Below are positions 1-64,000 of a stretch of 64,000 nucleotides of DNA, piece by piece. Source of the DNA: Obrimoposthia wandeli (lineage: Eukaryota). The stretch spans positions 1 to 64,000 of the forward strand of contig CDROCS010005513.1 of the NCBI GenBank assembly GCA_977020255.1. The letters are read 5' to 3'. The notes under the pieces are model-generated. The model saw only the letters and a program-made list of their open reading frames with translations. It was not told where the DNA came from and ran no database searches. How positions within the stretch are numbered: the stretch's first letter is position 1; each line of letters starts with the position of its first letter. A program made the position numbers and the translations under genes.

Positions 1-270
1 CCACGCGAATATTTAAATAAGCTTTCTGGCTGGCGTCAACGCTCAAACTGGGCACAGCAGAATACCTTCGAATCCATTCCAGGTTTCATGGCCGCAGTTA
101 TCATTGCTCATCAAATGGGAGGTAATCAAGACAACATTGATATGTTAGCGATAAGCTACATTGTTATTCGAATTGTTTATGGGGCTTTATACATCGCTGA
201 TATTGCACTAATGAGAACACTTGTATGGGCTCTTGGTGTGGCGTGTATTCTAGGGTTGTTCTTTACTTAA
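1..270 (+). CDS. MAPEG-family membrane protein (5' end outside window)
   Basis: Frame is open from base 1: PREYLNKLSGWRQRSNWAQQNTFESIPGFMAAVIIA. This fits the MAPEG R-A-x-x-A-x-x-N-x-x-E pattern and is followed by hydrophobic helices. Confidence 0.75.
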   Translation, partial: PREYLNKLSGWRQRSNWAQQNTFESIPGFMAAVIIAHQMGGNQDNIDMLAISYIVIRIVYGALYIADIALMRTLVWALGVACILGLFFT

Positions 271-308
271 TGATTTTTAGCTAATGATTTTTGACTAAAA
301 GTCACTCA

Positions 309-341
309 TTAACACCGTATGCTTTTTTGATACGGTGTTAA
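309..341. terminator. Hairpin between convergent genes (likely terminator)
   Basis: Perfect 12-bp inverted repeat TTAACACCGTAT / ATACGGTGTTAA with a 9-nt loop, lying between two convergent stop codons. Confidence 0.55.
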
Positions 342-378
342 CATTTTCTAGAAATACAAAAACGCTAAGTCAGGCTAA

Positions 379-2136
379 TTAATAAGCAATTCGCTTATTA
401 TTTTGCAAGTGTGTATAACTCACATTATCACTCACCGAGCCGCCACCCATAGTGCCACAACCTAAAGTCCAAGATAAATTCAGACCATTATCAGCACCAA
501 TACAGCCTTGAGTACCTGCAGTCGAAACCAATACACGGCTCACCTGCACGACCGCGCTGAAAGCACGTACTCTGTTTTTATCATTGGTATGGATAATCGC
601 AGTATGGCCCTTCCCTTCTAACTCTAAAATTTCATACGCATGGTCTAAAGCCATCTTGTCACTTTCATTACGAATAAATGACAATACCGGCGCTAACTTC
701 TCACGCAATAAAATGGAAGAAAAATCATAAGGCTGCACTTCAGCAAGTATCAACTTAATATCATAATTACGTCCGATCCCTGCTGCTGCACAAATATCCG
801 CCGCAGACTGGCCAATAAATTCAGCTTGCAAACCTTTACCATTAGCAAAAATATTAGCCAGTAGCAATTCGCGCTCAGCCTCAGTTAATACTACGGCACC
901 ATAGGCTTGCATATTGAACAAAAAATTATCAACAATTGCACAATCGACTACCAGATTATTTTCACTGCCACAGACAACACCGTTATCAAACGCCTTACTG
1001 TTGATTACTTTTCTTGCAGCATCTTCAACATTGCAATCATCACAAATCCAAACAGGGGCATTACCTTTCCCCACACCAATAGCGGGCGTACCCGAAGAAT
1101 ACGCACTCTTCACCATAGAAGGACCACCCGTCGCTAGAATCATACTAATGTCGTCATGAGTCATGTACGCATTCGTTACTTTTCGATTCGCCGCAAGCTC
1201 AGGTGTTTGCACTAAATTTTCTGGAGCCCCGAATCGTTTCAATACTTGGCGAATAATATCAACCGTTTTCTCTCCCACCAAACGGCCCTTACGATGAGAA
1301 CTAATCACGATGGCATTACGTGATTTTAAGCTAATCAATGTTTTAAATACGGTCGTCTCTACAGGGTTAGTAATCGGAATCATGCCGAATACAACACCGA
1401 TCGGCATTGAAACTCTTTCAATGCCATTAGCTTCCAATTCAATAGCGCCATTACCTGGTTTATTAACCAAAGAGTCTGCGACATCCAAAGAGCCTAATTT
1501 TATTTTTAAAATTTTATGCTCAACAACTCCCATTCCCGATTCTTGTTGCGTTAGCTCAGCAAGATCTTTCGCTTGAGCATAAATTGCTTTTGCAATTTCG
1601 GTGATAATTTCATCAACCGTGTTTTCGGGCCAAGATAAAAATTCTTCATGTGCCAATCTGGCCAATGTCATTTGTTTATCAACCGAAGGAATTCTGGCTA
1701 TTTTTAAAGCAGCTTGTTGGTTTAAAGGCTGAGATTTTCGTACACGTTGAATAAGCGATGCATTGAATAATTTTAGAAATTCCTGGTAAGCCAGCTCATC
1801 GATTTCTTGTAATTCTTCCAACTTGCTAGCGGATAAAAATAGCACTTCTGCCGCTTCAGTCACCTTAACCGTCATGGCTCTTGGCTCATCTGCAATAAGG
1901 CTCATTGCCCCCAAAAGATCACCTTTACCATAATACTCCAAGGCTATATCAGCACTGACATCAGCATCATAATACTGAGTGACTAATTGCCCACTCAATA
2001 TATAAAAACAACCATCTGGTTGATCACTTTGCTTAAACAAAAACTCTCCCAATTGAAAACTTTTTACCAAACAATATTTCTTTAAACGCTCAACTTCATT
2101 CCTTGGGAATGATACTGCGGTTGGGACATTCATCAC
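379..2136 (-). CDS. Cyclic-nucleotide-binding domain fused to CoA-acylating aldehyde dehydrogenase (AdhE N-terminal / EutE type)
   Basis: aa ~1-135 have cNMP-domain hallmarks (LFKQSDQPDGCFYILSG; GDLLGAMSLIADEPRAMTV). The rest follows the AdhE ALDH domain (ESGMG, PIGVVFGMIPITNP, ATGGPSMVKSAYSSGTPAIGVG, catalytic FDNGVVCGSE, TLGCGTMGG). No Fe-ADH domain follows. Confidence 0.85.
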   Translation of the reverse strand: MMNVPTAVSFPRNEVERLKKYCLVKSFQLGEFLFKQSDQPDGCFYILSGQLVTQYYDADVSADIALEYYGKGDLLGAMSLIADEPRAMTVKVTEAAEVLFLSASKLEELQEIDELAYQEFLKLFNASLIQRVRKSQPLNQQAALKIARIPSVDKQMTLARLAHEEFLSWPENTVDEIITEIAKAIYAQAKDLAELTQQESGMGVVEHKILKIKLGSLDVADSLVNKPGNGAIELEANGIERVSMPIGVVFGMIPITNPVETTVFKTLISLKSRNAIVISSHRKGRLVGEKTVDIIRQVLKRFGAPENLVQTPELAANRKVTNAYMTHDDISMILATGGPSMVKSAYSSGTPAIGVGKGNAPVWICDDCNVEDAARKVINSKAFDNGVVCGSENNLVVDCAIVDNFLFNMQAYGAVVLTEAERELLLANIFANGKGLQAEFIGQSAADICAAAGIGRNYDIKLILAEVQPYDFSSILLREKLAPVLSFIRNESDKMALDHAYEILELEGKGHTAIIHTNDKNRVRAFSAVVQVSRVLVSTAGTQGCIGADNGLNLSWTLGCGTMGGGSVSDNVSYTHLQNNKRIAY

Positions 2137-2149
2137 ATCTTCCTTAAAT

Positions 2150-2167
2150 TAAGCATAAATTTGCTTA
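2150..2167. promoter_or_regulatory. Palindromic candidate operator in divergent promoter region
   Basis: TAAGCA-TAAATT-TGCTTA, in the 172-bp gap between the cNMP-ALDH gene and ORF 2309. Confidence 0.35.
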
Positions 2168-2308
2168 TATGATTTTCGAATAACGTTGCATTCTTATATA
2201 AGAATACCTACAATCCTTACACAAAATGCGCCAGAACGGAATGCTTATTAACTACTCAGGGAGAGTCTTAAGGCGTAATAACAAGAGAGTCACCACAAGG
2301 GATAGGTT

Positions 2309-3532
2309 TTGGATAAATTACGTGCAAAAGCAGTAGAAAGTATTCTAGGCATATACTCACCGTTTTATATTAAAGATATGAAACTCGATGCTGAACATGA
2401 ACTTTTTACCATTCAGCTAGATGAAATAAACAATAAAAATAAATCAATAACATCGCGCTTTAGAAGCACTTCAAAACACATCACTTATTGCTGGCAACAT
2501 GTAAAACTGGGTCGCTTTAATACCCAAATAATTTTCAAAAGCTCAGAATCAAATTTTAATCGTTTAACAAGACTAGTCTGCCCTTCTTTTTTAGGATTAG
2601 CAGAACAAAAATACACCAAGCAAGCCGAAGAACTTATTTTATTTGCTCATGGAAAAAAAATAAGTGCCGATATAATTTCGACCTTAACAGGTTTGCAAGC
2701 TGACGATATTAAACGCTTCATCCTTGATACTGAAAGCAACCAAATAACTCAAACTACCAGCAATTTATTGCCATTAGAAACGGATGCTATTTGGATTAAG
2801 ATCATTAAACGGGAATTGCCGTTAAAAACCAGTCAAACCCCTTTAAGAATGCTACTTCACAAATTAGAGCTGAGCGAAATAAACAACAGTGATAGCTCTG
2901 TATTACAAGAGTCCGTTGCAACATTACGTGCCTTCTTCATTAAAAACAAAGCCAACCTTACCTCAGAATATCAGCAAATTGGGGCAAAAAAAGAAGAAGT
3001 ACAAAGCCCTCTAGAAAAACCTGTTACACAAAAAGCAGGGGCTAGCAGACTCACACCCGCACACCCAGTATGGGACAACATTTTAACTGAGAAATTTTCG
3101 TTGATGTCATCAAACTTGGCATTTAACCTCTACATATCTCGTTTAAAGAATCTTTATAACAAAGACTTATCCAGCTCAGAAAAACGTGACATTGTTATTG
3201 AGCTAATGAAATATCTAAAGAAAAATATCGCCAGCTTACGTAATGAACTTATTGCTATTAAGAAAATTGCAGAGACGATTGATAGCGAGCCCAAAGACAA
3301 TAACATTCCAGATAAGTCAGACGCTATTTGGCAAGACATACTTAATGAACGCGTAGAAATTAAAAGCAGCAAGCTGAATCTAAATTTATTGCTGGTAAAA
3401 CTTAAGAGCCAAACGGCCAAAGGTTTTGAGCAAGAATCATCAGAAGAACTTCATCAGTTTTTTAGTGACAACTATAGAAGCTTGAAACATGAAATAGAAA
3501 GCTTATCAATTTGCAAAGCTGAAGCCGTTTAA
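2309..3532 (+). CDS. Hypothetical protein: ISL3-transposase-like N-terminal/HTH region plus three ~70-aa internal repeats
   Basis: TTG start after AAGGGATAGG. LGIYSPFYIKDMKLD, CWQHVKLGRFNTQI and KYTKQAEELILFAHGKKISADIISTLTGLQADDIKRFI parallel the ISL3 N-terminus. Repeats are P...DAIW..I / P..HPVW..I / P...DAIW..I. No DDE domain. Confidence 0.7.
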   Translation: MDKLRAKAVESILGIYSPFYIKDMKLDAEHELFTIQLDEINNKNKSITSRFRSTSKHITYCWQHVKLGRFNTQIIFKSSESNFNRLTRLVCPSFLGLAEQKYTKQAEELILFAHGKKISADIISTLTGLQADDIKRFILDTESNQITQTTSNLLPLETDAIWIKIIKRELPLKTSQTPLRMLLHKLELSEINNSDSSVLQESVATLRAFFIKNKANLTSEYQQIGAKKEEVQSPLEKPVTQKAGASRLTPAHPVWDNILTEKFSLMSSNLAFNLYISRLKNLYNKDLSSSEKRDIVIELMKYLKKNIASLRNELIAIKKIAETIDSEPKDNNIPDKSDAIWQDILNERVEIKSSKLNLNLLLVKLKSQTAKGFEQESSEELHQFFSDNYRSLKHEIESLSICKAEAV

Positions 3533-3562
3533 TCACATACGTGGATTATAGAAAGGAATACC

Positions 3563-4564
3563 ATGAGTAACGTACAAATTACATCAGCATTAGTCGACCT
3601 AGAGACCTTAGTCGATAAGATTAATCAGCGAGAGTTTTTGATCATTGCCGCTGACGAGAAGATATTAAAACAACTGCCATCAGGTAACTGGATTGCAGGT
3701 ACTATTCCATACTTCATGGGTCAAGAAGGCGGAGAAATCAGCCAAGATAAAGCGTTTGTAAATACAATTGAAGGCCTTAATCTTAGCAACCAACCGCGTA
3801 TCATGCCATATGATATAAACTCAATTAAAAACATCGCCCAAGATGCTCCTGAAAATGGTTTCACCATTACCATTTTACCCGCGGGTAGCGCAATTCATGC
3901 GGAATACGCAGAGAACGCTCCGGGCTATGACAACATGTTTTTCTCACCAATTATTGGTTGGGTAGCCGGAAGTCACTTAGAACAAAACGATGCTCAACCA
4001 CAAGTCGGGTTTGGTACTGCAAACATGTTAATGACTGATAAAGCCATTGCAATGCATGTTCCTTTGTCTGATAGCCAATTTGCCAACATCAACATTGTGA
4101 ACTTATTTGAACAAGGCAACGGGCCAAAAATCAGCTTCAATGAAACTGGATTTTCAGCGAATGACTGCATGATCGATGGTAAAGCCGCTAAGTTATCTGA
4201 ATATGTACAAAATAATAATATCGATACCCGCCTACCTTTAGTCGCGGATTATAATGGTGTGAATATCAACGTATCGATTAAAGAATTACTCAGTGGTTCT
4301 GTTGATTTCTACGCGCCTATTTTTAAGAATGTTCAATATCAATTCGCCAACCCCGTTGCGGATTATGTGAGCGAGCTGAATAAATCCATCGCAAGCCAGC
4401 AGATTCCAGAAAACTGTTTCTCCTTTAACTGTATATTAAACTTTTTATATGCGGATTTAGAAAATAAAAAGACTGCTGAACTAACCGGTCCTTTTACTTT
4501 TGGTGAAATTGCTTATCAGCTACTGAACCAAACACTCGTCTACTTGAGCATTGAAAAAGCTTAG
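3563..4564 (+). CDS. FIST-like stand-alone sensor protein (probably DUF6976 family)
   Basis: LPSGNWIAGTIPYFMGQEGG near the N-terminus. C-terminal FSFNCILN and GPFTFGEIAYQLLNQTLVYL resemble FIST_C motifs. RBS AAAGGA, 30 bp after the preceding gene. Confidence 0.7.
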   Translation: MSNVQITSALVDLETLVDKINQREFLIIAADEKILKQLPSGNWIAGTIPYFMGQEGGEISQDKAFVNTIEGLNLSNQPRIMPYDINSIKNIAQDAPENGFTITILPAGSAIHAEYAENAPGYDNMFFSPIIGWVAGSHLEQNDAQPQVGFGTANMLMTDKAIAMHVPLSDSQFANINIVNLFEQGNGPKISFNETGFSANDCMIDGKAAKLSEYVQNNNIDTRLPLVADYNGVNINVSIKELLSGSVDFYAPIFKNVQYQFANPVADYVSELNKSIASQQIPENCFSFNCILNFLYADLENKKTAELTGPFTFGEIAYQLLNQTLVYLSIEKA

Positions 4565-4579
4565 ACTATTAGTAAGAGT

Positions 4580-5035
4580 CTAAACTTTCGCCGCTCGCAT
4601 CCAGCTGATTTGTGCATACAAGATCACGGCTGCAGCGGCTGTCCCCATCGGAAAAAGCGGCAATAATAAAATACCATAAACCCACACAATCGCCTGCTGC
4701 CATAAACCTGCCTGTGCTATCGAATACTTTACCAATAAATTAAAAATAATACTGGGAATCGTGATCGTAAAAAATATAGCAGAAAACCCTAACAAGAAAT
4801 GCATATTCTCTGACATACCCTCACGGGGTGCCGCCGCATTAAAGATACCCAACATAACCCCCATAAACAGTGCAATAAAAACGGCAAAGATAGTTATTAC
4901 ATTAACGGCAATACAAGCAGCATTGACCTTTTCCTGTAAAGACTCGGCTTCTTGTTGAGCATGCTGAGCAGACATACTTGAGGATACATCTGAACTCACA
5001 TCTGAACTCACATTTAAAGGCATCGCGATAACCAT
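4580..5035 (-). CDS. Small inner-membrane protein, about 3 TM helices; start uncertain
   Basis: Three hydrophobic segments after a Ser-rich N-terminus that contains a duplicated 12-bp unit (SSDV). Confidence 0.55.
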   Translation of the reverse strand: MVIAMPLNVSSDVSSDVSSSMSAQHAQQEAESLQEKVNAACIAVNVITIFAVFIALFMGVMLGIFNAAAPREGMSENMHFLLGFSAIFFTITIPSIIFNLLVKYSIAQAGLWQQAIVWVYGILLLPLFPMGTAAAAVILYAQISWMRAAKV

Positions 5036-5086
5036 AGAATAATCAAGAGTAGGATCATCATCTCAAATAAACAGAATTCTGACCAT

Positions 5087-5123
5087 AAAAAAAGGGGAAT
5101 GAACAAGACTCACTCCCCCTTTT
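5087..5123 (-). terminator. Probable intrinsic terminator after fadH
   Basis: AAAGGGGA...TCCCCCTTTT stem. The A-run on + gives a U-tail on the minus strand. Confidence 0.5.
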
Positions 5124-5195
5124 GGGTTTTCAGTACTTTTAATCGTACTTTTTTAACAGTGGGTACTTTACCCTAACGCTTATTAAGCCGATAGC

Positions 5196-7286
<2,091 letters not shown>

Positions 7287-7474
7287 TTATTCGTGGGCTA
7301 ATTCGGCTTGATGACTCTAATATAGTAAAGTTTCTAGCATTTAGAGTCGGTAAATTGAGAGCGTTAATTTATGCCACTAATATAGGCTGGAAGTATCAGC
7401 AGGTAAATGATTAAACATTGCAAATCACTAACTTTAGTTAACATTTATCTAAATACACTCGATAAATCGAAATT

Positions 7475-8486
7475 TTACTCAGCATAAGTCGGTATCGGTA
7501 AACTCAAAGGTCTCGCTTGTGGATCGTATAGATCCCCCTGCATAAACCCTCTTTCTTTCATTTGGTTTTCAATATAATCGATCGGTTGCATTTTTTGGGC
7601 AGTCCACGCAGGGGCAACCAATTCATCCCAACGACTGCACAGCGCGGCTAATCGCTGCAGTGCGACATTTGGACTCAGGTGGCGTAAAAACAAAATTACT
7701 TTTTCGGCATAAGGCTCTAATTCAAGAGGTTCAAATTTGCCTTCGCGATAGAGTTTTTCTAGTGGGGTATTTTTTAATACATGTAAGTTATGCAACTTAA
7801 CATTCGTGATGGGTAATTGATTGATCATCAGCGCCGTATCAATAATTCTTTGCTCGCTTTCATTAGGCAAGCCAAAAATCAAATGAACGCCAATATCAAC
7901 ATCCGTATGTTGTTTGAGCTTTAAGATTCCTTCGATATTTTTCTCGGCGCTATGGCCACGACGTAAAAACTCAAGATGATCGTTATAAAAACTTTGAATG
8001 CCCAGTTCAACCAACACATAAGTGCGTTCGCAATACGCCTGCAATAAAGGCATTAAGCGAGCAGGTAAGCAATCTGGACGAGTACCTATTACCAAGCCTT
8101 TGATATAGTCCTCTTGCAGAACCGTGTAACGCTCAGCCAACATTCCACTTTGCCAGGAAGTATTGGTATAAGACTGAAGCCGCTAAAAAACTCTCCGAAC
8201 TTTAAGCGAGCAACCCATACTGGTTGTGTGTCGAATTGTTTCAAATCAGCTCACGATCTTTTTCTAATGGGTAAGCAGCAGAGCCCCACTCATCGCAAAA
8301 TATACACACTTCCAAATCAGTATTGGGGGAGCGATTAGGACACGTCTCAGCGATGCTTACTGAGATTTTGCCTATTCGCTCGCCAAAATGCTTCTTGAAA
8401 TATTGGCTAATCGGGTAATAGCGGCGCCCTTGCCACAGCTGATCATTGTCCAAAGTTGTCGCCACTCTATGATTTAAAAAAGGCAT
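7475..8486 (-). pseudogene. TIGR01212-type (YhcC/YtqA-MnmL-like) radical SAM protein, frame-disrupted between ~8143 and 8250
   Basis: 5' fragment has TCPNR...CIFC. QSYTNT lies just upstream of the 3' ORF, which has IGTRPDCL, VELGIQS, GVHLIFGLP and VKLHNLHVLKNT. The fragments are in different frames, with stops at 8241-8243 and 8202-8204. May be assembly error. Confidence 0.75.
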
Positions 8487-8586
8487 TCTAAACCATCAGC
8501 TAAACTGAATATTTAATATAGATCAGCTTTACTCGATTCAGCCTTATTTAACCTCATTTCCGATCAGCTTTATTTAATCTCACCAA

Positions 8587-9198
8587 TTATTTGATCTCAC
8601 CAATAGGCGCAACAACCTTTCCGTACACTTCATTCATTACTTGCGCTAGCGCAGCATAAATTGCCGATAGGCCACAGAAAATACCTTCAATACCTGCAAT
8701 CTGTTTAATCGTACTGCTACCGGTATAATCACCCAAAGCCAATAAGAAGAACAGCAGGGTTAACGAAGCAAAAACGACCTGTAAAGCGCGGTTGAGTCTT
8801 AACGTACAAACAAATAAGACAGCGGTAAATAATCCCCACATAATCAAATATGCCACCATAGCCATCTGATCAGGAGCCTCAGCCAACCCCATTTTTGGCA
8901 TAACCACTAGCGCCACAAGGGTTAGCCAGAAAAAACCATAAGAAGTAAACGCTGTACAAGCAAAGGTATTATTCTTTTTCCATTCCATTAGACCCGCAAT
9001 AATCTGAGCGCAGCCTCCGTAAAAAATCCCCATTGCCAAAATCATAGAGCCTAACTCAAACAGACCTGCGTTATGAAGATTCAGCAAAACCGTTGTCATA
9101 CCAAATCCCATTAACCCTAGAGGAGCTGGATTCGCGGTAGTATCTTCTAGCTTGATACTGTTTAACTGCCCTTCTAGTTGCGTAACGCTTATATTCAC
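8587..9198 (-). CDS. satP: Acetate/succinate uptake transporter (GPR1/FUN34/YaaH family)
   Basis: Signature [24 protein letters not shown]; six TM segments. Confidence 0.92.
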
Positions 9199-9487
9199 AA
9201 AGTTATTCCTTGATCATCGATCATTAGGTAGGTTTAAAAAAACAGCAGTTTATGGAAATACTTCACAAGCGTTCAGCTCTAGATCAAGATTCAAGCTAAT
9301 AAAAAAAGACAACGTAATATTTATTGCGTTTAATCAACAGATGACAAGGTTGCAGCAAGAGAAGAAACGGGGAATGAGCAGGATAAATCGTCAAATAAAG
9401 GCCCACCACTTCACTCGCAAAACTCTACAGGTTAGTATTTAGCCTTATACATTCAGTTAATCCACTTTTTTAAAAAGAGATCCTATT

Positions 9488-10378
9488 TTGATATTGGCAA
9501 AAATAAAGCGCAGGCCCTTAATTATCACACTGCATATTGTTCTATTTGCCTTTATTGCAATTAGCATTTATACGCACACAGATTCTATTAATGCCGTTAA
9601 AGTTCCCCCAAATTCTCTTTCACAATGGTATAAGCCTGAAAACAAACGTCAGGTTTGGCTGCATAACATGTTCAAACTTCGCAGAGAAATGCAGGCTGTT
9701 GAATTTTACGCTCAAAATCAAGATTCCATTCTATTGGACAAGTGGGCAAAAAGGTTAAATACGCATTATTTTGAAATTGCCAAAATGGTTCCCGAGTGGG
9801 AAGGCAAGTTATCAAGCTCTCTATTGGCCGATTTAAATGAGCAGGTTAAACACAGTAAATTTAATGAAATCCCAAAAACACTCGAAGACTTAAGTCAAAA
9901 TTGCCAAAGCTGCCACACCGATTACCAAGCAACAACAGCGGCACTATATCGCGCCCCAGACTTTGAAAAAATCACAGTCAAAGTAAAAAACAATCAGGGC
10001 ACAAGTATTCCATATACCCAACACATGGACTTACTGAGTAAACAAGTTAACCAGATTAAAATTGCGATTGAGGATGACAAAATAGCGCTAGCGCAATCAT
10101 CACTCGCTGAGCTAAAAGAAGGAATGCTGGCTCAAGGTGAAACCTGCTCTAACTGCCATAAGAACGAGATTGAAACGTACCCCAGCCAAGCCATGACCCA
10201 AACCCTTGGCGAGCTAGAGCAAAGCCTAGCAACAGGTTCAACCACAGATCAAGGTCGTGCATTAGGCACCTTGGCCGTGCAAGCCTGCGCACGCTGCCAT
10301 GGCACCCACCGCATGAGTTATAACGTCCGTAAACAACTGACGGACAAAATGGATTGGCTGCAACTGATTAAACATTAG
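9488..10378 (+). CDS. Exported triheme c-type cytochrome (helical, cytochrome c'-like repeats)
   Basis: N-terminal basic/hydrophobic signal or anchor; three CxxCH motifs (CQSCH, CSNCH, CARCH). Confidence 0.8.
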   Translation: MILAKIKRRPLIITLHIVLFAFIAISIYTHTDSINAVKVPPNSLSQWYKPENKRQVWLHNMFKLRREMQAVEFYAQNQDSILLDKWAKRLNTHYFEIAKMVPEWEGKLSSSLLADLNEQVKHSKFNEIPKTLEDLSQNCQSCHTDYQATTAALYRAPDFEKITVKVKNNQGTSIPYTQHMDLLSKQVNQIKIAIEDDKIALAQSSLAELKEGMLAQGETCSNCHKNEIETYPSQAMTQTLGELEQSLATGSTTDQGRALGTLAVQACARCHGTHRMSYNVRKQLTDKMDWLQLIKH

Positions 10379-11852
10379 CCCGAACGTGACGGCTAAAACT
10401 ATCAACAGCAATATTCAATAATGCGGCAATAACAATCAAGAATAAGGCTCGGTCAAAGCGCATATCTTCAAAGGCCGAGTCAATGTAAAAACCTAACGTA
10501 GTAATGCCTAAAATACCTAAAATGGCACTTTCACGAATAATTACTTCCCAACGATACAAGAGCAAACTTAGAAAGTGCGGGTAAATTCGAGGTGTCACTT
10601 CATAAAAATAATGATTAACCCCCCTTCCCGCGTCAGCCCTATATGCAATCTGTTCACTATGGCGCATCAATAAATAGCTAATCAGTCCGGCATTATGCAA
10701 AGCCAAAGCAAGTACCGCAGGTATTCCTGAAGGTCCGAAGATTAGTAAAAATACAAAGGCGAAAATTATTTCAGGAACTGAACGTAAAACCAATAAGGTG
10801 GTTCTACCAATACCCCGCATCAGGGAAAAGGGTTTTGGAAAAAAGCTTTTACTGGCCCAAGGATAAAACAATAAAACAAGCAACCCTGTAAGCACCAGTG
10901 CCAGCTGAGCTAATAACAAGGTATCCCAGAGGGCGGGTAAAGCAACATCGAATAATTGGTGCTGATACCAAATAATCGAAGCCGCCATATCGCCATTAAG
11001 CAGGGCTTTTGGCCAAATATCTTGCGTTAAAAATTGCACTAATGAACTGCCATAAACAGCAGGGGAATCAGGTAGTGCTATAAACGCTAATACTAAATAA
11101 ATCGGAATTAATATATACGTCGGTATTATCTTAGTAAAAAACCACCAACGAATTGTAGCGATTAAAATAAAGAAGGAAAATAACAAGCCTGCGGCTTCAT
11201 TATACTGGCCTTGTTTAAACGCAGTTTCCAAGTAGAAGCCTAAAGTCGGTAAACCAATAAAACCCAAAATAGTACTGGAGCGTAAGGCGCACTCAAAACG
11301 ATAACGGGTATAACTCACCATCTGTGGCCACGCTTGTGGTAGCCAAGTATAAACATACTGGCTTAAGCGACTTGTTTTAGTCGACAGTGTTGAGTGGGGT
11401 ACTGTGCTTTGCTGCTCGATGATTTCGGCAAACATCTTGGCAAAGATACCAGTAAAGGGCACCAGTATCGCGAGCACACCCGTTGTAGCGGATAGACCAT
11501 AGACCTGCATAAAAATCAGACCCCAGAACAACTCATGTACCGCTCGAATCGAGGCTGAAAAGATACGAACTATTCGAGAGTGAAAAACGAGAGCGAGTAA
11601 CAGTCCTAAAAAGGCAGCGCCTGATACCGCAATGAAAGCGAAAGCAACCGTAATGATTAAGCTATTAGCGAGTATCGAAAATTCAGGAAAGCTAGGCTGA
11701 ATAATCCCCAGCCCCATGCGTGCCAGCTCGTTCCACGGTTCGACCTGATAAATGACTAGGTCAGAAAATGGAATACACAGCAAAGCAACGACGATAAAAG
11801 CGAGGGAAAGATTACGCGAGCTATTTATATTTTTTTTAATATTAAACGTCAT
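10368..11852 (-). CDS. PhnE/PtxC-like ABC permease (two fused permease modules)
   Basis: Two EAA-like loops (RYRFECALRSSTILGFIGLPTLG and YRWEVIIRESAILGILGITTLG) and many TM helices. Confidence 0.85.
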   Translation of the reverse strand: MTFNIKKNINSSRNLSLAFIVVALLCIPFSDLVIYQVEPWNELARMGLGIIQPSFPEFSILANSLIITVAFAFIAVSGAAFLGLLLALVFHSRIVRIFSASIRAVHELFWGLIFMQVYGLSATTGVLAILVPFTGIFAKMFAEIIEQQSTVPHSTLSTKTSRLSQYVYTWLPQAWPQMVSYTRYRFECALRSSTILGFIGLPTLGFYLETAFKQGQYNEAAGLLFSFFILIATIRWWFFTKIIPTYILIPIYLVLAFIALPDSPAVYGSSLVQFLTQDIWPKALLNGDMAASIIWYQHQLFDVALPALWDTLLLAQLALVLTGLLVLLFYPWASKSFFPKPFSLMRGIGRTTLLVLRSVPEIIFAFVFLLIFGPSGIPAVLALALHNAGLISYLLMRHSEQIAYRADAGRGVNHYFYEVTPRIYPHFLSLLLYRWEVIIRESAILGILGITTLGFYIDSAFEDMRFDRALFLIVIAALLNIAVDSFSRHVRANV

Positions 11853-11857
11853 ATAAA

Positions 11858-12514
11858 TTACTCGTACAAAGAGTCGAGTAAGCCCGCTTGGTATTTATTT
11901 TTTATCAATTCTTTCGCTGGCGAATCAAAAATAATACGGCCGGCTTTAATACCGATAATACGATCAAAATTTGATAACGCTTGCTGGCGATTATGTAAGG
12001 CGAGAATGACTGTTTTATGGCGATTTAAAATCAGCTCTAAAATCTGCTGAGCTTGAACAGGGTCTAAACTCGAGACAGGTTCATCACCAAGAAAGTTCTC
12101 TTGCTGGCGAAATAACGCACGACCAATACCGATGCGCTGACGCTGGCCGCCAGAAAGCTGGCTAACGCTTTTCCATAAATGCTGCTGAGGATCTAACCCC
12201 AGCAATACACTCAATTCGCTAATCGCTTGCTTGGGTTTTGCTAAAGGCTTAATCAAATTAGCTAAGTTATACACAGCACTATGCTGGTCTAACTGACCCA
12301 TATAAATATTATGATAACCCGATAGCGCTTCAACCAAACCATGCTCTTGCGGACACCAAGCGACCTGATCAGCACATTGCTGATGCAGCGCATTTAACAA
12401 ACTGGTTTTACCACCACCCGATGGCCCTAATAGAGCCACCTTCTCACCGCTGTTAATGTTCAGAGTGATATCATTTAAGCGATCATCAAGTTGGTAGTGG
12501 TCGAGTTTAAACAT
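11858..12514 (-). CDS. PhnC-like ABC ATP-binding subunit
   Basis: Walker A GPSGGGKT, signature LSGGQRQR, Walker B FLGDEPVSSLDP, H-loop ALHN. Confidence 0.9.
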   Translation of the reverse strand: MFKLDHYQLDDRLNDITLNINSGEKVALLGPSGGGKTSLLNALHQQCADQVAWCPQEHGLVEALSGYHNIYMGQLDQHSAVYNLANLIKPLAKPKQAISELSVLLGLDPQQHLWKSVSQLSGGQRQRIGIGRALFRQQENFLGDEPVSSLDPVQAQQILELILNRHKTVILALHNRQQALSNFDRIIGIKAGRIIFDSPAKELIKNKYQAGLLDSLYE

Positions 12515-12542
12515 TATTAATAAAAACCTTAATCAATGATAC

Positions 12543-13451
12543 CTAGTCTATTAAACCAATGGCACGAGCGGTATTTTCGATCGGTGCATAATCGGCATTA
12601 CTTGCAGGTATAAATGACTGGCGAGGGAAGCTTGCCAATAAATCAGGATCTTTCATTTCAAGTAACGTTTTAGTAACAAGGTTTTTAAAGTCCGCGCCAA
12701 AACGTTGGTTTATATCGTTACGAACAGTCCACTGATAATCAGGATAGGTTGGTGTTGTCCAGATAACCGATACTTTTTTTGTATCAACCTTACCTGCCGC
12801 CAATTCTTCTTCCCAAACTTTATAGTTCACAGCACCTATTTGATAAGCACCTGACTGAACTTGAGCAATGGTACGGCTATGGTCACCAGAGAAACCAATG
12901 CGAGAGAAAATGTCATCTGGCGCAGCTTTAAATTCTTCACGTAAATAAAACTCCGGCATTAAACGACCCGACGTTGATCCCTTTGAACCAAAGGTAAAAG
13001 TCATATCCTTTGTATTGAATGCTTTGAAAGCATCAGAAAGATCAGCATTTGGCTTGAGGCCAGTAGAATGATGAGCAATGATGTAGCTTTTAAAAGATTG
13101 GTCTTCAAAGCCTTGGGCAATCGCTTCTGAACCTGGCACTAAAGCACGTGCTCGCACACCTGACAATCCACCAAACCAAGCAAGCTGTACCTGGTCATTA
13201 CGAAAAGCCGTAACCGCTGCTGCGTATGATTTAACCGGAATATATTTAACATTCACATCCAACTTCTTCGATAAATATACGGCAACTTTATTAAAACGCT
13301 GCTGCAAACGTGATTCATCCGCATCAGGAATCGCGGTAAAAACGAACGTTGGCTTTTCTGCGTTCTTTGTTTCTGCTTGTACATTACTGGCTAGTAATCC
13401 ACCCGCCAATAAACTCAATGTTGTTGCAATAAGAATTAATTGTTTTTTCAT
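12543..13451 (-). CDS. PhnD-like substrate-binding protein, putative selenate/selenite transporter subfamily
   Basis: Signal peptide, FTAIPDADE, FTFGSKGSTSGRLMP, WTTPTYPDYQWTVR. Directly downstream of selD-mnmH, as I recall for the TIGR04553 family. Confidence 0.8.
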   Translation of the reverse strand: MKKQLILIATTLSLLAGGLLASNVQAETKNAEKPTFVFTAIPDADESRLQQRFNKVAVYLSKKLDVNVKYIPVKSYAAAVTAFRNDQVQLAWFGGLSGVRARALVPGSEAIAQGFEDQSFKSYIIAHHSTGLKPNADLSDAFKAFNTKDMTFTFGSKGSTSGRLMPEFYLREEFKAAPDDIFSRIGFSGDHSRTIAQVQSGAYQIGAVNYKVWEEELAAGKVDTKKVSVIWTTPTYPDYQWTVRNDINQRFGADFKNLVTKTLLEMKDPDLLASFPRQSFIPASNADYAPIENTARAIGLID

Positions 13452-13517
13452 TTTTATTTTCCAGGCTTTAGATTTATAAACGGTTGTTTTAAGGTTTAAA
13501 TCAATGCGTAAACCGAA

Positions 13518-14690
13518 TTAAGTCAAGGCTCTTAAATAAGTTTCAACTTCAATGGCATTACCACGAAATACAATACGATCTTTGCGCTGTTCTAATAAAT
13601 AATCATATTGAGGGTCATAATATTCACTCAACAGAACTCGAATCCATTCACGGTGTAAACTATTGTCCCCCGCTTCATGGGCTACAAGCGCATTATCCAA
13701 CATAATCGTTAACTCCTGATGGCGTACACCACCCAATCGCTTACGAATATTGAACATCGATTTTTTCAATTCCTCAGAAAAAAGTTCAAATGCGGTCAAA
13801 TCCCCGTCATAAGGTTTTCCTTCAAGGCTAATAACTTTTGAATCGTCAGCACTAAACTCTTCCCACTCGGCCAATTTTTGTAAAATATAATTACTAAAAG
13901 AATGCTCAACGCGAGTTTCTAAATCTGCTTCCACAACAACCATGGGCGATTCATGCATAGCACTTCGCAGCTTAGTGGGCAAAGCGGAACGACCAATCAA
14001 ATGACTCTCGTCTTCTAATAAAATGGGTCTATTAGGCGCTTTATGATGCAAGCGCAAAAATTCAATCGACAGTTTATTTTCAAAATCAATCTGACTGGGC
14101 TGACCCGCAGCGCGTTTACCGAAAGCGCTGCCTCGGTGGTTGGCCAAACCTTCTAAATCAACGGCATTATCGAATTTTAATAATAAATCAGTTTTCGCAG
14201 CGCCCGTCTGGCCCGCAACAATATAAAATTTTTCTTTGCGCTGCGAGTCGGCCGCATAATCACAAATACTTTCTAGGCGGTCGATTAAAAAACGACGCAT
14301 CGCTTTATAGCCGCCCTTCACCAATGGATAATCATAGCCCGCTTCAGCTAACCAAGCTTGAGTAGTATGCGAGCGTAAGCCACCACGAAAACAATATAAA
14401 TAACCGTTCGGATTTTGCTTAACAAATTCAAGCCAGAGCGCCATACGCTCGTCTTTGGTTTCACCGGAGACTAAACGATGACCTAACTTAATCGCCGCTT
14501 CTTGGCCATCACGTTTATAAGACGTGCCGACTTTGGCGCGTTCAATGTCGGTCATCAAAGGTAAACTTTTCACATGGGGAAAAGCGCCTTTTTTAAACTC
14601 AATCGGTGCACGGGTATCAAACATCGGTGTATCAGTTAAAAATAATGCTTCGTAGTCATCAGTATCCTGCCTTTTATTAGCAGTCATCAA
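13518..14690 (-). CDS. mnmH: tRNA 2-selenouridine synthase
   Basis: Rhodanese domain DTRAPIEF and [10 protein letters not shown]-loop [27 protein letters not shown]. Overlaps selD by 4 bp. Confidence 0.93.
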
Positions 14691-15772
14691 ACTACCTCAA
14701 CCAATACCGTTGCATTGTTATCATTCGCAAACAATTCACCAATCGGCTGCGCATACAAACCAGCATTTGATAATAACGCCACTAATTCTGCTTCAGTTTC
14801 AGGCTCAACCGCAATCAACAAACCACCACTGGTTTGAGGATCACATAATAAATTACGCTGCTCTTCACTCATCGGCGCAAGTTTATGTCCATATGAATCG
14901 AAGTTACGTAACGTTCCACCTGGAACACACCCCATTTCAAGATAGTCTTTTACCGGCTCTAAAAAGGGAATCGCATCGAAGTTAATTTTGGCTTTTACGC
15001 CACTGCCTTCACACATTTCAATTAAGTGGCCCATCAAAGCAAAACCCGTCACATCAGTCATGGCCGTTACGCCAGAAATATCGGCAACTTCAGCACCAAT
15101 TTTATTTAACTGACACATCACCTCAACCGCTAAACCTTCATGCTCTGGCTTTAACTTCTTCTGCTTTTGCGCGGTGGTTAAAATGCCTACGCCCAATTTT
15201 TTAGTCAAATACAACTTGCAACCTGGCGTCGCCGTATTGTTTTGCTTTAACTTAGATTTTTCTACTTGGCCTGTCACCGCTAAACCAAAAATCGGCTCAG
15301 GGGAATCAATACTGTGGCCACCCGCTAACATAATACCCGCATCCATACAGGCTTGGCGTCCACCATCAACAACCTGCTGAGCAACTTCGGCGGATAACAC
15401 GTTGATCGGCCAACCCAAAATAGCAATGGCCATTAACGGCTTACCGCCCATGGCATAAATATCACTGATCGCATTTGTCGCCGCAATACGACCAAAATCA
15501 AAGGCGTCATCAGCAATCGGCATAAAGAAATCCGTGGTACTTAAAACCACCTGCCCATTGCCCATATCATAAGCCGCAGCATCGTCTTTGCTGCTATTGC
15601 CCACCAATAAATTGGGATCCATCTTCACATCAAGCTTAGAAGCAACGATGGTTTCCAAAACCTGCGGCGATATCTTACAGCCACAACCCGCGCCATGGCT
15701 GTATTCAGTAAGCTTAATAGCCGAAGAGGTCGCAGTATTGGAGGACGTTGTAGAGGGCGCTGTAGAGGACAT
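14687..15772 (-). CDS. selD: Selenide, water dikinase (Cys-type)
   Basis: [56 protein letters not shown] at 15772 chosen over the longer ORF start at 15793. Confidence 0.95.
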
Positions 15773-15856
15773 TGTGGTAAGCCTAAAAATCAAAAAAATA
15801 GAGAAGGAAAATCATGGGGCGAATGATACGGATTTAAGCTGTAAAAGTCACAAAAT

Positions 15857-16492
15857 CTAATGACTATAAGATAACAGCAGCTTATCAATGCCCTTCTTAG
15901 GGGTCTTTTCGAGCTTTTTAATTAGCTCAAAGGGGATATCAAATACACCATAGCGCTCACCGATATCTTCGAGCATTTTCATCCATACCTTAGCCGTCAT
16001 TTCACTGTCGTATAATGCGCGGTGAAATCCACCTGAACTTTCGATGTTAGCAAAACGCACCAGTTCACCTAATTTATGACTGTGCGCATTTTGAAAAATA
16101 CGTCTTGAGAGTAATAACGAGCAAGAGAAATCACCCGCATAGTCGCGCCCAATCCGTTCAAGTTCAGCATCCAAAAAGCGTTTATCAAACGATGCATTAT
16201 GGGCAATTAAATTATCATCACCGATAAAGTCTGCGAAGCGATCCATCACAATAGCGCACGAATCAGCCTCTACCAGCATGTCATTACTGATGCCAGTATA
16301 GTCTTCTATAAAAGCACTGACTCGCTGGCCTGGGTTCATTAACTCTTGGAAGCGTTCGGTAATTTCGCCATTAACCAAACGTACGGCACCGATTTCAATC
16401 GCTCGATCACCTATATTGGGTGATAAGCCCGTCGTCTCGAAATCGAGAATCACCAAGCTGTCTGCTCGATGAACTTTACCTATTTCACTCAT
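15857..16492 (-). CDS. DEDDh 3'-5' exonuclease (DNA Pol III epsilon-like)
   Basis: ExoI LDFETTG, ExoII HNASFD, ExoIII HRALYD. ATG at 16492 overlaps the upstream stop. Confidence 0.88.
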
Positions 16493-18137
16493 GTTTTTCA
16501 CCTGCCTGCAGCGCATCATTTAAATGCACTTTTTTAGTATTGGGTAAGTTAGCAACGTTACGCATAACCTCAATACCCTCTACCGCATAATTCTCAATCA
16601 TCTCGCCAGTCACTTCATAAGGTGAACCTAACGATAAACCCAACTTACCTTTGGTTAACTTAATGCCTTGCAAAATATCCGACCCACCCACCAAGCTCAG
16701 GGGTAAAATAACGTCACCTGGGCGTAAATAAGCCTGTAAATATTTAGGGTTAAAATATTTCAAGGTAATATCGCCATTATCTTCGACATAAGAACGAGAA
16801 CCTTCAGGAAAGATTAAAAATGGCTCGTGCATCACCTGCTTAAATAAATCGTAATCTTCTTTATCAAGTTCCGCAGCCACTTCAGCCGCATCACAAGCCA
16901 CCAAGTATTCGATCAACTCCTTTTGCTCTTCTGCACTTAAAACTTCGTCCAGCCAAGATAAGCTGTTATTTAATAAGGCCTGTTCGGCTTGCATATTTTG
17001 GTAGTTCAAAATCAACTGCATAAAATCGCGATAGCTAAACTGCTCGATTAATTTTAAGCCTACATTTGGCATCTTGATTAAAAACTGCGTCCGACGGGCA
17101 CTTTTTTGCAAGGCAGCTGCTAAACCATCTTCATTGACTTTAGTCGTGCGCTGCGACGGCAAGGTTAAGAACATATTGCCGACATTACTAGCACCACTTT
17201 TCAAGAATAAACTCGAAAACATGCGCGGGCCCACAACGGTATTATTATTTTCTGCGAGATTATCAAACCCCAGGCGACGCAATGCACTGCGCACAAAATA
17301 AGGTCCTAAATAGCCCTCATGATGGCCAATAATAAAAACCCGATGACCATGAGCCTTAAATACCGAGGCCTCATACAAATGGCGAACACTATGACTGGAT
17401 TCAACTTGTCTTTTAGAATCATCTCTAAACGACGTTTGCTTACCATCGTCATCCACTAAAATAATATCTTGAATATAGCGAGCTTCTAAAACTCCGAATA
17501 ATTTATGCCATAACGCTCTGTCGGGTAGAACCGGGGATAATGATCGCTTGAATGAGAATGGCGTCGCCAATAAGCGCTCTACAGGGCTTTTATTGAATTC
17601 CTTAAAATAGGAATGCTGCAGCATCTGGTTTTTACGTGCTACAAGCTTATCAACAACATCGGGAAAGTGTTGCTTAAAATCCAATCCTTGCTGAGTCGCA
17701 TGACCAATTAATTCATCCATGTGCTGAACAAGCTTGTCATTATATGGAGATTGCTTAAAGGCATAATATTTAGTGCGAATAAAATCAACCATACCTTTAA
17801 AGTTAGTCACCACACTCGCAGTATGTAGGCTTTGCTTAATAATTTCGGGCGCTGGCACTTTCATTAACAAGTTCACAAAGCCACGCTTTAGCACGTCAAC
17901 CCAGCCCGCTAACTTAGAAAAAATCGCCATCGAAAAAACGGTGATTTTAGAGAGCACATCACGCTTATCAATCGACGCTAGAGACTTCTCTAAACGGCCT
18001 TTATTCTGCTGTAAAAACTGCAGTGCCTCAGCCGGAGTCAAGGTTTTCTTTTTAAAACCTTGTATTAAAGGATCATCATTAGCCTGTTCATCGACTAACT
18101 TATCGCCTGATAGCTTTTCATCAGTATCTTTTGTCAT
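16485..18137 (-). CDS. Divergent acyltransferase-fold protein (plastid/chlamydial GPAT-like), 550 aa
   Basis: [36 protein letters not shown] and [10 protein letters not shown] follow the block order of glycerolipid acyltransferases. Confidence 0.55.
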
Positions 18138-18360
18138 CTATACGCCGTTTTAATCCAATCAAGCACAAGTATGATGCCATATTACCTTGCTATAAATAAC
18201 AGATCATCAACCTTAATCAACAATAGCGATCTTTTTCATTAAGCTGCTACTATATTAGCCGAATAATAAGCACAGCATTACTCGTACATGCCTTCTGATA
18301 CAGGTCAGCGAATACATGTTATTGAGTAGCATCACCCATAGAATTTTTAGAGATATCTTC

Positions 18361-18870
18361 ATGCTGAGCAATTTTATCGCCTCGCTAAAGCAAAATCTTA
18401 CCGATAAGGCATTTTGGCTTTCAAACCTAAAAACATTAGCTCTGATGCTGATCGTCATGATCGTAATCACTCAATATCAACAACGTGATATGAACACAGG
18501 TCCAGCCCTCAGTTTACCCGACATTAACTACAGTGATGGTTCAACTTTAGTCTACTTCTGGGGAAGTTGGTGTTCAATTTGCCGCACTACCTCGCCATTT
18601 ATCAGCACCCTAGCACAAGAAGATAACCATAATGTGATCTCAGTAGCCCTCTCATCAGGCAGTGATGAAGAGATTGATCGCTACATGAAAGAACACGACT
18701 ACCAATTCAAAACCATCAATGACGATAATGGAAAAATCAGCAAAAACTGGGGCGTCGCGGTCACCCCAAGTATTTTTATAATCGACTCAAAGGGGGATAT
18801 CCGCTTTACCAGTACCGGCATGACAAGCCTATGGGGAATGAAACTGAGATTGTGGATAGCGTCGCTGTAG
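18361..18870 (+). CDS. Membrane-anchored thioredoxin-like disulfide oxidoreductase (TlpA/ResA-like)
   Basis: N-terminal TM helix, FWGSWCSICR (CxxC), cis-Pro motif VTPSIFII. ATG at 18361 preferred. Confidence 0.85.
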   Translation: MLSNFIASLKQNLTDKAFWLSNLKTLALMLIVMIVITQYQQRDMNTGPALSLPDINYSDGSTLVYFWGSWCSICRTTSPFISTLAQEDNHNVISVALSSGSDEEIDRYMKEHDYQFKTINDDNGKISKNWGVAVTPSIFIIDSKGDIRFTSTGMTSLWGMKLRLWIASL

Positions 18871-18908
18871 GGCTGGGCTTTTTAGCTGGCTTCTTTTTAA
18901 AGGAAGTC

Positions 18909-18944
18909 TTAGTTACAATATTAGTTACAATATTAGTTACAATA
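18909..18944. repeat. Tandem repeat, 3 x 12 bp TTAGTTACAATA
   Basis: Three exact copies ending 13 bp before the ATG at 18958. Confidence 0.9.
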
Positions 18945-18957
18945 CCCTCAATGCGTA

Positions 18958-19896
18958 ATGGAATACCTTGAATCAATGAAAGCCTCTTTCTCCATAAAGC
19001 CTCTCTTTATACCAACTCTCATCCTGAGTCTTTTTATCTCTACGGCGCAAGCAAGCCAGATATACGATTTAGAGTCTGAATCGACAAAATCAAAATCAAA
19101 ATCGCGCAGTCACTCTTCAAGCAATAATGATTCTAATAGCAGCTCTAGCTCTGATGACACCATCGGCGATTCTATTGGCGCAGCGGCAGGAGGATTTTTG
19201 GTAGAAATCTTCATCTCAGCAGCGCAAGCGGGAATCATCGGGATGGCGTTTGCGGGTGATAACAGTATGCAACGCTATCAGCGTAATGAACCAGAAATGG
19301 TCGATCCCGAAGAGTTAAAAGTCGCTAGAGACTTAGTCGCAACGAATAAAATGTCTAAAGCTGAATATACTGAATTTCAACACTTGGATTACAAAAGTAC
19401 CCTATTCCGCACTAACGGCGACCCTATTCTTCCAGCGATACGATTAAGCTCACAATGGTTATCAGGTGCTGGGGGTATCAATGCGCAGCTGTATCGAGCT
19501 GAGGCGGGTTATGGATTAATGGGCATCAGTTATTCACAAAACAAACTGCAAGAGGATGGCGATTCTCTCACCCTCTCTAATCTACTGGTGCATTATCGTA
19601 TGAGTCTTAGCAATGACCTCAGTTGGCATCTTGCTTATGGTCGCGGCAAGATGAACGGTAACCAAAAGCATGACGGCAGCGTATTTGCGATGCCTATTCG
19701 TTTTCGCTACCACGAAGATTGGCACTTTGAATATTACCCCGTCTGGAGCAGCTATGAGGGTGGCTCGCTATCCGAGCACCAATTCAGTTTTAATTATCAT
19801 TACAACTATATTGGTGCAACGGTAGGTTATAAAACCTGGTCAGCGGGAACCACCGCAGTCGAGGGTTTATTCACAGGCCTTTATCTTTCTTTTTAA
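18958..19896 (+). CDS. Exported protein, probable outer-membrane beta-barrel
   Basis: Signal peptide ending AQA, Ser-rich linker, alternating beta-strand pattern in the C-terminal half, terminal GLYLSF. Confidence 0.6.
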   Translation: MEYLESMKASFSIKPLFIPTLILSLFISTAQASQIYDLESESTKSKSKSRSHSSSNNDSNSSSSSDDTIGDSIGAAAGGFLVEIFISAAQAGIIGMAFAGDNSMQRYQRNEPEMVDPEELKVARDLVATNKMSKAEYTEFQHLDYKSTLFRTNGDPILPAIRLSSQWLSGAGGINAQLYRAEAGYGLMGISYSQNKLQEDGDSLTLSNLLVHYRMSLSNDLSWHLAYGRGKMNGNQKHDGSVFAMPIRFRYHEDWHFEYYPVWSSYEGGSLSEHQFSFNYHYNYIGATVGYKTWSAGTTAVEGLFTGLYLSF

Positions 19897-19929
19897 AGGC
19901 ACTTTTTACAGTATTATAAAATACAGACT

Positions 19930-20343
19930 CTAGAACGGCACATCGTCATCAAAATTATTTGAAGACGGGGTAAAGTCTGCCATATTGAAATTATTGCCAC
20001 CCACATTTCCGCCATCAGGCGCTGAGCCACCAAAACCCGCATCAGCGCTTTCAATGCGCCAAGCCTGCAAACTGGTAAAGCACTTCTCTGGTTTACCTTG
20101 TGCTGCCCAGAGGCGACCCGATAAGTTAAAGTGAGCAATAATTTCTTGCCCCAACTGATACTTATCCATCAATTCACACTTATCTTTCAATAATTCTAAC
20201 GCGACATAACTTGGGTACGAAGGGTTCTCGCCTTCGCCACTTAACTTGATAACAAACTCGCGTTTAGTGAAACCGTTCTGGCCGAACGACTGAGTCTCAC
20301 CAATAGAATGGATAACCCCTTGAACTTCAAAACTCTTCGACAT
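19930..20343 (-). CDS. DUF3127 OB-fold protein with SSB-like acidic tail
   Basis: EVQGVIHSIGETQSFGQNGFTKREFVI, FNLSGRLW, FTSLQAWRIE; Gly/Asn-rich linker; ends FDDDVPF. Confidence 0.8.
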   Translation of the reverse strand: MSKSFEVQGVIHSIGETQSFGQNGFTKREFVIKLSGEGENPSYPSYVALELLKDKCELMDKYQLGQEIIAHFNLSGRLWAAQGKPEKCFTSLQAWRIESADAGFGGSAPDGGNVGGNNFNMADFTPSSNNFDDDVPF

Positions 20344-20369
20344 GTCTTTACCTTCTCACAACTTAAACT

Positions 20370-20411
20370 AAAAAAACCTGTTCTCGGTAGCTTACCAAAA
20401 ACAGGTTTTTT
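20370..20411 (-). terminator. Intrinsic terminator after rluB
   Basis: AAAAAAACCTGTT...AACAGGTTTTTT inverted repeat with flanking A and T runs. Confidence 0.6.
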
Positions 20412-20476
20412 ATTTAACACAATTCATTCCAATTTAAACAGCTGATTGCTGTTTAAATAACTCAGCAAAAGAATGA

Positions 20477-21316
20477 TTAACGTTTTTTAAACGTCGTCTT
20501 CTGGCGAACTTTCTGCTTACGAGCCTGACGTTCATATTTCTCTTTTTCTTGACCATCAAGATGCTTAATCGGCTTAGAATCAACACCGGCAAGAGCACTT
20601 AAATCATCAGATTCTTTTTGCTTCAACTCAATCCAAGTACCAACAGGCACTTGCTTAGGCATAAAGATACAACCATAACGAACACGTTTAAGACGACTTA
20701 CTGTTACGCCCTGCGAATCCCAAAGACGACGCACTTCGCGCTTCTTACCTTCCATCAATACAACGTGATACCACTGGTTTGAACCATCACCATCGAAGTA
20801 TTGAACGTCGGTAAACTTCGCCATGCCATCTTCTAGCATAACGCCAGTTTTTAAATTCTTAATCATTTCTTCGGTTACTTCACCACGAACACGCACTGCG
20901 TATTCACGGTCAATGCCGGAAGAAGGATGCATTAGCTTATTCGCCAACTCACCATCGGTTGTGAACAATAATAAACCACTGGTATTGATATCCAAACGGC
21001 CAACATTCACCCAACGCTCGCCTTTTAATTTAGGCAGCTTATCAAATACTGTTGGACGACCTTCTGGATCGTGCTGAGTACACACTTCACCTTCTGGCTT
21101 GTTATAGGCAAGAATACGGCGAGTTTTACCCGTGCTTTCCAGCTTAACGTCTCTGCCATCTACTTGAATTTTATCAAGGTGACTAGCTCGCTGACCTAGC
21201 TCAGCAATGTCGCCATTAACTTTAATGCGACCATCAGTAATCCAACGTTCAATCTCGCGACGTGAACCTAAACCAGCAACAGCCAATAATTTTTGTAAGC
21301 GCTCATTCTCATTCAT
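20477..21316 (-). CDS. rluB: 23S rRNA pseudouridine(2605) synthase
   Basis: S4 domain ERLQKLLAVAGLGSRREIE, catalytic VGRLDINTSGLLLFT; downstream of scpAB. Confidence 0.92.
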   Translation of the reverse strand: MNENERLQKLLAVAGLGSRREIERWITDGRIKVNGDIAELGQRASHLDKIQVDGRDVKLESTGKTRRILAYNKPEGEVCTQHDPEGRPTVFDKLPKLKGERWVNVGRLDINTSGLLLFTTDGELANKLMHPSSGIDREYAVRVRGEVTEEMIKNLKTGVMLEDGMAKFTDVQYFDGDGSNQWYHVVLMEGKKREVRRLWDSQGVTVSRLKRVRYGCIFMPKQVPVGTWIELKQKESDDLSALAGVDSKPIKHLDGQEKEKYERQARKQKVRQKTTFKKR

Positions 21317-21370
21317 AGTGCTTATGTAACCTTCAATCTTTATACAGTTATATTTAACGAATAATTACCA

Positions 21371-22867
21371 TCAGTCGTCAAACAAGGAATTTTTCTTTGT
21401 GCTTGAGCCAAACTCAGCAGCACCATTTTCAGAAGATCGAGTATCATCAAAGCCTAGTTCATTTTCTAGCGCCTCTTCTGCCAATCTTTCTTTTTCTAAT
21501 AGCTCTTTCTCTAACAGTTCTTGCTCTATTAACTCTTTTTCCAGACGCTCTTCTTCAAGGCGTTCTTCTTCCTGAGCTTCCTGCTCTAATAATTCTTTCT
21601 CGGCCTCAGCTTCCGCTAACAAAGCGGCCACTTCATCAGACTCTTCGCTAAGAGGCTGCTCTGGCATAACCTGCTCATCATAGGCTTGAGCAAATTGCTG
21701 TGAGAAATCATCATTTATTACTTCAACGTCACTACTTTCTTCAATCAGAGTTTTTTCTTCAAACTCGGATGAACCAGTACCCTGAGTTTGACGCTGTGAT
21801 TCTTCTTGCATCAACTGCTGCATCAATCGTTCTTGTTGCTGCAGTAGTGTTAACTCTTCTTCTGGTTGATCTTCGCCTAGCCTTTCATTACCCGCATTAC
21901 CCGTATTAATACCGGCTAAACGCGCTTGGTGATCGGCAATTTTATCGGCTAAATCTACAACCGAAGGACCATCTCCTGTTTCAGAAGACAATCTCTGCTG
22001 CGTTTTATTCGCCATTTCGGCAAACGAAGGCTGAGGCATTGCCGCAAATTTATCGGCTAGTTTTCTTTCCGTAATCGCTTCTTCAGCCAACCGTTCTTCT
22101 TCGGCTTTCGCTTCGCGTTCGGCTTCTCGATCGGCGGCTAATTCTGCTTCACTTGGTTTGTTGAAGACATTATCTTCAACCTGCTGCACCAGTCTTTGCG
22201 CTTCTTCTAATTCCAATTCTGTTTCCGCAAGAACTTCTTCCCCACGAATCGCAATATCACCTTCATTATCAAAATCGTATTCTCGCGTCGCGGACGCTTG
22301 TTTTTCGGCGTTGATGAAATCAAGATTCTGATTTGCATCATCGATCTCACGAATTTCAGCCAGACTCGGTAATTCATCCAAGCTTTTTAGACTAAAGTAA
22401 TCCAAGAATTCTTTTGTTGTCGCATACATTGCCGGACGCCCTGGGACATCCCGATGACCAACTACACGTACCCATTCTCGATCCAACAAAGTACGAATAA
22501 TTTGACTGCTTACCGCAACCCCACGCACATCTTCAATATCACCACGAGTAATAGGCTGTCGATAAGCAATCAACGACATCGTCTCGAGCAAGGCACGAGA
22601 ATAACGCTGCGGTTTTTCATCCCACAAACGGGTAACCCAAGGCGCAACATCTTTCCGTACTTGCAAACGATAACCTGAAGCGACTTCCACCAGCTCAATA
22701 CCTCGCCCGGTAAAATCTTCCATCAAGCTTTCTAAGGCTTCTTTAATCGCCGGGCTTTTAGGCTTGTCGTAATCATCAAATAATAACTGCAAGCGCTCTA
22801 TCGTGAGTACGTCACCACTGGCCATTAAGGCGGCTTCAACAATTTGCTTTAGCTTGATCAATTCCAT
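21371..22867 (-). CDS. scpB: SMC-Scp complex subunit ScpB with long acidic C-terminal extension
   Basis: VEAALMAS, GIELVEVASGYRLQV, LETMSLIAYRQPITRGDIEDVRGV, GRPAMYATTKEFLDYFSLKSLDELP, then ~300 aa Glu-rich tail. Confidence 0.92.
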   Translation of the reverse strand: MELIKLKQIVEAALMASGDVLTIERLQLLFDDYDKPKSPAIKEALESLMEDFTGRGIELVEVASGYRLQVRKDVAPWVTRLWDEKPQRYSRALLETMSLIAYRQPITRGDIEDVRGVAVSSQIIRTLLDREWVRVVGHRDVPGRPAMYATTKEFLDYFSLKSLDELPSLAEIREIDDANQNLDFINAEKQASATREYDFDNEGDIAIRGEEVLAETELELEEAQRLVQQVEDNVFNKPSEAELAADREAEREAKAEEERLAEEAITERKLADKFAAMPQPSFAEMANKTQQRLSSETGDGPSVVDLADKIADHQARLAGINTGNAGNERLGEDQPEEELTLLQQQERLMQQLMQEESQRQTQGTGSSEFEEKTLIEESSDVEVINDDFSQQFAQAYDEQVMPEQPLSEESDEVAALLAEAEAEKELLEQEAQEEERLEEERLEKELIEQELLEKELLEKERLAEEALENELGFDDTRSSENGAAEFGSSTKKNSLFDD

Positions 22868-22869
22868 CT

Positions 22870-23811
22870 TTATTGTGTAACCCTATTAATTTCAGCAGAG
22901 TCAAAGTCTGATTGATAATCGTCACTCAAAAGGCTCGATTCAATATGACCCGGGCCATCAACCCGTGCTTTCACATGAATTGGCCCTAATACTTCATGCT
23001 GCACTATGTCTAATAATGATTCTTTAATAAGTTCTAGCATCGCTAAGAACGTTACCACAACCCCAAGTCGACCTTCTTCTGGGGTAAATAAATCGCTGAA
23101 GTTTACGAAGTGTCCGCCTTTTAATGCAGCCAATATATTCGACATGCGCTCGCGCGTAGACAGCACCTCTTTTGCAACTTCGTGTTTTTCAAACATCTGC
23201 GCACGACGCATAATCGCACCCATGGCGAGCATGAGTTCTTTCATATCCACATCAGGATGAGCGCGTTGCTGAATTTTTTCTGGCGCGTCAACTTGGGCGA
23301 TAAAATTATCTCGACCCATGCGCGGCAGCTCTTCCATATCTTCTGCGGCTTTTTTAAAGCGTTCGTATTCTTGCAAGCGACGAATCAATTCAGCGCGAGG
23401 ATCACCCTCTTCCTCTTCTTCACTGTCTTTACTGCGGGGCAATAACATGCGGCTTTTAATTTCCGCCAGCATCGCCGCCATCACCAAATATTCACCCACC
23501 ATCTCAAGCTCCATAGACTCCATCAGGTCGATGTAGCCCATGTATTGAGTGGTGATTTCAAAAACATTCACTTCTAGAATATCGAGATTTTGCTTACGAA
23601 TAAGGTATAGCAGTAGATCGAGTGGACCTTCAAACTGTTCTAAAATAATTTCTAACGCATCCGGTGGAATGTATAAATCCATCGGCAGTTGCGTCATTGG
23701 CTGACCTTGAATAAGCGCAAACGGCATTTCGTGCTGACGAGCAGCAGGCACTTTACCCACAGGCATTTTACCTGCGGGTGCTTTCGTCACGAGAATCTTA
23801 GTAACAGTCAC
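22870..23811 (-). CDS. scpA: Segregation and condensation protein A (kleisin)
   Basis: FEGPLDLLLYLIRKQNLDI, YLVMAAMLAEIKSRMLLP, VVTFLAMLELIK. Confidence 0.93.
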   Translation of the reverse strand: MTVTKILVTKAPAGKMPVGKVPAARQHEMPFALIQGQPMTQLPMDLYIPPDALEIILEQFEGPLDLLLYLIRKQNLDILEVNVFEITTQYMGYIDLMESMELEMVGEYLVMAAMLAEIKSRMLLPRSKDSEEEEEGDPRAELIRRLQEYERFKKAAEDMEELPRMGRDNFIAQVDAPEKIQQRAHPDVDMKELMLAMGAIMRRAQMFEKHEVAKEVLSTRERMSNILAALKGGHFVNFSDLFTPEEGRLGVVVTFLAMLELIKESLLDIVQHEVLGPIHVKARVDGPGHIESSLLSDDYQSDFDSAEINRVTQ

Positions 23812-23819
23812 GAGAAAGT

Positions 23820-24842
23820 CTACTTCAAACCGTAAATGCCAACCGCCTGACGAACAGTGTCCATCATGCGCTGACTTTGGATGCGCGCTTTAGCGGCACC
23901 CTTTTGTAATTCTTCTTCAATGTCTTGTGGACGTGTCAATAAATCATTGTAACGCTCACGCGCTTCGCCTACTTCACCATTGATCAAGGCAAACAAACGC
24001 TTCTTGGCATCACCCCAACCAATGCCTTCGGCAAATGCCTGACGCATTTCTGCAACTTGCTCTTTATTGGCAAAGGCATTCCAAATTTGGAATACCGTAG
24101 AACCATCAGGATCTTTCGCTTCACCTGGCTCAAGCAAGTTAGTTTGAATTTTATTGATGTGTTTTTGCAGTTTCTTTTCTGTTAAGAACAAAGGAATAGT
24201 ATTACCGTAGCTCTTACTCATTTTACGACCGTCTAGGCCTTGTAAAATCGCAACGTCATCGCCTACTTCGTATTCTGGCAGAGTTAAGATAGGCTGTTTT
24301 TTGCTGGCGTAAATATGGTTAAAACGCTGAGCGATGTCGCGCGCCATTTCTACGTGCTGAATCTGGTCTTTGCCCACAGGCACTTTATTCGCACCAAACA
24401 TCACGATATCAGCTGCCATCAGCACAGGATAATTAAACAATCCCATGGTAATCGCTTTGTCAGCGTCCTCACCATTTTCAACATTGGCATCGACCGCGCC
24501 TTTATAAGCGTGGGCACGATTCATCAAACCTTTGCTGCAAACACAATTAAGCATCCAGGTAAGTTCAGGGATTTCACGAATATCGGATTGGCGATAAAAC
24601 ATAGTATTGTCGGTATCTAAACCCAGCGCTAGCCAAGTTGCCGCAATTTCCATAGTAGATTGGTGAACAAGCTTAGGATCTTGGCATTTGATCAAGGCAT
24701 GATAATCAGCCAAGAAGAAGAAGGAATCGATATTACTATTTTGGCTGGCTTCAATCGCAGGGCGAATAGCACCAACATAGTTACCAAGATGCGGAGTACC
24801 TGTGGTGGTAATTCCGGTTAAAACTCGTTGCTTGCTCATCAA
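23820..24842 (-). CDS. trpS: Tryptophan--tRNA ligase
   Basis: HIGH-like [24 protein letters not shown]. Confidence 0.95.
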
Positions 24843-25020
24843 ATGCTCACTTATACACGAATGCTGATCGCCGAATTTGTATCTAATTTAGATGGAGATA
24901 AAAGTGGCGGTAATAAAACCCGCCATCATACCTAAATTACGCTTCTAACTTAAGCGTTAAATTCAGCCTTGCAGTCATGTAATGGGCATTCATGAGCGAA
25001 TGATGATGGCTTGAAGAAGC

Positions 25021-25644
25021 CTATTCTAAGAAAGCCGCTGCATCGCCAACGCCTTGGCGCAATAAAACGACCTCATCATCGGTCAAATCCAGCACTGTGG
25101 TGGCTTCAAAGCCGCAGTAACCACCGTCGATCACAAGATCTAGGCTATGTTCTAGCATCTGACGTATTTCGTAAGGATCAGAAAGAGGCAACTCATCCCC
25201 CGGCATGATCAATGACGTCGACATTAGTGGTTCATTCAATTCTTCTAGAATGGCCTGTAAAATCGCATTATCAGGCACACGCATACCAATGGTTTTTTTC
25301 TTCGGCTGAATCAAACGCTTTGGCACTTCTTTGGTCGCATTCAGAATGAAGGTAAAGGCACCCGGCGTATGCTGTTTAAGTTGGCGATAGGTCGCGTTAT
25401 CCACTTTTGCATAGTTAGATAGCTCTGACAGGTCGCGGCACAATAATGTGTAGTTATGTTTTTCACTCAATTGACGCAAAGATCGCATGCGTTCCATGGC
25501 GGATTTATCACCGATATGACAAACCAGTACATAAGCACAGTCTGTCGGTAATACGGCTAGCCCGCCCTTTTGAATGATTTCAACCGCTTGCTTAACCAAT
25601 CGTGCCTGCGGATTTTCTGGGTGTATCTGAAAAAATTGGCTCAC
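25021..25644 (-). CDS. yciO: Sua5/YciO/YrdC family protein
   Basis: MSQFFQIHPENPQARL, PTDCAYVL, TPGAFTFIL, TIGMRVPD. Confidence 0.88.
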   Translation of the reverse strand: MSQFFQIHPENPQARLVKQAVEIIQKGGLAVLPTDCAYVLVCHIGDKSAMERMRSLRQLSEKHNYTLLCRDLSELSNYAKVDNATYRQLKQHTPGAFTFILNATKEVPKRLIQPKKKTIGMRVPDNAILQAILEELNEPLMSTSLIMPGDELPLSDPYEIRQMLEHSLDLVIDGGYCGFEATTVLDLTDDEVVLLRQGVGDAAAFLE

Positions 25645-25759
25645 AATTAATCCTTAATTACTCTTATTGGGTATTTTGATAAACGCCATAGTTTTAGTTT
25701 GGCACAGTATTGATTTTTTACCGCTATTTGCTTGCGCTCGGTATGGAATTCATCAGCGA

Positions 25760-26596
25760 TTAAAAGTTAGTCCACACACCCATAACTTCTTCAGGCTTAG
25801 GAAATGGTGGCATCACCCCTAAATCTAGGCCAAATTTATTCGGCCCATGAAAATCACTACCACAAGATCCTAATAAACCTTCATCCATGGCAATTTTTTT
25901 CAACTGACCTGACTGATTGCGATCCATCAAGCCGCAGCAAATTTCCATCGCTTGACCACCTGCATGCTGAAAAGCAGCCACACAATCCAATAACTTAGTG
26001 CGCGTCAAATTATAATGATGAGGGTGCGCCAATACCGCTTGGCCACCACTTTCAATAATCCACTTAACCACGGTTTCCATTTCTGGCCAGCCAGATTTCA
26101 CATCGCCGATCTTGCCCGCGCCTAAATATTTCTTAAAAGCCGTTTGGCGATCAGCTACCATGCCTTGTTCAACCATGTATTGAGCAAAATGCGGACGGCC
26201 AACTTCACCACCGGCTAATGCTTCGACCGCTGAAAAATCAATTTCACGCTGTAACTTTTTCTCTAACCGCTGCGCAATCGTATGGGCACGCTCACGGCGC
26301 ACCTCTGTCTGCGAACGCTCCGCTTCCACAATCACAGGATGGGTTGGATCCATATTCAAACCAACAACATGAATACCCATACCGCGCCACTGTGATGATA
26401 ATTCGATACCTGGAATTAAATTCAAACCACGCTCTTTGGCATAGTCTGCAACCTGACGATAACCCGCCATAGTATCGTGATCAGTAATGGCTAAAGTGCT
26501 TACATTTCGATCAATTGCGCGATCAATTAAAACCTCTGGAGCCAAGGCGCCATCGGATGCTGTGGTATGACAATGAAGGTCGATTTGCGAAGCCAT
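25760..26596 (-). CDS. PHP-domain nuclease (YciV/TrpH family)
   Basis: DLHCHTTASDG, AITDHDT, HVVGL, GRPHFA, LAHP, GSDFHG; divergent from yciB. Confidence 0.88.
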   Translation of the reverse strand: MASQIDLHCHTTASDGALAPEVLIDRAIDRNVSTLAITDHDTMAGYRQVADYAKERGLNLIPGIELSSQWRGMGIHVVGLNMDPTHPVIVEAERSQTEVRRERAHTIAQRLEKKLQREIDFSAVEALAGGEVGRPHFAQYMVEQGMVADRQTAFKKYLGAGKIGDVKSGWPEMETVVKWIIESGGQAVLAHPHHYNLTRTKLLDCVAAFQHAGGQAMEICCGLMDRNQSGQLKKIAMDEGLLGSCGSDFHGPNKFGLDLGVMPPFPKPEEVMGVWTNF

Positions 26597-26650
26597 AAGA
26601 ATTCCTCAATAATACCCCCCCATTGTATGCCCTAGGATATTGATCCACAA

Positions 26651-27262
26651 ATGAAGTTACTCATTGATTTTCTCCCAATCGTCATCTTTTTTATCGTTTA
26701 TAAAATGGCGCCACAGTGCATTGAAACGATCAGTCCGCTATTAAATGCTGATCAAATTCAATACCTCACCGACATGCCAGCGATCATATTAGCGACCGCC
26801 GTACTAATTCCAGCAACCATGCTGCAAATTTTATATACCAAGATATCCACGGGTAAAGTCGAAACCATGCACTTAGTAACGCTAGCCCTCGTTGTTACTA
26901 TGGGGGGTGCTACTGTTATCCTACAAGATAAGACCTTCATACAATGGAAACCTACCGTTGTTAACTGGCTGTTCGCAACGGCATTTTTAGGCAGTCGTTT
27001 TATTGGGAATAAAACAATATTAGAACGAATGATGGGCCAGAACCTGACATTGCCAGCAAACGCTTGGCACAACTTAAACTATGCTTGGGTCGCATTTTTT
27101 ACCTTTAGTGGTATCGCAAACCTATACGTTGCTTATAATTTCTCCGAAGATATCTGGGTAAACTTCAAGTTATTCGGTTTATTAGGCCTAACCATCGTAT
27201 TTATTATTGCTCAATCCTTTTATTTATATCGATTCATGAACCCAGAAGGCGAGGAAAAATAA
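26651..27262 (+). CDS. yciB: Intracellular septation / inner-membrane protein YciB
   Basis: [35 protein letters not shown]. Confidence 0.92.
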
Positions 27263-27263
27263 T

Positions 27264-27563
27264 ATGTGGTACGCCATTATTAGCCAAGATGTAGAAAATA
27301 GTTTAGAAAAACGTTTATCTGCTCGCCCAGCGCATCTTGAACGCTTACAAATACTCAAAGACGAAGGCCGCTTATTAATTGCAGGCCCTCATCCAGCAAT
27401 CGATAGCGAAGATCCCGGCGCTGAAGGTTTTACTGGCAGCTTAGTCGTTGCAGAGTTCGACTCATTAATTGCTGCACAAGCTTGGGCTGATGCAGACCCT
27501 TATGTTGAAGCTGGGGTTTATTTGCACGTTATTGTTAAACCTTTTAAGAAAGTGCTGCCTTAA
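27264..27563 (+). CDS. yciI: YciI family protein
   Basis: [34 protein letters not shown]. Confidence 0.92.
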
Positions 27564-27636
27564 CATTTACCGTAGAAACTACTACTATCAACCAACAACT
27601 AAAAATATAACGATATACGTTAAAAAGGTGACACGC

Positions 27637-28305
27637 GTGAAACAGTTATTCTGCATGGTTTTATTAACTCTACTGACCGCAACCAGCTACGCAGCGGTTG
27701 AAAAACGCTACGTCAGCGACAAATTATGGCTGCAATTACGCAGTGGACCAGGCACTGACTTTCGTATTTTAAAAGCGCTTCCTAGTGGCGAGCATTTGAT
27801 TTTTGGTGAGCAAACAGAAGATAAAAACTACACTAAAGTGACTACCGACAAAGGCGTAGAAGGTTGGGTACTGACTCGATTTTTAGAAGACGAACCTGTT
27901 GCTAAAGAAAAGTTGATTCTATCTCAGCGTGAACTGGTTAAAGTGAAAGCAGAGCTTGATACACTTAAACAACAAACCGAGATGCTCAGTGAAGAAAAGT
28001 CATCACTATCGGGGGATCATTCAAGCTTAACTCGCGAAAAGAAAGCCTTGGAAAAAGAGCTTAAACACATTACAGAAATATCAGCCAATGCACTGCAACT
28101 GGATAGCAAAAACACCAAGCTAACCAAACGTAACAAAGAGCTTGAGATTCAGCTAGAAACATTAACCGCTGATAATACTCGCCTTAAAGATAACAAAGAG
28201 CGCACCTTTATGATTATTGGTGGCGGCTTAATTATCTTTGGTATTTTCCTTGGTTTGGCTATTCCTGCAATGCGCGGTGGTCGTAAGGCGGCTAGCTGGT
28301 CTTAA
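27637..28305 (+). CDS. SH3-domain exported protein (YgiM/TIGR04211 type)
   Basis: GTG start at 27637 gives a signal peptide. YVSDKLWLQLRSGPG...GWVLTRFL SH3 domain, coiled coil, C-terminal TM helix. Confidence 0.85.
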   Translation: MKQLFCMVLLTLLTATSYAAVEKRYVSDKLWLQLRSGPGTDFRILKALPSGEHLIFGEQTEDKNYTKVTTDKGVEGWVLTRFLEDEPVAKEKLILSQRELVKVKAELDTLKQQTEMLSEEKSSLSGDHSSLTREKKALEKELKHITEISANALQLDSKNTKLTKRNKELEIQLETLTADNTRLKDNKERTFMIIGGGLIIFGIFLGLAIPAMRGGRKAASWS

Positions 28306-28365
28306 TTTAATCGCGTTATGTTATAAGCCTATTATTTTACAAACCGATTATTTTATACACTTATG

Positions 28366-28390
28366 TAGTAGTGCAGACTCTGCACTACTA
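28366..28390. promoter_or_regulatory. Perfect 25-bp palindrome (operator or hairpin)
   Basis: TAGTAGTGCAGA-C-TCTGCACTACTA, 86 bp upstream of the ATG at 28477. Confidence 0.5.
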
Positions 28391-28476
28391 ACAACTTAAA
28401 CAATTAGTGCGCTCGATCAATACTGGTACTTTAGTTGCTCGTTATTATCTCATCTATTTAAATAGAGATACTTCTG

Positions 28477-29322
28477 ATGCTAGCAATCAATAACTTCAAC
28501 ACGCGTATCCTTAAATATTGTTTTTGCTTTGTGATCGCACTGCCCTTTACTTCACAAGCAAATACAAACAATCAATCTATTGAAAACTCTAATTCCGCCA
28601 CCTTAATTTCTTATCTGTCCGATGGCGCTGCCATAAACAAAGCTGGTCGCCAGCGAATGCTAAGCGAACGCATTGTTAAAGCGTACATCCAATTAAGCAT
28701 GGAAGTTGACATGCAAAAAGCCCAGCAACAATTCACCGATGCCCAAAAACTGTTTAAGCATCAACTACTAGAACTTAAAAATTATGCACCAACCGATAAA
28801 ATTTCGCATAATCTTGATGCAGTAGAAGCACAATGGCAAAAAGTCAGCACGATTATTAATAAAGCCCCCACGGTTGAAATGATTCCTCTACTAATCCCTC
28901 TTGGAGAAGACTTGGTAACGCGTTGCCATCAAGTTGTTTTAGATATTGAACATTTCTCAGGCAACTCTAGCGCCGCTTTAGTAAATACCTCGGGTCGCCA
29001 AAGAATGCTCAGTCAGCGAATGGCTAAATATTACTTTGCACACCTCGCAGGCCAGCGAGAAAGTACAACGATTGAGCATTTTGAAACCAGCTTGGCTGAA
29101 TTCGAGCAAGGATTAACAACATTAACCCACGCTCCTGAAAACTCTGTGGAGATCAGTCGAGCATTAAATAAAGTGAAAGCTCAATTAACATTCGCCAAGT
29201 CAGGTTTTAAAGGATTAAAAGAAGGTAACTATACTCCCCACGTCATCTCGCGTACGACCGAAAGCATGCTGAAACGCATGGAAAATATTACGCAAGAATA
29301 CCAGAGCCTACATGACAAATGA
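28477..29322 (+). CDS. Exported protein with two PilJ/NarX-like sensor domains and no output domain
   Basis: Signal peptide; AINKAGRQRMLSERI and LVNTSGRQRMLSQRM are two P-box-like motifs. No TM, HAMP or kinase follows. Confidence 0.8.
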   Translation: MLAINNFNTRILKYCFCFVIALPFTSQANTNNQSIENSNSATLISYLSDGAAINKAGRQRMLSERIVKAYIQLSMEVDMQKAQQQFTDAQKLFKHQLLELKNYAPTDKISHNLDAVEAQWQKVSTIINKAPTVEMIPLLIPLGEDLVTRCHQVVLDIEHFSGNSSAALVNTSGRQRMLSQRMAKYYFAHLAGQRESTTIEHFETSLAEFEQGLTTLTHAPENSVEISRALNKVKAQLTFAKSGFKGLKEGNYTPHVISRTTESMLKRMENITQEYQSLHDK

Positions 29323-29497
29323 GCTGCGCTCTAAACAAGGGTGCTAAACAGGAAGCTGAACTAACCACGATGAGACCGTTAACTCATTTCAAATTTTTAC
29401 ATCTTTAACAACGACTAGGCAGTGCACTCCGTTCAGATCTCTATTATGATGTTTGGCAACTTACAACATCCATAATTAACCACTGGAGATCTGAGCT

Positions 29498-30112
29498 ATG
29501 CGCTCTATCACTCTGGCTTTTAGCCTACTATTAACCTTATCTTTTTCTACCCAAGCCGAAGTCACTGCAACACCCGTTGCGGCCAAGCAAGCGGAATCTC
29601 AAGTAGCAAAGACTATCGACCTTGTCATTGAAACGACTATGGGTAAGATCGAAGTAGAACTGAATGCCGAACTGGCCCCCATTTCAGTTGCCAACTTCAT
29701 GCAGTACGTAGACAGCGGTTATTATGACGGCACTATTTTTCACCGCGTTATTAATAACTTCATGGTACAAGGTGGTGGCTTCGATAAATTCATGCAGAAG
29801 AAAACCACATTACCGACGATTAAAAACGAAGCAAAAAATGGTTTGAAAAATGACCGCGGTACTCTGGCAATGGCTCGTACTGGGGTTGTTGATAGTGCCT
29901 CTAGCCAATTCTTTATTAACCACAAAGATAATGACTTTTTAAACCACGGCGGCCGTGATTATGGCTACGCCGTTTTTGGCAAGGTAACAAAAGGAATGGA
30001 TGTTGTTGACGCCATTGCTCGTGTACAAACTAAAGCAGGCGATGTTCCAGTTAACCCTGTTGCAATTAAGACAGTACGGTTAAAAGAAGTGCCTGCACCA
30101 GAAGCTCAATAA
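29498..30112 (+). CDS. ppiA: Periplasmic cyclophilin-type peptidyl-prolyl isomerase
   Basis: Signal peptide, [36 protein letters not shown]. Confidence 0.9.
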
Positions 30113-30134
30113 GTACGCAGCAGCAAGTACTCAT

Positions 30135-30184
30135 AGGCTCTATTGTGTTAATTAGCCGTTTGATTAACACAATAGAGCCTTTTT
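30135..30184 (+). terminator. Intrinsic terminator after ppiA
   Basis: AGGCTCTATTGTGTTAAT / ATTAACACAATAGAGCCT 18-bp stem followed by a T-run. Confidence 0.75.
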
Positions 30185-30258
30185 ATTACCCAGTTTATGC
30201 CCTCTCCCATACCACTATTCTTACGCTCAGGCTAAAATAGCCGTCTATTTTTATTTTC

Positions 30259-32433
30259 ATGAGCTGTCCGTTGAAAAAAATATCATCCCATCTATCTCCA
30301 TCAGATTCTGCATCAAGCTCAATGGCGCCTAACAGCCTGACTCAAGCTTCATTACGCCAAGCTAACCTCAATTGGGATGAGCTAGGGCAACCTAAATCTG
30401 AAGAGTTTGATGATTTTTATTTCAATACCGATAGTGGCATCGATGAAAGCCGCTATGTCTTTATCAACCCCAGTCAATTGCAGCAAAGATGGCAAGATCA
30501 CAAAGGCAGTTTTACTGTACTAGAAACAGGGTTTGGTACAGGACTGAATTTTATTTTGACTTGGCTTGAATGGATTAATTTCCAAAGTAATCAAAACCAA
30601 GCTATTACCGATAATCAAAATATAGGTCATGAAGAAAATACTGAGCCCACTAGCGATCAACATCAGCAGATTAGTAACCACTTACATTTTATTAGCATTG
30701 AAAAATTTCCTTTAGACAAAGCTCAAATAGCTCAAGCGCTAGCCCTGTTCCCACAATTAAATCACTTAACCGACCAACTTATTGCTGAATATCCGTTGCT
30801 GGTTAAAGGCTTTCATAGCCTGCAATTTAAAGATCAGAATATGACCCTAACATTAATCTTTGATGATGTTAGCGCTGCCCTGCCGCAGCTCAATGGTCCT
30901 ATTGATGCCTGGTATCTGGATGGCTTTGCTCCGGCTAAAAATCCAGATATGTGGACGGATGCACTCTACGCTTCTATGGCAAGATTAAGCCGATCTGAGA
31001 CCAGCCTTGCAACGTTTACCGCCGCAGGTGATGTTCGCCGTGGGTTGAGCGCGGCAGGGTTTAAGCTGAATAAAGTAACGGGCTTCGGTATGAAGCGCGA
31101 AATGATGCACGGCAAGTTTATTCAAAGCCAAGGACCACTCGCCAATCCATTAGATACGATAAAACCTTGGTTAAAGCCACCGACTAAAGCCATTACTCAT
31201 ATTGCCATCATAGGCGCTGGCATTGCAGGCTGCACAACGGCTTACGCCTTGGCACGCCGAGGCATTAAGGTAACCATCATTGATCAGCATGGTATTGCGA
31301 CGGAAGCCTCTGGCAATCCACAAGGTGCCATGTACGCCAAGTTAGCCGCAGGAGAAGCGACTCACAGCGATATTTATGTGCAAGGCTACTTGCAATCGCT
31401 GCGCTGGTTACACCAACAGTTAGCGCCTGGGGATGGCTGGGATAACTGCGGCCTAATACAACTGGCAAGCACAGAAAAAGAGGCCATGCGCCAACAAAAA
31501 TTTATTGAAAATACTCACTATCCAAAACAACTGCTGCACAGCTTAACCTCTGAAGAAGCATCAAAAATCAGCGGTCTGACCATGAATAACGGTGGCCTAT
31601 TTTTTCCTGAGGCAGGCTGGGTCAGCCCACTTCGCTTATGCCAACAGCTGGTTAAACATCCGCTTATTGAATTGCAGACAATGCCGATCGCGGAGTTAGT
31701 GCAAAAAGATAATGGCTGGCAATTAATTAGCACTAACGATAGTAATGAAGATAACGCCACTAATACCGAACGTACTTACAGTCATGTGGTGATTGCGTGT
31801 GCAAATCAAAGTCAAAAACTATTACCCAACTGCTATTTACCCACTAAATCAATTCGTGGCCAGCTCACTTATTTAGATAAAGATAAATGCGATCAGAAAA
31901 CGATAAATCTGAAAACTGTTTTATGCGGCAAAGGCTACATTGCGCCTGCAGATAATGGCAAATTTTGCTTAGGGGCTAGCTACAATATTAAAGATGACGA
32001 GACTCAAATGCGCTTGAGTGATCAGCAAAAGAACTTTGCCTATCTTGAAGATTTTGGAGAAGAGTTTCAGAATCTGCATCAAGAGCTTAAAAAGCAAGAT
32101 TCAACATTACTCCCCGGACGCACAGGGTTTCGCTGCACAACACCCGACTATTTACCCATGGTAGGCCCGCTAATCAACGACGAAGCCTTTGATACTGACT
32201 TCACCAGCATCCGTAAGAATCTAGCGCGCTACCCTAGGCAAGCGGCTAAATTTCATTCTGGGCTGTATTTAAACATTGGTCATGGCTCTCGTGGATTAAC
32301 ATCTGCGCCACTGTGTGCAGAGTTAATTGCGGCTTATATCTGTGAAGAGAATTTTCCGTTAGCAAAAGATCATGCAGAAGCATTGCTGCCAGCGCGTTTT
32401 TTCATTCGGGAGATGGTGCGCAACAAACGCTAG
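30259..32433 (+). CDS. mnmC: Bifunctional tRNA mnm5s2U34 synthesis protein (methyltransferase plus FAD oxidoreductase)
   Basis: ETGFGTGLNF, WYLDGFAPAKNPDMW, GFGMKREM, IIGAGIAG, ASGNPQG, GHGSRGL. Confidence 0.95.
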   Translation: MSCPLKKISSHLSPSDSASSSMAPNSLTQASLRQANLNWDELGQPKSEEFDDFYFNTDSGIDESRYVFINPSQLQQRWQDHKGSFTVLETGFGTGLNFILTWLEWINFQSNQNQAITDNQNIGHEENTEPTSDQHQQISNHLHFISIEKFPLDKAQIAQALALFPQLNHLTDQLIAEYPLLVKGFHSLQFKDQNMTLTLIFDDVSAALPQLNGPIDAWYLDGFAPAKNPDMWTDALYASMARLSRSETSLATFTAAGDVRRGLSAAGFKLNKVTGFGMKREMMHGKFIQSQGPLANPLDTIKPWLKPPTKAITHIAIIGAGIAGCTTAYALARRGIKVTIIDQHGIATEASGNPQGAMYAKLAAGEATHSDIYVQGYLQSLRWLHQQLAPGDGWDNCGLIQLASTEKEAMRQQKFIENTHYPKQLLHSLTSEEASKISGLTMNNGGLFFPEAGWVSPLRLCQQLVKHPLIELQTMPIAELVQKDNGWQLISTNDSNEDNATNTERTYSHVVIACANQSQKLLPNCYLPTKSIRGQLTYLDKDKCDQKTINLKTVLCGKGYIAPADNGKFCLGASYNIKDDETQMRLSDQQKNFAYLEDFGEEFQNLHQELKKQDSTLLPGRTGFRCTTPDYLPMVGPLINDEAFDTDFTSIRKNLARYPRQAAKFHSGLYLNIGHGSRGLTSAPLCAELIAAYICEENFPLAKDHAEALLPARFFIREMVRNKR

Positions 32434-32620
32434 AGCTGTCATCAGAATTGGCAATAGCATGGATGCTGCTGCGTTTAGACCGCACCCGAATGGCCCGCAT
32501 TTCTTCTTGCAGCACTTTACATTGGGCGCGCACAATCGCCAGCTCAGTCTGCATTTCATCAATATTCATTAACGCTGAAGAGAGCGTACGCTTTAAACGT
32601 TGGCGGGAAATATCATTCAT
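32402..32620 (-). CDS. Small coiled-coil protein
   Basis: RBS AAGGGGG before ATG; heptad-like IDEMQTELAIVRAQCKVLQEEM; overlaps the mnmC stop. Confidence 0.5.
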   Translation of the reverse strand: MNDISRQRLKRTLSSALMNIDEMQTELAIVRAQCKVLQEEMRAIRVRSKRSSIHAIANSDDSSSVCCAPSPE

Positions 32621-32696
32621 ACAGCCCCCTTACTCACTATCAAAACAGATGCTCTGAGGAATTTAGACTGGCTAGTCATTAAGCGCTGGCGAGATA

Positions 32697-32975
32697 TTAG
32701 TGACTCGATTTCCAATCTTTACTATTAACAATTTGGCAGCTTTGACTGACAGGGTCAAACAATAGGGTTAAATGACCTGTTTTTAATTGCCCTTCAACCT
32801 GAGAGATTTTGTCCGCTAAGCTGCACTCAACCTCGCCATAGTCAGTACCATCGCGGCTAGCGAACTCTTCTACTATGCCTGCGAGAGCATCTTGCGATAA
32901 ACCTTGATAAGGAATTTCAATAACACCTGCTTCGTCGTCATCATATTCGGGTGGCGCACTGTGAAAATCAGACAT
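32697..32975 (-). CDS. YheU (UPF0270) family protein
   Basis: IPYQGLSQDALAGIVEEFASRDGTDYG...QLKTGHLTLLFD. Confidence 0.85.
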   Translation of the reverse strand: MSDFHSAPPEYDDDEAGVIEIPYQGLSQDALAGIVEEFASRDGTDYGEVECSLADKISQVEGQLKTGHLTLLFDPVSQSCQIVNSKDWKSSH

Positions 32976-33021
32976 TATAGTCCTTTGGGTGATTAAATTA
33001 GAAGGAATGCATCACTCGATA

Positions 33022-33474
33022 TTATGGGCGTAGAGAAAAATTAGATTCACGCTCCCACTCACACACCATTTTCAACTCACTATCACTCGGATTATGGCCT
33101 GCACCAGCACTTTCCCAAGAGAAGGTATGCTTACCCGAAAGCTCAGTTTCAAGGTGCACCGTCGCACTTGACCAATACATAGAACGTAACATCGCTTCAA
33201 AACGGCTAATCCAGCGCTCCCATTCATACTCAATAGAATTATACGACGCCGCAAAATGAACCAACTGGGTATGATAAGTACCTGAATAGACATCAGGTCC
33301 CGGCATGGCAAACATCTCACGTGAGAGAAACGGCCAATCGTCATCAAGACTAGAGGGCAATTCTTGAATGGCCGCCCAATTAGTTCGGCGACGGCGATAC
33401 GCTTCAAGCTCCCCTCCTGCTGGGATATCTCGAATGATACCGTAGACTATCGATTCTTGATCATAAGATGACAT
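33022..33474 (-). CDS. Conserved hypothetical protein
   Basis: 150-aa ORF (DQESIVYG, WPFLSREMF, HFAASYNSIEYEW, VHLETELSG). It resembles an uncharacterised family I recall from pseudomonads; not verified. Confidence 0.65.
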   Translation of the reverse strand: MSSYDQESIVYGIIRDIPAGGELEAYRRRRTNWAAIQELPSSLDDDWPFLSREMFAMPGPDVYSGTYHTQLVHFAASYNSIEYEWERWISRFEAMLRSMYWSSATVHLETELSGKHTFSWESAGAGHNPSDSELKMVCEWERESNFSLRP

Positions 33475-33641
33475 GGCTAAATAACCACCTAAAACATGAA
33501 ACTAATATATAAAAGAATATAAGCGAATCAGCATGATAAGTTATTTTTATAGAATAAAAAATGCCGACTGATTAAATAATATAGCTAAATATTATAATGA
33601 GCCGGCAAACAGGTCTATTTGGTCAAGTTTTGTACGAGTAT

Positions 33642-35441
33642 TTATTTATTCACAACGTTCAAAATTTTTGCTTGAACGTAACTACCTGGGGCATCTTCAA
33701 TAATCGTTAGCTTATTATCTCCAGGGACCCGCTTAGCAACTTGAACGTTATCTTCTTTAGTCGCCCAATCCTGCCAATCTGTCCACCAAGAACCATCATT
33801 TTGCTTCGCATCTTGATACCAAGCATCAGCGGTTTCTGGTAACGCATCATTGGTCCAATAACCGTATTTATTGGCTTCTGGTGGATTCACGACACCCGCA
33901 ATGTGCCCAGAGCCACCTAAAACGAAGCGTGATTTACCCGATAAATTCTTAGCACCGTCATAAGTACCTTTCCACATAGCAATGTGATCTTGCGCAGTCG
34001 ATAAGAAGTAAGTTGGAACTTTAACCGCTGAAAGGTCAATTTTAACCCCCGCTAATTCCAAACCATCTTTTTCTTTCAACTTGTTATGCAAATACATGTT
34101 ACGTAAATAATAAGAATGCATCGCTGCGGGTAAGTTGGTGGAATCTGAATTCCAATACAACAAATCAAATGCTGCTGGTCGCTTGCCTTTCAAATAGTTA
34201 TTAATAAAGAAAGACCAGAACAAATCCTTTTCACGCAAGGTATTAAAGCTAAACGCCATGGCGCGGCCATCAAAGTAGCCCACCGCATCCATTTGCTTTT
34301 CTAGTGCAGAAATTGCAGTTTCGTTAATGAATACGCCAATTTCGCCCGGATCTTTAAAATCAATTAACGTTGCCAAGAAAGTCGCAGATTTAATGCGCTC
34401 ATCTTTTTTCTTCTGTAAATAGCTCAACGTTGTCGCTAAAAGCGTGCCACCAACACAATAACCAATGGCATTAACCTCTTTCTCGCCCGTTGCTTTTTCA
34501 ATAGCATCTAGCGCAGCAACAGGGCCTTCTAACATATAGTCTTCAAAACTTTTATTGCGTAATCCAGGCCCTGGGTTAACCCAAGAAATACAGAATACGG
34601 TATGACCTTGATCGACAAGCCATTTTAGATAGGAGTTCTTTTCGCGCAAATCTAAAATGTAATATTTATTAATAAAAGGAGGGATCACTAACAACGGGCG
34701 CTTCTTAACCTTTTCCGTCGTTGGTGAATATTGAATCAATTGCATCATATCTGTTTGAAAGACGACCTTGCCTTTCGTGGTCGCTACATTACGACCTACT
34801 TTGAAAGCGTCCATATCCGTCATGGATATGTTTAGACTGCCACCTTGGCTTGCATCTAAATCTTTTAATAACTGTTCCATGCCATCCAATAAATTGGCAC
34901 CACCCGTTTCTAATGTTTTACGAATGACTTCAGGATTTAATCCTGCAAAATTGGTTGGCGATAGTGCACTAACAAGTTGACGCAATAAATAATCAACTTT
35001 TTGACGGCTTTTTTCTGACAAACCATCTACATCACCCACCATATCGGTTAATGACTTACTCTGTAGAAGATAAAACTGTTTAATGTAATCAAACATTACA
35101 TTGTCAGTCCACTCTGCATCATTAAAGCGACGATCATCTTTGGCAGGATGAATCACAGCCTCTGCTTCTTTACCTAAAAATTTTAACGCAGTATTTTGAA
35201 ACAACGCTTGCTGCTTTTGCATCAATTGAACTTGGTCAGCGACAACTTTAGTAGGGTTTCGATAAAAAGCATCACCCAGTTCTTCAAAAGCCTTACTAAA
35301 ATCATTCATGATTGAAGCAGAAGGGTCTTCATTACTGTTTTTTGGATTTGCTGCTTTTTCCCAAAATCGATAAGCTTGATCGCTGGCTTTCGTTGCCATT
35401 TCCATAAAATCGGTGATGGTGTTTTCAACTGACTGGCTCAT
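33642..35441 (-). CDS. phaC: Class I poly(hydroxyalkanoate) synthase
   Basis: DRRF, SPTNF, PPFINKYYILDL, lipase box GYCVGGT, DLLYWNSD, DHIAMW, SGHIAG. Confidence 0.95.
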   Translation of the reverse strand: MSQSVENTITDFMEMATKASDQAYRFWEKAANPKNSNEDPSASIMNDFSKAFEELGDAFYRNPTKVVADQVQLMQKQQALFQNTALKFLGKEAEAVIHPAKDDRRFNDAEWTDNVMFDYIKQFYLLQSKSLTDMVGDVDGLSEKSRQKVDYLLRQLVSALSPTNFAGLNPEVIRKTLETGGANLLDGMEQLLKDLDASQGGSLNISMTDMDAFKVGRNVATTKGKVVFQTDMMQLIQYSPTTEKVKKRPLLVIPPFINKYYILDLREKNSYLKWLVDQGHTVFCISWVNPGPGLRNKSFEDYMLEGPVAALDAIEKATGEKEVNAIGYCVGGTLLATTLSYLQKKKDERIKSATFLATLIDFKDPGEIGVFINETAISALEKQMDAVGYFDGRAMAFSFNTLREKDLFWSFFINNYLKGKRPAAFDLLYWNSDSTNLPAAMHSYYLRNMYLHNKLKEKDGLELAGVKIDLSAVKVPTYFLSTAQDHIAMWKGTYDGAKNLSGKSRFVLGGSGHIAGVVNPPEANKYGYWTNDALPETADAWYQDAKQNDGSWWTDWQDWATKEDNVQVAKRVPGDNKLTIIEDAPGSYVQAKILNVVNK

Positions 35442-35480
35442 TTCTTAATCCCTGAAATAACACTATAGATAAAAAGAATA

Positions 35481-35535
35481 AAAAAAACCGCAAGCAGTAA
35501 CTAACCATAAGCTGTTACTGAACAAGCGGTTTTTT
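35481..35535 (-). terminator. Intrinsic terminator between phasin and phaC
   Basis: On the minus strand an AAAAAACCGC...GCGGTTTTTTT stem with an inner CAGTAAC/GTTACTG arm and a U7 tail. Confidence 0.7.
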
Positions 35536-35549
35536 ATCAACTAAAGCAA

Positions 35550-35945
35550 TTATGCCGCTTTAGTAGTTTTAGCTTTGTTAGGAGCTGTTGCTGCAGCAGC
35601 TGCAGATGTTGCAGTACCACGAGCTTCTTCCATAATAGCTTCAACTTGATCTTTGAACTCTACAGCCATTTCAGAAAGAGACTTTGCATCTTCCATGATT
35701 TTTTTGTTAAGTTCAGTCGTTGCTTCAGCCTGTGAAGAAGAAAAAGAACGCATAGAATCAGCATCCTTAATTTCAGCAGCTTTTTTCATCTGATCAATAC
35801 CAGCGTCTGCATAAGACTTAATTGCATTCAGTTGGAATTCAGTCATTTTTTCCATATTGCCAACAAACAATGCACTAAACTTCTGCATTGGGCTATATAG
35901 GTTTTTAGTTTGCTCAGCAAATGCGTTTAAAATATTCTCTTGCAT
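35550..35945 (-). CDS. phaP: Phasin (PHA granule protein)
   Basis: Helical 131-aa protein, MEKMTEFQLNAIKSYADAGIDQMKKA, Ala/Lys tail; directly upstream of phaC. Confidence 0.85.
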   Translation of the reverse strand: MQENILNAFAEQTKNLYSPMQKFSALFVGNMEKMTEFQLNAIKSYADAGIDQMKKAAEIKDADSMRSFSSSQAEATTELNKKIMEDAKSLSEMAVEFKDQVEAIMEEARGTATSAAAAATAPNKAKTTKAA

Positions 35946-36101
35946 GGTCTTACTCCTTCAAGGGTTTGTTTTCCGTTATGGACACAAAGATTGTAGGCAT
36001 AAATATCTTACATTTATGTTACATATGCCACTAAAAGTAACACTAGTTTTATTAAAATAATCTTTTTGTATGAGTATTTTTTGGGTAGATGAGTAACAAC
36101 G

Positions 36102-36115
36102 TTGACAAAGATCAA
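36102..36115. promoter_or_regulatory. FNR/Anr-like box upstream of phaP
   Basis: TTGAC-AAAG-ATCAA matches 9 of 10 positions of TTGAT-N4-ATCAA; ~160 bp upstream of the phaP start. Confidence 0.45.
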
Positions 36116-36225
36116 CTTTTTTAAAAAGCGGACCTGTTATTACATTTCAATCGTAATTAGACTAGCAATTAAAACCAAAGAATTTAGAGTAAAACACCTA
36201 AAATAAAAGGATATTTCTTTTAATA

Positions 36226-36263
36226 TTAAAGCTATCACAAAGCATTAAAAGTGATAGCTTTAA
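36226..36263. promoter_or_regulatory. 13-bp inverted repeat (terminator or operator)
   Basis: TTAAAGCTATCAC-N12-GTGATAGCTTTAA, just downstream of the DUF6489-like gene. Confidence 0.45.
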
Positions 36264-36289
36264 CTATAGATAAATGTACCGCTAGGAAT

Positions 36290-36547
36290 TCACTTACCGC
36301 CCGACGAAGCCCCATTCATATAACCCGACATTAAATTCATAAATGTTTTCTGCACCTGATCAACTGATTTCATGTTCTCAGACATCATAGGCTTAAACAA
36401 ACTCATCGCATCATAGCCCTCTTCCCCAGACATCATTTTTTCCATCATGCCCTTCATGACTTCATTCTGAAATTCTTGCACATCAGGCAAGCCCATTGCG
36501 CGACGGAGTTCCTCTGGGGTCATATCAAATTCAATATTAACTTTCAT
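36290..36547 (-). CDS. DUF6489-like small protein
   Basis: MKVNIEFDMTPEELRRAMGLPDVQEFQ matches the family N-terminus as I recall it; ATG at 36547; Met-rich amphipathic C-terminus. Confidence 0.7.
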   Translation of the reverse strand: MKVNIEFDMTPEELRRAMGLPDVQEFQNEVMKGMMEKMMSGEEGYDAMSLFKPMMSENMKSVDQVQKTFMNLMSGYMNGASSGGK

Positions 36548-36641
36548 TACACAGTCCTTTGTTGTTATTTTAAATGCGGTTTTAATGTGAGTATTAATAC
36601 AAGCTCTACTATTAGTTTTGAAACTAATGAATCCCACCAGC

Positions 36642-37883
36642 TTAGCTCACATTGTTTCCTCGCGGCAAGCCATAATAAGCAATCACAGCGGTAGCCAAAG
36701 CCATCATAGCAGCCACAAAAAACACCCATACTGCACCATACTCTGCCCACGCAAGCCCTGCAAGATAGGCTCCCAATGCTCCACCTAAACCAAAACCTAA
36801 ACCGCTGTATAATGCTTGCCCATGCAACTGCAATTTGCCAGGGTAAAAAATGGCAATGTATTTAACCGAAACAACATGTAATAAACCAAAACTGAACGCA
36901 TGCAAGCATTGAGACAATACTAATATAAACCCATTATCAGCAAAGTAAGCAGTCATTAGCCAGCGAATGGCGGTTAATAATAATGATAGGATCACTAATT
37001 CTCGCAGTGACCAACGCTGCATAAACAACGCAATTTTCCAAAATATAACTATTTCAGAAAACACCCCTAATGACCAAAGTAAGCCAATCATCCAGTGGCT
37101 GTAATTTAATTGTTCCAAATAGATACTAAAAAAAACGTAATAAGGCCCATGGCTTATTTGTATTAATACAGTAATGACTAAAAAGCTGATTAAACCCCAA
37201 TTGATTCTCGCGGCAACTTGGTTATCGCCGCCCCCAAGATCGAGTCGTGCTAAAGAAGCGGATACTATTTCGTTGTCATAATCATCAGCCTTAGCATGTT
37301 GACTTAAAGGCTCACGTTTTTTCTGGGGTGCGGGTAATAAAAAACTATTGAATACAATTGCTAACATTAATACCAGCATGATTGCGGGCAAATAATTAAG
37401 GCTGATCACATCAAAAACCCAGCCCAATATACTGACGAGTATAATAAAACCGATAGAACCCCATAAACGGATGCTGCTATAGGCATCAAGGTCATTCTTA
37501 ATGTGATTTAAAGTAAGAATTTCATATTGAGGTAAAATAGCCGACCAGAAAAAACCATAAGCCAGCATAATAAGTGCGTAGTGCCAAAATTCTGTTGCCC
37601 AATAGATAGCAATAAAGCAGACCACCATAAGCACCCCACCCAAGCGCAATAATTGAATAGGGGAAATAAAACCTTCAACCAGGTGACTGATACTTGCCCA
37701 GATATTAGGCGCAAAAATACGAATACCACTGAACAGTGCAAGCAGAATACCAATATCGGTAATCTCAAACGCTTGCTGCTGTAGGTACAATCCCCAAAAA
37801 GGCATAATGCAGCCAATAAGAGCAAAATAAAGCCCGTAAAAGCCTGACAATCGCCAGTACGGCACTTTCAATGATACGCTCAT
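36642..37883 (-). CDS. MFS transporter (HcaT/MFS_1-like)
   Basis: About 12 TM; YFALIGCIMPFWGLYL, YSSIRLWGSIGF, HAFSFGLLH, GQALYSG. Confidence 0.85.
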   Translation of the reverse strand: MSVSLKVPYWRLSGFYGLYFALIGCIMPFWGLYLQQQAFEITDIGILLALFSGIRIFAPNIWASISHLVEGFISPIQLLRLGGVLMVVCFIAIYWATEFWHYALIMLAYGFFWSAILPQYEILTLNHIKNDLDAYSSIRLWGSIGFIILVSILGWVFDVISLNYLPAIMLVLMLAIVFNSFLLPAPQKKREPLSQHAKADDYDNEIVSASLARLDLGGGDNQVAARINWGLISFLVITVLIQISHGPYYVFFSIYLEQLNYSHWMIGLLWSLGVFSEIVIFWKIALFMQRWSLRELVILSLLLTAIRWLMTAYFADNGFILVLSQCLHAFSFGLLHVVSVKYIAIFYPGKLQLHGQALYSGLGFGLGGALGAYLAGLAWAEYGAVWVFFVAAMMALATAVIAYYGLPRGNNVS

Positions 37884-38003
37884 AGGAGTTCTCTAAATAG
37901 AAGTAAACGGTTCTAACAAGGGCTTTTAAGATAAGAAAAGCAGGTGCGCTAGACCCATGGGCATGAGTCTAGCTCGAAGCAAAAAGGCAACTAAGCCGTT
38001 AGG

Positions 38004-39107
38004 TTATTCAGCTTGGCCGTTAATAACAGGCGTTGTACAAATGACATCGGCATTTTGACCACGATGACGAAGAAAGTGATCCATCAATACAATGGCCATC
38101 ATAGCTTCTGCAATCGGCGTAGCACGAATACCGACACAAGGATCGTGACGCCCCTTAGTAATAACTTCAATCGGCTCGCCTGCGCTGTTAATAGAACGCC
38201 CTGGAATAGCCATACTTGAAGTAGGTTTCAAAGCGATATGAGCAATAATATCTTGCCCCGTACTAATCCCCCCCAAGATGCCACCCGAGTGATTGCTTAA
38301 AAAGCCCTCAGGAGTCATTTCATCACGATGCTCTGTGCCTTTTTGCGCAACACAATCAAAACCATCGCCAACTTCAACACCTTTCACCGCATTGATGCTC
38401 ATTAAAGCATGGGCGAGTTCCGCATCTAGACGATCAAAAATCGGCTCGCCTAGGCCTGGTTTCAAACCCGTTGCCGTAACCGTGATTTTAGCCCCAACCG
38501 AGTTGCACTCTTTACGCAGCGCTTCCATGTAGCTTTCCATCTCTGACACTTTAGAAGCGTCAGGGCAGAAAAATGGATTATTACGAACTTCATTCCAATC
38601 GAAATTTGCGTTATCAATCTTAATCGGGCCTAGCTGAGACAAATAACCACGAACTTCAATACCCTTAGACAATAAAAATTTCTTCGCCACTGCGCCAGCA
38701 GCAACACGCATCGCCGTTTCGCGCGCAGAAGAACGACCACCACCGCGATAATCACGGAAGCCGTATTTATGGGTATAAGCGTAATCAGCATGAGCCGGAC
38801 GGAAAGTATCTGCAATATTGGTATAATCTTTCGAACGTTGATCCGTATTCTCAATGATCATACCAATAGGTGTGCCAGTGGTTTTACCTTCGAAGACACC
38901 GGATAATATTTTTACCTGATCAGGCTCACGGCGCTGAGTGGTAAATTTAGATGTGCCAGGCTTACGCAAATCTAAATCATGCTGCAAGTCCGCTTCACAT
39001 AATTCAATACCTGGAGGGCAACCATCCACAATACAGCCTAATGCAATACCGTGACTTTCACCAAAAGTAGTCACTGTGAAACTTTTACCAAACGTATTAC
39101 CCGACAT
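38004..39107 (-). CDS. aroC: Chorismate synthase
   Basis: [38 protein letters not shown]. Confidence 0.97.
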
Positions 39108-39167
39108 ATCTGTATCCGTTCTTAATTTTTTAAAAGATTTTTATAAGCTTACTGAATAATCAATTTT

Positions 39168-40130
39168 TTACAATTTTAGCGCTGCTGCACATTCATCGAG
39201 CTGGTCAGCCGTCAAAACGAATACCCCATGACCACCCGACTCAAATTCTTGCCACATAAATGGCACGCTTGGATAAGCGTCTTCCAATGCAGGCCAGCTA
39301 TTTCCGACCTCAACAATAAAGATGCCATCGTCGGATAAATATTCACGCGCTTCAGCCAGCATAATACGCACAAGATCCAAACCGTCTTCCCCCGCCGCTA
39401 GCGCCAACTCAGGTTCATTATGGAATTCTTCTGGTAAACAATCCATATCATCGGCGTCGACATACGGTGGGTTCGATACAATAATGTCGTACTTACCATC
39501 GGCCGCATCAAAAAGGTCAGACTGTAATGCAATAACTCGATCGCCCAGCTGATGGCGAGCAATATTTTCGTCCGCCAAGGCCAGTGCTTCAAATGAGATA
39601 TCCAGCAATTCAACATGGGCTTGAGGGAATTCAGTCGCACAAGCAATACCAATACAACCGCTACCCGTGCATAAATCCAAAATACGATGAACCGATTTAT
39701 TGCCTAGCCACGGTTGGAAACGCGCCGCAATGATTTCTGCAATAGGTGAGCGTGGAATTAATACGCGTTCATCGACAACAAAAGGTAAGTTATAGAACCA
39801 CGCCTCACCGGTTAAATAAGGCGTCGGCATACGTTCATTAATGCGACGCGCAAACAATTCAACAATCGCTTGGCGCTCAGTACGCGTTAATTTAGCATTT
39901 TGCCAAACATGATCGATGTTCCAAGGCAGATGCAGCGCGTGGGTGACTAACATAACCGCATCATCACGGGCATTATCAGTGCCATGACCAAAAAACAATT
40001 CCGCTTCGTTCATACGGCTCATGCCCCAGCGCAACATATCCTGCATGGTTGAAAGCTCATTTAAAGCCTCTTCACAGGCTTCAAATGATAATACAAAAGA
40101 GGATGTATCAGACTCAGAAATACTGGACAC
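39168..40130 (-). CDS. prmB: Ribosomal protein L3 glutamine methyltransferase
   Basis: FFGHGTDNA, LIPRSPIAE, LDLCTGSGCI, NPPY; upstream of aroC. Confidence 0.93.
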   Translation of the reverse strand: MSSISESDTSSFVLSFEACEEALNELSTMQDMLRWGMSRMNEAELFFGHGTDNARDDAVMLVTHALHLPWNIDHVWQNAKLTRTERQAIVELFARRINERMPTPYLTGEAWFYNLPFVVDERVLIPRSPIAEIIAARFQPWLGNKSVHRILDLCTGSGCIGIACATEFPQAHVELLDISFEALALADENIARHQLGDRVIALQSDLFDAADGKYDIIVSNPPYVDADDMDCLPEEFHNEPELALAAGEDGLDLVRIMLAEAREYLSDDGIFIVEVGNSWPALEDAYPSVPFMWQEFESGGHGVFVLTADQLDECAAALKL

Positions 40131-40223
40131 AGGCGCACCGAAGATAAAAATTTAGGCCCATATTCTAGCATTGAGGGGGCTATCCACCAAGCTTAGAAGC
40201 GGCTAGCTTATTGAATAGCCAGC

Positions 40224-41180
40224 CTATCGCTGGCCATACAAGCTACTATGTCCTTGCTCAAAAGCATCCAATGCTTCTTTTGCAATTTGGCGACCCATAT
40301 TAACCAATTCTTCCGTGCGATGAAAATCGTACATTTCGCCACTGGTTTTGGGGATTTTTATCAATAAATCTGGCGGATAACCGGCAATTTTATACTGACT
40401 CAAGGATGCCTGCATCACATCAAACATTTGATACAATATCTCAAACTTACCCAAGTTAGAGACGTTATTCTGCACTTTTTCTTTAACGTCGCCACCCAGT
40501 TCGCCATCACTATTAAACCAACCACTGGTTTTATTCACGATAGTATTAAGCCAATCGCTTTTATCCTCACCTTCCGCTAATACCAAATGCTCTTCTTCAG
40601 CACGTTCAATAAGCACAGGTTTGGGGATAGGCACATCAGCATTTAAGTCAACCGCGATGATAAAATCGGCATGAGCTGAAACAGACGCTGCAATAGGCAG
40701 AGGATTTAATACACCGCCATCTACAAACAAACTATTATTGCGCTTAACGGGCTGCAGTAATCCAGGAATAGCCACCGATGCACGCATTGCCTGCTCTAAA
40801 GAACCCCGCTGAAACCACACTTCTTTTGCATTGGACAAATCCGTTGCTACCGCAGTAAAAGGAATTTCTAACTCTTCAATTTGAATATCACCCAGCATTT
40901 CAAACAATACTGAAAATACCTTATCACCCCGAATAGCGCCGTTGCTAATAAAGCTAAAGTCGACCAGGCGTAATAAATCCATATAACTCAGTGATTTCGC
41001 CCATTGGTAAAATACATCGAGCTTTTTCGCACAATAAAAACCACCTATAACAGATCCCATAGAGCAGCCTGAAACTGAGATTATTTCATAACCTCGCGTT
41101 TCAAGTTCTTCAATTATGCCTATGTGTGCCATGCCACGTGCGCCACCACTACCTAAAACGAGCGCAACTGTTTTACCCAT
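40224..41180 (-). CDS. Patatin-like phospholipase (RssA type)
   Basis: LGSGGARG, nucleophile GCSMG, ASVAIPG, DGG. Confidence 0.88.
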   Translation of the reverse strand: MGKTVALVLGSGGARGMAHIGIIEELETRGYEIISVSGCSMGSVIGGFYCAKKLDVFYQWAKSLSYMDLLRLVDFSFISNGAIRGDKVFSVLFEMLGDIQIEELEIPFTAVATDLSNAKEVWFQRGSLEQAMRASVAIPGLLQPVKRNNSLFVDGGVLNPLPIAASVSAHADFIIAVDLNADVPIPKPVLIERAEEEHLVLAEGEDKSDWLNTIVNKTSGWFNSDGELGGDVKEKVQNNVSNLGKFEILYQMFDVMQASLSQYKIAGYPPDLLIKIPKTSGEMYDFHRTEELVNMGRQIAKEALDAFEQGHSSLYGQR

Positions 41181-41213
41181 TACTTCTTCCCCTAATACAT
41201 TACATTGTTACTA

Positions 41214-42185
41214 TTATTGGTGCCTTGGCCACAGCATGAAACGGAGCTGAGGCTGCAGGTCTTTTCCCGGTGGCAATGTTAATGCGCCATGACCAAATAC
41301 CGGTATTTCAAAATCCTGATAAATCGCGGCTCGTAGTTGCTGCGCCAAGCGAGTAGAACAGGCAAAGTTATCCGCCATATTATTTGCCTGGTAACAATGT
41401 ACCACCAAATAAAGTCGACGCTTCATCGTCACATCTAGGTTTTTTAGCGCTGATAAAAGCACCTCTGATTTTTTCTCATCAATGCGACCATCTACGGTAT
41501 TTAACCCTTCTAACCAGCCCGACTCTTTTTGTAGCGACGCCAGTATATTTTGGCTTTCAACATTATTATCGGTTAAAGCATCTGAGCTGGTTATTTGGTC
41601 GAGATTAAAATACAGTTTTTGCTTGCTGCGCTGCACCGCATAAAGCACATAAATACGATTAGGGTTACCCGGAATCATCGCCACAACATACGCCTGATTT
41701 GCATCTCGACCGTATAGTTTTGCGTTGCCAAAAATATCATTAGCCCAAAAATTACTGCTACCACAATCTAACCCAGAACAGCGATACATAACTTGAGCAC
41801 CCTGCCACTGACTTAAAAAGTACTCCAATATCTGCTCGACTTCATGATTAGTCGATATTTGCCAAAACTGACGATTAACATTACCCGTAATCAAACGCTC
41901 AACCTCACCAGACGTGGTCGCTCGTTTACGCTTTAATCCCGATAAGACTAAGCGGTATTCGGTATTGCTTACCTGAGTTTCTTCAATTAACTCAGCACGA
42001 GGAAAAGCCTCAACCGTCAGACTGCGAGTACTAGCATCAACTTGCGTTGACGATAGCACTAGCAAAGCCAGCAATAAGAATAAACCGCCCACCAATAGAT
42101 TTTTTAACGTCGAAAGTGGTTTCATTACTTGCTTATGGGAACTCATAACCGATAATTGCATCTTATAAACTCTTACAAAAAACAT
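41214..42185 (-). CDS. DUF4892-like exported protein (start likely nearer 42125-42150)
   Basis: Signal-like segment; YRCSGLDCGSSNFWANDIFGNAKLYG. Confidence 0.7.
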   Translation of the reverse strand: MFFVRVYKMQLSVMSSHKQVMKPLSTLKNLLVGGLFLLLALLVLSSTQVDASTRSLTVEAFPRAELIEETQVSNTEYRLVLSGLKRKRATTSGEVERLITGNVNRQFWQISTNHEVEQILEYFLSQWQGAQVMYRCSGLDCGSSNFWANDIFGNAKLYGRDANQAYVVAMIPGNPNRIYVLYAVQRSKQKLYFNLDQITSSDALTDNNVESQNILASLQKESGWLEGLNTVDGRIDEKKSEVLLSALKNLDVTMKRRLYLVVHCYQANNMADNFACSTRLAQQLRAAIYQDFEIPVFGHGALTLPPGKDLQPQLRFMLWPRHQ

Positions 42186-42211
42186 TTTTAACTAATTCAT
42201 CTGAGGTTACC

Positions 42212-42409
42212 ATGGCAGAACCAGAATGCCCTAATTGCAGCACTGAAGGTATTGAACATTTCAAATCTAAAGAAAGCCTAGAGCGTGCAAAGAATGGAAC
42301 CCCTTGGTTTATTTTAGACTATCGTGACGAATGCAGTCACGTACATCAAACTATTAGCAAACATGTCGCCGCCACATCAACGACCTCCTCTTTATTATGC
42401 CTACGTTAA
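42212..42409 (+). CDS. Small zinc-ribbon-like protein, possibly affected by errors
   Basis: CPNC near the N-terminus; the second knuckle reads RDEC rather than CDEC. The 3' end would read SFIMPTLK with one extra T. Confidence 0.4.
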   Translation: MAEPECPNCSTEGIEHFKSKESLERAKNGTPWFILDYRDECSHVHQTISKHVAATSTTSSLLCLR

Positions 42410-42427
42410 AATAGTACACAGCCTAAT

Positions 42428-43039
42428 ATGATGCTTAGCCCTCTTTCACCTTTTTATTGCGCACACTGTATTCACTGCCGCCTGCCACAAACTCATTGCG
42501 TATGCCATAAGATCAAACAGGTTAAGCTGCCATTTAATATAATGCTGTGCTGTCATAGTAAAGAGTGGCAGCGTAATGATAATACGGGTCAATGGGCATT
42601 ATTGAGTAGTAAAGATATTCGCCGTATACGATGGCACCGTAAACCTGAACTGATATCCCCAGCCTTAACACCTACAGACCTCACAGAAAAAGCAGGGCAT
42701 TATTTATTATTCCCCAGTGATGACGCACAAGACATTCAGCAGCTACTACACAGTACGACACAGCCGATAAAACAGTTATGGGTTATTGATGGCACCTGGC
42801 AAGAAGCGCAAAAAATGCTGCGACAAAGCCCTTGGTTAAAAGCACTACCGAAAGTCAAAATTGAGGCCCGACAAGAACAGCCTTTAGAAAGCCATTTTCA
42901 ACTGCGTCGAAATCAGCAAGGTTTATGCACCCTAGAAGCGATCGAGGCCGCGGTGGTTGTACAAGCACCTTTAGCCGCGCAAGCACTGAAAAGAAACTTT
43001 CATCTCTTTCAAAATACCCTACTGGGTTTGTTGCGCTAA
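42428..43039 (+). CDS. DTW-domain tRNA-uridine aminocarboxypropyltransferase
   Basis: N-terminal CxxC...CVC, HSKE, NTG, LLFP, IDGTWQEA, LCTLEA. Confidence 0.88.
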   Translation: MMLSPLSPFYCAHCIHCRLPQTHCVCHKIKQVKLPFNIMLCCHSKEWQRNDNTGQWALLSSKDIRRIRWHRKPELISPALTPTDLTEKAGHYLLFPSDDAQDIQQLLHSTTQPIKQLWVIDGTWQEAQKMLRQSPWLKALPKVKIEARQEQPLESHFQLRRNQQGLCTLEAIEAAVVVQAPLAAQALKRNFHLFQNTLLGLLR

Positions 43040-43109
43040 CAGCCTCCTGCTATCATGCCTTGGATTTATTTTTTCCATTTATTTTTAGCTTACTATTTAG
43101 AGATTTTAC

Positions 43110-45035
43110 ATGTCACATTCAACACTTTTTAATAAGCGATCGCCCTACAGTCGATCACTCTACCCCAAGCGCGCAATAAGCTATTGCCTGACATCGGTCC
43201 TATTAATCAGTTTAACTGCCTGCCAATTTAACCCGCTAAAAACCGAGTCTGATATTGCGGTTCCTCACTATAGCCAAGAACAGCAAGATTTGGCGCAGCA
43301 GCAAGCTGAAACTATTTTTCAGCAATACTACCAATACCAAATAGATTCTAGCCCTGTACTGCGCAGTACCTTAGCCATGCCTGGGCAATTTGAATGGGAT
43401 GATATCTCGGCTCTCGCGCAGCAAGAATACATTGAAAGCATACAAGAGTTTCGCCAACAACTGATCGAACTTGAACAAGGCGCTCTCAACGCAGACAACC
43501 GTTTATCTTATGAATTGCTCTTACACCATATTGAACAAGACTTACTCTTCGTTCCCTTCGAACACCACAGTTATGCGCTATCACAAATGGGTGGCTGGCA
43601 TACTCGCGTTCCCAACATATTGATTAACTATCAAAGCATTAACAATATTCAAGAAGCCCATGATTACATTGAACGTATCAAGGGGGTTCGCCATCTATTC
43701 AGAGATTTAATTAATCGTTTAGAAGAAGCCGAAGCCGCGGGAATAATGGCTCCTCAGTTTGTCTATCCCTATATTATCGATGCAGCACAGAACGTCATTA
43801 AAGGGGCTCCTTTTAACGATCAGGGCACGAGTCCTATTTGGGAAGATTTTAATAAAAAAATCGCGGCTTTAAATCTATTTGCCAGTAGCGATAAGGTACT
43901 TCATAAAAAGGCCGAAAGCGCACTAGAGAAATCATTATTACCTGCTTATAACGACCTCATTACCTTTTTACAGCAACAAGCTTTGCGCGCACCCAAGCAA
44001 CAAGCGGCAAAAGATTTACCGCAAGGAGAAGAGTATTACCAACTTTTGTTGCAAAGCCATACCACCACCAACCTCAGTGCTGAAAAAATACACCAACTAG
44101 GCTTAACAGAAGTCGCCCGTATTCAGAATAAAATTCGTCTTTTAATAAAACCTTTAGGCTACCCTGCAGCTGAAGTCGAAGATGTTGATATCAATCAATT
44201 GGATTTAAAAACCTTCTTTACCTGGATGGAAGATAACGCAGAGCGTTTCGAGCAAGACCCTCAAGGGGAAAAAGATTTTGTAGCTTATCAAAGAGACAAG
44301 GTATCAGCGATGTCGATGCGCCTACATCAAAGTTTTTCACAGCTGCCAAAAACACCCATTATTGTTCGCCCAGTGGCTAAATATCGTCAGCAAAGCGCAC
44401 CCATCGCATTTTATGAACAGCCACCCTTGGATGGCTCACGCCCAGGCTTTTATTATGTGAACCCCGCGCGCCAGCACGATTTACCTAAATACAGATTAGC
44501 AGCACTGGCCTATCACGAAGCCTTACCGGGGCATCACATGCAGATTGCATTAGCGCGAGAGAATCAAAGTCTTGCTAGCTTCCGTCGATTAATGAGCTTC
44601 ACCGCTTTCAGTGAAGGCTGGGGTTTGTATGCCGAAAAACTCGCGGATGAAATGGGTGGCTATACCTCAAACGAAGAGCGTTATGGCCAGTTAATTATGG
44701 AGCTATGGCGAGCCGTACGCTTAGTACTTGATACAGGCTTACACTCAAAAGGCTGGAGCATAGAACAAGCATTAGAATATCGCTTAGCTAATACCCCGTT
44801 TTCTGAACAAGATTCCATCCATGCCATTGAGCGCTATTTAGTTATGCCAGGGCAAGCGACCAGTTATAAAATTGGTGCATTAGAAATCGAACGTTTAAGA
44901 CGCAAGTCAGAAAAGACTCTTGGCAAACGCTTCTCTTTACCCGAATTTCACCAAGTCATTCTAGGTCAAGGGGCTTTGCCTTTGGATATTCTGGAGCAGC
45001 AAGTTGATCGCTGGCTTGAACTGAAAAGCCGTTAA
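43110..45035 (+). CDS. DUF885-family lipoprotein (metallopeptidase-like)
   Basis: Lipobox LTAC, YHEALPGHHMQ, FSEGWGLYAE, LVLDTGLH, PGQATSYKIG. Confidence 0.88.
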   Translation: MSHSTLFNKRSPYSRSLYPKRAISYCLTSVLLISLTACQFNPLKTESDIAVPHYSQEQQDLAQQQAETIFQQYYQYQIDSSPVLRSTLAMPGQFEWDDISALAQQEYIESIQEFRQQLIELEQGALNADNRLSYELLLHHIEQDLLFVPFEHHSYALSQMGGWHTRVPNILINYQSINNIQEAHDYIERIKGVRHLFRDLINRLEEAEAAGIMAPQFVYPYIIDAAQNVIKGAPFNDQGTSPIWEDFNKKIAALNLFASSDKVLHKKAESALEKSLLPAYNDLITFLQQQALRAPKQQAAKDLPQGEEYYQLLLQSHTTTNLSAEKIHQLGLTEVARIQNKIRLLIKPLGYPAAEVEDVDINQLDLKTFFTWMEDNAERFEQDPQGEKDFVAYQRDKVSAMSMRLHQSFSQLPKTPIIVRPVAKYRQQSAPIAFYEQPPLDGSRPGFYYVNPARQHDLPKYRLAALAYHEALPGHHMQIALARENQSLASFRRLMSFTAFSEGWGLYAEKLADEMGGYTSNEERYGQLIMELWRAVRLVLDTGLHSKGWSIEQALEYRLANTPFSEQDSIHAIERYLVMPGQATSYKIGALEIERLRRKSEKTLGKRFSLPEFHQVILGQGALPLDILEQQVDRWLELKSR

Positions 45036-45045
45036 TAACAGGCAC

Positions 45046-45075
45046 AAAAAAAGGGCTTCAATAGAAGCCCTTTTT
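45046..45075. terminator. Bidirectional intrinsic terminator
   Basis: AAAAAAAGGGCTTC-AATA-GAAGCCCTTTTT between convergent genes. Confidence 0.8.
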
Positions 45076-45128
45076 CTTATATTTAAAATTACTTAAGTTT
45101 TAAATATCTTAAGTTTTTAATCAGTAGC

Positions 45129-47132
45129 CTAGTCAACTGAGTCAGACAAGTTGAACTTCACTTCACGTAATACTGGCGTAATGCTAGCAATCGTGACAGT
45201 CACAGGCTGCTCTAGGCGATACGTCTTTTCACCGTGTTTATGAGTCATGGTTTTTGTATCAAATTTCCATTCTTTATTACGACGAACATCCACCTGACCT
45301 TCAATACCATTACCCTCCAAGCGCACAGTAAAACCACCACTGTTAACTTGCACGATTTGCCCCTCTCGCTTTAAGCCTTCTTTGCTGACGCTATTCGATT
45401 CTTTTTCTAAAGCAAACTGACGCTGCAACCATTCAGCTTTTAACCACTGATCAGACTGCCAAGCCGCCATACGACTGTTGTTTTGCGCTTTACCCAATTG
45501 CTCTAAAACATCATCAGCAATCACATCCATCTTACTATCAAACAAATAGGACTTAACCAAACGATGGACTAGCAAATCATTGTACTTACGAATAGGAGAC
45601 GTGAACGTTGTATACGCAGGTAAACCCATACCCACATGCGGCTTAGCATCGGTACCAAACTTACTACGCTCTAGCTGACGCGCCAAAATTGCCTGTAAAG
45701 GCAGTTCAAACTTACTGCCTTCAGCATCCGGATTACCAGCAGCGATAATCTGCTGAATCTCAATAAAACCTTCCAGTGTGGATATTTTTTCTGGATTGGC
45801 AATATTCAACTGCTCTTTCACCAACGCGCGCGCTTCACCTTGACGCTCAGAACGAATGCCTGCGTGCTGAATAAATAAACCATGTTCTTTTTCTGCTAAG
45901 AAATCAGCGACGCTGCGATTCACCGCAACCATGCTTTCTTCAACCAGCTTATGAGCAACATTACGCTCGGAAGAAACTATTTGATCAATTTTACCTTGAT
46001 CATTTAAAAATGCTTTGTATTCAGGGCGATCATCTAAGACTAGGTTATGCTTACGGCGATAACCATTCAAGGCAAGAGAACAAAGATTTAATTCGTTTAA
46101 TACCGGCTTAATCGACTCGCTAATTTGCTCATCGGTAGAGGCTTCGTCATTAAGAAAAGCCGCCACTTGGATATAACTTAATTTAGCTTTTGATTCGATC
46201 AAAGCGACTTCTAAGCGATAGTCAGTAATATCACCCTGTTCAGAAATGGCTAAATGACATACTAAAGCCGGTCGAACTTGATTCGGCAATAAGGAGAAAG
46301 CGCCTTCCGATAAAGCACTCGGCAACATAGGAATCATATTGTCGATAAAATAACTGGAAGTACTTCTACGTAATGCTTCTTTATCCAAATCTGAGCCCGG
46401 CTTAATCGCACAGCTAGGATCTGCAATTGCTACCTGTAAAGACCAACCAGAATCTGTTTTTTGACACGACAACGCATCATCTAAATCGCGGCTCATTGCC
46501 GAGTCAATCGTCAACCAGGTTGTTGCGGTTAAATCAATGCGCGGTTCTGCTGCAGTCGCTTGATCCATCACTGATAATAAAGCTTGAGCTTCATTTTGAC
46601 AGTCTTCTGAGAACTCACCGGCCAAGTCCCATTTACGGACCATCATATTACTTTCAATTTGACGATCACTGGTCTGGCCGATGACATCAATAACTTGAGC
46701 TTGAACCTTACCGTGTGGATAAGGATGCTGAGAAATTTTACAGCCGACTAAATCGCCATTTTTAGCGCCATTACGCTGAGCAGGCGGTACAAATACCCAA
46801 CGGTTAAACGTTGGGTGATCAGGAGATATAAAGTGCCCCTTACCCTTAACGATATATTGGCCAATGAACTCATCTTGAGACGATGAAATTAGCTTCTCGA
46901 TGATCGCCTGGCTTTTGCCATCTTTGGTCTCTTCGACCTTAAACGCGATCACATCCCCAGACAAGACTTTATCCATCTCATCAGGGCTTAGAAAAAACTG
47001 TTGGTTATCGTCAGTATTCACGAAACCATAGCGACCGCCAGTAGCGCGTACCTTGCCCTCATGACGAGGAATACTGGAGTGAATTTCTTGTTTTAGAGAC
47101 TTAAGTTGAGACAGTGCATCGAGATTTAACAT
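45129..47132 (-). CDS. rnb: Exoribonuclease II (RNB family)
   Basis: RNase II-like N-terminus (LKQEIHSSIPRHEGKVRATGGRYGFV), catalytic TIDSAMSRDLDDALS, YTTFTSPIRKYNDL, C-terminal S1. Confidence 0.8.
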   Translation of the reverse strand: MLNLDALSQLKSLKQEIHSSIPRHEGKVRATGGRYGFVNTDDNQQFFLSPDEMDKVLSGDVIAFKVEETKDGKSQAIIEKLISSSQDEFIGQYIVKGKGHFISPDHPTFNRWVFVPPAQRNGAKNGDLVGCKISQHPYPHGKVQAQVIDVIGQTSDRQIESNMMVRKWDLAGEFSEDCQNEAQALLSVMDQATAAEPRIDLTATTWLTIDSAMSRDLDDALSCQKTDSGWSLQVAIADPSCAIKPGSDLDKEALRRSTSSYFIDNMIPMLPSALSEGAFSLLPNQVRPALVCHLAISEQGDITDYRLEVALIESKAKLSYIQVAAFLNDEASTDEQISESIKPVLNELNLCSLALNGYRRKHNLVLDDRPEYKAFLNDQGKIDQIVSSERNVAHKLVEESMVAVNRSVADFLAEKEHGLFIQHAGIRSERQGEARALVKEQLNIANPEKISTLEGFIEIQQIIAAGNPDAEGSKFELPLQAILARQLERSKFGTDAKPHVGMGLPAYTTFTSPIRKYNDLLVHRLVKSYLFDSKMDVIADDVLEQLGKAQNNSRMAAWQSDQWLKAEWLQRQFALEKESNSVSKEGLKREGQIVQVNSGGFTVRLEGNGIEGQVDVRRNKEWKFDTKTMTHKHGEKTYRLEQPVTVTIASITPVLREVKFNLSDSVD

Positions 47133-47239
47133 TGAAACTTCTTCTACTGACGATTTGAAAAGAAGGAGTTTAATGGCTTAGAGCGGACTAAGCCAGCAAT
47201 TAACAAATAGTTGGCTAGAGTTAGCCCTTAGCAAGGGTA

Positions 47240-48139
47240 CTAATACTTCAAACTAGCGCCAATACGCCAATATCTACTCTGTTCAGGCGTTGCCTTAACA
47301 ACCGCTGCTGTCGCATCATAAGCTCTTACACGGCGATTACGCAGTTGGCCAAGCTCAGCATTGAACCATACCGAGCCACGCCAATGAAAATCAGCACCAA
47401 GGCCCAGCTGCCAGTTACGATACTGCAAACTCACTTCCTCTTGCGCTGTATCCGTTTTTATTTCTTCTTTCCATATCCCACCCGCAGGCTTAATAATCAA
47501 ATAGCTCTGCAACGTATTTGATAGATGATGCTTCACATTAATTTCAGGAAAACCTAATTCAACCCACGTCTGTTTTGATGCTTGCCAGCCCATACCTAAT
47601 ACTGGGCGTACGTCGTAATCACCAAAAGATCGATCTACGGTTAGGCCATATTGCCAAAAGCCACCGTTACTCCATAAACGTCGACCAATAACCGTAGCAT
47701 TGAGTCCAATATGATCCATACCGATATTGCCACCATCGGTCATTAAACCGGGTTCAAGATCAACCAAAAATAAGGTTTTTGCGTCCCGCTGCTGTTCATA
47801 ATGAACCGGCATTGATAACCAAATATATTCCTTTCGCGCCGCAGTAGCCCCGCGCCAATCGAATTCGGTAAGATCAAGATGAAAGTGAGAACTGAACGCT
47901 TCACTGCGCCGATCCTTTCGCTCTAAAGGTAAAGTCAAAGATTTTTGACTTGCCGCAAACTTCTGCCCAGGGCCAGATGCCAAAGAACTTAAGCTCTCAC
48001 CGCCAATGTAAACCCCAGCCTCCTGACCTTGCATATAAGGCCGCGCGGCTTGCACACCACCACTGATACTCAGAGCAGCCGCCAGCATAATCGCTGGCAT
48101 AACTAGGCTAGCGCTATTTATTTTCTTCATTTTCATGTT
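47240..48139 (-). CDS. Outer-membrane beta-barrel protein (DUF6268-like); start uncertain
   Basis: Signal peptide after MKKINS, amphipathic strands, terminal GASLKY. The ORF extends to 48214, but that part overlaps the upstream gene. Confidence 0.65.
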   Translation of the reverse strand, partial: NMKMKKINSASLVMPAIMLAAALSISGGVQAARPYMQGQEAGVYIGGESLSSLASGPGQKFAASQKSLTLPLERKDRRSEAFSSHFHLDLTEFDWRGATAARKEYIWLSMPVHYEQQRDAKTLFLVDLEPGLMTDGGNIGMDHIGLNATVIGRRLWSNGGFWQYGLTVDRSFGDYDVRPVLGMGWQASKQTWVELGFPEINVKHHLSNTLQSYLIIKPAGGIWKEEIKTDTAQEEVSLQYRNWQLGLGADFHWRGSVWFNAELGQLRNRRVRAYDATAAVVKATPEQSRYWRIGASLKY

Positions 48140-48782
48140 CATTAAATGTTTCTTGCACACTTGCATAACTGGCCAACGCACCTGTTTGTAGCTCATTTTT
48201 TCGCACCGTATCAAGCGCCTCGAAAACCTTTAAGACTTGCTCAAAGCCCTTAACTAGATCGGCCGGAGCATTGGTTTCCTTTAATATTTCAGTGTAGCCG
48301 CTAACAAACTCATAGGCTTCAGTTTCTTTGCGCCGTGAATCGGCCGTGCTCGCTTCATCCATTCTTTGCAGAACATCAACGGCTAGCATCAAGCTTTTAG
48401 CCCCCTCACTATCACCATCAACCGCTTCTCCCATGATGAAGTCATTGAGAAAGTGCACCGACTGACCAATTTGAGAAGTCGATTCATCAGCCTTAACCCC
48501 CCCCAGCGATCGGTATTCCGATTCATTAATAAAACCATCTTGATAAAGTCGTTCAGTGAGCGCTGGTATATCGGTGGATTTAACCGTGCCAGAAAAATAC
48601 TCGGCAGCGATCATGCCAAGCTTCGCGCCTTTATAAGACAAAGACACATTATCGCTAGAACTTGAGTGCGGTAGAGAGTCAACAATACGCTGCTGGCTGG
48701 TGGCTGTGCTGTCATTGGCAGGCTTGCCGTTGAGCATATTAAGCAAGCCTTGATAAGACGGAGCTTGGTTATTAATGTCCAT
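48114..48782 (-). CDS. Hypothetical acidic helical protein
   Basis: 222-aa ORF with AGGA RBS; no family recognised. Confidence 0.6.
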   Translation of the reverse strand: MDINNQAPSYQGLLNMLNGKPANDSTATSQQRIVDSLPHSSSSDNVSLSYKGAKLGMIAAEYFSGTVKSTDIPALTERLYQDGFINESEYRSLGGVKADESTSQIGQSVHFLNDFIMGEAVDGDSEGAKSLMLAVDVLQRMDEASTADSRRKETEAYEFVSGYTEILKETNAPADLVKGFEQVLKVFEALDTVRKNELQTGALASYASVQETFNEHENEENK

Positions 48783-49064
48783 GAATGAATCCTAACTGAG
48801 TACGCATGTTCAGTACTCAGCAAGATACAGACCAACAAATATTAATTATTTATATTTCAATAACTTACAGAAGCACACCGCAGCAATAGAGGAATATTAT
48901 GAATAACAATCGAGGTTATGCGAGGGAATCTAGTGATACAGAAGGCAAGATAACGGTATAAGTGTCATTATCCTGCCGCTTTTTAAATTTAAACTGAATC
49001 AGTAGCGGCAAGTACTTGCCTCTACTGAACAAATAGCGCTCATCCTTCAATGAAGCAGCGCAGT

Positions 49065-50537
49065 TTAAGTCGTTTTATTCTCTTCTGATTTTTTAGTCGC
49101 TGCGGGGTTTTTAGTATCGCTCGATTTTTTGCTTTGTTTCGTCAACTTAGCGCGAATACTGTGCATGCCAAAATAAATGGAGAACAAGATAATCGGCATA
49201 GCAATGCCCGTCGCTATGTCTTTATTTACCGGAACACCAAACGCTTTCAATGCGTCAAAACCATAGCCCATAAGGGATAATGCGTAATAGCCAATCGCGA
49301 CTACAGATAAACCTTCAACTGTTTGCTGTAAACGTAATTGTAAATGACTACGGCGGTTCATCGAGGTTAATAAGTTTTGATTTTGTGCTTCAATCGAGAC
49401 TTCAACCCGAGTGCGCAATAAGCTTGTCGTACGGTGTATGCGTCGGGATAAATCTTCTAAACGATCTCGCACCGACTGACAAGTTTTGATGCCTGGGCTT
49501 AGTCGACGTTCCAAGAATTCTTGTAGCGACTGCACACCATCGATGTGAGATTCATGCAACTGATGCAAGCGATCTCCCACTAAGTCGTAATACGCATTGG
49601 TGGCAGAAAAACGGAAATTGGTATCCGATCGGTGCTGTTCAATATTTGCCGCTAATTGCGAAAGTTCTGATAATAATAAACGCTCATCATCTTCGCTGCG
49701 AATATCAGCAATACGCTGATTAAGCACCGCAAGATCTTCTTCTATTTGCGTAATTTCGGGGTTCAATTCACGTGCAATGGGGAGGCCTAATAATGACATT
49801 AAGCGATAGGTTTCAATCTCAATTAAACGCTGAACTAAACGCCCTTTTTGATAAGGGTTCAGCTTGTTGCCATGAGCGACCATACGGCCAAAGCCATCAC
49901 TGTGCAGTTTAAAAGCTGTCCAAGCGGCACCTCGCTCAAATGCTACTCTAGCTCCGTTCCAACGCTGGCCTTCAAACCACTTATGAAGTTCTTCGTCACT
50001 CGGCTCATGCTCAATCAGAGCCATGTGAAGGGCAACGACTACATTACCTGGAATGGTTGCAAGCCAGTCTTTAGGAATAAATGACAACGCATCCGATGAA
50101 AACGGCTCGACCTTAGGGCAAATAAAGGTAAAGTTGGCGAACTCTAAATGACGTTCCCAGCGTAGTTCGAAACCGCCAAAATCCATATATAAACAAGAAG
50201 AATCTGCTGCTGGTGCTGGCATACTAAAACGCTTGCACAAATCAACAACGTGCTCGTAGACCGCTTGCTTAGCATCACCAAACATCACCGTAAAATGAGT
50301 AATTTGGCAAGCACCGTCAATCATCGGTGAAGGACGGTTATGCAGCTCTTCATATAAAGCAGAGCGCCAAGGATGAACTTGCAAGGTAATGACAGGAGCA
50401 GAAATATCTGGGGCAGAGCTTTCTTTAATAACAGACTCGTGCGCAGATTCTATAGAACTTCCTTGAGCACTGCTCTCAGAAGCTTTAGTTTGCAGTAACT
50501 CAGAAGTAGACTGCTGTCCTGGTATTAACGTAGTCAT
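49065..50537 (-). CDS. DUF3422-family membrane-anchored protein
   Basis: ELHNRP, LRWERHLEF, GRLVQRLIEIETYRLMSLLGLP, FSATNAYYDLV, RLQQTVEGLSVVAI, two C-terminal TM helices. Confidence 0.85.
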   Translation of the reverse strand: MTTLIPGQQSTSELLQTKASESSAQGSSIESAHESVIKESSAPDISAPVITLQVHPWRSALYEELHNRPSPMIDGACQITHFTVMFGDAKQAVYEHVVDLCKRFSMPAPAADSSCLYMDFGGFELRWERHLEFANFTFICPKVEPFSSDALSFIPKDWLATIPGNVVVALHMALIEHEPSDEELHKWFEGQRWNGARVAFERGAAWTAFKLHSDGFGRMVAHGNKLNPYQKGRLVQRLIEIETYRLMSLLGLPIARELNPEITQIEEDLAVLNQRIADIRSEDDERLLLSELSQLAANIEQHRSDTNFRFSATNAYYDLVGDRLHQLHESHIDGVQSLQEFLERRLSPGIKTCQSVRDRLEDLSRRIHRTTSLLRTRVEVSIEAQNQNLLTSMNRRSHLQLRLQQTVEGLSVVAIGYYALSLMGYGFDALKAFGVPVNKDIATGIAMPIILFSIYFGMHSIRAKLTKQSKKSSDTKNPAATKKSEENKTT

Positions 50538-50796
50538 TCACAAACTTTCCATACAAATAGAAAGCGCATTTTACACGCTTAATGATGAAATGTTGAATTT
50601 TAGCGCTCTTTGTCACCTTCTTATTATGCTATTTTTGATTTATATCAGAGACTTAGCTAGGTGCCAGCCTTTAGTCAATGCCCAAATAAGCACTTTCTAA
50701 ACGGAACCTACCCTTTCATTCACAACGGCTCATTAAAAACTCATACTCCATTAATCATTAGATGAGTAAATGATTAAGTTGTTGTATTACAGCCAT

Positions 50797-50824
50797 AAAA
50801 AAACCCAGCTAATGCTGGGTTTTT
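50797..50824 (-). terminator. Intrinsic terminator closing the jetABC/mks operon
   Basis: AAAAAAACCCAGC-TAAT-GCTGGGTTTTT, about 30 bp past the ATPase stop. Confidence 0.8.
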
Positions 50825-50854
50825 AGGCGACTACTTCAACTAAGAAATAAAAAC

Positions 50855-53800
50855 TTAAGAAAACTCTTCCATAAAGTCGAGTCCTGCCTGATGGCGAATA
50901 GACTGTCTATGATTCGCCCAAAGTTCTTTAATACGATCTTGATTGCACTCCTGGCGATCAACCAATACTTTCGTCTGTAACTCCCCTTTTTTAACACCGT
51001 TTGCTAAGGGTACTTTACTGAAAACAAATTGGTTTGAAATCAAATCCATAAACGGACCGGCTTTACTGGTTGGCATAATAAACGACAACTGCAAGCCGAG
51101 TGCTTCGGTTAAATAGTTGATCACTTCTTTCGAACGTGTTTCATCCATTTTAGAGAAAGCTTCATCGACCAATACCGTACGCAAATGTGTATCGCCTTCA
51201 TTAAAACGGAACGCTGAAGTAATCGCCGCACTGCGAATGATATACGCTGGGGTTTCTAACTGACCACCAGAACCAGTACCGTATTGGCTTAACGCAATAG
51301 GATCTTTATTCAACGGCTGCTTATAAATTTCATACGCACGATAATTACGGTAATCAGAAATACGCTCAAGCTCTCGCATCGCTTTCACTTCGTCTTCATC
51401 TAATAGCATGGCCATAAGCTGATCACGAACCCGTTGTGAATTTTTACTCAAGCCAGCATCAAATAACGTCGCACCATCACCCAAGCTTGGAGATTTTATG
51501 ACTTCATCAAAGAACTGGAAATACTCTTTGTATTCCGGCACCCATTCCCAATCGAACCAATAACATTCTTTATCCGCACCAAATTTATGATGGGCCAGTT
51601 CTTTATTTAATTCTTCTAAAACACGTTTACCGTCATTAATCGACTGATAAATTGAATGACAAAGATTGGTCACAAACGCGTTATTAAAACTTTCTTTTAA
51701 GCCCGTTAATTTATCTTGTTTTTCAACCAAGATATTATTACGTAAGCGGTTATGCACACGATCGACTTCTCGCTGTAAGCCACATACATCTTTAAAGAAC
51801 AACACACCATGCTCTTCTCGATAATTAGGATCGTAAACAATCGCATCAATGGTCTGACACGTTTGGTTATGATCGGCAATATTGCGTTCAATTTCATGAA
51901 CCTTAGCGTTCATTTCGCTATAAACTGACTTGCGATGATTTTCAATAGAATCTGCTGGGCTATTAGCCGCGTCTTCATCGGCTTCTTTTAATCGCGCTTC
52001 AGCATCAAACTCAGGCCAAACACTAACAATCTTGCGTAAATTATCTTCTTTACCATCAGCAACATAAGAAGTTTCTTCTTGCTGATCACTTAATTTTTTA
52101 CATAAACGTTCACTATCTTTAAGCTGCTGCTCGATACGCCCTGTTGAACCATCTAATAATTGAATTTGTTGATCAAGCTCATCGCCTTTTTTCTTTAACA
52201 CAGCAAATTCTTCTTCAAGAGAAGAGAAATCAGAGAGATCTACTTTCGCCAATGCAGTTTCTGCTTGCTGAATTTTATAATGGGTCTCGAGCATCTCTTT
52301 GATCGAATTAGCAAATACCACATGGCGTAAGCTATTCACCGCGAACAAAATATCTTGTGCTTGCTTCGCACTGACCTGCGCATCATTCGCTTGATCAATC
52401 AAACTGCCAAATTCAGATTGCTTTGCCGCTAATGCTCGCTCGCGAGCACCTTGACCAAATACCAACTCCGCATCATTTAAATCACAACGATAGATAGAAT
52501 AAGAACCACTACCCAGCCCTTCTTTTGTGACACCACGACGTGTTTGACGCAACGCGGTCACGTCACGTACTTGCTCAACGGAGCCATAGCTCGCTTGTAA
52601 ATAATGACGCGCCGTCGCATGTTCAAATGACATCAAGTTGATGATTGAGTTATCCGCTAACTTCATGCGGTCGCAATCTTTTTTCGCCTTGCTACCTTGA
52701 ACAACACGAGCACGACTGCCGCCTTGGATTGAACGTACGATACGCGCAGCTTCAGCTTCATACTCTGATTCAACAATAATACTGAAACGAGCGCCGCCAA
52801 TATAACCTTCTATCGCGCTTTGCCAATCAGGATCAGTAATCTCAACGTAATCGGCTAAAACACACGGCTCTGCTTGTGGACATTCACGACGAATAGTTTC
52901 CAGTGCAATGCGCACGAAATGCGGATAGTTAAGCTCGCGAGCTTCTAAGCTATCAATATCATTTTGCTTTTGTGCTATTTGACGCTGAACTTGTTGAACT
53001 TTCTGCTCACGACGATCCACCAGCTTCGCTAGTTGATCGCGCAATGGAATACCAGAACTTTCTAGCTCACCACTGTACCAACGCTCTCGCCATTGATTCA
53101 TCAGTTGTTGATTTTGCTGAGCCGTTTCTAAATGAGCTTCTAACGGACTAAGATCAACCCAGTCTTTACCTAACAAGGTAGGGAAATCGACTGCACCTTC
53201 ACTGGCAATAGCGGCAACATTTTTCGCCATATCGATCAGCTTGCGCTGACCTAGTGAGGGTAAATCAACCGAGATAGTTGATTTCTGTAACGACTTATAA
53301 AGCGTCTCAGTTGCCTGCAAAGAAAACTGCGATGCCTTATCTTGCTCTAATAACAACATAGCTTGCTGCTGTAGCTGTGCTTTACCCGATTCAACTTTTT
53401 GCTCACACTTATCTTTATCCTGCAGTGCATCAATGCCTAAGCGCTGAGCTTCCATGGCAATAAGTTGTTCACGTAATTGGCTGCGTCGATCTTGAGATTG
53501 CTCACGGTCTTGCTCTGCACCAGATAAATCATCACGTAAATGTTGCTGCTTTTCTTTAGCTTTTAAATAAACCTGCTGGTCATTTAAAAAACGACTTTTT
53601 GCAGCGGTATATTCAAGTACGTTATAATCGATCCATTGATCAATATATGTTTTTGCCGTCAGTTTCGTCGAACTTAAAACATTAATGGTTTCTTGCAAGC
53701 GCTTAGCATCAGATTCCATTGAATAAATGGTTTTCATCAAGTCAGATACTGAGCGAATAGCATCACCCAAATCTTTCTTTTCTAAAATCTCATTGGCCAC

Positions 53801-54496
53801 AAAACCATTAATACTTTTAACCGGTTTATAAGCCATAAAACGAGAGAACGTTCGCGCGGCATTCATTGCCTCACGCTCAGAAACTGCATCGTGCTTGCCA
53901 CGTAACGCCCCGTATAAGCGACGTAGGTATTGCTTTTTAGTATCGTACTTTTCGATATTATTAGCATTCATACGGCTTTTTAAATGGTTATTTATTTTAT
54001 CTAAACCAATAACCTGGCGCTTGCCCTCAAGATCTTCTTGCAAAAAATCAGACAGGGTTAGTTGCTCACCGGCAACAATATAAAACTGTAAATCATTCTG
54101 ACGGGCTGTGGTTTGGTTTCCTGATTTTTCAATCGAAGCACTGATACCGATTACCGCAGTAAAAGCCTCACCAGACTCGCCTTCCGTCGGATGAAAAATG
54201 GCCGCTAAATAACCTACCGCACCATTCGGACGAGCATAACTGCCATCATCACAACCTAATACATACGACGCTAAGGTACGAACGTTTTTACCGCGCCCAC
54301 GCTGAGTCGCTTCGTCTTGACCTGGGTTATAATGGAATAAGGTATCGTGCGCCGCGGTCATCACAGTTTGAATCGCATCGGCGGCGGTTGTTTTACCCGA
54401 GCCGTTACCCCCAGATAATAAATTAATTGGACCAAAATCAAATTCTAGGGCAGGAATATTGCCCCAATTTACGTATACAAATTTCTTTAAAAACAC
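50855..54496 (-). CDS. jetC: SMC-family ATPase (Wadjet JetC / MksB type)
   Basis: Walker A GGNGSGKTT, long coiled coils with central hinge-like region, signature TGSGGQ, Walker B TVLVDEAFSKMD; 1213 aa. Confidence 0.85.
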   Translation of the reverse strand: MFLKKFVYVNWGNIPALEFDFGPINLLSGGNGSGKTTAADAIQTVMTAAHDTLFHYNPGQDEATQRGRGKNVRTLASYVLGCDDGSYARPNGAVGYLAAIFHPTEGESGEAFTAVIGISASIEKSGNQTTARQNDLQFYIVAGEQLTLSDFLQEDLEGKRQVIGLDKINNHLKSRMNANNIEKYDTKKQYLRRLYGALRGKHDAVSEREAMNAARTFSRFMAYKPVKSINGFVANEILEKKDLGDAIRSVSDLMKTIYSMESDAKRLQETINVLSSTKLTAKTYIDQWIDYNVLEYTAAKSRFLNDQQVYLKAKEKQQHLRDDLSGAEQDREQSQDRRSQLREQLIAMEAQRLGIDALQDKDKCEQKVESGKAQLQQQAMLLLEQDKASQFSLQATETLYKSLQKSTISVDLPSLGQRKLIDMAKNVAAIASEGAVDFPTLLGKDWVDLSPLEAHLETAQQNQQLMNQWRERWYSGELESSGIPLRDQLAKLVDRREQKVQQVQRQIAQKQNDIDSLEARELNYPHFVRIALETIRRECPQAEPCVLADYVEITDPDWQSAIEGYIGGARFSIIVESEYEAEAARIVRSIQGGSRARVVQGSKAKKDCDRMKLADNSIINLMSFEHATARHYLQASYGSVEQVRDVTALRQTRRGVTKEGLGSGSYSIYRCDLNDAELVFGQGARERALAAKQSEFGSLIDQANDAQVSAKQAQDILFAVNSLRHVVFANSIKEMLETHYKIQQAETALAKVDLSDFSSLEEEFAVLKKKGDELDQQIQLLDGSTGRIEQQLKDSERLCKKLSDQQEETSYVADGKEDNLRKIVSVWPEFDAEARLKEADEDAANSPADSIENHRKSVYSEMNAKVHEIERNIADHNQTCQTIDAIVYDPNYREEHGVLFFKDVCGLQREVDRVHNRLRNNILVEKQDKLTGLKESFNNAFVTNLCHSIYQSINDGKRVLEELNKELAHHKFGADKECYWFDWEWVPEYKEYFQFFDEVIKSPSLGDGATLFDAGLSKNSQRVRDQLMAMLLDEDEVKAMRELERISDYRNYRAYEIYKQPLNKDPIALSQYGTGSGGQLETPAYIIRSAAITSAFRFNEGDTHLRTVLVDEAFSKMDETRSKEVINYLTEALGLQLSFIMPTSKAGPFMDLISNQFVFSKVPLANGVKKGELQTKVLVDRQECNQDRIKELWANHRQSIRHQAGLDFMEEFS

Positions 54497-54506
54497 AATT
54501 TATTCC

Positions 54507-55418
54507 TTATTCCGCAAACAAGCTGGTTGTCTTACTTTTAGGCTTTTCTTCAGACAAGAGTTCAGGCTCTTCTTCAGACAAACTTGCAGGTTCTGTTGCA
54601 TCCTGATTCTCAGCAACCACTTCTTCTGTTACTTCTTCATATTCAGTTTCCGCGTTTGCCGATGTTTCTACGCTTTCACTATCAGAGCTTTCACTATCAG
54701 AGCTTTCAACATCAGTACTTCCAGCCTCAAAACCTTCAACATCACTGCTTTCTATCTCAGCATCTTCTTCATCAGACGCTTCAGCAGAGGTTTGCTCATT
54801 TTCAATTAAATCAGCTAATACTTGCTCACTTACGTAACTCATAATCATGGGACGGATACGCATCCACATATCACCATCATCTAGACGATCTTCGTTGGCA
54901 ATTTGAATTAAACGCAATTGTTTTAAGCGGCGGAATAGCTGTTTACGTTCTGTCATATTGTCAGGCAGAGTGCGTTTCAATAAATTCTTAATCGCAATAC
55001 TGAGTGATTCCAACGAGACCATAACGCAGCCTTGCTCATCAACCTGGCCTTCACGTAACGCTTTATCGTACTGAGCACGCAATACCAAAATCAGTGCAAC
55101 TTCATTTTGGTTCAAGCGCATGCGTAAACCTGGGCTCTGAATGGCGTTAGGTTCATCCTGTACACCAGGGATTTGAGCACCCGGTGGGTATAATCGAATA
55201 AACTGAAAACGCTTATCGTGCTGCACACGCACACCAATTAATTCAAGGTAATCAGAAACAATTTCTTCTAAGCGCAAATAGCGATCATAAAGCTGTTGCT
55301 CGATCTGACTTTCATCACGACAAATCACACCATAATCTAATAATCGAATTAATAACTCAGATAACTCGCGGCGATCTAGGCCTTGTTTCTCTAATTTTTG
55401 CTCAATAAAATGCAACAT
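54507..55418 (-). CDS. jetB: DUF4194 KITE subunit (JetB/MksE type) with acidic low-complexity tail
   Basis: [35 protein letters not shown]...WMRIRPMI; tail contains tandem 15-bp ESSDS repeats. Confidence 0.78.
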
Positions 55419-55432
55419 TATTCTTCTCTCTA

Positions 55433-56989
55433 CTACTGAGCGCCAGTTTTAATACGGGGATCGCTGTGAATTAATTCCACGGTAAAGTGGTCTTTCTGGC
55501 TAAAATAGTGTGATTCATGTGAGTCACTGTCCAGATCATCTTTTTCTGTGCTTTGATACGTCATCACAAATTCAAAATCTGATGACAGACTGCTGCTTGA
55601 TGCTAAGCCAATGGCATTCGCAACCGCTAAAAAATCTTTGGCACTCTCAATCGGTAAGTCTTTAGTAGAAACCACCTTTCCCGACATCAAATGCTTCTGC
55701 ATATAACTGCGCAACGCATTATTATTAATGAAGAAAGCTTGATCTAAAACTTGCTGTACATAAATATCTTTACGCGCATCCATATCAAACGCTTCATTAC
55801 CTTCATCCAAATCAGCTTCAATAATTCGACGCTTACGAGGGGGAGTTAGGCGCACTTGCGCGGGGTCAACTAAGGCGACTTCTGGCACACTCATTAACCG
55901 ACCTGCAGCCATCAGTTGTTTATTCTGATCTTTGGGATCTAATTCAGATAGACGCTTACATACGCTGAGTACGTCGTTGTGCTGCTGCGACGCGAGATAA
56001 CTCATTTGACGAATAATAATATCCGCTCGCTTAGTGAATCCTTGCAGGGCTTTACGCAACGCTGGCAGCATTACATCACTGGCATTTCGAATACGCTGAT
56101 CAATACCATCAAGAATGGTCCATAAAACAGACGTGCCGGGCTGTATTAATTCAGGTAATAAATCACGCAAACGGGCTTCGGCTTTCGCTTTATAGGCTTT
56201 ATTTTTATTACGCACCTGATCTAATAATTCGTTGATTCGATCACGGTGTTTCTCAACGTTATCTGCCGAGAGTCGAACGGCCAGATCAGGCTGAAAGCGT
56301 TTTTCCATAAAATCAAAAAATTCTTCACTCGCGCGCTGAACCAATACTTTATCTTCCATCTCACGCACTAAATCACGCTTACGCTCTTCTAGCTCGGAGA
56401 TTACATCGGTAAAATCACTGATAATTCGCTCTGAGTATTCAAAAGCATCCAGCAAGTCGTAGACTTCCCCACGCTCTAAAAAGGCTTCTAAGGAATTACG
56501 AGTATTACGAGTATTACGATGACGAGTACGCGCGGAAGCACGGCTTTCAGAAATAAAGGGATCAACAAACTGGCGGCCGTAACGGCTAAAGGCAAAGGTG
56601 CTTTGCAAGGTCGCTTCATCAACCTGCTTTTCCATCCAGCCAAATTCTATTAGCTGGTTAAGCACCCAGCCCGCTTGCTCGCGGCTATTTCGAAAGCGAC
56701 TTTCCTTAGCAGCATCTTTAGTACTGTCTTTGGGACGGTCTTTAGAATTATCGCTACCTGCGACTTTCAAGAAGTCATCGGTATCATCACCATCAGCGAG
56801 TATAGGGGCCCGCACTAAAGCTTCTTGGAAGATTTCAATCACTATGTCGCGCTGCAAAGCCTGGCCGTAATCGGCACTGCTGCTACTATATAGGCGCTGA
56901 TACAGCTCTTTTAGACACTCCAATACCTGAGCGCGGTACTTGCTCGTTAAAGGGCGGAAGAACTGCCCTCTTTCTTGATCAAAAAACAT
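55433..56989 (-). CDS. jetA: Kleisin-like subunit (JetA/MksF type)
   Basis: First gene of the operon; [19 protein letters not shown], winged-helix-like [14 protein letters not shown] at 56989 preferred. Assignment rests partly on synteny. Confidence 0.72.
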
Positions 56990-57185
56990 ACAAATAATAA
57001 TGCCAGTTAAATTCGAATCACCTAGATTAATCAATGCGGCAGCCCAAGGCTAGTATTGCTTTAAAGTGATTGAATATTTGTCCGTCATAAGCCGACGACA
57101 ATGCTGGCTTTGAGCACCAGACCATAGAGAAATGCTACATACTGTTACTATGGGAGAAAAATGATACGTATTTCAAGGGATTGGC

Positions 57186-59121
57186 ATGCTAGGACGCATA
57201 TTCAACATTTTTTCGCTATTTCTTCTTTTGGGCATATCCAACCTTTATGCTTCAAGCTATACCCTAAGCCAACCCGGCAATCATGAACTAGGCCAAGCCA
57301 TCGAATATTGGCAGGAAACTTCAGAGCGTATATCCCTCGAACAAGCCAGCCAGCAACCACTCTGGCAAGCCTCCGGCACCGATAATATCAACCTTGGCTT
57401 CAGCTCATCGCCTTATTGGTTTAAAACCACGATCAACCACCAGCAAACCCAGTTAGACTGGTTTATTCGTATTACCTACCCGCCTCTTGATTATATTAAT
57501 GTTTACGTCTGTGATAGAGAAGTTATTACCGATAGAGAACAACAATGCCAAACGTCACAACTCGGTGATAGGCTCCCTTTTTCCCAGAGAGAACGCTTTA
57601 ATCCAAACTACGTTATCCCTGTCACTCTCGCCGCTGGTATGAATTATATTTATTTGGAAGTCATTACCGAAGGCTCTTATCAACTGCCTATTTCTCTTAT
57701 CGATAGGCACTCGCTTGATGATTATCTCGCTAGCAATGATTTTTTTCGCGGTGGCTATTTAACACTCATGCTGGTCATGATGCTGTACAACCTTTTCATC
57801 TACTTCATGACTCGCTCTAGAACTTACTTATTCTATAGTGGCTTTGTTTTCTCTTTTGCTTTATTCCACATGACTTATGAAGGCTCAGGCTTTCAATTTT
57901 TATGGCCACAATTCCCCGCCTTTAATCAATATGCGATGCCTATTGCATTCGCTTTTAATCAAATTTTTACTATTTTATTTGTCGTTAAATTTTTAAATTT
58001 AAAGCACATAAACCGCAAAAATTACTATTATTTTAATGCTCTACTCGTGCTGGCTATATTGACCTTAATTTTGGTGCCCATAATCCCTTATAAATTCTTT
58101 ATTCCTCTTCAAAATTTATTAAGTATTACGATTACCTGTTCAGCATTTTATCTTGGCTTAAAGTATTCTCGTGAAAAACAATCAGCGGCGCGTCTATTCA
58201 CCATCGCATGGGCTGTTTTAATTACAGGTATGGTGACAGCAAACCTGCGCACATTAGGAATTTTACCGGGTAATTTCTTCACTCAATATGGCTATCAGAT
58301 AGGTTCTTTTATCGAAATAATCCTGCTATCCCTGGCATTAGGAGAGCGAATCCAAAGGTTGCAACTTGATCGTATACACGCGAAGCAAGCATTAGTGCAC
58401 GAGAAACAAGAAAAGATGATTGCGCTACAACAACTGATTGCCGGTGTTTGTCATGAGATGAATACGCCAATTGGCAATATTAGTCTTTCGAATTCCTACT
58501 TATCTGACATGACAGACCAACTCAAAGAATACGACATTGCAACACTGCAGCCATCGATATTACTAGAGCATATTGAAGATCAGGCGACAGCGATCGGTAT
58601 GATTAAGTCTTCCACGTCTGCACTGAGCAGTTTAACTCAGATTTTTAGAAGTATTAAAATAGATGAAGAAGAGCACCCACAGCTTAATTTTGATTTAAGC
58701 CAGTTAATTCGCAATAAAGCAGATTCATTTAAAGATAAAGCGTCTTTTCAATTAGACTTGCCAGAACAGCTCATCATCAATTCTTATCCAAGTGCATTTC
58801 ATCTTATATTTGATCAACTAATTATCAACAGCTTAGATCATTACCCCAAGGCACAGCAAACCTCGTAATTAGTATTAAGATACAAAAACAAAAAATTTCA
58901 ATTTTTCAGATAATGGCAAGAATTTGCCTGAAGAAGAGCTAGATCAACTGTTTTTTCCTTTTTTCACTAAGGCTAGAGGACTTAATAAAAAGTTAGGCCT
59001 TGGCATGTATCAAGTAAAAAACATCGTTACCGATTTATTAAATGGTACGATTAAGGCCTCTACATCGAATACTGGCGGGCTACAATTGTCCTTGTTTATT
59101 CCTTATAATGACAAACCGTAA
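57186..59121 (+). pseudogene. 7TM-DISM sensor histidine kinase with frameshifted ATPase domain
   Basis: DISMED2 motifs (NLGFSSSPYWF, PPLDYI), 7TM region, H-box HEMNTP. Stop at 58868. SDNGKN, FFPFFTK and LGLGM continue in another frame (58879-59121). Confidence 0.75.
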
Positions 59122-59139
59122 CTATTCAGGTGGTTCAAA

Positions 59140-59743
59140 TTAAGACAGAGTTAAGTCTATTATTTTTTGTAGAGCAAATATGCGAGTCTCACGCTTCTTC
59201 TCATAATTGGCTAAAGCCTTACGCATTTTTGCTAAACATCCCATCATGGATCGTTTTTTAAACGCTAGGTCTTCTTTTTTTCGAGCATTCTTGCAGGCTA
59301 GCCTTTTTTTCTTTGCGACGAAGCTCGCGCTTTTTTTTTATTTTTTAGCTCGAGCCTTTGACGCATTCTTTTTTTTCTAATTGCTTCACGTTGCCTAAAG
59401 GCGATCTTTTTATCTCGGGCTTTTTACAGCTGTTTTCTCTTTCCGAACGTTCACTGCAGCTAGCTGATTTTGCGTAACAGATTTTTGATGATTTCTGAGC
59501 TCGCAGTTTTTGCTATTTCTTTCTATTTTCTCAGCTGTATAGCCCTTTTGAATCAACCCATTGGTAGATTTTTTGAACTCAGAAGACTGAATAGGTTTCA
59601 AAGATTGAATAACCCTCTATTTTTCTGGTAGGACTGAAAAAACTATGCCCTTGCGAATCGACCCACTGGTAAATTTCACCTTGAGTTTGAGCACTAAAGA
59701 ATAAAAGAACATAAATTATTAGTTTCAAAAAATCAAAAGACAT
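59140..59743 (-). pseudogene. DUF4124-like exported protein broken by several frameshifts; end approximate
   Basis: Signal peptide then EIYQWVDSQG. Lys-rich coiled-coil fragments switch frame at A/T homopolymers. Confidence 0.55.
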
Positions 59744-60044
59744 AAATCCTCTTTTTAGCGCATTTTCAAGCATTGATAAACAGCTAAACGATAAATTAAA
59801 TTAAATAATAACCAATCTTTCAAATTCAACACTCGTTATTTCGTCGTATTTAATCCTAAGCTAAAGTCCGATAGGATGTCATCCAGAATAATTATATTAA
59901 TATTCCAACGAGAGCGTATAAATGTTTGAAAAATGCGCAGATTGGATAGCCGCTACTGTAGTGATTTGCATGTCACCTTTAATCATTGCAATAGCAGACC
60001 GACTATTAACATTTTAATTTATTGAGAACGACTCAGTTCCATCT

Positions 60045-60314
60045 TTGCAAGGAAGCAAAATGCCATTCGCGATTAGGGTCACGACCTTCGTTAATAAAAC
60101 CAAAATTGACTCATACTTGGTCGAAGTGACCGATAAAGAAGTAATCACTAGCCCTAGATTGATTAGAGCTGCAATATTTTGGCGTGAAGCCGATTGTAAA
60201 CCTCACATCAAAGCCTTTCGAAACATTTCCGAGCAAGGCTTAGCAAGAGCGGTAGAAATAACCTCCGATAGCGAAACAGACCTAGGTCAGATTTCTTCAT
60301 CACTGCTAGTTTAA
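60045..60314 (+). CDS. Possible hypothetical protein
   Basis: 89-aa ORF filling the gap before the convergent ArsR gene; no motif recognised. Confidence 0.35.
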   Translation: MQGSKMPFAIRVTTFVNKTKIDSYLVEVTDKEVITSPRLIRAAIFWREADCKPHIKAFRNISEQGLARAVEITSDSETDLGQISSSLLV

Positions 60315-60317
60315 AAC

Positions 60318-60629
60318 TTATTCACTGAAAAAAAGACTGAGCTGATTTTGCATCGCTTCGTTCAAATGGCAAGTCACGTACTTGCCATTTTTTTCAACAC
60401 TGACCAAGCCCGCATCAACCAATTCCTTTACATGGTGCGATACGGTCGGCGCACCGACACTCAACTTACCAATCAAATCTGCAATACCACAGCCCGCTTC
60501 CGGTGCTGTAATACCAGAATGACGATGAGCAAGAACTTCTAAATAAATTTGCAACCGATTTGGGTTCGATAACGCTTTAAACGCTCGACTCAAGGTCTTT
60601 ACATCAACTTTTTTACTCGCAATCACCAC
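60318..60629 (-). CDS. ArsR/SmtB-family transcriptional regulator
   Basis: FKALSNPNRLQIY, APTVSHHVKELVDAGLV. Confidence 0.9.
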   Translation of the reverse strand: MVIASKKVDVKTLSRAFKALSNPNRLQIYLEVLAHRHSGITAPEAGCGIADLIGKLSVGAPTVSHHVKELVDAGLVSVEKNGKYVTCHLNEAMQNQLSLFFSE

Positions 60630-60727
60630 GACAACCCACTCTCATTAACACAATAATTCAGTGTAACCATATTCCATTAAGATTAATAGTTTGACAACTA
60701 TCGAAGTGTATTTTAAAGTCTAGTTAG

Positions 60728-60743
60728 TTCGATACCTATCGAA
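60728..60743. promoter_or_regulatory. Candidate ArsR operator
   Basis: TTCGATA-CC-TATCGAA palindrome plus an extra TATCGAA half-site at ~60699, in the divergent promoter region. Confidence 0.55.
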
Positions 60744-60805
60744 ATATAACATTATATAAAGCGGTTAACCGATACAAAACCTATCAATAATAACAGGACT
60801 CATTC

Positions 60806-61588
60806 ATGAAACGTCTTAGCGGTAAAACTGCACTCATTACTGGCGCCTCAAGCGGCATCGGCGAAACGATGGCAAGACAGCTTGCCGCATTGTCTTGCCC
60901 ACTTATACTGGTTGCCCGCCGCACGGATCGCCTGGAAAGTCTAAAGCATGAGCTTGAGCAAAAACACAACATCAGTGTTACTACCATCAGTATCGATCTT
61001 TCTATCGCAGGCTCTGCACAATCACTTTACGATCAATGCCAAGCCAGTGGTATTCAAGTCGACATATTAATTAATAACGCAGGCTTCGCCAAACACGGTT
61101 ATATGCTGGACATTCCTCTCGCCGTTCATCAAGAAATGATTCAATTAATGGTCACCACGTTAACCGAGCTGACCTACCTATTCGGCCAAGATATGCGACA
61201 GCGTAAAGACGGCCATATTTTATTAGTGTCTTCACTGCTTGGATTTCTTCCAGGGCCGCAATTTTCAACCTACGCCGCAATTAAAGCGTATGCCTTAAAC
61301 CTAGCCGATTCTTTAGTCAGAGAATTCAAGCAAGACAACGTTCGTATAACCGCCTTATGCCCAGGCGGCACAGCAACAGAATTTATGGATGTATCAGGGC
61401 AGAAAATTGAAGGAATTCGCAACCTCGCCATCATGTCGAGTGATCATGTTGCTCGCGCGGGTTTGAACGCATTGGCCAAAGGACAAGGCAATGTCGTTCC
61501 CGGCATTTTATATAAACTTTCAGTATTTGGCCTGCGTTTTGTTCCGCGTAACTTACAAGCAGTGTTTGGAGAAATGGCAACAAAATGA
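60806..61588 (+). CDS. Short-chain dehydrogenase/reductase
   Basis: TGASSGIG, NNAG, catalytic YAAIK. Confidence 0.9.
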   Translation: MKRLSGKTALITGASSGIGETMARQLAALSCPLILVARRTDRLESLKHELEQKHNISVTTISIDLSIAGSAQSLYDQCQASGIQVDILINNAGFAKHGYMLDIPLAVHQEMIQLMVTTLTELTYLFGQDMRQRKDGHILLVSSLLGFLPGPQFSTYAAIKAYALNLADSLVREFKQDNVRITALCPGGTATEFMDVSGQKIEGIRNLAIMSSDHVARAGLNALAKGQGNVVPGILYKLSVFGLRFVPRNLQAVFGEMATK

Positions 61589-62604
61589 ATATATTAATTG
61601 TTGGCGCTGGTGCGGTGGGTTTGGTGTATGGCCATCATTTTGCAAATGCGGGTCATCAGGTTACTTTTTTAGTAAAAGAAAAATACCAGCGGGCACTGGA
61701 AGATGAAAAGAAAAAAGGGGTGGTGCTGTATCACCTCAATAAAGACAAACATTTACAACAGCCGTTACGATTTACTAATTTTTCAACCATCACTGAGTGG
61801 CATGATGCAGAGGGCTTTGATCTCATTGCCCTCAGTATTTCATCGACCGCTCTGCGTCAGCTGCCGTTATCCATTATCAATAACAAGATTGAAGCTTCGA
61901 TAAATTCTGTCAGTTTATTAATGCTACAGCCGAGTGAAGAAGATTTAGAATACCTCACAACCGTGATTGCCAAAGAGCATATTCTGCAAGGCATGATCAC
62001 GCTCATTAGCTATCAAACCGACCATATTAACGACAATATTAATCCTGCGGGTACAGCCTATTATTTACCGCCCTTGCCGATGCCTATTTCGGCAAGTCAA
62101 CCGCTAGAACAGCAGAAACAAGATGGTTTTAAACTTAAAGAAGTAGTAACTCTGTTTAATCAATCCGGAATTAAAGCGAAAGCCGTTAACAGCGCACTCG
62201 ATGAATCTAGGTTAATATCGGCCTTCTTTATGACATTCCTGTGCGCCCTTGAAGCGGCTGATTGGCAGTTCGAGCGCCTTAGAAATTCAGCTAGGTTATT
62301 GCAGCAACTGAGCGCCGCGCAAACAGAGTTATTGCCGCAAAAGATAATCGCTAACGGTGTATTCACGCCGTTAAAAAAACGACTATTAACCGCGCTATTA
62401 AAACCTTGGCTTTATAAAATGCTTATAAAAATTTCACCGCGAGTGATTCCCTTGCCACTAGAGGCGTATCTTAAAAAGCACTTCCTTAAAGTGCGCCCAC
62501 AAACGTTAATGTATTTGCAGGATTATCAGACTGCCTATCCCTCAGAGGCGGTAGCGGAGTTAGTGGCTTTAATTACTGAAAAAAGTACTAAGCAGGCGTA
62601 TTGA
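61585..62604 (+). CDS. Ketopantoate-reductase-like Rossmann protein (divergent)
   Basis: ILIVGAGAVGLVYGHHF N-terminal fold; 4-bp overlap with the SDR; C-terminal half unlike canonical PanE. Confidence 0.65.
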   Translation: MNILIVGAGAVGLVYGHHFANAGHQVTFLVKEKYQRALEDEKKKGVVLYHLNKDKHLQQPLRFTNFSTITEWHDAEGFDLIALSISSTALRQLPLSIINNKIEASINSVSLLMLQPSEEDLEYLTTVIAKEHILQGMITLISYQTDHINDNINPAGTAYYLPPLPMPISASQPLEQQKQDGFKLKEVVTLFNQSGIKAKAVNSALDESRLISAFFMTFLCALEAADWQFERLRNSARLLQQLSAAQTELLPQKIIANGVFTPLKKRLLTALLKPWLYKMLIKISPRVIPLPLEAYLKKHFLKVRPQTLMYLQDYQTAYPSEAVAELVALITEKSTKQAY

Positions 62605-64000
62605 AATTTTTCTGCAGCTCTGCAATGTCGTCACTATCACTGATAAAGCCAAGGGGATTGATCTGCTTGGCTGCATCCGTATAGTCAGGCTCTATCCCAT
62701 CCAGTCGCGCTTGCGCCGTGGGTAATTTAATACTGAAGCGAACCCCTGAAATATCCAACAGGTTAAAAATCACATTGTGAGTTTTATTACCGCCACGCTT
62801 CGGCTGCACATCAATACTCCAACACGGTGCTAATAATGCCTCGCCAAGTTTATGCTGCTGAACAAAACTTTCACTCTTTTTATACTCGTCGTCACTGCTA
62901 AAACGGACTGTCTCTTTCATTCGCTGAGAGGAAATTTCAATTGATTCAATGGCCGAAGGATATTGCCAGCGCTGTGAGCTTTGTTTTTCATTGCTATCGT
63001 CAAGGTCATCAAGCTCGATATAAGGGCGAGAGTCTTTCACGATCACCTTAACAATTTGAGTATCGACATCACCATCTTTCAAGCTGATTCGAATAGAATA
63101 ATTGTCAGCTTGGTTATTCACATTTTCCAGTAACAGATGCCCTTCATAACCTTTCACGATTTCATTAACAAAAAATAAACCTAAACCTTTACCATGATGC
63201 TCGCGGGTTTTTCGGGTGGAATATCCTAGCTGAAACAACTTGGCCTTATGCTCATCCAATATTTGTGGGCCACGGTTATAAACCTGAAAATCGATAAAAC
63301 TGGCGCTTGCATTACTCTTTCCATCGACACCACCAGCAACAGGGCCTTCGGTAACGGATAATAATATACGATCGGTTTTTTGCTTAAACGCAACCTTGCG
63401 TGAAAAGTGCTGAGCATTTTTCAACAGGTTTTCCAAGATCAAGCGCACATGGTTTGAATTCCCTAATAGCGCTTGCTTAGAGGCTACCCGTATATTGAAC
63501 TGATCATCTTGAAAAGACCAAGGCCGTGACAGATCAACCGAGTTCACTAATGACATATCAATAGCATCAGGCTCATGAACAAGATGAACCAAGGTTGAAG
63601 CGACAGATTCGGCGCTGGAGAAATCGACCTTAATAATGGCCGCTGGCGGCTCATCGTTATCTTTCTCTAACATCATTTGGTAATACTGTTCTTCAGCATT
63701 AATAAGAAAGTTAGCGATGTGCAAAGCGATATTGTCTGCGGTTGAGAGATCTAATAAGTCCCATAAATAACGCATTGCCTCTAAGGCTTTCTTGGCTTCT
63801 GCTGAGTTACTCGCATTCTCTTGTTTTAACAGCTCAGTTAATAACGAAGTTACTATGTCATAACTGATCACGCCGTTATGGCGCACTTCTGCAGCGATGC
63901 CTTTAAAGTGTAGAAATTTCTCGTCGTATTCAATATATTCTAATAACTTATCACTGATAAACAGCTTCAACTTATCAGCATGGCCAGAATACGTATGCGC
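62588..64000 (-). CDS. GHKL/HATPase_c-containing sensor-kinase-like protein (5' end outside window)
   Basis: Frame is open to the window edge (AHTYSGHADKLKLFISD). N-box ILENLLKNAQHF, G1 VYNRGP, F-box LFQLGYST, G2 GKGLGLFFV. Confidence 0.75.
   Translation of the reverse strand, partial: AHTYSGHADKLKLFISDKLLEYIEYDEKFLHFKGIAAEVRHNGVISYDIVTSLLTELLKQENASNSAEAKKALEAMRYLWDLLDLSTADNIALHIANFLINAEEQYYQMMLEKDNDEPPAAIIKVDFSSAESVASTLVHLVHEPDAIDMSLVNSVDLSRPWSFQDDQFNIRVASKQALLGNSNHVRLILENLLKNAQHFSRKVAFKQKTDRILLSVTEGPVAGGVDGKSNASASFIDFQVYNRGPQILDEHKAKLFQLGYSTRKTREHHGKGLGLFFVNEIVKGYEGHLLLENVNNQADNYSIRISLKDGDVDTQIVKVIVKDSRPYIELDDLDDSNEKQSSQRWQYPSAIESIEISSQRMKETVRFSSDDEYKKSESFVQQHKLGEALLAPCWSIDVQPKRGGNKTHNVIFNLLDISGVRFSIKLPTAQARLDGIEPDYTDAAKQINPLGFISDSDDIAELQKNFNTPA

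What the first reader, a model, noticed from the sequence alone, without database searches (positions are those of the whole stretch)
379..4564. Candidate new sensing-metabolism module: cNMP-ALDH divergent from a transposase-derived regulator and a FIST-like sensor
Seen: three unusual genes share one 172-bp divergent promoter region containing a palindrome (2150-2167). The two + strand genes are 30 bp apart. The block is bounded by a hairpin at 309-341 and a convergent gene at 4580. Established: FIST domains are small-ligand sensors (NosP is one example), and acylating ALDHs interconvert aldehydes and acyl-CoA. Inference: the FIST-like protein senses a ligand and signals through the repeats of the HTH protein, which controls an aldehyde dehydrogenase that has its own allosteric domain. 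I know no named system with this architecture.
Basis: partly seen in the sequence, partly recalled or inferred. Interest (0 to 1): 0.85.

Follow-up and report, generated by a model that had tools for sequence, protein, structure and literature searches.

The report
Sensor-regulator pair locked to aldehyde dehydrogenase
An undescribed two-gene cassette (a transposase-derived DNA-binding protein with helical repeats, plus a FIST-fold sensor-like protein) is always inherited as a pair and, in one clade of marine gammaproteobacteria, always sits next to an acetaldehyde-type dehydrogenase whose enzyme family has been swapped several times, which points to a new kind of control module for aldehyde metabolism.

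Summary
The window comes from an Oleispira-like genome.

- **Gene 1 (379-2133, minus strand):** a CAP/cNMP-type domain fused to an AdhE/EutE-type acylating aldehyde dehydrogenase. The catalytic Cys is kept. The cNMP pocket is non-canonical.
- **Gene 2 (2309-3532):** no Pfam family. Residues 1-148 have the fold of the N-terminus of ISL3 transposases (sheet plus HTH, no DDE domain, no zinc cysteines). Three copies of an unnamed ~72-aa helical unit ("R") follow.
- **Gene 3 (3563-4564):** DUF6976, which has a FIST fold (best PDB match FBXO22, Z 11.2).

An R-family gene sits immediately upstream of DUF6976 in 79 of 79 genome loci, across several phyla. R occurs alone, in 1-6 copies behind the ISL3-like HTH, or behind GrpE.

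The three-repeat cassettes form one clade. In 28 of its 29 informative loci an aldehyde dehydrogenase is adjacent, in all but one case divergently transcribed. The enzyme type switches between the CAP-fused EutE type, the unrelated DmpF/MhpF type and the ExaC type.

Best reading (confidence about 0.5): a split, ligand-responsive transcription regulator of aldehyde oxidation. DNA binding, the ligand and the R-DUF6976 contact are inferred, not shown. No paper mentions DUF6976.

The parts
309..341 (.). Stem-loop between the MAPEG-family gene end (270) and the ALDH stop (379). It is probably a bidirectional terminator and marks the left boundary.
   Evidence: 12-13 bp stem, -15.3 kcal/mol, z -4.1, and 0 of 200 shuffles fold as well.
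379..2133 (-). Gene for a CAP/cNMP-type effector domain fused to an AdhE-N/EutE-type CoA-acylating aldehyde dehydrogenase (584 aa from the ATG at 2133). It has no alcohol dehydrogenase half.
   Evidence: PF00027 at 55 bits, PF00171 at 80 bits; best matches are the AdhE N-half and EutE models, below the equivalog cut-offs; aligns to E. coli AdhE residues 12-447 at E 5e-80, with FDNGVVCGSE aligned on the FDNGVICASE catalytic Cys motif; all 120 best homologues carry both domains.
1807..2064 (-). CAP/cNMP-like beta-barrel domain (residues 25-110, numbered from the GTG at 2136) with a non-canonical phosphate-binding cassette.
   Evidence: aligned on PKG/PKA cassettes, the Gly-Glu position reads Gly-Ala and Arg-Thr/Ser reads Arg-Ala; the Arg is not conserved among fusion-family members.
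970..972 (-). Codon of the predicted catalytic cysteine of the ALDH domain (Cys389 counted from the GTG, Cys388 from the ATG).
2134..2308 (.). Divergent intergenic region. It presumably holds both promoters and any operator.
   Evidence: 84% mean column identity among four Oleispira genomes.
2150..2167 (.). Inverted repeat (arm TAAGCA, 6-bp spacer, arm TGCTTA), lying 5 nt from the ALDH ribosome-binding site.
   Evidence: Only partly kept in relatives.
2190..2205 (.). Perfect 16-bp palindrome ATTCTTATATAAGAAT. It lies between a TTGCAT and a TACAAT hexamer 17 nt apart. Reading these as a promoter for ORF 2309 is by eye only; the scanner did not call it.
   Evidence: (P about 0.035). Identical in L001 and near-identical in L002 and L003.
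2309..3532 (+). Gene for the R-repeat protein (407 aa, TTG start). It has an ISL3-transposase-like N-terminal DNA-binding region followed by three R units.
2309..2752 (+). N-terminal region (residues 1-148): a four-strand sheet in place of the ISL3 zinc ribbon (cysteines lost), then a three-helix HTH at residues 103-147 (nt 2615-2749).
   Evidence: AFDB ISL3 transposase N-termini match with probability 1.0. TM-by-hit 0.60 over 132 residues to Zn_ribbon_ISL3/HTH_Tnp_ISL3 fragments; the HTH superposes on Tn3 resolvase, Tc3 and IstA HTHs at 0.9-2.5 A; relative P0289 scores on PF13542 (E 6e-6) and PF14690 (E 1e-4) and keeps CxxC.
2768..2971 (+). R unit 1 (residues 154-221).
   Evidence: E 6e-8 against a profile of stand-alone R proteins.
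3059..3259 (+). R unit 2 (residues 251-317).
   Evidence: E 2e-3 (weak). The register is confirmed by the family alignment.
3305..3502 (+). R unit 3 (residues 333-398).
   Evidence: E 2e-4. Alignment.
3563..4564 (+). Gene for the DUF6976 protein (333 aa), which has a FIST fold. It lies 30 bp after the R gene and has its own Shine-Dalgarno sequence.
   Evidence: PF22396, E 1e-129. FIST sensor modules in AFDB, E 1e-15 to 1e-9, TM 0.6-0.73. FBXO22 FIST domain, Z 11.2 over 221 residues; 62 of 333 positions are at least 97% identical across 80 sequences.
4580..5035 (-). Convergent small membrane-protein ORF marking the right boundary. It is not part of the module and is conserved only within Oleispira.

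Best explanation
The region holds a conserved three-gene module built on an older two-gene cassette.

**Cassette (shown).** A protein carrying one or more ~72-aa helical R units is always encoded immediately upstream of, and often translationally overlapping, a FIST-fold DUF6976 protein.

**Window version (shown).** The R protein carries a DNA-binding N-terminus derived from ISL3 transposases. It has lost the zinc cysteines and the DDE catalytic domain, and it has three R units.

**Link to the enzyme (shown by comparative genomics).** In the gammaproteobacterial clade with three R units, the cassette is almost always (27 of 29 informative loci) transcribed divergently from an acetaldehyde-type dehydrogenase. 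In L030 the dehydrogenase lies downstream on the same strand, and L010 has none. The enzyme has been replaced several times by a different family while the cassette stayed. The function therefore attaches to the activity, not to one gene.

**Mechanism (inferred).** DUF6976 binds a small molecule linked to aldehyde or C2 metabolism and docks on the R units. This changes how the HTH region of the R protein occupies the shared intergenic promoter region, and so sets expression of the dehydrogenase and probably of the cassette itself. The CAP-like domain on the Oleispira enzyme adds a second control at the protein level. Its ligand is probably not cAMP or cGMP.
For: **Pairing**
- An R-family gene is directly upstream of DUF6976 in 79 of 79 loci that have upstream DNA. 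All 79 profile hits among all ORFs of 80 loci are at that position.
- Gaps between the two genes are mostly -19 to +60 nt.
- The pairing holds whether R is alone (7 loci, 72-114 aa), behind the ISL3-like HTH, or behind GrpE.

**Folds**
- DUF6976 has the FIST fold.
- The N-terminus of the R protein has the ISL3 transposase N-terminal fold and an HTH.

**Link to the ALDH**
- The cNMP-EutE-type ALDH is divergent in 11 loci.
- A reverse test from the ALDH side gave 3 of 3 hits at 45-52% identity, with unrelated flanks.
- A DmpF/MhpF-type acetylating acetaldehyde dehydrogenase is divergent in 16 Cellvibrionaceae loci, without an adjacent DmpG aldolase.
- An ExaC-type enzyme lies next to the cassette in L030 and about 2 kb upstream in L060.
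- In the tree, the three-repeat cassettes form one clade (100/100). The ALDH type changes inside a supported Cellvibrionaceae subclade (98/90). ALDH-type labels cluster on the tree far more than in shuffles.

**Orientation and operator signs**
- Divergent orientation with a shared spacer is typical of regulator-target pairs (established knowledge).
- The spacer is enriched in palindromes and is conserved within the genus.
Against: - No operator motif is shared across genera above chance.
- In most other lineages (Betaproteobacteria, Pseudomonas, non-proteobacterial phyla) the cassette has no ALDH neighbour.
- Stand-alone R proteins have no DNA-binding domain, so the ancestral role of R plus DUF6976 cannot be transcription control as such.
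- DUF6976 is unusually conserved for a sensor: 44% identity at the least, and 62 near-invariant positions across the lineages sampled. This would also fit an enzyme or a cofactor-binding protein.
- One three-repeat locus (L010) lacks an ALDH neighbour.
- No contact between R and DUF6976 was modelled.
Confidence: 0.5

Rival explanations
1. DUF6976 is an enzyme, or a cofactor-bearing (for example heme) protein, rather than a pure sensor. It would work in the same pathway as the dehydrogenase by making, carrying or detoxifying the aldehyde. The R units would be its dedicated docking, assembly or chaperone partner. The HTH fusion would then only autoregulate the operon according to free R.
For: - DUF6976 is very highly conserved, including polar residues such as N180, D221, N236, C290, N293, E315 and Q319.
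- After FBXO22, the next structural neighbours are enzymes of the same fold class: chorismatase (Z 7.7) and barbiturase (Z 5.6).
- Stand-alone R plus DUF6976 pairs sit among housekeeping genes with no output partner.
- A GrpE-R fusion suggests a chaperone link.
- The DmpF-type partner lacks its usual aldolase, which normally supplies acetaldehyde.
Against: - The best and clearly separated structural match is a FIST domain.
- No FIST protein is known to be an enzyme (my knowledge). Review PMC8846402 lists FIST only as a putative NO or heme sensor.
- No catalytic motif was recognised.
- Most lineages show no pathway neighbours.
Confidence: 0.2
2. The cassette's real partner is the CAP/cNMP-type domain, not the aldehyde dehydrogenase. 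R plus DUF6976 would belong to a signalling relay with CAP-domain proteins, and the ALDH would be only one of several outputs carrying that domain.
For: - CAP/cNMP-type domain proteins are the immediate neighbour in 18 of 80 loci.
- They occur in at least four architectures: the ALDH fusion; cNMP-CBS-DUF294 in five Pseudomonadaceae loci (four Pseudomonas sp., one P. aestuarii); a CRP-type regulator in L062 and L036; and a CPA1 antiporter-cNMP fusion in L007.
- Only 5 further such proteins occur elsewhere in the 80 loci.
Against: - The 16 DmpF-type and the ExaC-type partners have no CAP domain.
- The independent events number only about five.
- The phosphate-binding cassettes are degenerate and differ from one another.
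Confidence: 0.1
3. The cassette and the dehydrogenase are neighbours by inherited gene order only and have no functional link.
For: - Adjacency is confined to related gammaproteobacterial families.
- No shared operator was found.
Against: - Flanking genes differ completely between genera while the trio stays together.
- The dehydrogenase is replaced by non-homologous or distant enzymes of the same activity at the same position. Passive synteny does not predict this.
Confidence: 0.12
4. The pair is a selfish or defence-type cassette (toxin-antitoxin-like, or a remnant of an ISL3 element). The upstream DNA-binding or partner-binding protein would neutralise the downstream protein.
For: - It has a small upstream helical partner, overlapping stop and start codons, and an optional N-terminal DNA-binding domain.
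- The N-terminus derives from a transposase.
- One locus lies beside resolvase, KilA-N and recombinase genes.
Against: - There are no PADLOC or PHROG matches.
- It is single-copy in the window.
- Its position is stable within genera and inheritance looks vertical.
- There is no DDE domain.
- DUF6976 is far more conserved than typical toxins.
Confidence: 0.05

Closest known systems
NosP-NahK type FIST signalling (stand-alone FIST-FIST_C sensor protein encoded next to its signalling partner)
   Same: A stand-alone FIST-fold protein of about 330-400 aa is encoded beside a partner that carries the output function (PMC8846402 read).
   Different: - The partner here is not a histidine kinase. It is a protein of R repeats with an ISL3-type HTH, GrpE or nothing attached.
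- DUF6976 does not hit the Pfam FIST models.
- Neither heme nor NO binding has been tested.
ISL3 family transposases (Zn_ribbon_ISL3 + HTH_Tnp_ISL3 + DDE_Tnp_ISL3)
   Same: Residues 1-148 of ORF 2309 share the fold, and in relatives the weak sequence signature, of the ISL3 N-terminal DNA-binding region.
   Different: - There is no DDE domain.
- The zinc cysteines are lost in the window protein.
- The gene is single-copy in the window, and its position is conserved within genera.
- The C-terminal half is made of R repeats.
AdhE N-terminal half / EutE acylating acetaldehyde dehydrogenases
   Same: The ALDH domain aligns end to end with AdhE residues 12-447 and with EutE-type enzymes. The catalytic Cys motif is kept.
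   Different: - It has an N-terminal CAP/cNMP-type domain and no alcohol dehydrogenase half.
- It scores below the equivalog cut-offs.
- The substrate is untested.
Divergently transcribed one-component regulators of catabolic genes (for example LysR-type regulator and target)
   Same: A regulator gene and its presumed target share a short divergent spacer that contains palindromes.
   Different: Sensing and DNA binding lie on two separate proteins coupled through a repeated docking unit. Neither protein belongs to a named regulator family.
DmpF/MhpF-DmpG acetaldehyde dehydrogenase-aldolase pairs
   Same: The Cellvibrionaceae partner matches the DmpF/MhpF models NF006157 (above its cut-off) and TIGR03215 (just below its cut-off).
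   Different: It stands without an adjacent DmpG aldolase and is paired with the R-DUF6976 cassette instead.

Membership tests
FIST domain proteins (Pfam FIST / FIST_C) | Sequence match to the Pfam FIST N and C models | tested here: not met
   at E up to 0.1 only PF22396 (DUF6976) is hit.
FIST domain proteins (Pfam FIST / FIST_C) | Two-lobed FIST fold | tested here: met
   sensor modules named FIST in AFDB match at E 1e-15 to 1e-9, TM 0.6-0.73 over residues 1-333. FBXO22 FIST domain at Z 11.2, with the next match at 7.7.
FIST domain proteins (Pfam FIST / FIST_C) | Binds a small ligand (heme/NO in NosP) | not testable with these tools
   No ligand can be inferred. His112 and His138 are 90-97% conserved, but a heme role is speculation.
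ISL3 transposase | DDE_Tnp_ISL3 catalytic domain | tested here: not met
   no hit. Residues 150-407 are R repeats.
ISL3 transposase | N-terminal zinc ribbon with paired cysteines | tested here: not met
   the window protein has no CxxC pairs. The sheet is kept. Relative P0289 keeps CxxC.
ISL3 transposase | HTH_Tnp_ISL3 DNA-binding domain | tested here: inconclusive
   The fold matches. The sequence signal appears only in relatives and lies below Pfam's cut-off (26.0 against 27.4 bits).
Cyclic-nucleotide-binding domain (PF00027) | Pfam model above the gathering score | tested here: met
   55.3 bits against 27.5.
Cyclic-nucleotide-binding domain (PF00027) | Phosphate-binding cassette with Gly-Glu and Arg-Thr/Ser | tested here: not met
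   the positions read Gly-Ala and Arg-Ala; the Arg is absent in most family members.
CoA-acylating aldehyde dehydrogenase (AdhE-N / EutE type) | Full-length alignment with the catalytic Cys motif | tested here: met
   E 5e-80 to E. coli AdhE residues 12-447, with the Cys motif aligned. Cys388/389.
CoA-acylating aldehyde dehydrogenase (AdhE-N / EutE type) | NCBIfam equivalog score (EutE TIGR02518 or AdhE NF010378) | tested here: not met
   372.8 against 620.1, and 402.4 against 951.
Type II toxin-antitoxin / known defence systems | Match to known defence or phage protein models | tested here: not met
   no hits for the R protein or DUF6976. Only the CAP domain of the ALDH resembles Pycsar effector cNMP domains.

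The most novel reading that the evidence does not exclude
R plus DUF6976 is an old, autonomous two-protein system found in several bacterial phyla. Its R unit is a portable docking module for a FIST-fold protein. That module has been fused repeatedly to different outputs: an ISL3-transposase DNA-binding head with 1-6 R copies, GrpE, or nothing.

On this reading the FIST-fold protein is a cofactor-bearing or catalytic sensor of a reactive small molecule (an aldehyde or a gas). The gammaproteobacterial trio would be one specialisation that couples it to acetaldehyde removal. This would define a new signalling principle (sensor copy number read out by a repeat array on a domesticated transposase head) and two new protein families.
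Probability: 0.3. Interest if true: 0.78.

Novelty: new variant of a known kind. Interest (0 to 1): 0.62.

Why it matters
- **Function for unknowns.** It gives a first functional context to Pfam DUF6976, which had more than 4000 sequence clusters in one search. It also does so for an unmodelled repeat family (about 1000 clusters at 50% identity). No paper in the searchable library mentions DUF6976.
- **Transposase domestication.** It is a clear bacterial case of a transposase DNA-binding head reused in a cellular protein.
- **Strength of the link.** Replacement of the enzyme partner by unrelated enzymes of the same activity is unusually strong comparative evidence. It ties an unknown sensor pair to acetaldehyde or acyl-CoA aldehyde metabolism in hydrocarbon-degrading (Oleispira) and polysaccharide-degrading (Cellvibrionaceae) bacteria.
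- **Testability.** Members of the Cellvibrionaceae may be genetically tractable (from my knowledge, not checked here), so the prediction could be tested there directly.

Tried and rejected
1. **Shared operator across genera.** TAAGC/GCTTA counts were 28 against 19.7 +/- 4.7 expected. A 12-mer search from the window spacer did no better than shuffles. Nothing was found.
2. **Promoter and terminator scans.** These gave no call inside the spacer. The TTGCAT-17 nt-TACAAT promoter is read by eye only.
3. **Rfam.** Searches on the window region and on a 600-bp Cellvibrio spacer found nothing credible.
4. **PADLOC and PHROGs.** No hits for the cassette.
5. **Foldseek against PDB for ORF 2309.** No match. 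Only the HTH matched with VIA-align, and the R unit has no solved relative.
6. **Acetate permease link in Pseudomonas.** I expected one from memory. The neighbouring transporter is BCCT, so the idea was dropped.
7. **Natural R-DUF6976 fusion.** P0358 looked like a fusion, but it is a fragment that reads through the stop codon seen in L028, and it is not on record as a gene. I treat it as anecdotal.
8. **Window ORF 16485-18137.** It is not a DUF294-type protein.
9. **Earlier notes of this scan.** They held nothing beyond the three first-reader notes on this same window.
10. **Not possible here.** Multimer co-folding of R with DUF6976 could not be run because the structure tool folds single chains only. 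A profile-profile test of DUF6976 against the Pfam FIST models could not be run because no FIST alignment was at hand.

Full report
**What is in the window.**
- ORFs lie at 379-2136(-), 2309-3532(+), 3563-4564(+) and 4580-5035(-).
- The spacer 2137-2308 is 172 bp, or 175 bp from the ATG at 2133, which the 584-aa homologues use.
- The gap between the two + strand genes is 30 bp.
- The inverted repeat at 2150-2167 is perfect (6-bp arms, 6-bp spacer). A second, 16-bp perfect palindrome lies at 2190-2205.
- The spacer holds 4 palindromes with arms of 6 or more, against 0.59 expected (P about 0.02). The 16-mer alone has P about 0.035.
- The hairpin at 309-341 folds at -15.3 kcal/mol, z -4.1.
- The closest genome locus is an Oleispira MAG, 92% identical for DUF6976.
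- The window has no N.

**Gene 1 (379-2133, minus strand).**
- Pfam finds cNMP_binding (55 bits) and Aldedh.
- The nearest NCBIfam models are the AdhE N-half and EutE acetylating acetaldehyde dehydrogenases, both below equivalog cut-offs.
- The ALDH part aligns with E. coli AdhE residues 12-447 at E 5e-80, and the catalytic cysteine motif is aligned. The cysteine is Cys388/389. There is no alcohol dehydrogenase half.
- In the CAP-type domain, the phosphate-binding cassette reads Gly-Ala where Gly-Glu is canonical, and Arg-Ala where Arg-Thr/Ser is canonical.
- Across fusion homologues the Arg is mostly absent, and this domain evolves much faster than the enzyme part. The domain is real, but a cyclic-nucleotide ligand is doubtful.
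- All 120 best homologues carry the same fusion.

**Gene 2 (2309-3532).**
- No Pfam, NCBIfam, PADLOC or PHROG family matches.
- A model built on 30 homologues (pLDDT 79) shows a sheet, a three-helix HTH and then helical repeats.
- Residues 1-148 match the N-termini of ISL3 transposases in AlphaFold DB (probability 1.0). They also match in the ESM Atlas, with TM-by-hit 0.60 over 132 residues to fragments carrying Zn_ribbon_ISL3 and HTH_Tnp_ISL3.
- A five-repeat relative, P0289, scores just under threshold on both ISL3 N-terminal Pfam models and keeps the CxxC cysteines. The window protein has lost them.
- Residues 103-147 superpose on DNA-bound HTHs of Tn3 resolvase, Tc3 and IstA transposases, and on Lrp and LuxR regulators, at 0.9-2.5 A.
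- A profile made from stand-alone 72-114 aa proteins finds three units at residues 154-221, 251-317 and 333-398. The unit has an invariant Trp and a Leu/Ile-Pro ... Pro-x-Trp ... Phe-Phe pattern.
- This agrees with earlier first-reader notes s1-225578 and s1-225614 on the same window.

**Gene 3 (3563-4564).**
- It matches DUF6976 at E 1e-129.
- The model (pLDDT 76) matches the N-terminal sensor modules of histidine kinases and PAS proteins, and proteins named FIST, at E 1e-15 to 1e-9 and TM 0.6-0.73.
- In an exhaustive-style PDB comparison the FIST domain of FBXO22 is the top hit at Z 11.2 over 221 residues. It is well separated from chorismatase (7.7) and barbiturase (5.6).
- The Pfam FIST models themselves are not hit.
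- The protein is strikingly conserved. It is 44% identical to its most distant sampled relative, and 62 of 333 positions are at least 97% identical across 80 sequences from several phyla.

**The pair is universal.**
- I fetched 80 genome loci with a DUF6976 gene; at least 538 exist.
- In every one of the 79 loci with upstream DNA, a same-strand gene ending -19 to about +60 nt from the DUF6976 start (+135 and +179 in L010 and L030) belongs to the ORF 2309 family.
- A family profile hits exactly 79 ORFs among all ORFs of the 80 loci, all at that position.
- The upstream protein varies in form:
  - a bare R unit (7 loci from Delta-type, Holophagae, Spirochaetota, Ignavibacteriales and others);
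  - the ISL3-like head plus one R (Beta- and many Gammaproteobacteria);
  - the head plus three R (Oceanospirillaceae, Saccharospirillaceae, Cellvibrionaceae);
  - the head plus four R.
- A library-wide profile search finds 1018 clusters at 50% identity, with 1-6 units and lengths of 74-864 aa.
- Two representatives have a GrpE domain in place of the ISL3 head, and one of them is again followed by DUF6976.
- R is therefore the element coupled to DUF6976, and the N-terminal domain is exchangeable.

**The third gene.**
- Plain BLAST finds the CAP-ALDH divergent from the cassette in 11 loci: Oleispira, Bermanella, Oceaniserpentilla, Reinekea and one MAG.
- Starting instead from distant CAP-ALDH homologues (45-52% identity), 3 of 3 have a ~404-414 aa protein without Pfam hits plus DUF6976 divergently next to them. 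Their flanks are unrelated.
- In 16 Cellvibrionaceae loci the divergent gene is a DmpF/MhpF-type acetylating acetaldehyde dehydrogenase, a different fold family. It has no DmpG aldolase beside it, and its outer flanks vary.
- L030 has an ExaC-like acetaldehyde dehydrogenase directly downstream, just under the equivalog cut-off. L060 has an ExaC-type enzyme, above the cut-off, about 2 kb upstream.
- Of 29 three-repeat loci with readable flanks, 28 have such an enzyme adjacent. The exception is L010.
- In a maximum-likelihood tree of DUF6976, the three-repeat cassettes form one clade (100/100). Inside a supported Cellvibrionaceae subclade (98/90) the partner switches among DmpF, CAP-EutE (Thalassocella) and ExaC.
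- The cassette stays in place while the enzyme of the same activity is exchanged. This is the strongest evidence for a functional link.

**Other contexts.**
- Outside that clade the neighbours vary:
  - alanine racemase and MFS transporters in Hydrogenophaga;
  - NYN/OST-HTH and mobile-element genes in Methyloversatilis;
  - housekeeping genes around the stand-alone R pairs.
- One recurring theme is CAP/cNMP-type proteins as the immediate neighbour in 18 of 80 loci, in at least four architectures. Only five more such proteins occur elsewhere in the loci. The independent events are few (about five), so I keep this as a rival reading.

**Mechanism.**
- Shown:
  - the pairing of R with DUF6976;
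  - the folds;
  - the loss of transposase catalytic parts;
  - the clade-wide, enzyme-swapping adjacency to acetaldehyde-type dehydrogenases;
  - the divergent arrangement.
- Inferred:
  - DUF6976 binds a metabolite;
  - DUF6976 docks on R units;
  - the HTH reads the spacer;
  - the output is transcription of the dehydrogenase.
- Against a simple regulator model:
  - no operator is shared across genera;
  - the first palindrome is poorly conserved;
  - HTH-less R proteins exist;
  - DUF6976 is conserved like an enzyme.
- I put the regulator model at about 0.5 and an enzymatic or cofactor role for DUF6976 at about 0.2.

**Comparison with what is known.**
- The nearest system is the NosP-type arrangement: a stand-alone FIST protein beside its signalling partner. 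Review PMC8846402 describes FIST as a putative NO or heme sensor whose mechanism is unknown.
- Here the partner is not a kinase, and neither protein falls in a named family.
- No paper mentions DUF6976, and none describes a cNMP-domain acetaldehyde dehydrogenase fusion.
- I class the finding as a new variant of a known kind: FIST-based sensing joined to a domesticated transposase head through a new repeat.

Noticed in passing
window 8587-9198 (-): A GPR1/FUN34/YaaH (SatP-type acetate/succinate channel) gene lies about 4 kb from the module. This may be a further hint of C2 metabolism nearby.
   Followed up: no
window 5196-7265 (-): A 689-aa Old-Yellow-Enzyme plus pyridine-nucleotide-disulphide oxidoreductase (FadH/2,4-dienoyl-CoA reductase-like). 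It is conserved next to the module only in Oleispira.
   Followed up: partly
window 1-270 (+): The C-terminal part of a MAPEG-family membrane protein is cut by the window edge.
   Followed up: no
L056:10855-11928, L075 downstream of DUF6976; L035:6347-7483, L046, L072: A 281-378 aa protein has an unknown ~240-aa N-terminus and a C-terminal response-regulator receiver domain. It lies directly after DUF6976 in four-repeat loci and close by in Hydrogenophaga.
   Followed up: partly
L090:6001-8249: A GrpE domain is fused to two R units, followed by DUF6976 with a 13-nt overlap. This is an unexpected link between the cassette and the DnaK co-chaperone.
   Followed up: partly
L011:8104-8707 and the equivalent spacers of L012-L024: In Cellvibrio the spacer between the DmpF-type gene and the R gene is 570-700 bp long and holds several blocks conserved between species, including about 70 nt just before the R start. 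There is no Rfam match.
   Followed up: partly
L007:9362-11812 (-): A CPA1 Na+/H+ antiporter with a C-terminal cNMP-type domain lies convergent to DUF6976, in a Bermanella locus that also has the CAP-ALDH.
   Followed up: no
L085:1-8000: In Methyloversatilis universalis the cassette lies beside resolvase, KilA-N, RNase H, AAA_25 and site-specific recombinase genes, which looks like an integrated mobile element.
   Followed up: no
window 10368-11852 (-), 13518-14690 (-), 16485-18137 (-): Three long ORFs (494, 390 and 550 aa) have no Pfam family at E 1e-5. The first two flank a phosphonate-type ABC transporter, and the third overlaps the start of an RNase_T exonuclease gene.
   Followed up: no
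window 6672-6718 (+): A sub-threshold Rfam match to the histone 3' stem-loop lies inside the oxidoreductase gene (25 bits against 34). It is most likely chance.
   Followed up: no

Follow-up and report, generated by a model that had tools for sequence, protein, structure and literature searches.

The gene described here encodes a single protein made of three parts: an N-terminal domain with the cNMP_binding (CNB) fold, joined by a helix of constant length to a complete acylating aldehyde dehydrogenase (ALDH) resembling EutE and the N-terminal half of AdhE. It lies within a 64,000-nucleotide stretch of DNA (the window; Table 1). We lean slightly towards the view that the fusion is an allosterically controlled short-chain aldehyde/acyl-CoA enzyme whose ligand is probably not a classical cyclic nucleotide. 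The initial annotation had proposed an allosterically controlled aldehyde/acyl-CoA switch with a ligand that may not be cAMP, and the results on the pocket, selection and the linker fit such a switch.

CNB domains are textbook allosteric switches of the portable kind, with kinases, channels, GEFs, transcription factors and a small number of signalling enzymes as their known outputs. Placed on an acyl-CoA/aldehyde dehydrogenase, with a pocket devoid of the ribose contact, such a switch would mean a new output and, probably, a ligand of a new class.

Table 1. Features of the fusion locus (positions in the window; residues are those of the encoded protein).
Feature	Position	Strand	Remarks
GC-containing hairpin in the ALDH/MAPEG convergent gap	310..340	.	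z -3.0 for 94-nt stretch; probably a bidirectional terminator
Fusion gene: CNB-fold domain, linker helix and CoA-acylating ALDH	379..2136	-	Stop at 379-381
Acylating ALDH domain (residues 149-585)	382..1692	-	NCBIfam, structure alignments, motif conservation
Long connecting helix (residues 114-146)	1699..1797	-	Single helix in AF2 model
CNB beta-barrel (residues ~20-112)	1801..2079	-	Pfam, alignments, AF2 pLDDT mostly >90
Phosphate-binding-cassette equivalent (residues 76-90, G-A-M-S-L-I-A-D-E-P-R-A-M-T-V)	1867..1911	-	PKG/PKA alignment
Divergent intergenic region, 172 bp	2137..2308	.	Candidate operator: perfect 16-bp palindrome, 2190-2205
Partner gene X, 407 aa	2309..3532	+	No Pfam family; co-conserved with the ALDH
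Partner gene DUF6976 (PF22396)	3563..4564	+	Pfam E 1e-129; predicted FIST_N+FIST_C sensor fold

Architecture and catalytic domain of the fusion protein

The Oleispira ORF spans 585 codons if read from the GTG at 2136 and 584 from the ATG at 2133. The latter is the likely start, since the homologues are 584 residues long and an AAGGAAG Shine-Dalgarno sequence is found 5 nt before this ATG. Pfam cNMP_binding (PF00027) matches residues 25-110 with 55.3 bits against a cut-off of 27.5 (E 6.7e-15; profile positions 2-86 of 89), and Pfam Aldedh matches residues 134-411 (E 1.3e-22), values that are far beyond chance. In the AF2 model the barrel occupies residues 23-102 and is followed by helices, with pLDDT >90; the score above gathering level and this barrel-plus-helices fold place the domain in the PF00027 superfamily. 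Thus, the cNMP fold that had been proposed for the N-terminus is recognised by HMM, and its fusion to an AdhE-type ALDH is confirmed. More than 120 sequence clusters, from marine Oceanospirillaceae, Saccharospirillaceae and Cellvibrionales, show the same pair of domains, so that what had been taken for a one-off is a widespread family, visible in databases. The family is well represented in Reinekea and in the oil-associated genera of cold seas, Oleispira and Bermanella.

The catalytic domain carries the sequence FDNGVVCGSE around Cys389 (codon 970-972), in agreement with the complete ALDH and catalytic Cys of the initial annotation, as well as His511 (604-606), ATGG at residues 335-338 and GVGKGNAP at 354-361, the last without the general-base Glu. 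C389, H511, N257, ATGG and GxGxGN are invariant across 74 aligned members; W363 and N393-N394 are among the invariants specific to the family. Together, the Cys loop [VI]-C-[AG]-S-E, the GHT His, ATGG and the GxGxGN that replaces the hydrolytic ELGGK Glu make up the signature of an acylating ALDH. NCBIfam models for the N-terminal half of AdhE (402 bits, E 3e-120) and for acetylating ACDH (373 bits) match residues 144-585. None of the equivalog cut-offs is reached (AdhE, 402 versus 951; EutH_ACDH, 373 versus 620; SauS, 311 versus 600) and, judged by sequence, the fusion ALDH is a separate subfamily. It would act as a soluble NAD(P)- and CoA-dependent enzyme, interconverting aldehyde + CoA + NAD(P)+ and acyl-CoA + NAD(P)H. 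Going by the traits that AdhE/EutE and DmpF/MhpF enzymes of known activity have in common, it would most probably work on a short-chain (C2-C4) aldehyde.

Literature searches on the fusion, on DUF6976 and on Oleispira proteomics returned no description of this protein, and its family, conserved in marine bacteria, has yet to be studied. Both alkane-induced O. antarctica ALDHs described in PMC7318663 are at other named loci, and that paper makes no mention of acetaldehyde dehydrogenase, AdhE or a cyclic-nucleotide protein. A metabolic dehydrogenase or ALDH output is not among the 30 CNB families of a 2007 survey (PMC2246266).

The ligand pocket and the linker helix

Within the CNB domain, G49 is found in 100% of members, and Q36 and C43 each in >90%; an acidic pair at positions 57 and 59, in the beta4-5 hairpin, is also conserved. 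The cassette had been read as G-A-M-S-L...P-R, with Ala in place of the ribose-binding Glu and with the Arg kept, and direct alignments to PKG and PKA bear this out: G76-A77 and R86 are so placed that Ala77 occupies the ribose-Glu position and Arg86 coincides with the cassette Arg ('dePRamtv' in the query, 'dePRsati' in the match). Position 77 is Ala in 82, Val in 15 and Ile in 8 of 119 family members; the residue is always small or hydrophobic, never Glu and never Gln. Arg86 is kept in 60 of the 119, and 56 of these 60 also have Gly42 in the beta2-3 loop, while the 20 members with His42, Bermanella among them, never have Arg86. This co-occurrence matches the co-evolution of Gly169 and Arg209 described for CNB domains (PMC2246266). 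The classical-receptor cassette, F-G-E-[LIV]-A-L...[PV]-R-[ANQV], is thus departed from at the Glu, replaced by Ala77, and its Arg is found in only 60/119 members. Every member lacks the ribose Glu and only about half have the Arg; on these alignments, therefore, the family taken together is not a classical cAMP/cGMP receptor.

It could still be argued that the enzyme is a genuine cAMP- (or cGMP-) regulated ALDH, at least in the Oleispira clade, if Arg86, Gly42 and 'PRAMT' sufficed for binding and the Glu were dispensable as in Epac. Epac binds cAMP despite having Gln at the Glu position. PMC2246266 lists this Gln in its Table 1. In sequence searches of the PDB, moreover, the domain matches best to the cNMP-binding PKG and PKA, with which the cassette aligns residue for residue save for the Glu, and approximately half of the family retains the Arg together with its co-evolving Gly. 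Yet not one of the 119 members has the Glu, or even the Gln of Epac, and the half of the family that lost the Arg retains the domain, the invariant linker and the gene module described below, making a cyclic nucleotide an unlikely ligand for the family. We therefore regard cAMP or cGMP control as improbable. The half-cassette retained in the Oleispira clade (Gly42, Arg86, 'PRAMT') rather points to an anionic ligand, for example a phosphate or a carboxylate. A half-cassette with the Arg could still be able to bind cAMP; where both Glu and Arg are missing, the domain may have no ligand at all.

The CNB-fold domain might also be a ligand-free structural element, used for dimerisation, scaffolding or docking to the partner proteins X and DUF6976. 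CRP has a dimerisation helix, and the long C-helix of the AF2 model resembles it. The residues of the pocket vary widely from clade to clade, and identity is about 25% for the CNB domain versus 56% for the ALDH domain. In a Reinekea member (P0125) the N-terminal domain has slipped below recognition by Pfam, and the barrel is missing from the modules with a DmpF-type enzyme (see below) and from P0122, an ALDH without barrel encoded on a contiguous, Bermanella-like Logan contig, L087. A MAG contig matching the latter (L088) has a run of N exactly at the point of the missing barrel; loss of the barrel in L087 is putative and unconfirmed. Against a purely structural role, purifying selection on the barrel is strong: in the least saturated Oleispira pairs, omega is 0.066-0.079 for the CNB domain versus 0.027-0.039 for the ALDH domain. 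The sensor domain is thus being maintained. The co-variation of the retained Arg with the loop Gly is the hallmark of a functional phosphate clamp, and the near-invariance of Cys43 beside the pocket and the conservation of the acidic pair likewise make a ligand-free domain quite unlikely.

The linker between the two domains is conserved in length rather than in sequence: the distance from F120 to G203 is exactly 83 residues in 115 of 119 members, with sequence identity of only about 20%. If the fusion is an allosterically controlled enzyme, as we favour, the helix would couple the N-terminal sensor rigidly to the catalytic domain, and occupancy of the barrel by a ligand, or a change at Cys43, would be relayed along the helix, switching the enzyme. 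The full AF2 model leaves the placement of the two domains relative to each other uncertain (pTM 0.61), and so lends this relay no support from a contact map. A Foldseek search with the whole model returned ALDH matches only, at a TM made poor by the two-domain geometry.

A conserved neighbourhood and its exchangeable enzyme

In nine of ten loci looked up, the fusion gene is divergent from the X and DUF6976 pair, and the outer flanks differ. Marinibactrum halimedae has the fusion, with the partner pair absent within 5 kb. Genes neighbouring the fusion encode MAPEG, X, DUF6976, a small membrane protein, FadH and a radical-SAM protein. An ORF family near DUF6976 in beta-proteobacteria ("family 6") was discarded as antisense ORF-calling noise. 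The three-gene neighbourhood, together with the displacement of its enzyme by a non-homologous one, is the most informative fact about the locus, and falls outside the segment covered by the initial annotation.

Protein X has an N-terminal portion of about 150 aa with weak ISL3 Zn-ribbon/HTH signals, followed by three helical repeats of about 75 aa. Profile searches of Pfam, NCBIfam and PDB gave sub-threshold matches only (Zn_ribbon_ISL3, HTH_23 and the Sleeping Beauty PAI), and it is solely from these that a DNA-binding nature of X is weakly suggested. The DUF6976 protein is matched by no FIST Pfam family in sequence HMM searches. Its structural model (pLDDT 88.9) superimposes on bacterial FIST_N+FIST_C proteins (atlas TM 0.81 over 318 aa) and on FBXO22 (Z 11.5; VIA), pointing to a predicted FIST_N+FIST_C fold. 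DUF6976 identity between genera is 52-63%, above that of the ALDH, and many His, Cys, Tyr and Asp residues are invariant.

Among the best 80 of at least 549 DUF6976 loci, the fusion is present in 22 rows and a DmpF/MhpF-type enzyme in 23, in the same divergent slot. In Cellvibrionaceae, the occupant of the slot is a non-homologous acetylating acetaldehyde dehydrogenase of the DmpF/MhpF type (PF09290+PF01118; NF006157, 324 bits versus a cut-off of 166). The two partner types swap at least twice on the DUF6976 tree, where Thalassocella, which carries the fusion, is sister to a DmpF-bearing Cellvibrionaceae row with SH-aLRT 100. Since the partner types swap, the constant activity of the module is acylating aldehyde oxidation or reduction. 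The CNB sensor is dispensable for the module, as the DmpF-type partners do without it.

In physiological terms, the fusion could run reductively, as an acyl-CoA reductase making an aldehyde signal or intermediate that DUF6976 senses or consumes, instead of being a detoxifying or assimilating dehydrogenase. AdhE- and SucD-type relatives are reductive in vivo, and the closest structures include the succinyl-CoA reductase 8cei. The conservation of DUF6976 above the ALDH, with its invariant residues, would suit an enzyme or a covalent sensor, and in humans the FIST protein FBXO22 has a cysteine that aldehydes engage. However, the normal direction of the DmpF/MhpF-type enzymes that stand in for the fusion in Cellvibrionaceae is oxidative, from aldehyde to acyl-CoA; the host bacteria are aerobic, and in the DUF6976 loci surveyed no aldehyde-consuming enzyme is conserved in the module. 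A reductive role seems to us unlikely on these grounds.

If the ALDH is the output of the three-gene module, the putatively transposase-derived X and the FIST-fold DUF6976 would probably sense a signal and control ALDH transcription. We put forward only tentatively, and with some doubt, that the trio is an undescribed aldehyde-control module of two layers whose enzyme slot is interchangeable between unrelated folds. In the first layer, the FIST-fold sensor and the domesticated-transposase DNA-binding partner would set ALDH transcription; in the second, the CNB domain would sense a non-nucleotide metabolite, or aldehyde or redox state via Cys43, and gate catalysis. If true, CNB-fold allostery would here, for the first time, act directly on a dehydrogenase of central metabolism. 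The non-homologous displacement provides a clean functional anchor for two families without assigned function, DUF6976 and protein X. Related modules are also found in polysaccharide degraders such as Cellvibrio. Given this and its occurrence in marine oil-associated genera, the fusion family may bear on the handling of reactive short-chain aldehydes by marine heterotrophs.

Comparison with known systems

Over residues ~150-584 the fusion is homologous to the ALDH half of AdhE (E. coli 6ahc/6tqh, Vibrio 3my7/7dag) and to the stand-alone acetylating ALDHs of Listeria (3k9d) and Geobacillus (5j78), with E 1e-79 and 31-37% identity in Foldseek alignments. All share the Cys-x-S-E loop, the GHT His, ATGG and GxGxGN, and lack the hydrolytic Glu. 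Unlike AdhE, the fusion has about 148 residues of CNB domain plus helix ahead of the ALDH; as it has no Fe-ADH domain, it would not be expected to assemble into spirosomes. Its end had been placed where the AdhE linker begins, and the alignment to residues 9-447 of E. coli AdhE (6ahc) upholds this. A bifunctional AdhE was rejected: the protein stops at the equivalent of AdhE residue ~447-448 and has no Fe-ADH Pfam match. EutE and PduP (5jfl, 4c3s) belong to the same acylating ALDH clade, with the same chemistry, and also have an N-terminal extension. In EutE/PduP this extension is a short encapsulation peptide, whereas in the fusion it is a folded CNB domain. That difference, along with the absence of shell-protein genes within 8 kb of the fusion gene, led us to reject a microcompartment enzyme.

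By sequence, the CNB domain matches PKG (E 1e-9), PKA-R (E 1e-7) and, at E ~1e-4, CRP and the cNMP-EAL protein Bd1971 (6hq3). It keeps the cassette Arg and the beta2-3 Gly of the PKG, PKA and CRP domains, but has a near-invariant Cys at the position of PKA Asp170, and its output is a metabolic dehydrogenase, unlike that of any of these proteins or of Bd1971. Read as a motif, the fusion cassette (G-A-M-S-L-I-x4-R) is closest to that of NtcA, G-V-L-S-L-L-x4-R (PMC2246266), which senses 2-oxoglutarate through its pocket and a long helix (PMC6243067). NtcA, CooA and CprK are CRP/FNR-type CNB proteins in which, as in the fusion pocket, the cassette is non-canonical, and their ligands are not nucleotides; they are transcription factors with an HTH output, however, and the homology seen here is that of the shared fold.

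The DmpF/MhpF enzymes (TIGR03215/NF006157) catalyse the same reaction as the fusion and occupy the same divergent slot, but have an unrelated fold, of the semialdehyde-DH type, and no CNB domain. They are usually accompanied by the DmpG/MhpE aldolase; in the X and DUF6976 loci the DmpF-type enzyme stands alone, without it. FIST proteins such as NosP are stand-alone sensors for a partner from the same operon (PMC12570481). DUF6976, predicted to be FIST_N+FIST_C over the whole protein, is co-encoded with its partner as NosP is with NosK, except that the partner is the helical-repeat protein X and not a histidine kinase.

The CNB-ALDH fusion and its relatives

The fusion ORF can be read from a GTG, although the following codon, an ATG at 2133, is the likely start: a Shine-Dalgarno sequence, AAGGAAG, is found 5 nt ahead of it, and homologues are 584 aa long. 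The initial annotation had described the product as a cNMP-binding domain fused to a complete AdhE-type ALDH that ends where the AdhE linker would begin, and this description proved accurate. For cNMP_binding the Pfam match covers residues 25-110 with 55.3 bits (E 6.7e-15); the Aldedh match has an E value of 1.3e-22. In NCBIfam, residues 144-585 score 402 bits against the ALDH half of AdhE, 373 bits against the acetylating ACDH TIGR02518 and 311 bits against SauS, each below its own equivalog cut-off. Among solved structures, this part aligns to AdhE 6ahc (residues 9-447), Listeria 3k9d and Geobacillus 5j78 with E values of about 1e-79, the C-terminus coinciding with the point where the AdhE linker starts. 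The catalytic set, including the Cys, is whole and invariant in 74 aligned relatives; GVGKGNAP stands where hydrolytic ALDHs have a loop with Glu. A hairpin separates the gene from a convergent MAPEG gene, thus defining a single transcription unit; the next two genes, X and the DUF6976 gene, are transcribed divergently.

Features of the fusion gene, its product and the adjoining region
Feature	Position	Strand	Remarks
Hairpin	310-340		between fusion gene and convergent MAPEG gene
Fusion ORF	379-2136	minus	585 aa counted from GTG
Perfect 16-bp palindrome ATTCTTATATAAGAAT	2190-2205		in 172-bp divergent intergenic region
Gene X	2309-3532	plus	partner gene adjoining fusion
DUF6976 gene	3563-4564	plus	second partner gene
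Small predicted membrane protein	4580-5035	minus	151 aa, Ala/Ser-rich N-terminus; after DUF6976
FadH-type 2,4-dienoyl-CoA reductase	5196-7265	minus	after DUF6976
ATGG	residues 335-338		fusion ALDH; invariant in 74 relatives
GVGKGNAP	residues 354-361		fusion ALDH; invariant in 74 relatives
Cys389 in FDNGVVCGSE	residue 389		fusion ALDH; invariant in 74 relatives
His511 in GHT	residue 511		fusion ALDH; invariant in 74 relatives

The fusion is not unique. Over 120 clusters, 45-93% identical to it, came out of a word-indexed protein search. Almost all combine the two Pfam domains in a length of 577-586 aa. Their sources are Oleispira (92-93%, the closest), Bermanella, Thalassocella, Marinibactrum, 'Pseudomonas sp. 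HK3' and marine metagenomes. A literature search on the CNB-ALDH fusion found no paper, and the sequences define an uncharacterised, moderately widespread family. Fused proteins remained the top matches when the ALDH domain alone was the query, with two notable exceptions. One, from Reinekea (P0125, 586 aa), has an N-terminal domain unrecognised by Pfam. The other, from a Bermanella-like lineage (P0122, 447 aa), is without the barrel. In the contiguous Logan contig of this lineage, L087 (region 5915-6001), 85 bp lie between its called start and gene X, and linker-helix codons are found in frame 5' of that start. The matching MAG contig (L088, 3381-3813) has a run of N at exactly the corresponding point. 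Assembly GCA_029936105.1 holds three separate ALDH/X/DUF6976 trios (L090, L091, L092), whose fusion proteins share 58-65% identity and each have a different type of pocket; the trios either are paralogous within one genome or reflect a mixed bin.

Ligand pocket and linker of the CNB domain

An AF2 model built with the 74-sequence alignment folds residues 23-102 into a beta-barrel (pLDDT mostly above 90), joined by a long helix (114-146) to the ALDH core; with an overall mean pLDDT of 82 and pTM of 0.61, the inter-domain orientation is unreliable. Aligned directly to domains of PKG and PKA, the CNB domain has G76-A77 at the G-E of the phosphate-binding cassette and R86 at its Arg, so the pocket had been read correctly at the outset: Glu replaced by Ala, Arg kept. 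Glu occurs at position 77 in none of 119 full-length relatives (Ala in 82, Val in 15, Ile in 8, others in the rest). Arg86 is retained in 60 of them, 56 of which also have Gly42 in the beta2-3 loop, and is absent from all 20 sequences of a Bermanella-type clade with His42. Co-evolution of Gly169 and Arg209 marks working phosphate clamps (Kannan et al., PMC2246266); the equivalent Gly42/Arg86 pairing suggests that Arg-type members, including the fusion studied here, probably still hold an anionic group. The non-Arg half of the family has a different pocket.

Classical control by cAMP is one alternative. Epac has Gln at the Glu position (PMC2246266, Table 1), so loss of Glu does not by itself exclude cAMP; the Oleispira cassette, G-A-M-S-L-I-x4-R, is nearer to the NtcA motif of the same table than to the cAMP-binder consensus. 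Another alternative sees in the barrel a ligand-free structural domain, to be set against the Gly42/Arg86 pairing. The CNB domain is not decaying: dN/dS is 0.066-0.079 for it and 0.027-0.039 for the ALDH domain when the Oleispira pairs with the least saturation are compared, and among aligned relatives G49 is invariant, Q36 and C43 exceed 90%, and residues 57 and 59 are always acidic. F120 and G203 are set apart by the same distance, 83 residues exactly, in 115 of the 119 relatives, even though the linker helix is just about 20% identical. Fixed length with free sequence is what is expected of a mechanical relay and provides the main, if indirect, argument for allostery.

Divergent partner genes and exchange of the enzyme

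Gene neighbourhood was the most informative result. Nine of ten fusion genes examined in other genera diverge from X and DUF6976 (Thalassocella, 'HK3', Bermanella, two metagenomic lineages, P0122 and three of one assembly); the outer flanks vary. The sole exception, in Marinibactrum halimedae (L089), has the fusion, with X and DUF6976 not found within 5 kb; a 1.2-kb stretch upstream is without a called gene. The membrane protein and FadH-type genes are kept solely in Oleispira loci (L007-L009). In Bermanella-type loci (L002, L003, L012, L013, L016, L087), DUF6976 is adjoined by genes for a LysR protein, an ALDH of 487 aa and a class-III aminotransferase, an omega-amino-acid catabolism-like arrangement that may be plain synteny.

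X matched no family in Pfam or NCBIfam. Its alignment reveals a conserved N-terminal region of about 150 aa and three helical repeats of about 75 aa, each with a P-x-W motif. Hints to function are limited to sub-threshold matches to Zn_ribbon_ISL3 (5 of 25 members), HTH_23 (3 of 25) and the Sleeping Beauty PAI HTH (E 0.077), a weak link to transposases. The second partner matches PF22396 (DUF6976; E 1e-129) and is better conserved between genera (52-63% identity) than the ALDH (45-52%). Its structure model (pLDDT 88.9, pTM 0.87) resembles the FBXO22 FIST domain (VIA Z 11.5, 232 residues, rmsd 3.8; Foldseek E 2e-4) and predicted bacterial FIST_N+FIST_C proteins (TM 0.81 over 318 residues), among them MCP, histidine-kinase and GGDEF fusions, structurally confirming a FIST fold at the level of the model. 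Cys202 and Cys290 are invariant, His112, His138 and His165 nearly so. Bacterial FIST proteins such as NosP bind heme. In human FBXO22, aldehydes covalently engage a cysteine (PMC11208438), and FIST proteins, NosP included, act as stand-alone sensors modulating a same-operon partner (PMC12570481).

Scanning one genome per species with a DUF6976 alignment gave at least 549 loci, the best 80 of which were surveyed by ORF clustering and tblastn. Within these 80, X and DUF6976 are paired in about 70, and the divergent upstream slot holds the fusion in Oceanospirillaceae, Saccharospirillaceae and a few Cellvibrionales. Cellvibrionaceae, Cellvibrio among them, have there a PF09290+PF01118 protein of about 335 aa that, by its scores (NF006157, 324 bits, cut-off 166; TIGR03215, 275 bits), is a DmpF/MhpF-type acetylating acetaldehyde dehydrogenase, catalysing the same reaction as the fusion ALDH with an unrelated fold. 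In a quick ML tree of DUF6976 (22 fusion and 23 DmpF rows), all loci with an ALDH partner fall in one 52-row clade (support 100), where the Thalassocella locus, which has the fusion, pairs with a sister locus that has DmpF (SH-aLRT 100); the partner type therefore switched at least twice. Distant loci (beta-proteobacteria, Pseudomonas) encode a short X of about 250 aa with one repeat and lack an ALDH gene in the 5 kb around DUF6976. A Gynuella MAG (L051:5559-10295) carries two tandem X+DUF6976 pairs; the 5 kb around the first of its DUF6976 copies contain no acylating ALDH. The interchange implies that what is constant beside long X and DUF6976 is acylating aldehyde dehydrogenase activity, no single protein; the CNB domain is accessory to one of two enzyme solutions. 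C2-C4 aldehydes are substrates common to the characterised enzymes of the two families, and by analogy the fusion would act on a short-chain aldehyde; a rival view of this chemistry has it working in the reductive physiological direction.

A possible mode of control

In Arg-type members the barrel would bind a small, probably anionic, non-classical ligand, and the linker helix would pass the ligand state on to the catalytic domain. This proposal builds on an acylating ALDH that is intact, a CNB-fold domain that is under selection and has a non-canonical pocket, and a helical coupler of fixed length, within a conserved module that adds FIST-fold and helical-repeat proteins and in which the enzyme is interchanged with an analogous one. 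X and DUF6976 may form a sensor/regulator pair acting on the divergent promoter region. The palindrome there may be an operator, in an AT-rich background; CTTAT...ATAAG-type palindromes lie at the corresponding place in several Oleispira and Bermanella loci (L007, L008, L012, L014, L017). CNB switches and acylating ALDHs are each of known kinds; the family that joins them is uncharacterised, its value lying in the non-canonical pocket and the conserved three-gene module.

What the first reader, a model, noticed from the sequence alone, without database searches (positions are those of the whole stretch)
2309..2730. Apparently domesticated ISL3 transposase N-terminus without zinc finger or DDE domain
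Seen: three segments in the correct order and spacing recall the ISL3 N-terminus. LGIYSPFYIKDMKLD resembles LGLxxPWxVxxVxxD. CWQHVKLGRFNTQI resembles xWRHLxFFQYxxxI. KYTKQAEELILFAHGKKISADIISTLTGL resembles FTxLxEAxVxxLxxEMPVAxVARLLG. The CxxC zinc pairs are missing, no catalytic domain follows, and I saw no terminal inverted repeats. The 407-aa frame is intact and has an RBS. Inference: a transposase DNA-binding module exapted as a host transcription factor.
Basis: partly seen in the sequence, partly recalled or inferred. Interest (0 to 1): 0.75.

Follow-up and report, generated by a model that had tools for sequence, protein, structure and literature searches.

The report
Transposase-derived regulator paired with sensor
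This marine-bacterial (Oleispira) gene is a conserved host protein whose front end descends from the DNA-binding part of an ISL3 transposase; it is fused to three copies of an undescribed helical domain and always sits next to a FIST-like sensor gene, so it is probably the DNA-binding half of an unstudied two-protein signalling switch.

Summary
ORF 2309-3532 (407 aa, TTG start, RBS) is intact. Its first ~145 aa are homologous to the ISL3 transposase N-terminus: profile-profile E 1.8e-15 over 135 columns, while shuffled and reversed controls give E >= 0.02. There is no CxxC, no DDE domain and no terminal repeats. X alone does not reach any Pfam or NCBIfam ISL3 model; only profiles show the link.

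New here:
- X belongs to an unnamed family (163 clusters) built as ISL3-like N-terminus plus 1-6 copies of a new ~80-aa helical repeat. About a fifth still carry the zinc cysteines and hit ISL3 models directly.
- The gene is single-copy, syntenic across genera, and under strong purifying selection (dN/dS ~0.05).
- It is always followed by DUF6976, which folds as a FIST sensor (TM ~0.8).
- X's three-repeat clade lies divergent from an acylating aldehyde dehydrogenase of two unrelated types. Multi-repeat relatives head Che-like clusters.

Domestication is well supported. The role as a transcription factor controlled by the FIST partner is inferred, not shown. Other first-reader notes on this window mention the module.

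The parts
2297..2302 (+). Shine-Dalgarno-like AAGGGA, 6 nt before the TTG start
   Evidence: Read directly from the sequence. Conserved as AAGGRA in the Oleispira loci.
2309..3532 (+). Gene X: 407-aa protein made of an ISL3-derived N-terminal domain and three helical repeats (stop codon included)
   Evidence: Intact ORF. Has 47 close and 163 distant cluster relatives, all named 'hypothetical'. dN/dS 0.04-0.06.
2309..2743 (+). N-terminal domain (aa 1-145), homologous to the ISL3 transposase zinc-ribbon plus HTH module but without zinc ligands
   Evidence: hhalign E 1.8e-15 and 4.2e-13 against ISL3 N-termini. The AF2 model shows four strands (19-27, 32-39, 57-67, 70-79) followed by helices 104-115, 120-127 and 131-151.
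2345..2389 (+). Segment 1, LGIYSPFYIKDMKLD (aa 13-27)
   Evidence: Aligns to ISL3 LGLxxPWxVxxVxLD.
2489..2530 (+). Segment 2, CWQHVKLGRFNTQI (aa 61-74)
   Evidence: Aligns to ISL3 sWRHLDxxQxxTxL. W62 and H64 are invariant in the orthologues, and H64 is >=90% conserved across 125 family N-termini.
2609..2695 (+). Segment 3, KYTKQAEELILFAHGKKISADIISTLTGL (aa 101-129): the helix-turn-helix
   Evidence: Aligns to the HTH_Tnp_ISL3 region. Residues 99-156 superpose on sigma region 4, LuxR and resolvase HTH domains with Z 5-6.3 and rmsd 1.6-3 A. The family profile hits the Sleeping Beauty PAI HTH at E 5e-4.
2756..2998 (+). Helical repeat R1 (aa 150-230)
   Evidence: Repeat HMM domain E 9.7e-27. R1 vs R3 hhalign E 6.1e-12.
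3041..3277 (+). Helical repeat R2 (aa 245-323)
   Evidence: Repeat HMM domain E 4.5e-23. R2 vs R3 E 5e-9, R1 vs R2 E 7.3e-5.
3293..3523 (+). Helical repeat R3 (aa 329-405); the last repeat ends the protein, as in every complete member inspected
   Evidence: Repeat HMM domain E 1.2e-23. Alignment A4 of 34 repeats has invariant P6, W13 and E71. No Pfam or PDB sequence match.
3563..4564 (+). Partner gene: DUF6976 (PF22396), 333 aa, FIST-fold putative sensor, 30 nt downstream with its own RBS
   Evidence: Pfam E 1.3e-129. AF2 pLDDT 80.5, pTM 0.84. TM 0.78-0.80 over 315-326 aa to FIST+FIST_C proteins. Best PDB hits are FBXO22. A DUF6976 gene follows the family gene, or a stand-alone repeat, in every locus examined.
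379..2136 (-). Divergently transcribed cNMP-binding domain fused to an acylating aldehyde dehydrogenase: the likely regulatory target
   Evidence: Pfam and NCBIfam hits. Conserved divergent neighbour in Oleispira, Bacterioplanoides and L092. Replaced by an unrelated DmpF-type acetaldehyde dehydrogenase in L073 and L093.
2190..2205 (.). Perfect 16-bp palindrome ATTCTTATATAAGAAT in the divergent intergenic region: candidate operator (weak)
   Evidence: unique in the window, but about 0.9 such matches at <=3 mismatches are expected by chance. Conserved within Oleispira only. Not shared with other lineages.

Best explanation
Gene X (2309-3532) is a domesticated, single-copy host gene from an unnamed gammaproteobacterial family.

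Shown:
- Residues 1-145 descend from the ISL3 transposase N-terminal module (zinc ribbon plus HTH). In X's clade the zinc cysteines are lost but the strand/HTH scaffold is kept.
- The DDE catalytic domain is replaced by three copies of a novel ~80-aa helical repeat.
- The gene forms a strict pair with the downstream DUF6976 gene, which has a FIST sensor fold.

Inferred mechanism:
- DUF6976 senses a small molecule or metabolic state.
- It contacts the helical repeats of X.
- This switches the ISL3-derived HTH domain on or off DNA in the 172-bp divergent intergenic region, perhaps at the palindrome at 2190-2205.
- That controls the cNMP-sensor/acylating aldehyde dehydrogenase gene and the X-DUF6976 operon itself.

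On this reading the pair is a split one-component regulator. In other branches of the family the same pair is wired to Che-like chemosensory clusters.

The confidence given applies to the whole statement including the inferred mechanism; for the shown parts alone (ISL3 ancestry, domestication, gene pair) it is about 0.95.
For: ISL3 ancestry:
- hhalign of the family N-terminus against nine DDE-bearing ISL3 transposases gives probability 98.5%, E 1.8e-15, 135 columns. Controls give E >= 0.022.
- X's clade alone gives E 4.2e-13.
- Of 125 family N-termini, 32 hit NF033550 (best 1.9e-11), 23 hit PF14690 and 20 hit PF13542.
- Zinc-bearing members against ISL3 give E 1.2e-28.
- On the N-terminal tree the family is one clade against the ISL3 outgroup (SH-aLRT 99). 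X lies in a uniformly zinc-less, three-repeat clade of 49 representatives (97).

Domestication:
- dN/dS is 0.04-0.06 for the whole gene, 0.05-0.08 for the N-domain and 0.02-0.065 for the repeats, against 0.18-0.38 for the linker.
- One copy per genome.
- No terminal inverted repeats.
- No plasmid, phage or defence-system hits.

HTH fold: Z 5-6.3 to sigma region 4, LuxR and resolvase DNA-binding domains. The N-domain has net charge +4 and pI 9.1, like ISL3 N-termini.

Partner:
- A DUF6976 gene lies directly downstream in 6 of 6 distant members looked up. The genes overlap by 4-8 nt in two of them.
- An unbiased PF22396 scan of 301 genomes found 8 loci, and all 8 have a family gene or a lone repeat immediately upstream.
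- DUF6976 has the FIST fold, TM ~0.8.

Target: every three-repeat member examined is divergent from an acylating aldehyde dehydrogenase, of two non-homologous types.
Against: - No DNA binding, protein contact or ligand has been tested.
- X's recognition-helix region (QADDIKRF) is not basic, and the HTH segment has net charge -1.
- Loss of the zinc ribbon could have abolished DNA binding.
- One relative (G021) pairs DUF6976 with a stand-alone ~85-aa repeat that lacks the ISL3 domain. The constant functional unit is therefore repeat plus FIST, not the DNA-binding domain.
- No operator motif is shared across lineages. The palindrome is AT-rich and conserved only within one genus.
- Structural matches of the HTH are at middling Z.
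- The full-length AF2 model has modest confidence: pLDDT 70.7, pTM 0.35.
Confidence: 0.58

Rival explanations
1. X is not a DNA-binding regulator. It is an adaptor or scaffold of a FIST/chemosensory signalling pathway. The repeats dock DUF6976, one per repeat, or other signalling proteins. The zinc-less ISL3-derived domain has been repurposed for protein-protein contacts or has no remaining activity.
For: - Multi-repeat relatives plus DUF6976 head Che-like clusters: response regulators, CheW, HAMP-MCP and hybrid CheA in L076, L087 and L088; CheR and CheB in L090.
- Repeat number varies from 1 to 6, as in scaffolds.
- G021 has a repeat-only partner without the ISL3 domain.
- Zinc ligands were lost at least twice.
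- The HTH segment is slightly acidic.
Against: - The N-domain is under purifying selection nearly as strong as the repeats (dN/dS 0.05-0.08).
- It is retained in nearly all complete members (127 N-termini listed).
- Its fold and ancestry are those of a DNA-binding module.
- X's own clade is not next to Che genes. It lies in the classic divergent regulator-target arrangement with aldehyde dehydrogenases of two unrelated types.
Confidence: 0.25
2. The resemblance to ISL3 is a chance or convergent similarity between an unrelated beta-hairpin/HTH protein and the transposase.
For: - X alone hits no ISL3 model at E <= 1.
- X alone against the ISL3 profile gives only E 0.017 over 30 columns.
- The orthologue profile against a single, distant ISL3 transposase gave nothing.
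- Identity in the profile alignment is about 15%.
Against: - Profile-profile E values of 1e-13 to 1e-15 over about 130 collinear columns cover both subdomains. Twenty-one negative controls gave nothing comparable.
- There is a continuous series of intermediates that keep the CxxC pairs and hit curated ISL3 models at up to 1.9e-11.
- X alone against those intermediates gives E 1.6e-7.
Confidence: 0.03
3. The ORF is decaying IS debris, or part of a still-mobile element or defence island, and not a host gene.
For: It derives from a transposase, and the family is patchy: DUF6976 was found in only 7 of 301 sampled gammaproteobacterial genomes.
Against: - The frame is intact in all orthologues, with dN/dS ~0.05 and saturated dS.
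- The chromosomal neighbourhood is the same across genera.
- Single copy.
- No DDE domain and no terminal inverted repeats.
- No hits in plasmid, phage or PADLOC collections.
Confidence: 0.01

Closest known systems
ISL3 family transposases, especially the subgroup whose N-terminus reads LGLxxPWxV...WRHLDFFQ (NCBIfam NF033550; Pfam PF14690 Zn_ribbon_ISL3 + PF13542 HTH_Tnp_ISL3 + PF01610 DDE_Tnp_ISL3)
   Same: X's N-terminal ~145 aa are collinear and homologous with the transposase zinc-ribbon/HTH module (E 1.8e-15). The three motif blocks are shared.
   Different: - X has no zinc-binding cysteines, no DDE catalytic domain, no terminal repeats and no multiple copies.
- It is under host-gene-like selection.
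- It carries three novel helical repeats instead of the DDE domain.
- It does not reach the threshold of any ISL3 model.
FIST-domain signal-transduction proteins (PF08495 FIST + PF10442 FIST_C), usually fused to MCP, histidine-kinase or GGDEF outputs; eukaryotic FBXO22
   Same: The partner DUF6976 has the full FIST_N+FIST_C fold (TM 0.78-0.80, rmsd ~3.5 A). Like FIST proteins it sits in signalling contexts, including Che clusters.
   Different: - DUF6976 is a stand-alone domain with no fused output.
- It has no sequence-level match to the FIST models.
- Its presumed output is a separate protein (X), to which it is linked only by gene order.
Transposase-derived regulators in general (for example TnpB-derived TldR repressors in bacteria, and many transposase-derived transcription factors in eukaryotes). 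This comparison rests on my own knowledge and was not tested here.
   Same: A mobile-element DNA-recognition module is retained after the catalytic function is lost, and the gene is fixed as a host gene.
   Different: - The source here is the ISL3 N-terminal module, for which I found no described domestication.
- It is combined with a new repeat domain and a dedicated sensor partner.
- Regulator activity is not demonstrated.
Sigma-70 region 4, LuxR/FixJ-type and resolvase helix-turn-helix DNA-binding domains
   Same: Residues 99-156 of the model superpose with Z 5-6.3 and rmsd 1.6-3 A over about 50 residues.
   Different: The similarity is at fold level only, with middling Z values. There is no sequence relationship and no receiver or sigma region 2 context.

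Membership tests
ISL3 family transposase (NF033550) | DDE_Tnp_ISL3 catalytic domain (PF01610) | tested here: not met
   No Pfam or NCBIfam hit at E <= 1. The repeat profile against full-length ISL3 alignments gives E 0.37-0.59.
ISL3 family transposase (NF033550) | N-terminal zinc ribbon with two CxxC/CxC pairs (PF14690) | tested here: not met
   The region is homologous, but X has no CxxC or CxC. The positions of the ISL3 cysteines are occupied by K45-F51 and S78-R85. X's whole 49-member clade is zinc-less.
ISL3 family transposase (NF033550) | HTH_Tnp_ISL3 domain (PF13542) | tested here: inconclusive
   X itself is below any reportable Pfam score. The region aligns to the ISL3 HTH in the profile-profile comparison, and 20 of 125 family N-termini hit PF13542 directly.
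ISL3 family transposase (NF033550) | Mobile-element hallmarks: terminal inverted repeats, multiple copies, variable location | tested here: not met
   No bracketing inverted repeats. One copy per genome. Conserved synteny.
Unnamed 'ISL3-N + helical repeat' family (defined here) | ISL3-like N-terminal domain followed by 1-6 copies of the ~80-aa repeat, the last of which ends the protein | tested here: met
   X has three repeats at 150-230, 245-323 and 329-405 of its 407 aa. Of 196 collected sequences, 193 carry the repeat.
Unnamed 'ISL3-N + helical repeat' family (defined here) | DUF6976 gene immediately downstream on the same strand | tested here: met
   In the window it lies at 3563-4564, 30 nt after X. 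The same arrangement holds in all other loci examined.
FIST domain proteins (for the partner DUF6976) | FIST_N + FIST_C fold | tested here: met
   Atlas fold search: TM 0.78-0.80 over 315-326 residues to PF08495+PF10442 clusters. The best PDB hits are FBXO22, at weak E 5e-3.
FIST domain proteins (for the partner DUF6976) | Sequence match to PF08495 / PF10442 | tested here: not met
   Only PF22396 is reported at E <= 1.
Sequence-specific transcription factor | Demonstrated DNA binding and a regulatory effect | not testable with these tools
   Support is indirect only: HTH fold, divergent gene arrangement, and a palindrome. No operator motif is shared across lineages.

The most novel reading that the evidence does not exclude
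The ISL3-N/helical-repeat protein and the stand-alone FIST protein DUF6976 form a previously unrecognised class of two-protein signal-transduction switch. The new ~80-aa repeat is the FIST-docking module, and a transposase-derived domain is the DNA-binding output. In X's clade the switch controls acyl-CoA-forming aldehyde oxidation. In the multi-repeat clade it gives a Che-type chemosensory pathway a direct transcriptional arm.
Probability: 0.4. Interest if true: 0.78.

Novelty: new variant of a known kind. Interest (0 to 1): 0.62.

Why it matters
- It would be a clear bacterial case of a transposase DNA-recognition module being domesticated. A series of intermediates, from zinc-bearing to zinc-less, is still present in nature.
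- It defines a new protein domain, the ~80-aa repeat, and gives it a testable partner.
- It gives a first functional handle on DUF6976, and more widely on FIST sensors, whose ligands and downstream mechanisms are poorly known.
- In Oleispira, a cold-adapted marine bacterium, the module sits next to a sensor-fused acylating aldehyde dehydrogenase, so it may control a step of alcohol/aldehyde metabolism.
- Practically, these genes are annotated as 'hypothetical', and their zinc-bearing relatives risk being mislabelled as transposase fragments.

Tried and rejected
- Direct Pfam and NCBIfam scans of X found no ISL3 hit even at E <= 1.
- hhalign of the 18-orthologue alignment against one distant ISL3 transposase (L008) found nothing. 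The link needed the right ISL3 subgroup and deeper profiles.
- The genome search 'relatives' is unavailable, because the window's assembly has no relatives in the collection.
- Foldseek of the whole X model against the PDB found nothing at E <= 0.001.
- The VIA wide search recognised only the HTH. CARD-like matches to the repeats (Z ~5) are at noise level for helical bundles.
- The language-model atlas search for X returned only unnamed clusters.
- The repeat profile against Pfam and against PDB sequences found nothing. It also found nothing against ISL3 catalytic regions or the family's own N-domain.
- The N-terminal profile hit PDB 8vd6 'CAP repeat' at E 2.7e-16. This is a de novo designed repeat protein, and the score is five summed weak idealised-HTH matches. 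It is not biologically meaningful.
- Complex prediction on full-length X plus DUF6976 gave no verdict (score 0.00, controls not run). This is neither support for nor evidence against binding.
- A search for a palindromic half-site shared by upstream regions of six divergent lineages found nothing above the shuffled controls.
- Inverted repeats in other lineages' upstream regions are unrelated to the Oleispira palindrome.
- PADLOC, plasmid and phage searches found nothing relevant.
- Literature searches for ISL3 domestication, the ISL3 Pfam domains and DUF6976 found nothing relevant.
Full report
**What is at the coordinates.** window:2309-3532 (+) is an intact 407-aa ORF. It has a TTG start and an AAGGGA Shine-Dalgarno six nucleotides upstream. 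The same start codon position is used in all orthologues, as ATG in Bacterioplanoides. The first 150 residues hold no CxxC. Pfam and NCBIfam return nothing for the protein, not even sub-threshold ISL3 hits. No inverted repeats bracket the gene. The window is a bacterial, Oleispira-like contig inside a 1.35-Gb, 6912-contig assembly. A second copy, 83% identical, lies on another contig.

**Is the ISL3 resemblance real?** Yes, but only profiles show it.
- The word-based search found 47 close clusters (48-93% identity), all about 400 aa and all 'hypothetical'.
- The exhaustive profile search found 163 clusters at E <= 1e-3.
- I took nine bona fide ISL3 transposases that carry DDE domains from genome loci.
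- hhalign of the N-terminal 155 aa of 77 zinc-less ~400-aa members (X included) against the N-terminal 150 aa of those transposases gave probability 98.5%, E 1.8e-15, over 135 collinear columns (X 5-142 against ISL3 5-145).
- The reversed template gave E 0.47, and 20 column-shuffled templates gave E >= 0.022.
- Restricting the query to X's own clade still gives E 4.2e-13. The eight nearest orthologues give 1.5e-5. X alone gives 0.017.

Independent bridging evidence comes from the 125 family N-termini:
- 32 hit NCBIfam transpos_ISL3 (best 1.9e-11);
- 23 hit Pfam Zn_ribbon_ISL3 (best 9.2e-8);
- 20 hit HTH_Tnp_ISL3 (best 1.2e-8);
- no other family recurs.

About a fifth of the family still has the CxxC pairs. 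Those members match ISL3 at E 1.2e-28 and match X's group at E 2.1e-25.

A tree of the N-domains places the family as one clade against the sampled ISL3 outgroup (SH-aLRT 99). It has three groups:
- multi-repeat proteins, with or without zinc (37 rows);
- short proteins with one or two repeats (36 rows);
- a uniformly zinc-less, three-repeat clade of 49 that contains X (support 97).

The zinc label needs six changes by parsimony, and at least two are forced by well-supported branches. Zinc loss is therefore derived and recurrent.

**What replaced the DDE domain.**
- The C-terminal 260 aa are three copies of a ~80-aa helical unit at 150-230, 245-323 and 329-405. Pairwise hhalign gives R1-R3 E 6.1e-12, R2-R3 5e-9 and R1-R2 7.3e-5.
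- Across the family the unit occurs one to six times, and the last copy ends the protein in the complete members inspected.
- It has invariant Pro, Trp and Glu positions.
- It has no Pfam or PDB sequence match and no similarity to any part of ISL3 transposases.
- I treat it as an undescribed domain.

**Is it a host gene?** Yes.
- Pairwise dN/dS among Oleispira orthologues is 0.04-0.06 (for example dN 0.052, dS 0.846), the same as for the neighbouring DUF6976 gene.
- The N-domain (0.05-0.08) and the repeats (0.02-0.065) are both constrained. The 14-aa linker is relaxed (0.18-0.38).
- The repeat occurs only inside this one gene in each Oleispira and Bacterioplanoides genome.
- Gene order (aldehyde dehydrogenase, then X and DUF6976 on the other strand) is conserved from Oleispira to Bacterioplanoides, where X is 52% identical, the dehydrogenase 64% and DUF6976 68%.
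- There are no plasmid, phage or defence-system matches.

**The partner.**
- The gene 30 nt downstream (3563-4564) is DUF6976 (E 1.3e-129).
- Its AF2 model (pLDDT 80.5, pTM 0.84) matches full-length FIST_N+FIST_C proteins at TM 0.78-0.80 over 315-326 residues. These include FIST domains fused to MCP, histidine-kinase and GGDEF outputs.
- The best PDB hits are FBXO22, the FIST-containing F-box protein, though only at weak E 5e-3.
- All six distant family members I looked up have DUF6976 directly downstream: Teredinibacter (417 aa), Reinekea (235 aa), a 618-aa zinc-bearing form, a freshwater 240-aa form, and two further three-repeat forms. In two cases the genes overlap by 4-8 nt.
- An unbiased PF22396 scan of 301 gammaproteobacterial genomes found it in seven genomes at eight loci. 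All eight have a family gene immediately upstream.
- In one of these (G021) the upstream gene is a stand-alone ~85-aa single repeat with no ISL3 domain. The repeat, not the ISL3 module, is therefore the constant companion of the FIST protein.

**Wider context.**
- Every three-repeat, zinc-less member examined is divergent from an acylating aldehyde dehydrogenase. That enzyme is of two non-homologous kinds.
- The cNMP-sensor/AdhE-type fusion occurs in Oleispira, Bacterioplanoides and L092.
- A DmpF-type Semialdhyde_dh/AcetDehyd-dimer enzyme occurs in Teredinibacter and L093.
- By contrast, multi-repeat members with DUF6976 head Che-like clusters. L076, L087 and L088 have response regulators, CheW, HAMP-MCP and hybrid CheA. 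L090 has CheR and CheB.

**Mechanism: shown versus inferred.**

Shown: ancestry, loss of zinc ligands and DDE, the new repeats, purifying selection, single copy, the strict gene pair, and the FIST fold of the partner.

Inferred:
- The N-domain still binds DNA. Support: residues 99-156 superpose on sigma region 4, LuxR and resolvase HTH domains at Z 5-6.3. The family profile weakly hits the Sleeping Beauty PAI HTH. The N-domain is basic (+4, pI 9.1), like ISL3 N-termini.
- The repeats contact DUF6976.
- The pair regulates the divergent aldehyde dehydrogenase.

A perfect 16-bp palindrome (2190-2205) in the intergenic region is conserved within Oleispira. It is AT-rich, and nothing like it is shared across lineages. 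The complex prediction gave no verdict.

The main rival is that X is a non-DNA-binding adaptor of a FIST/Che pathway. The Che contexts, the variable repeat number and the repeat-only variant keep it alive. Against it stand the strong constraint on the N-domain and the divergent regulator-target layout in X's clade.

**Comparison with the known, and novelty.**
- X is not an ISL3 transposase. Three of four defining features fail: zinc ribbon ligands, DDE domain and mobility hallmarks.
- It works, at most, like a transposase-derived regulator.
- I found no name, Pfam family or paper for the family or its repeat.
- Domestication of transposase DNA-binding modules is a known kind of event. This source (the ISL3 N-terminus), the new repeat and the dedicated FIST partner make it a new variant.
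- Other first-reader notes on this window already flag the neighbouring dehydrogenase, the three helical copies and the module as a whole. I re-derived those points independently here.

Noticed in passing
whole window; G000: The window's assembly is 1.35 Gb in 6912 contigs, but this contig is bacterial. Its closest relatives are Oleispira MAGs at 86-93% protein identity. A second, 83%-identical copy of the X gene lies on contig C3962. The assembly therefore appears to contain at least two Oleispira-like strains as contaminants or associates of a large, presumably eukaryotic, genome.
   Followed up: partly
window:379-2136 (-): A 585-aa fusion of a cyclic-nucleotide-binding domain (PF00027) to an AdhE/EutE-type acylating aldehyde dehydrogenase. 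It is divergent from X and 64% identical in Bacterioplanoides. In other lineages an unrelated DmpF-type acetaldehyde dehydrogenase occupies the same position.
   Followed up: partly
window:3563-4564 (+): Pfam DUF6976 folds as a complete FIST_N+FIST_C sensor (TM ~0.8 to FIST proteins), although it has no sequence match to the FIST models. This could justify placing PF22396 in the FIST clan.
   Followed up: yes
L083:2474-2767 (-) / L090 (genome G021): A stand-alone ~85-aa single copy of the helical repeat, with no ISL3-like domain, lies directly upstream of DUF6976. CheR and CheB genes follow.
   Followed up: partly
L076, L087, L088, L089: Multi-repeat (517-632 aa) family members plus DUF6976 are the first two genes of Che-like clusters (response regulators, CheW, HAMP-MCP with a short N-terminus, hybrid CheA). 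For L089 this is judged by gene sizes only. In L076 a GAF-PAS-GGDEF-EAL protein lies upstream.
   Followed up: partly
window:4580-5035 (-): A 151-aa predicted membrane protein with an N-terminal SSDVSSDVSS repeat lies between DUF6976 and a FadH-like 2,4-dienoyl-CoA reductase (5196-7265). ORFs of similar size on the same strand (131-137 aa) occupy the same position in L003 and L004.
   Followed up: no
L008:619-1896 (-) and 1953-2981 (-): In Bacterioplanoides a complete ISL3 transposase (425 aa, both zinc knuckles) lies next to a 342-aa ORF that I did not characterise. I did not check whether that ORF is cargo of the element.
   Followed up: no
PDB 8vd6_A: The family's HTH profile scores E 2.7e-16 against a de novo designed 'CAP repeat' protein, purely by summing five idealised HTH-like repeats. 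This is a reminder that designed repeat proteins can produce misleading PDB hits.
   Followed up: yes
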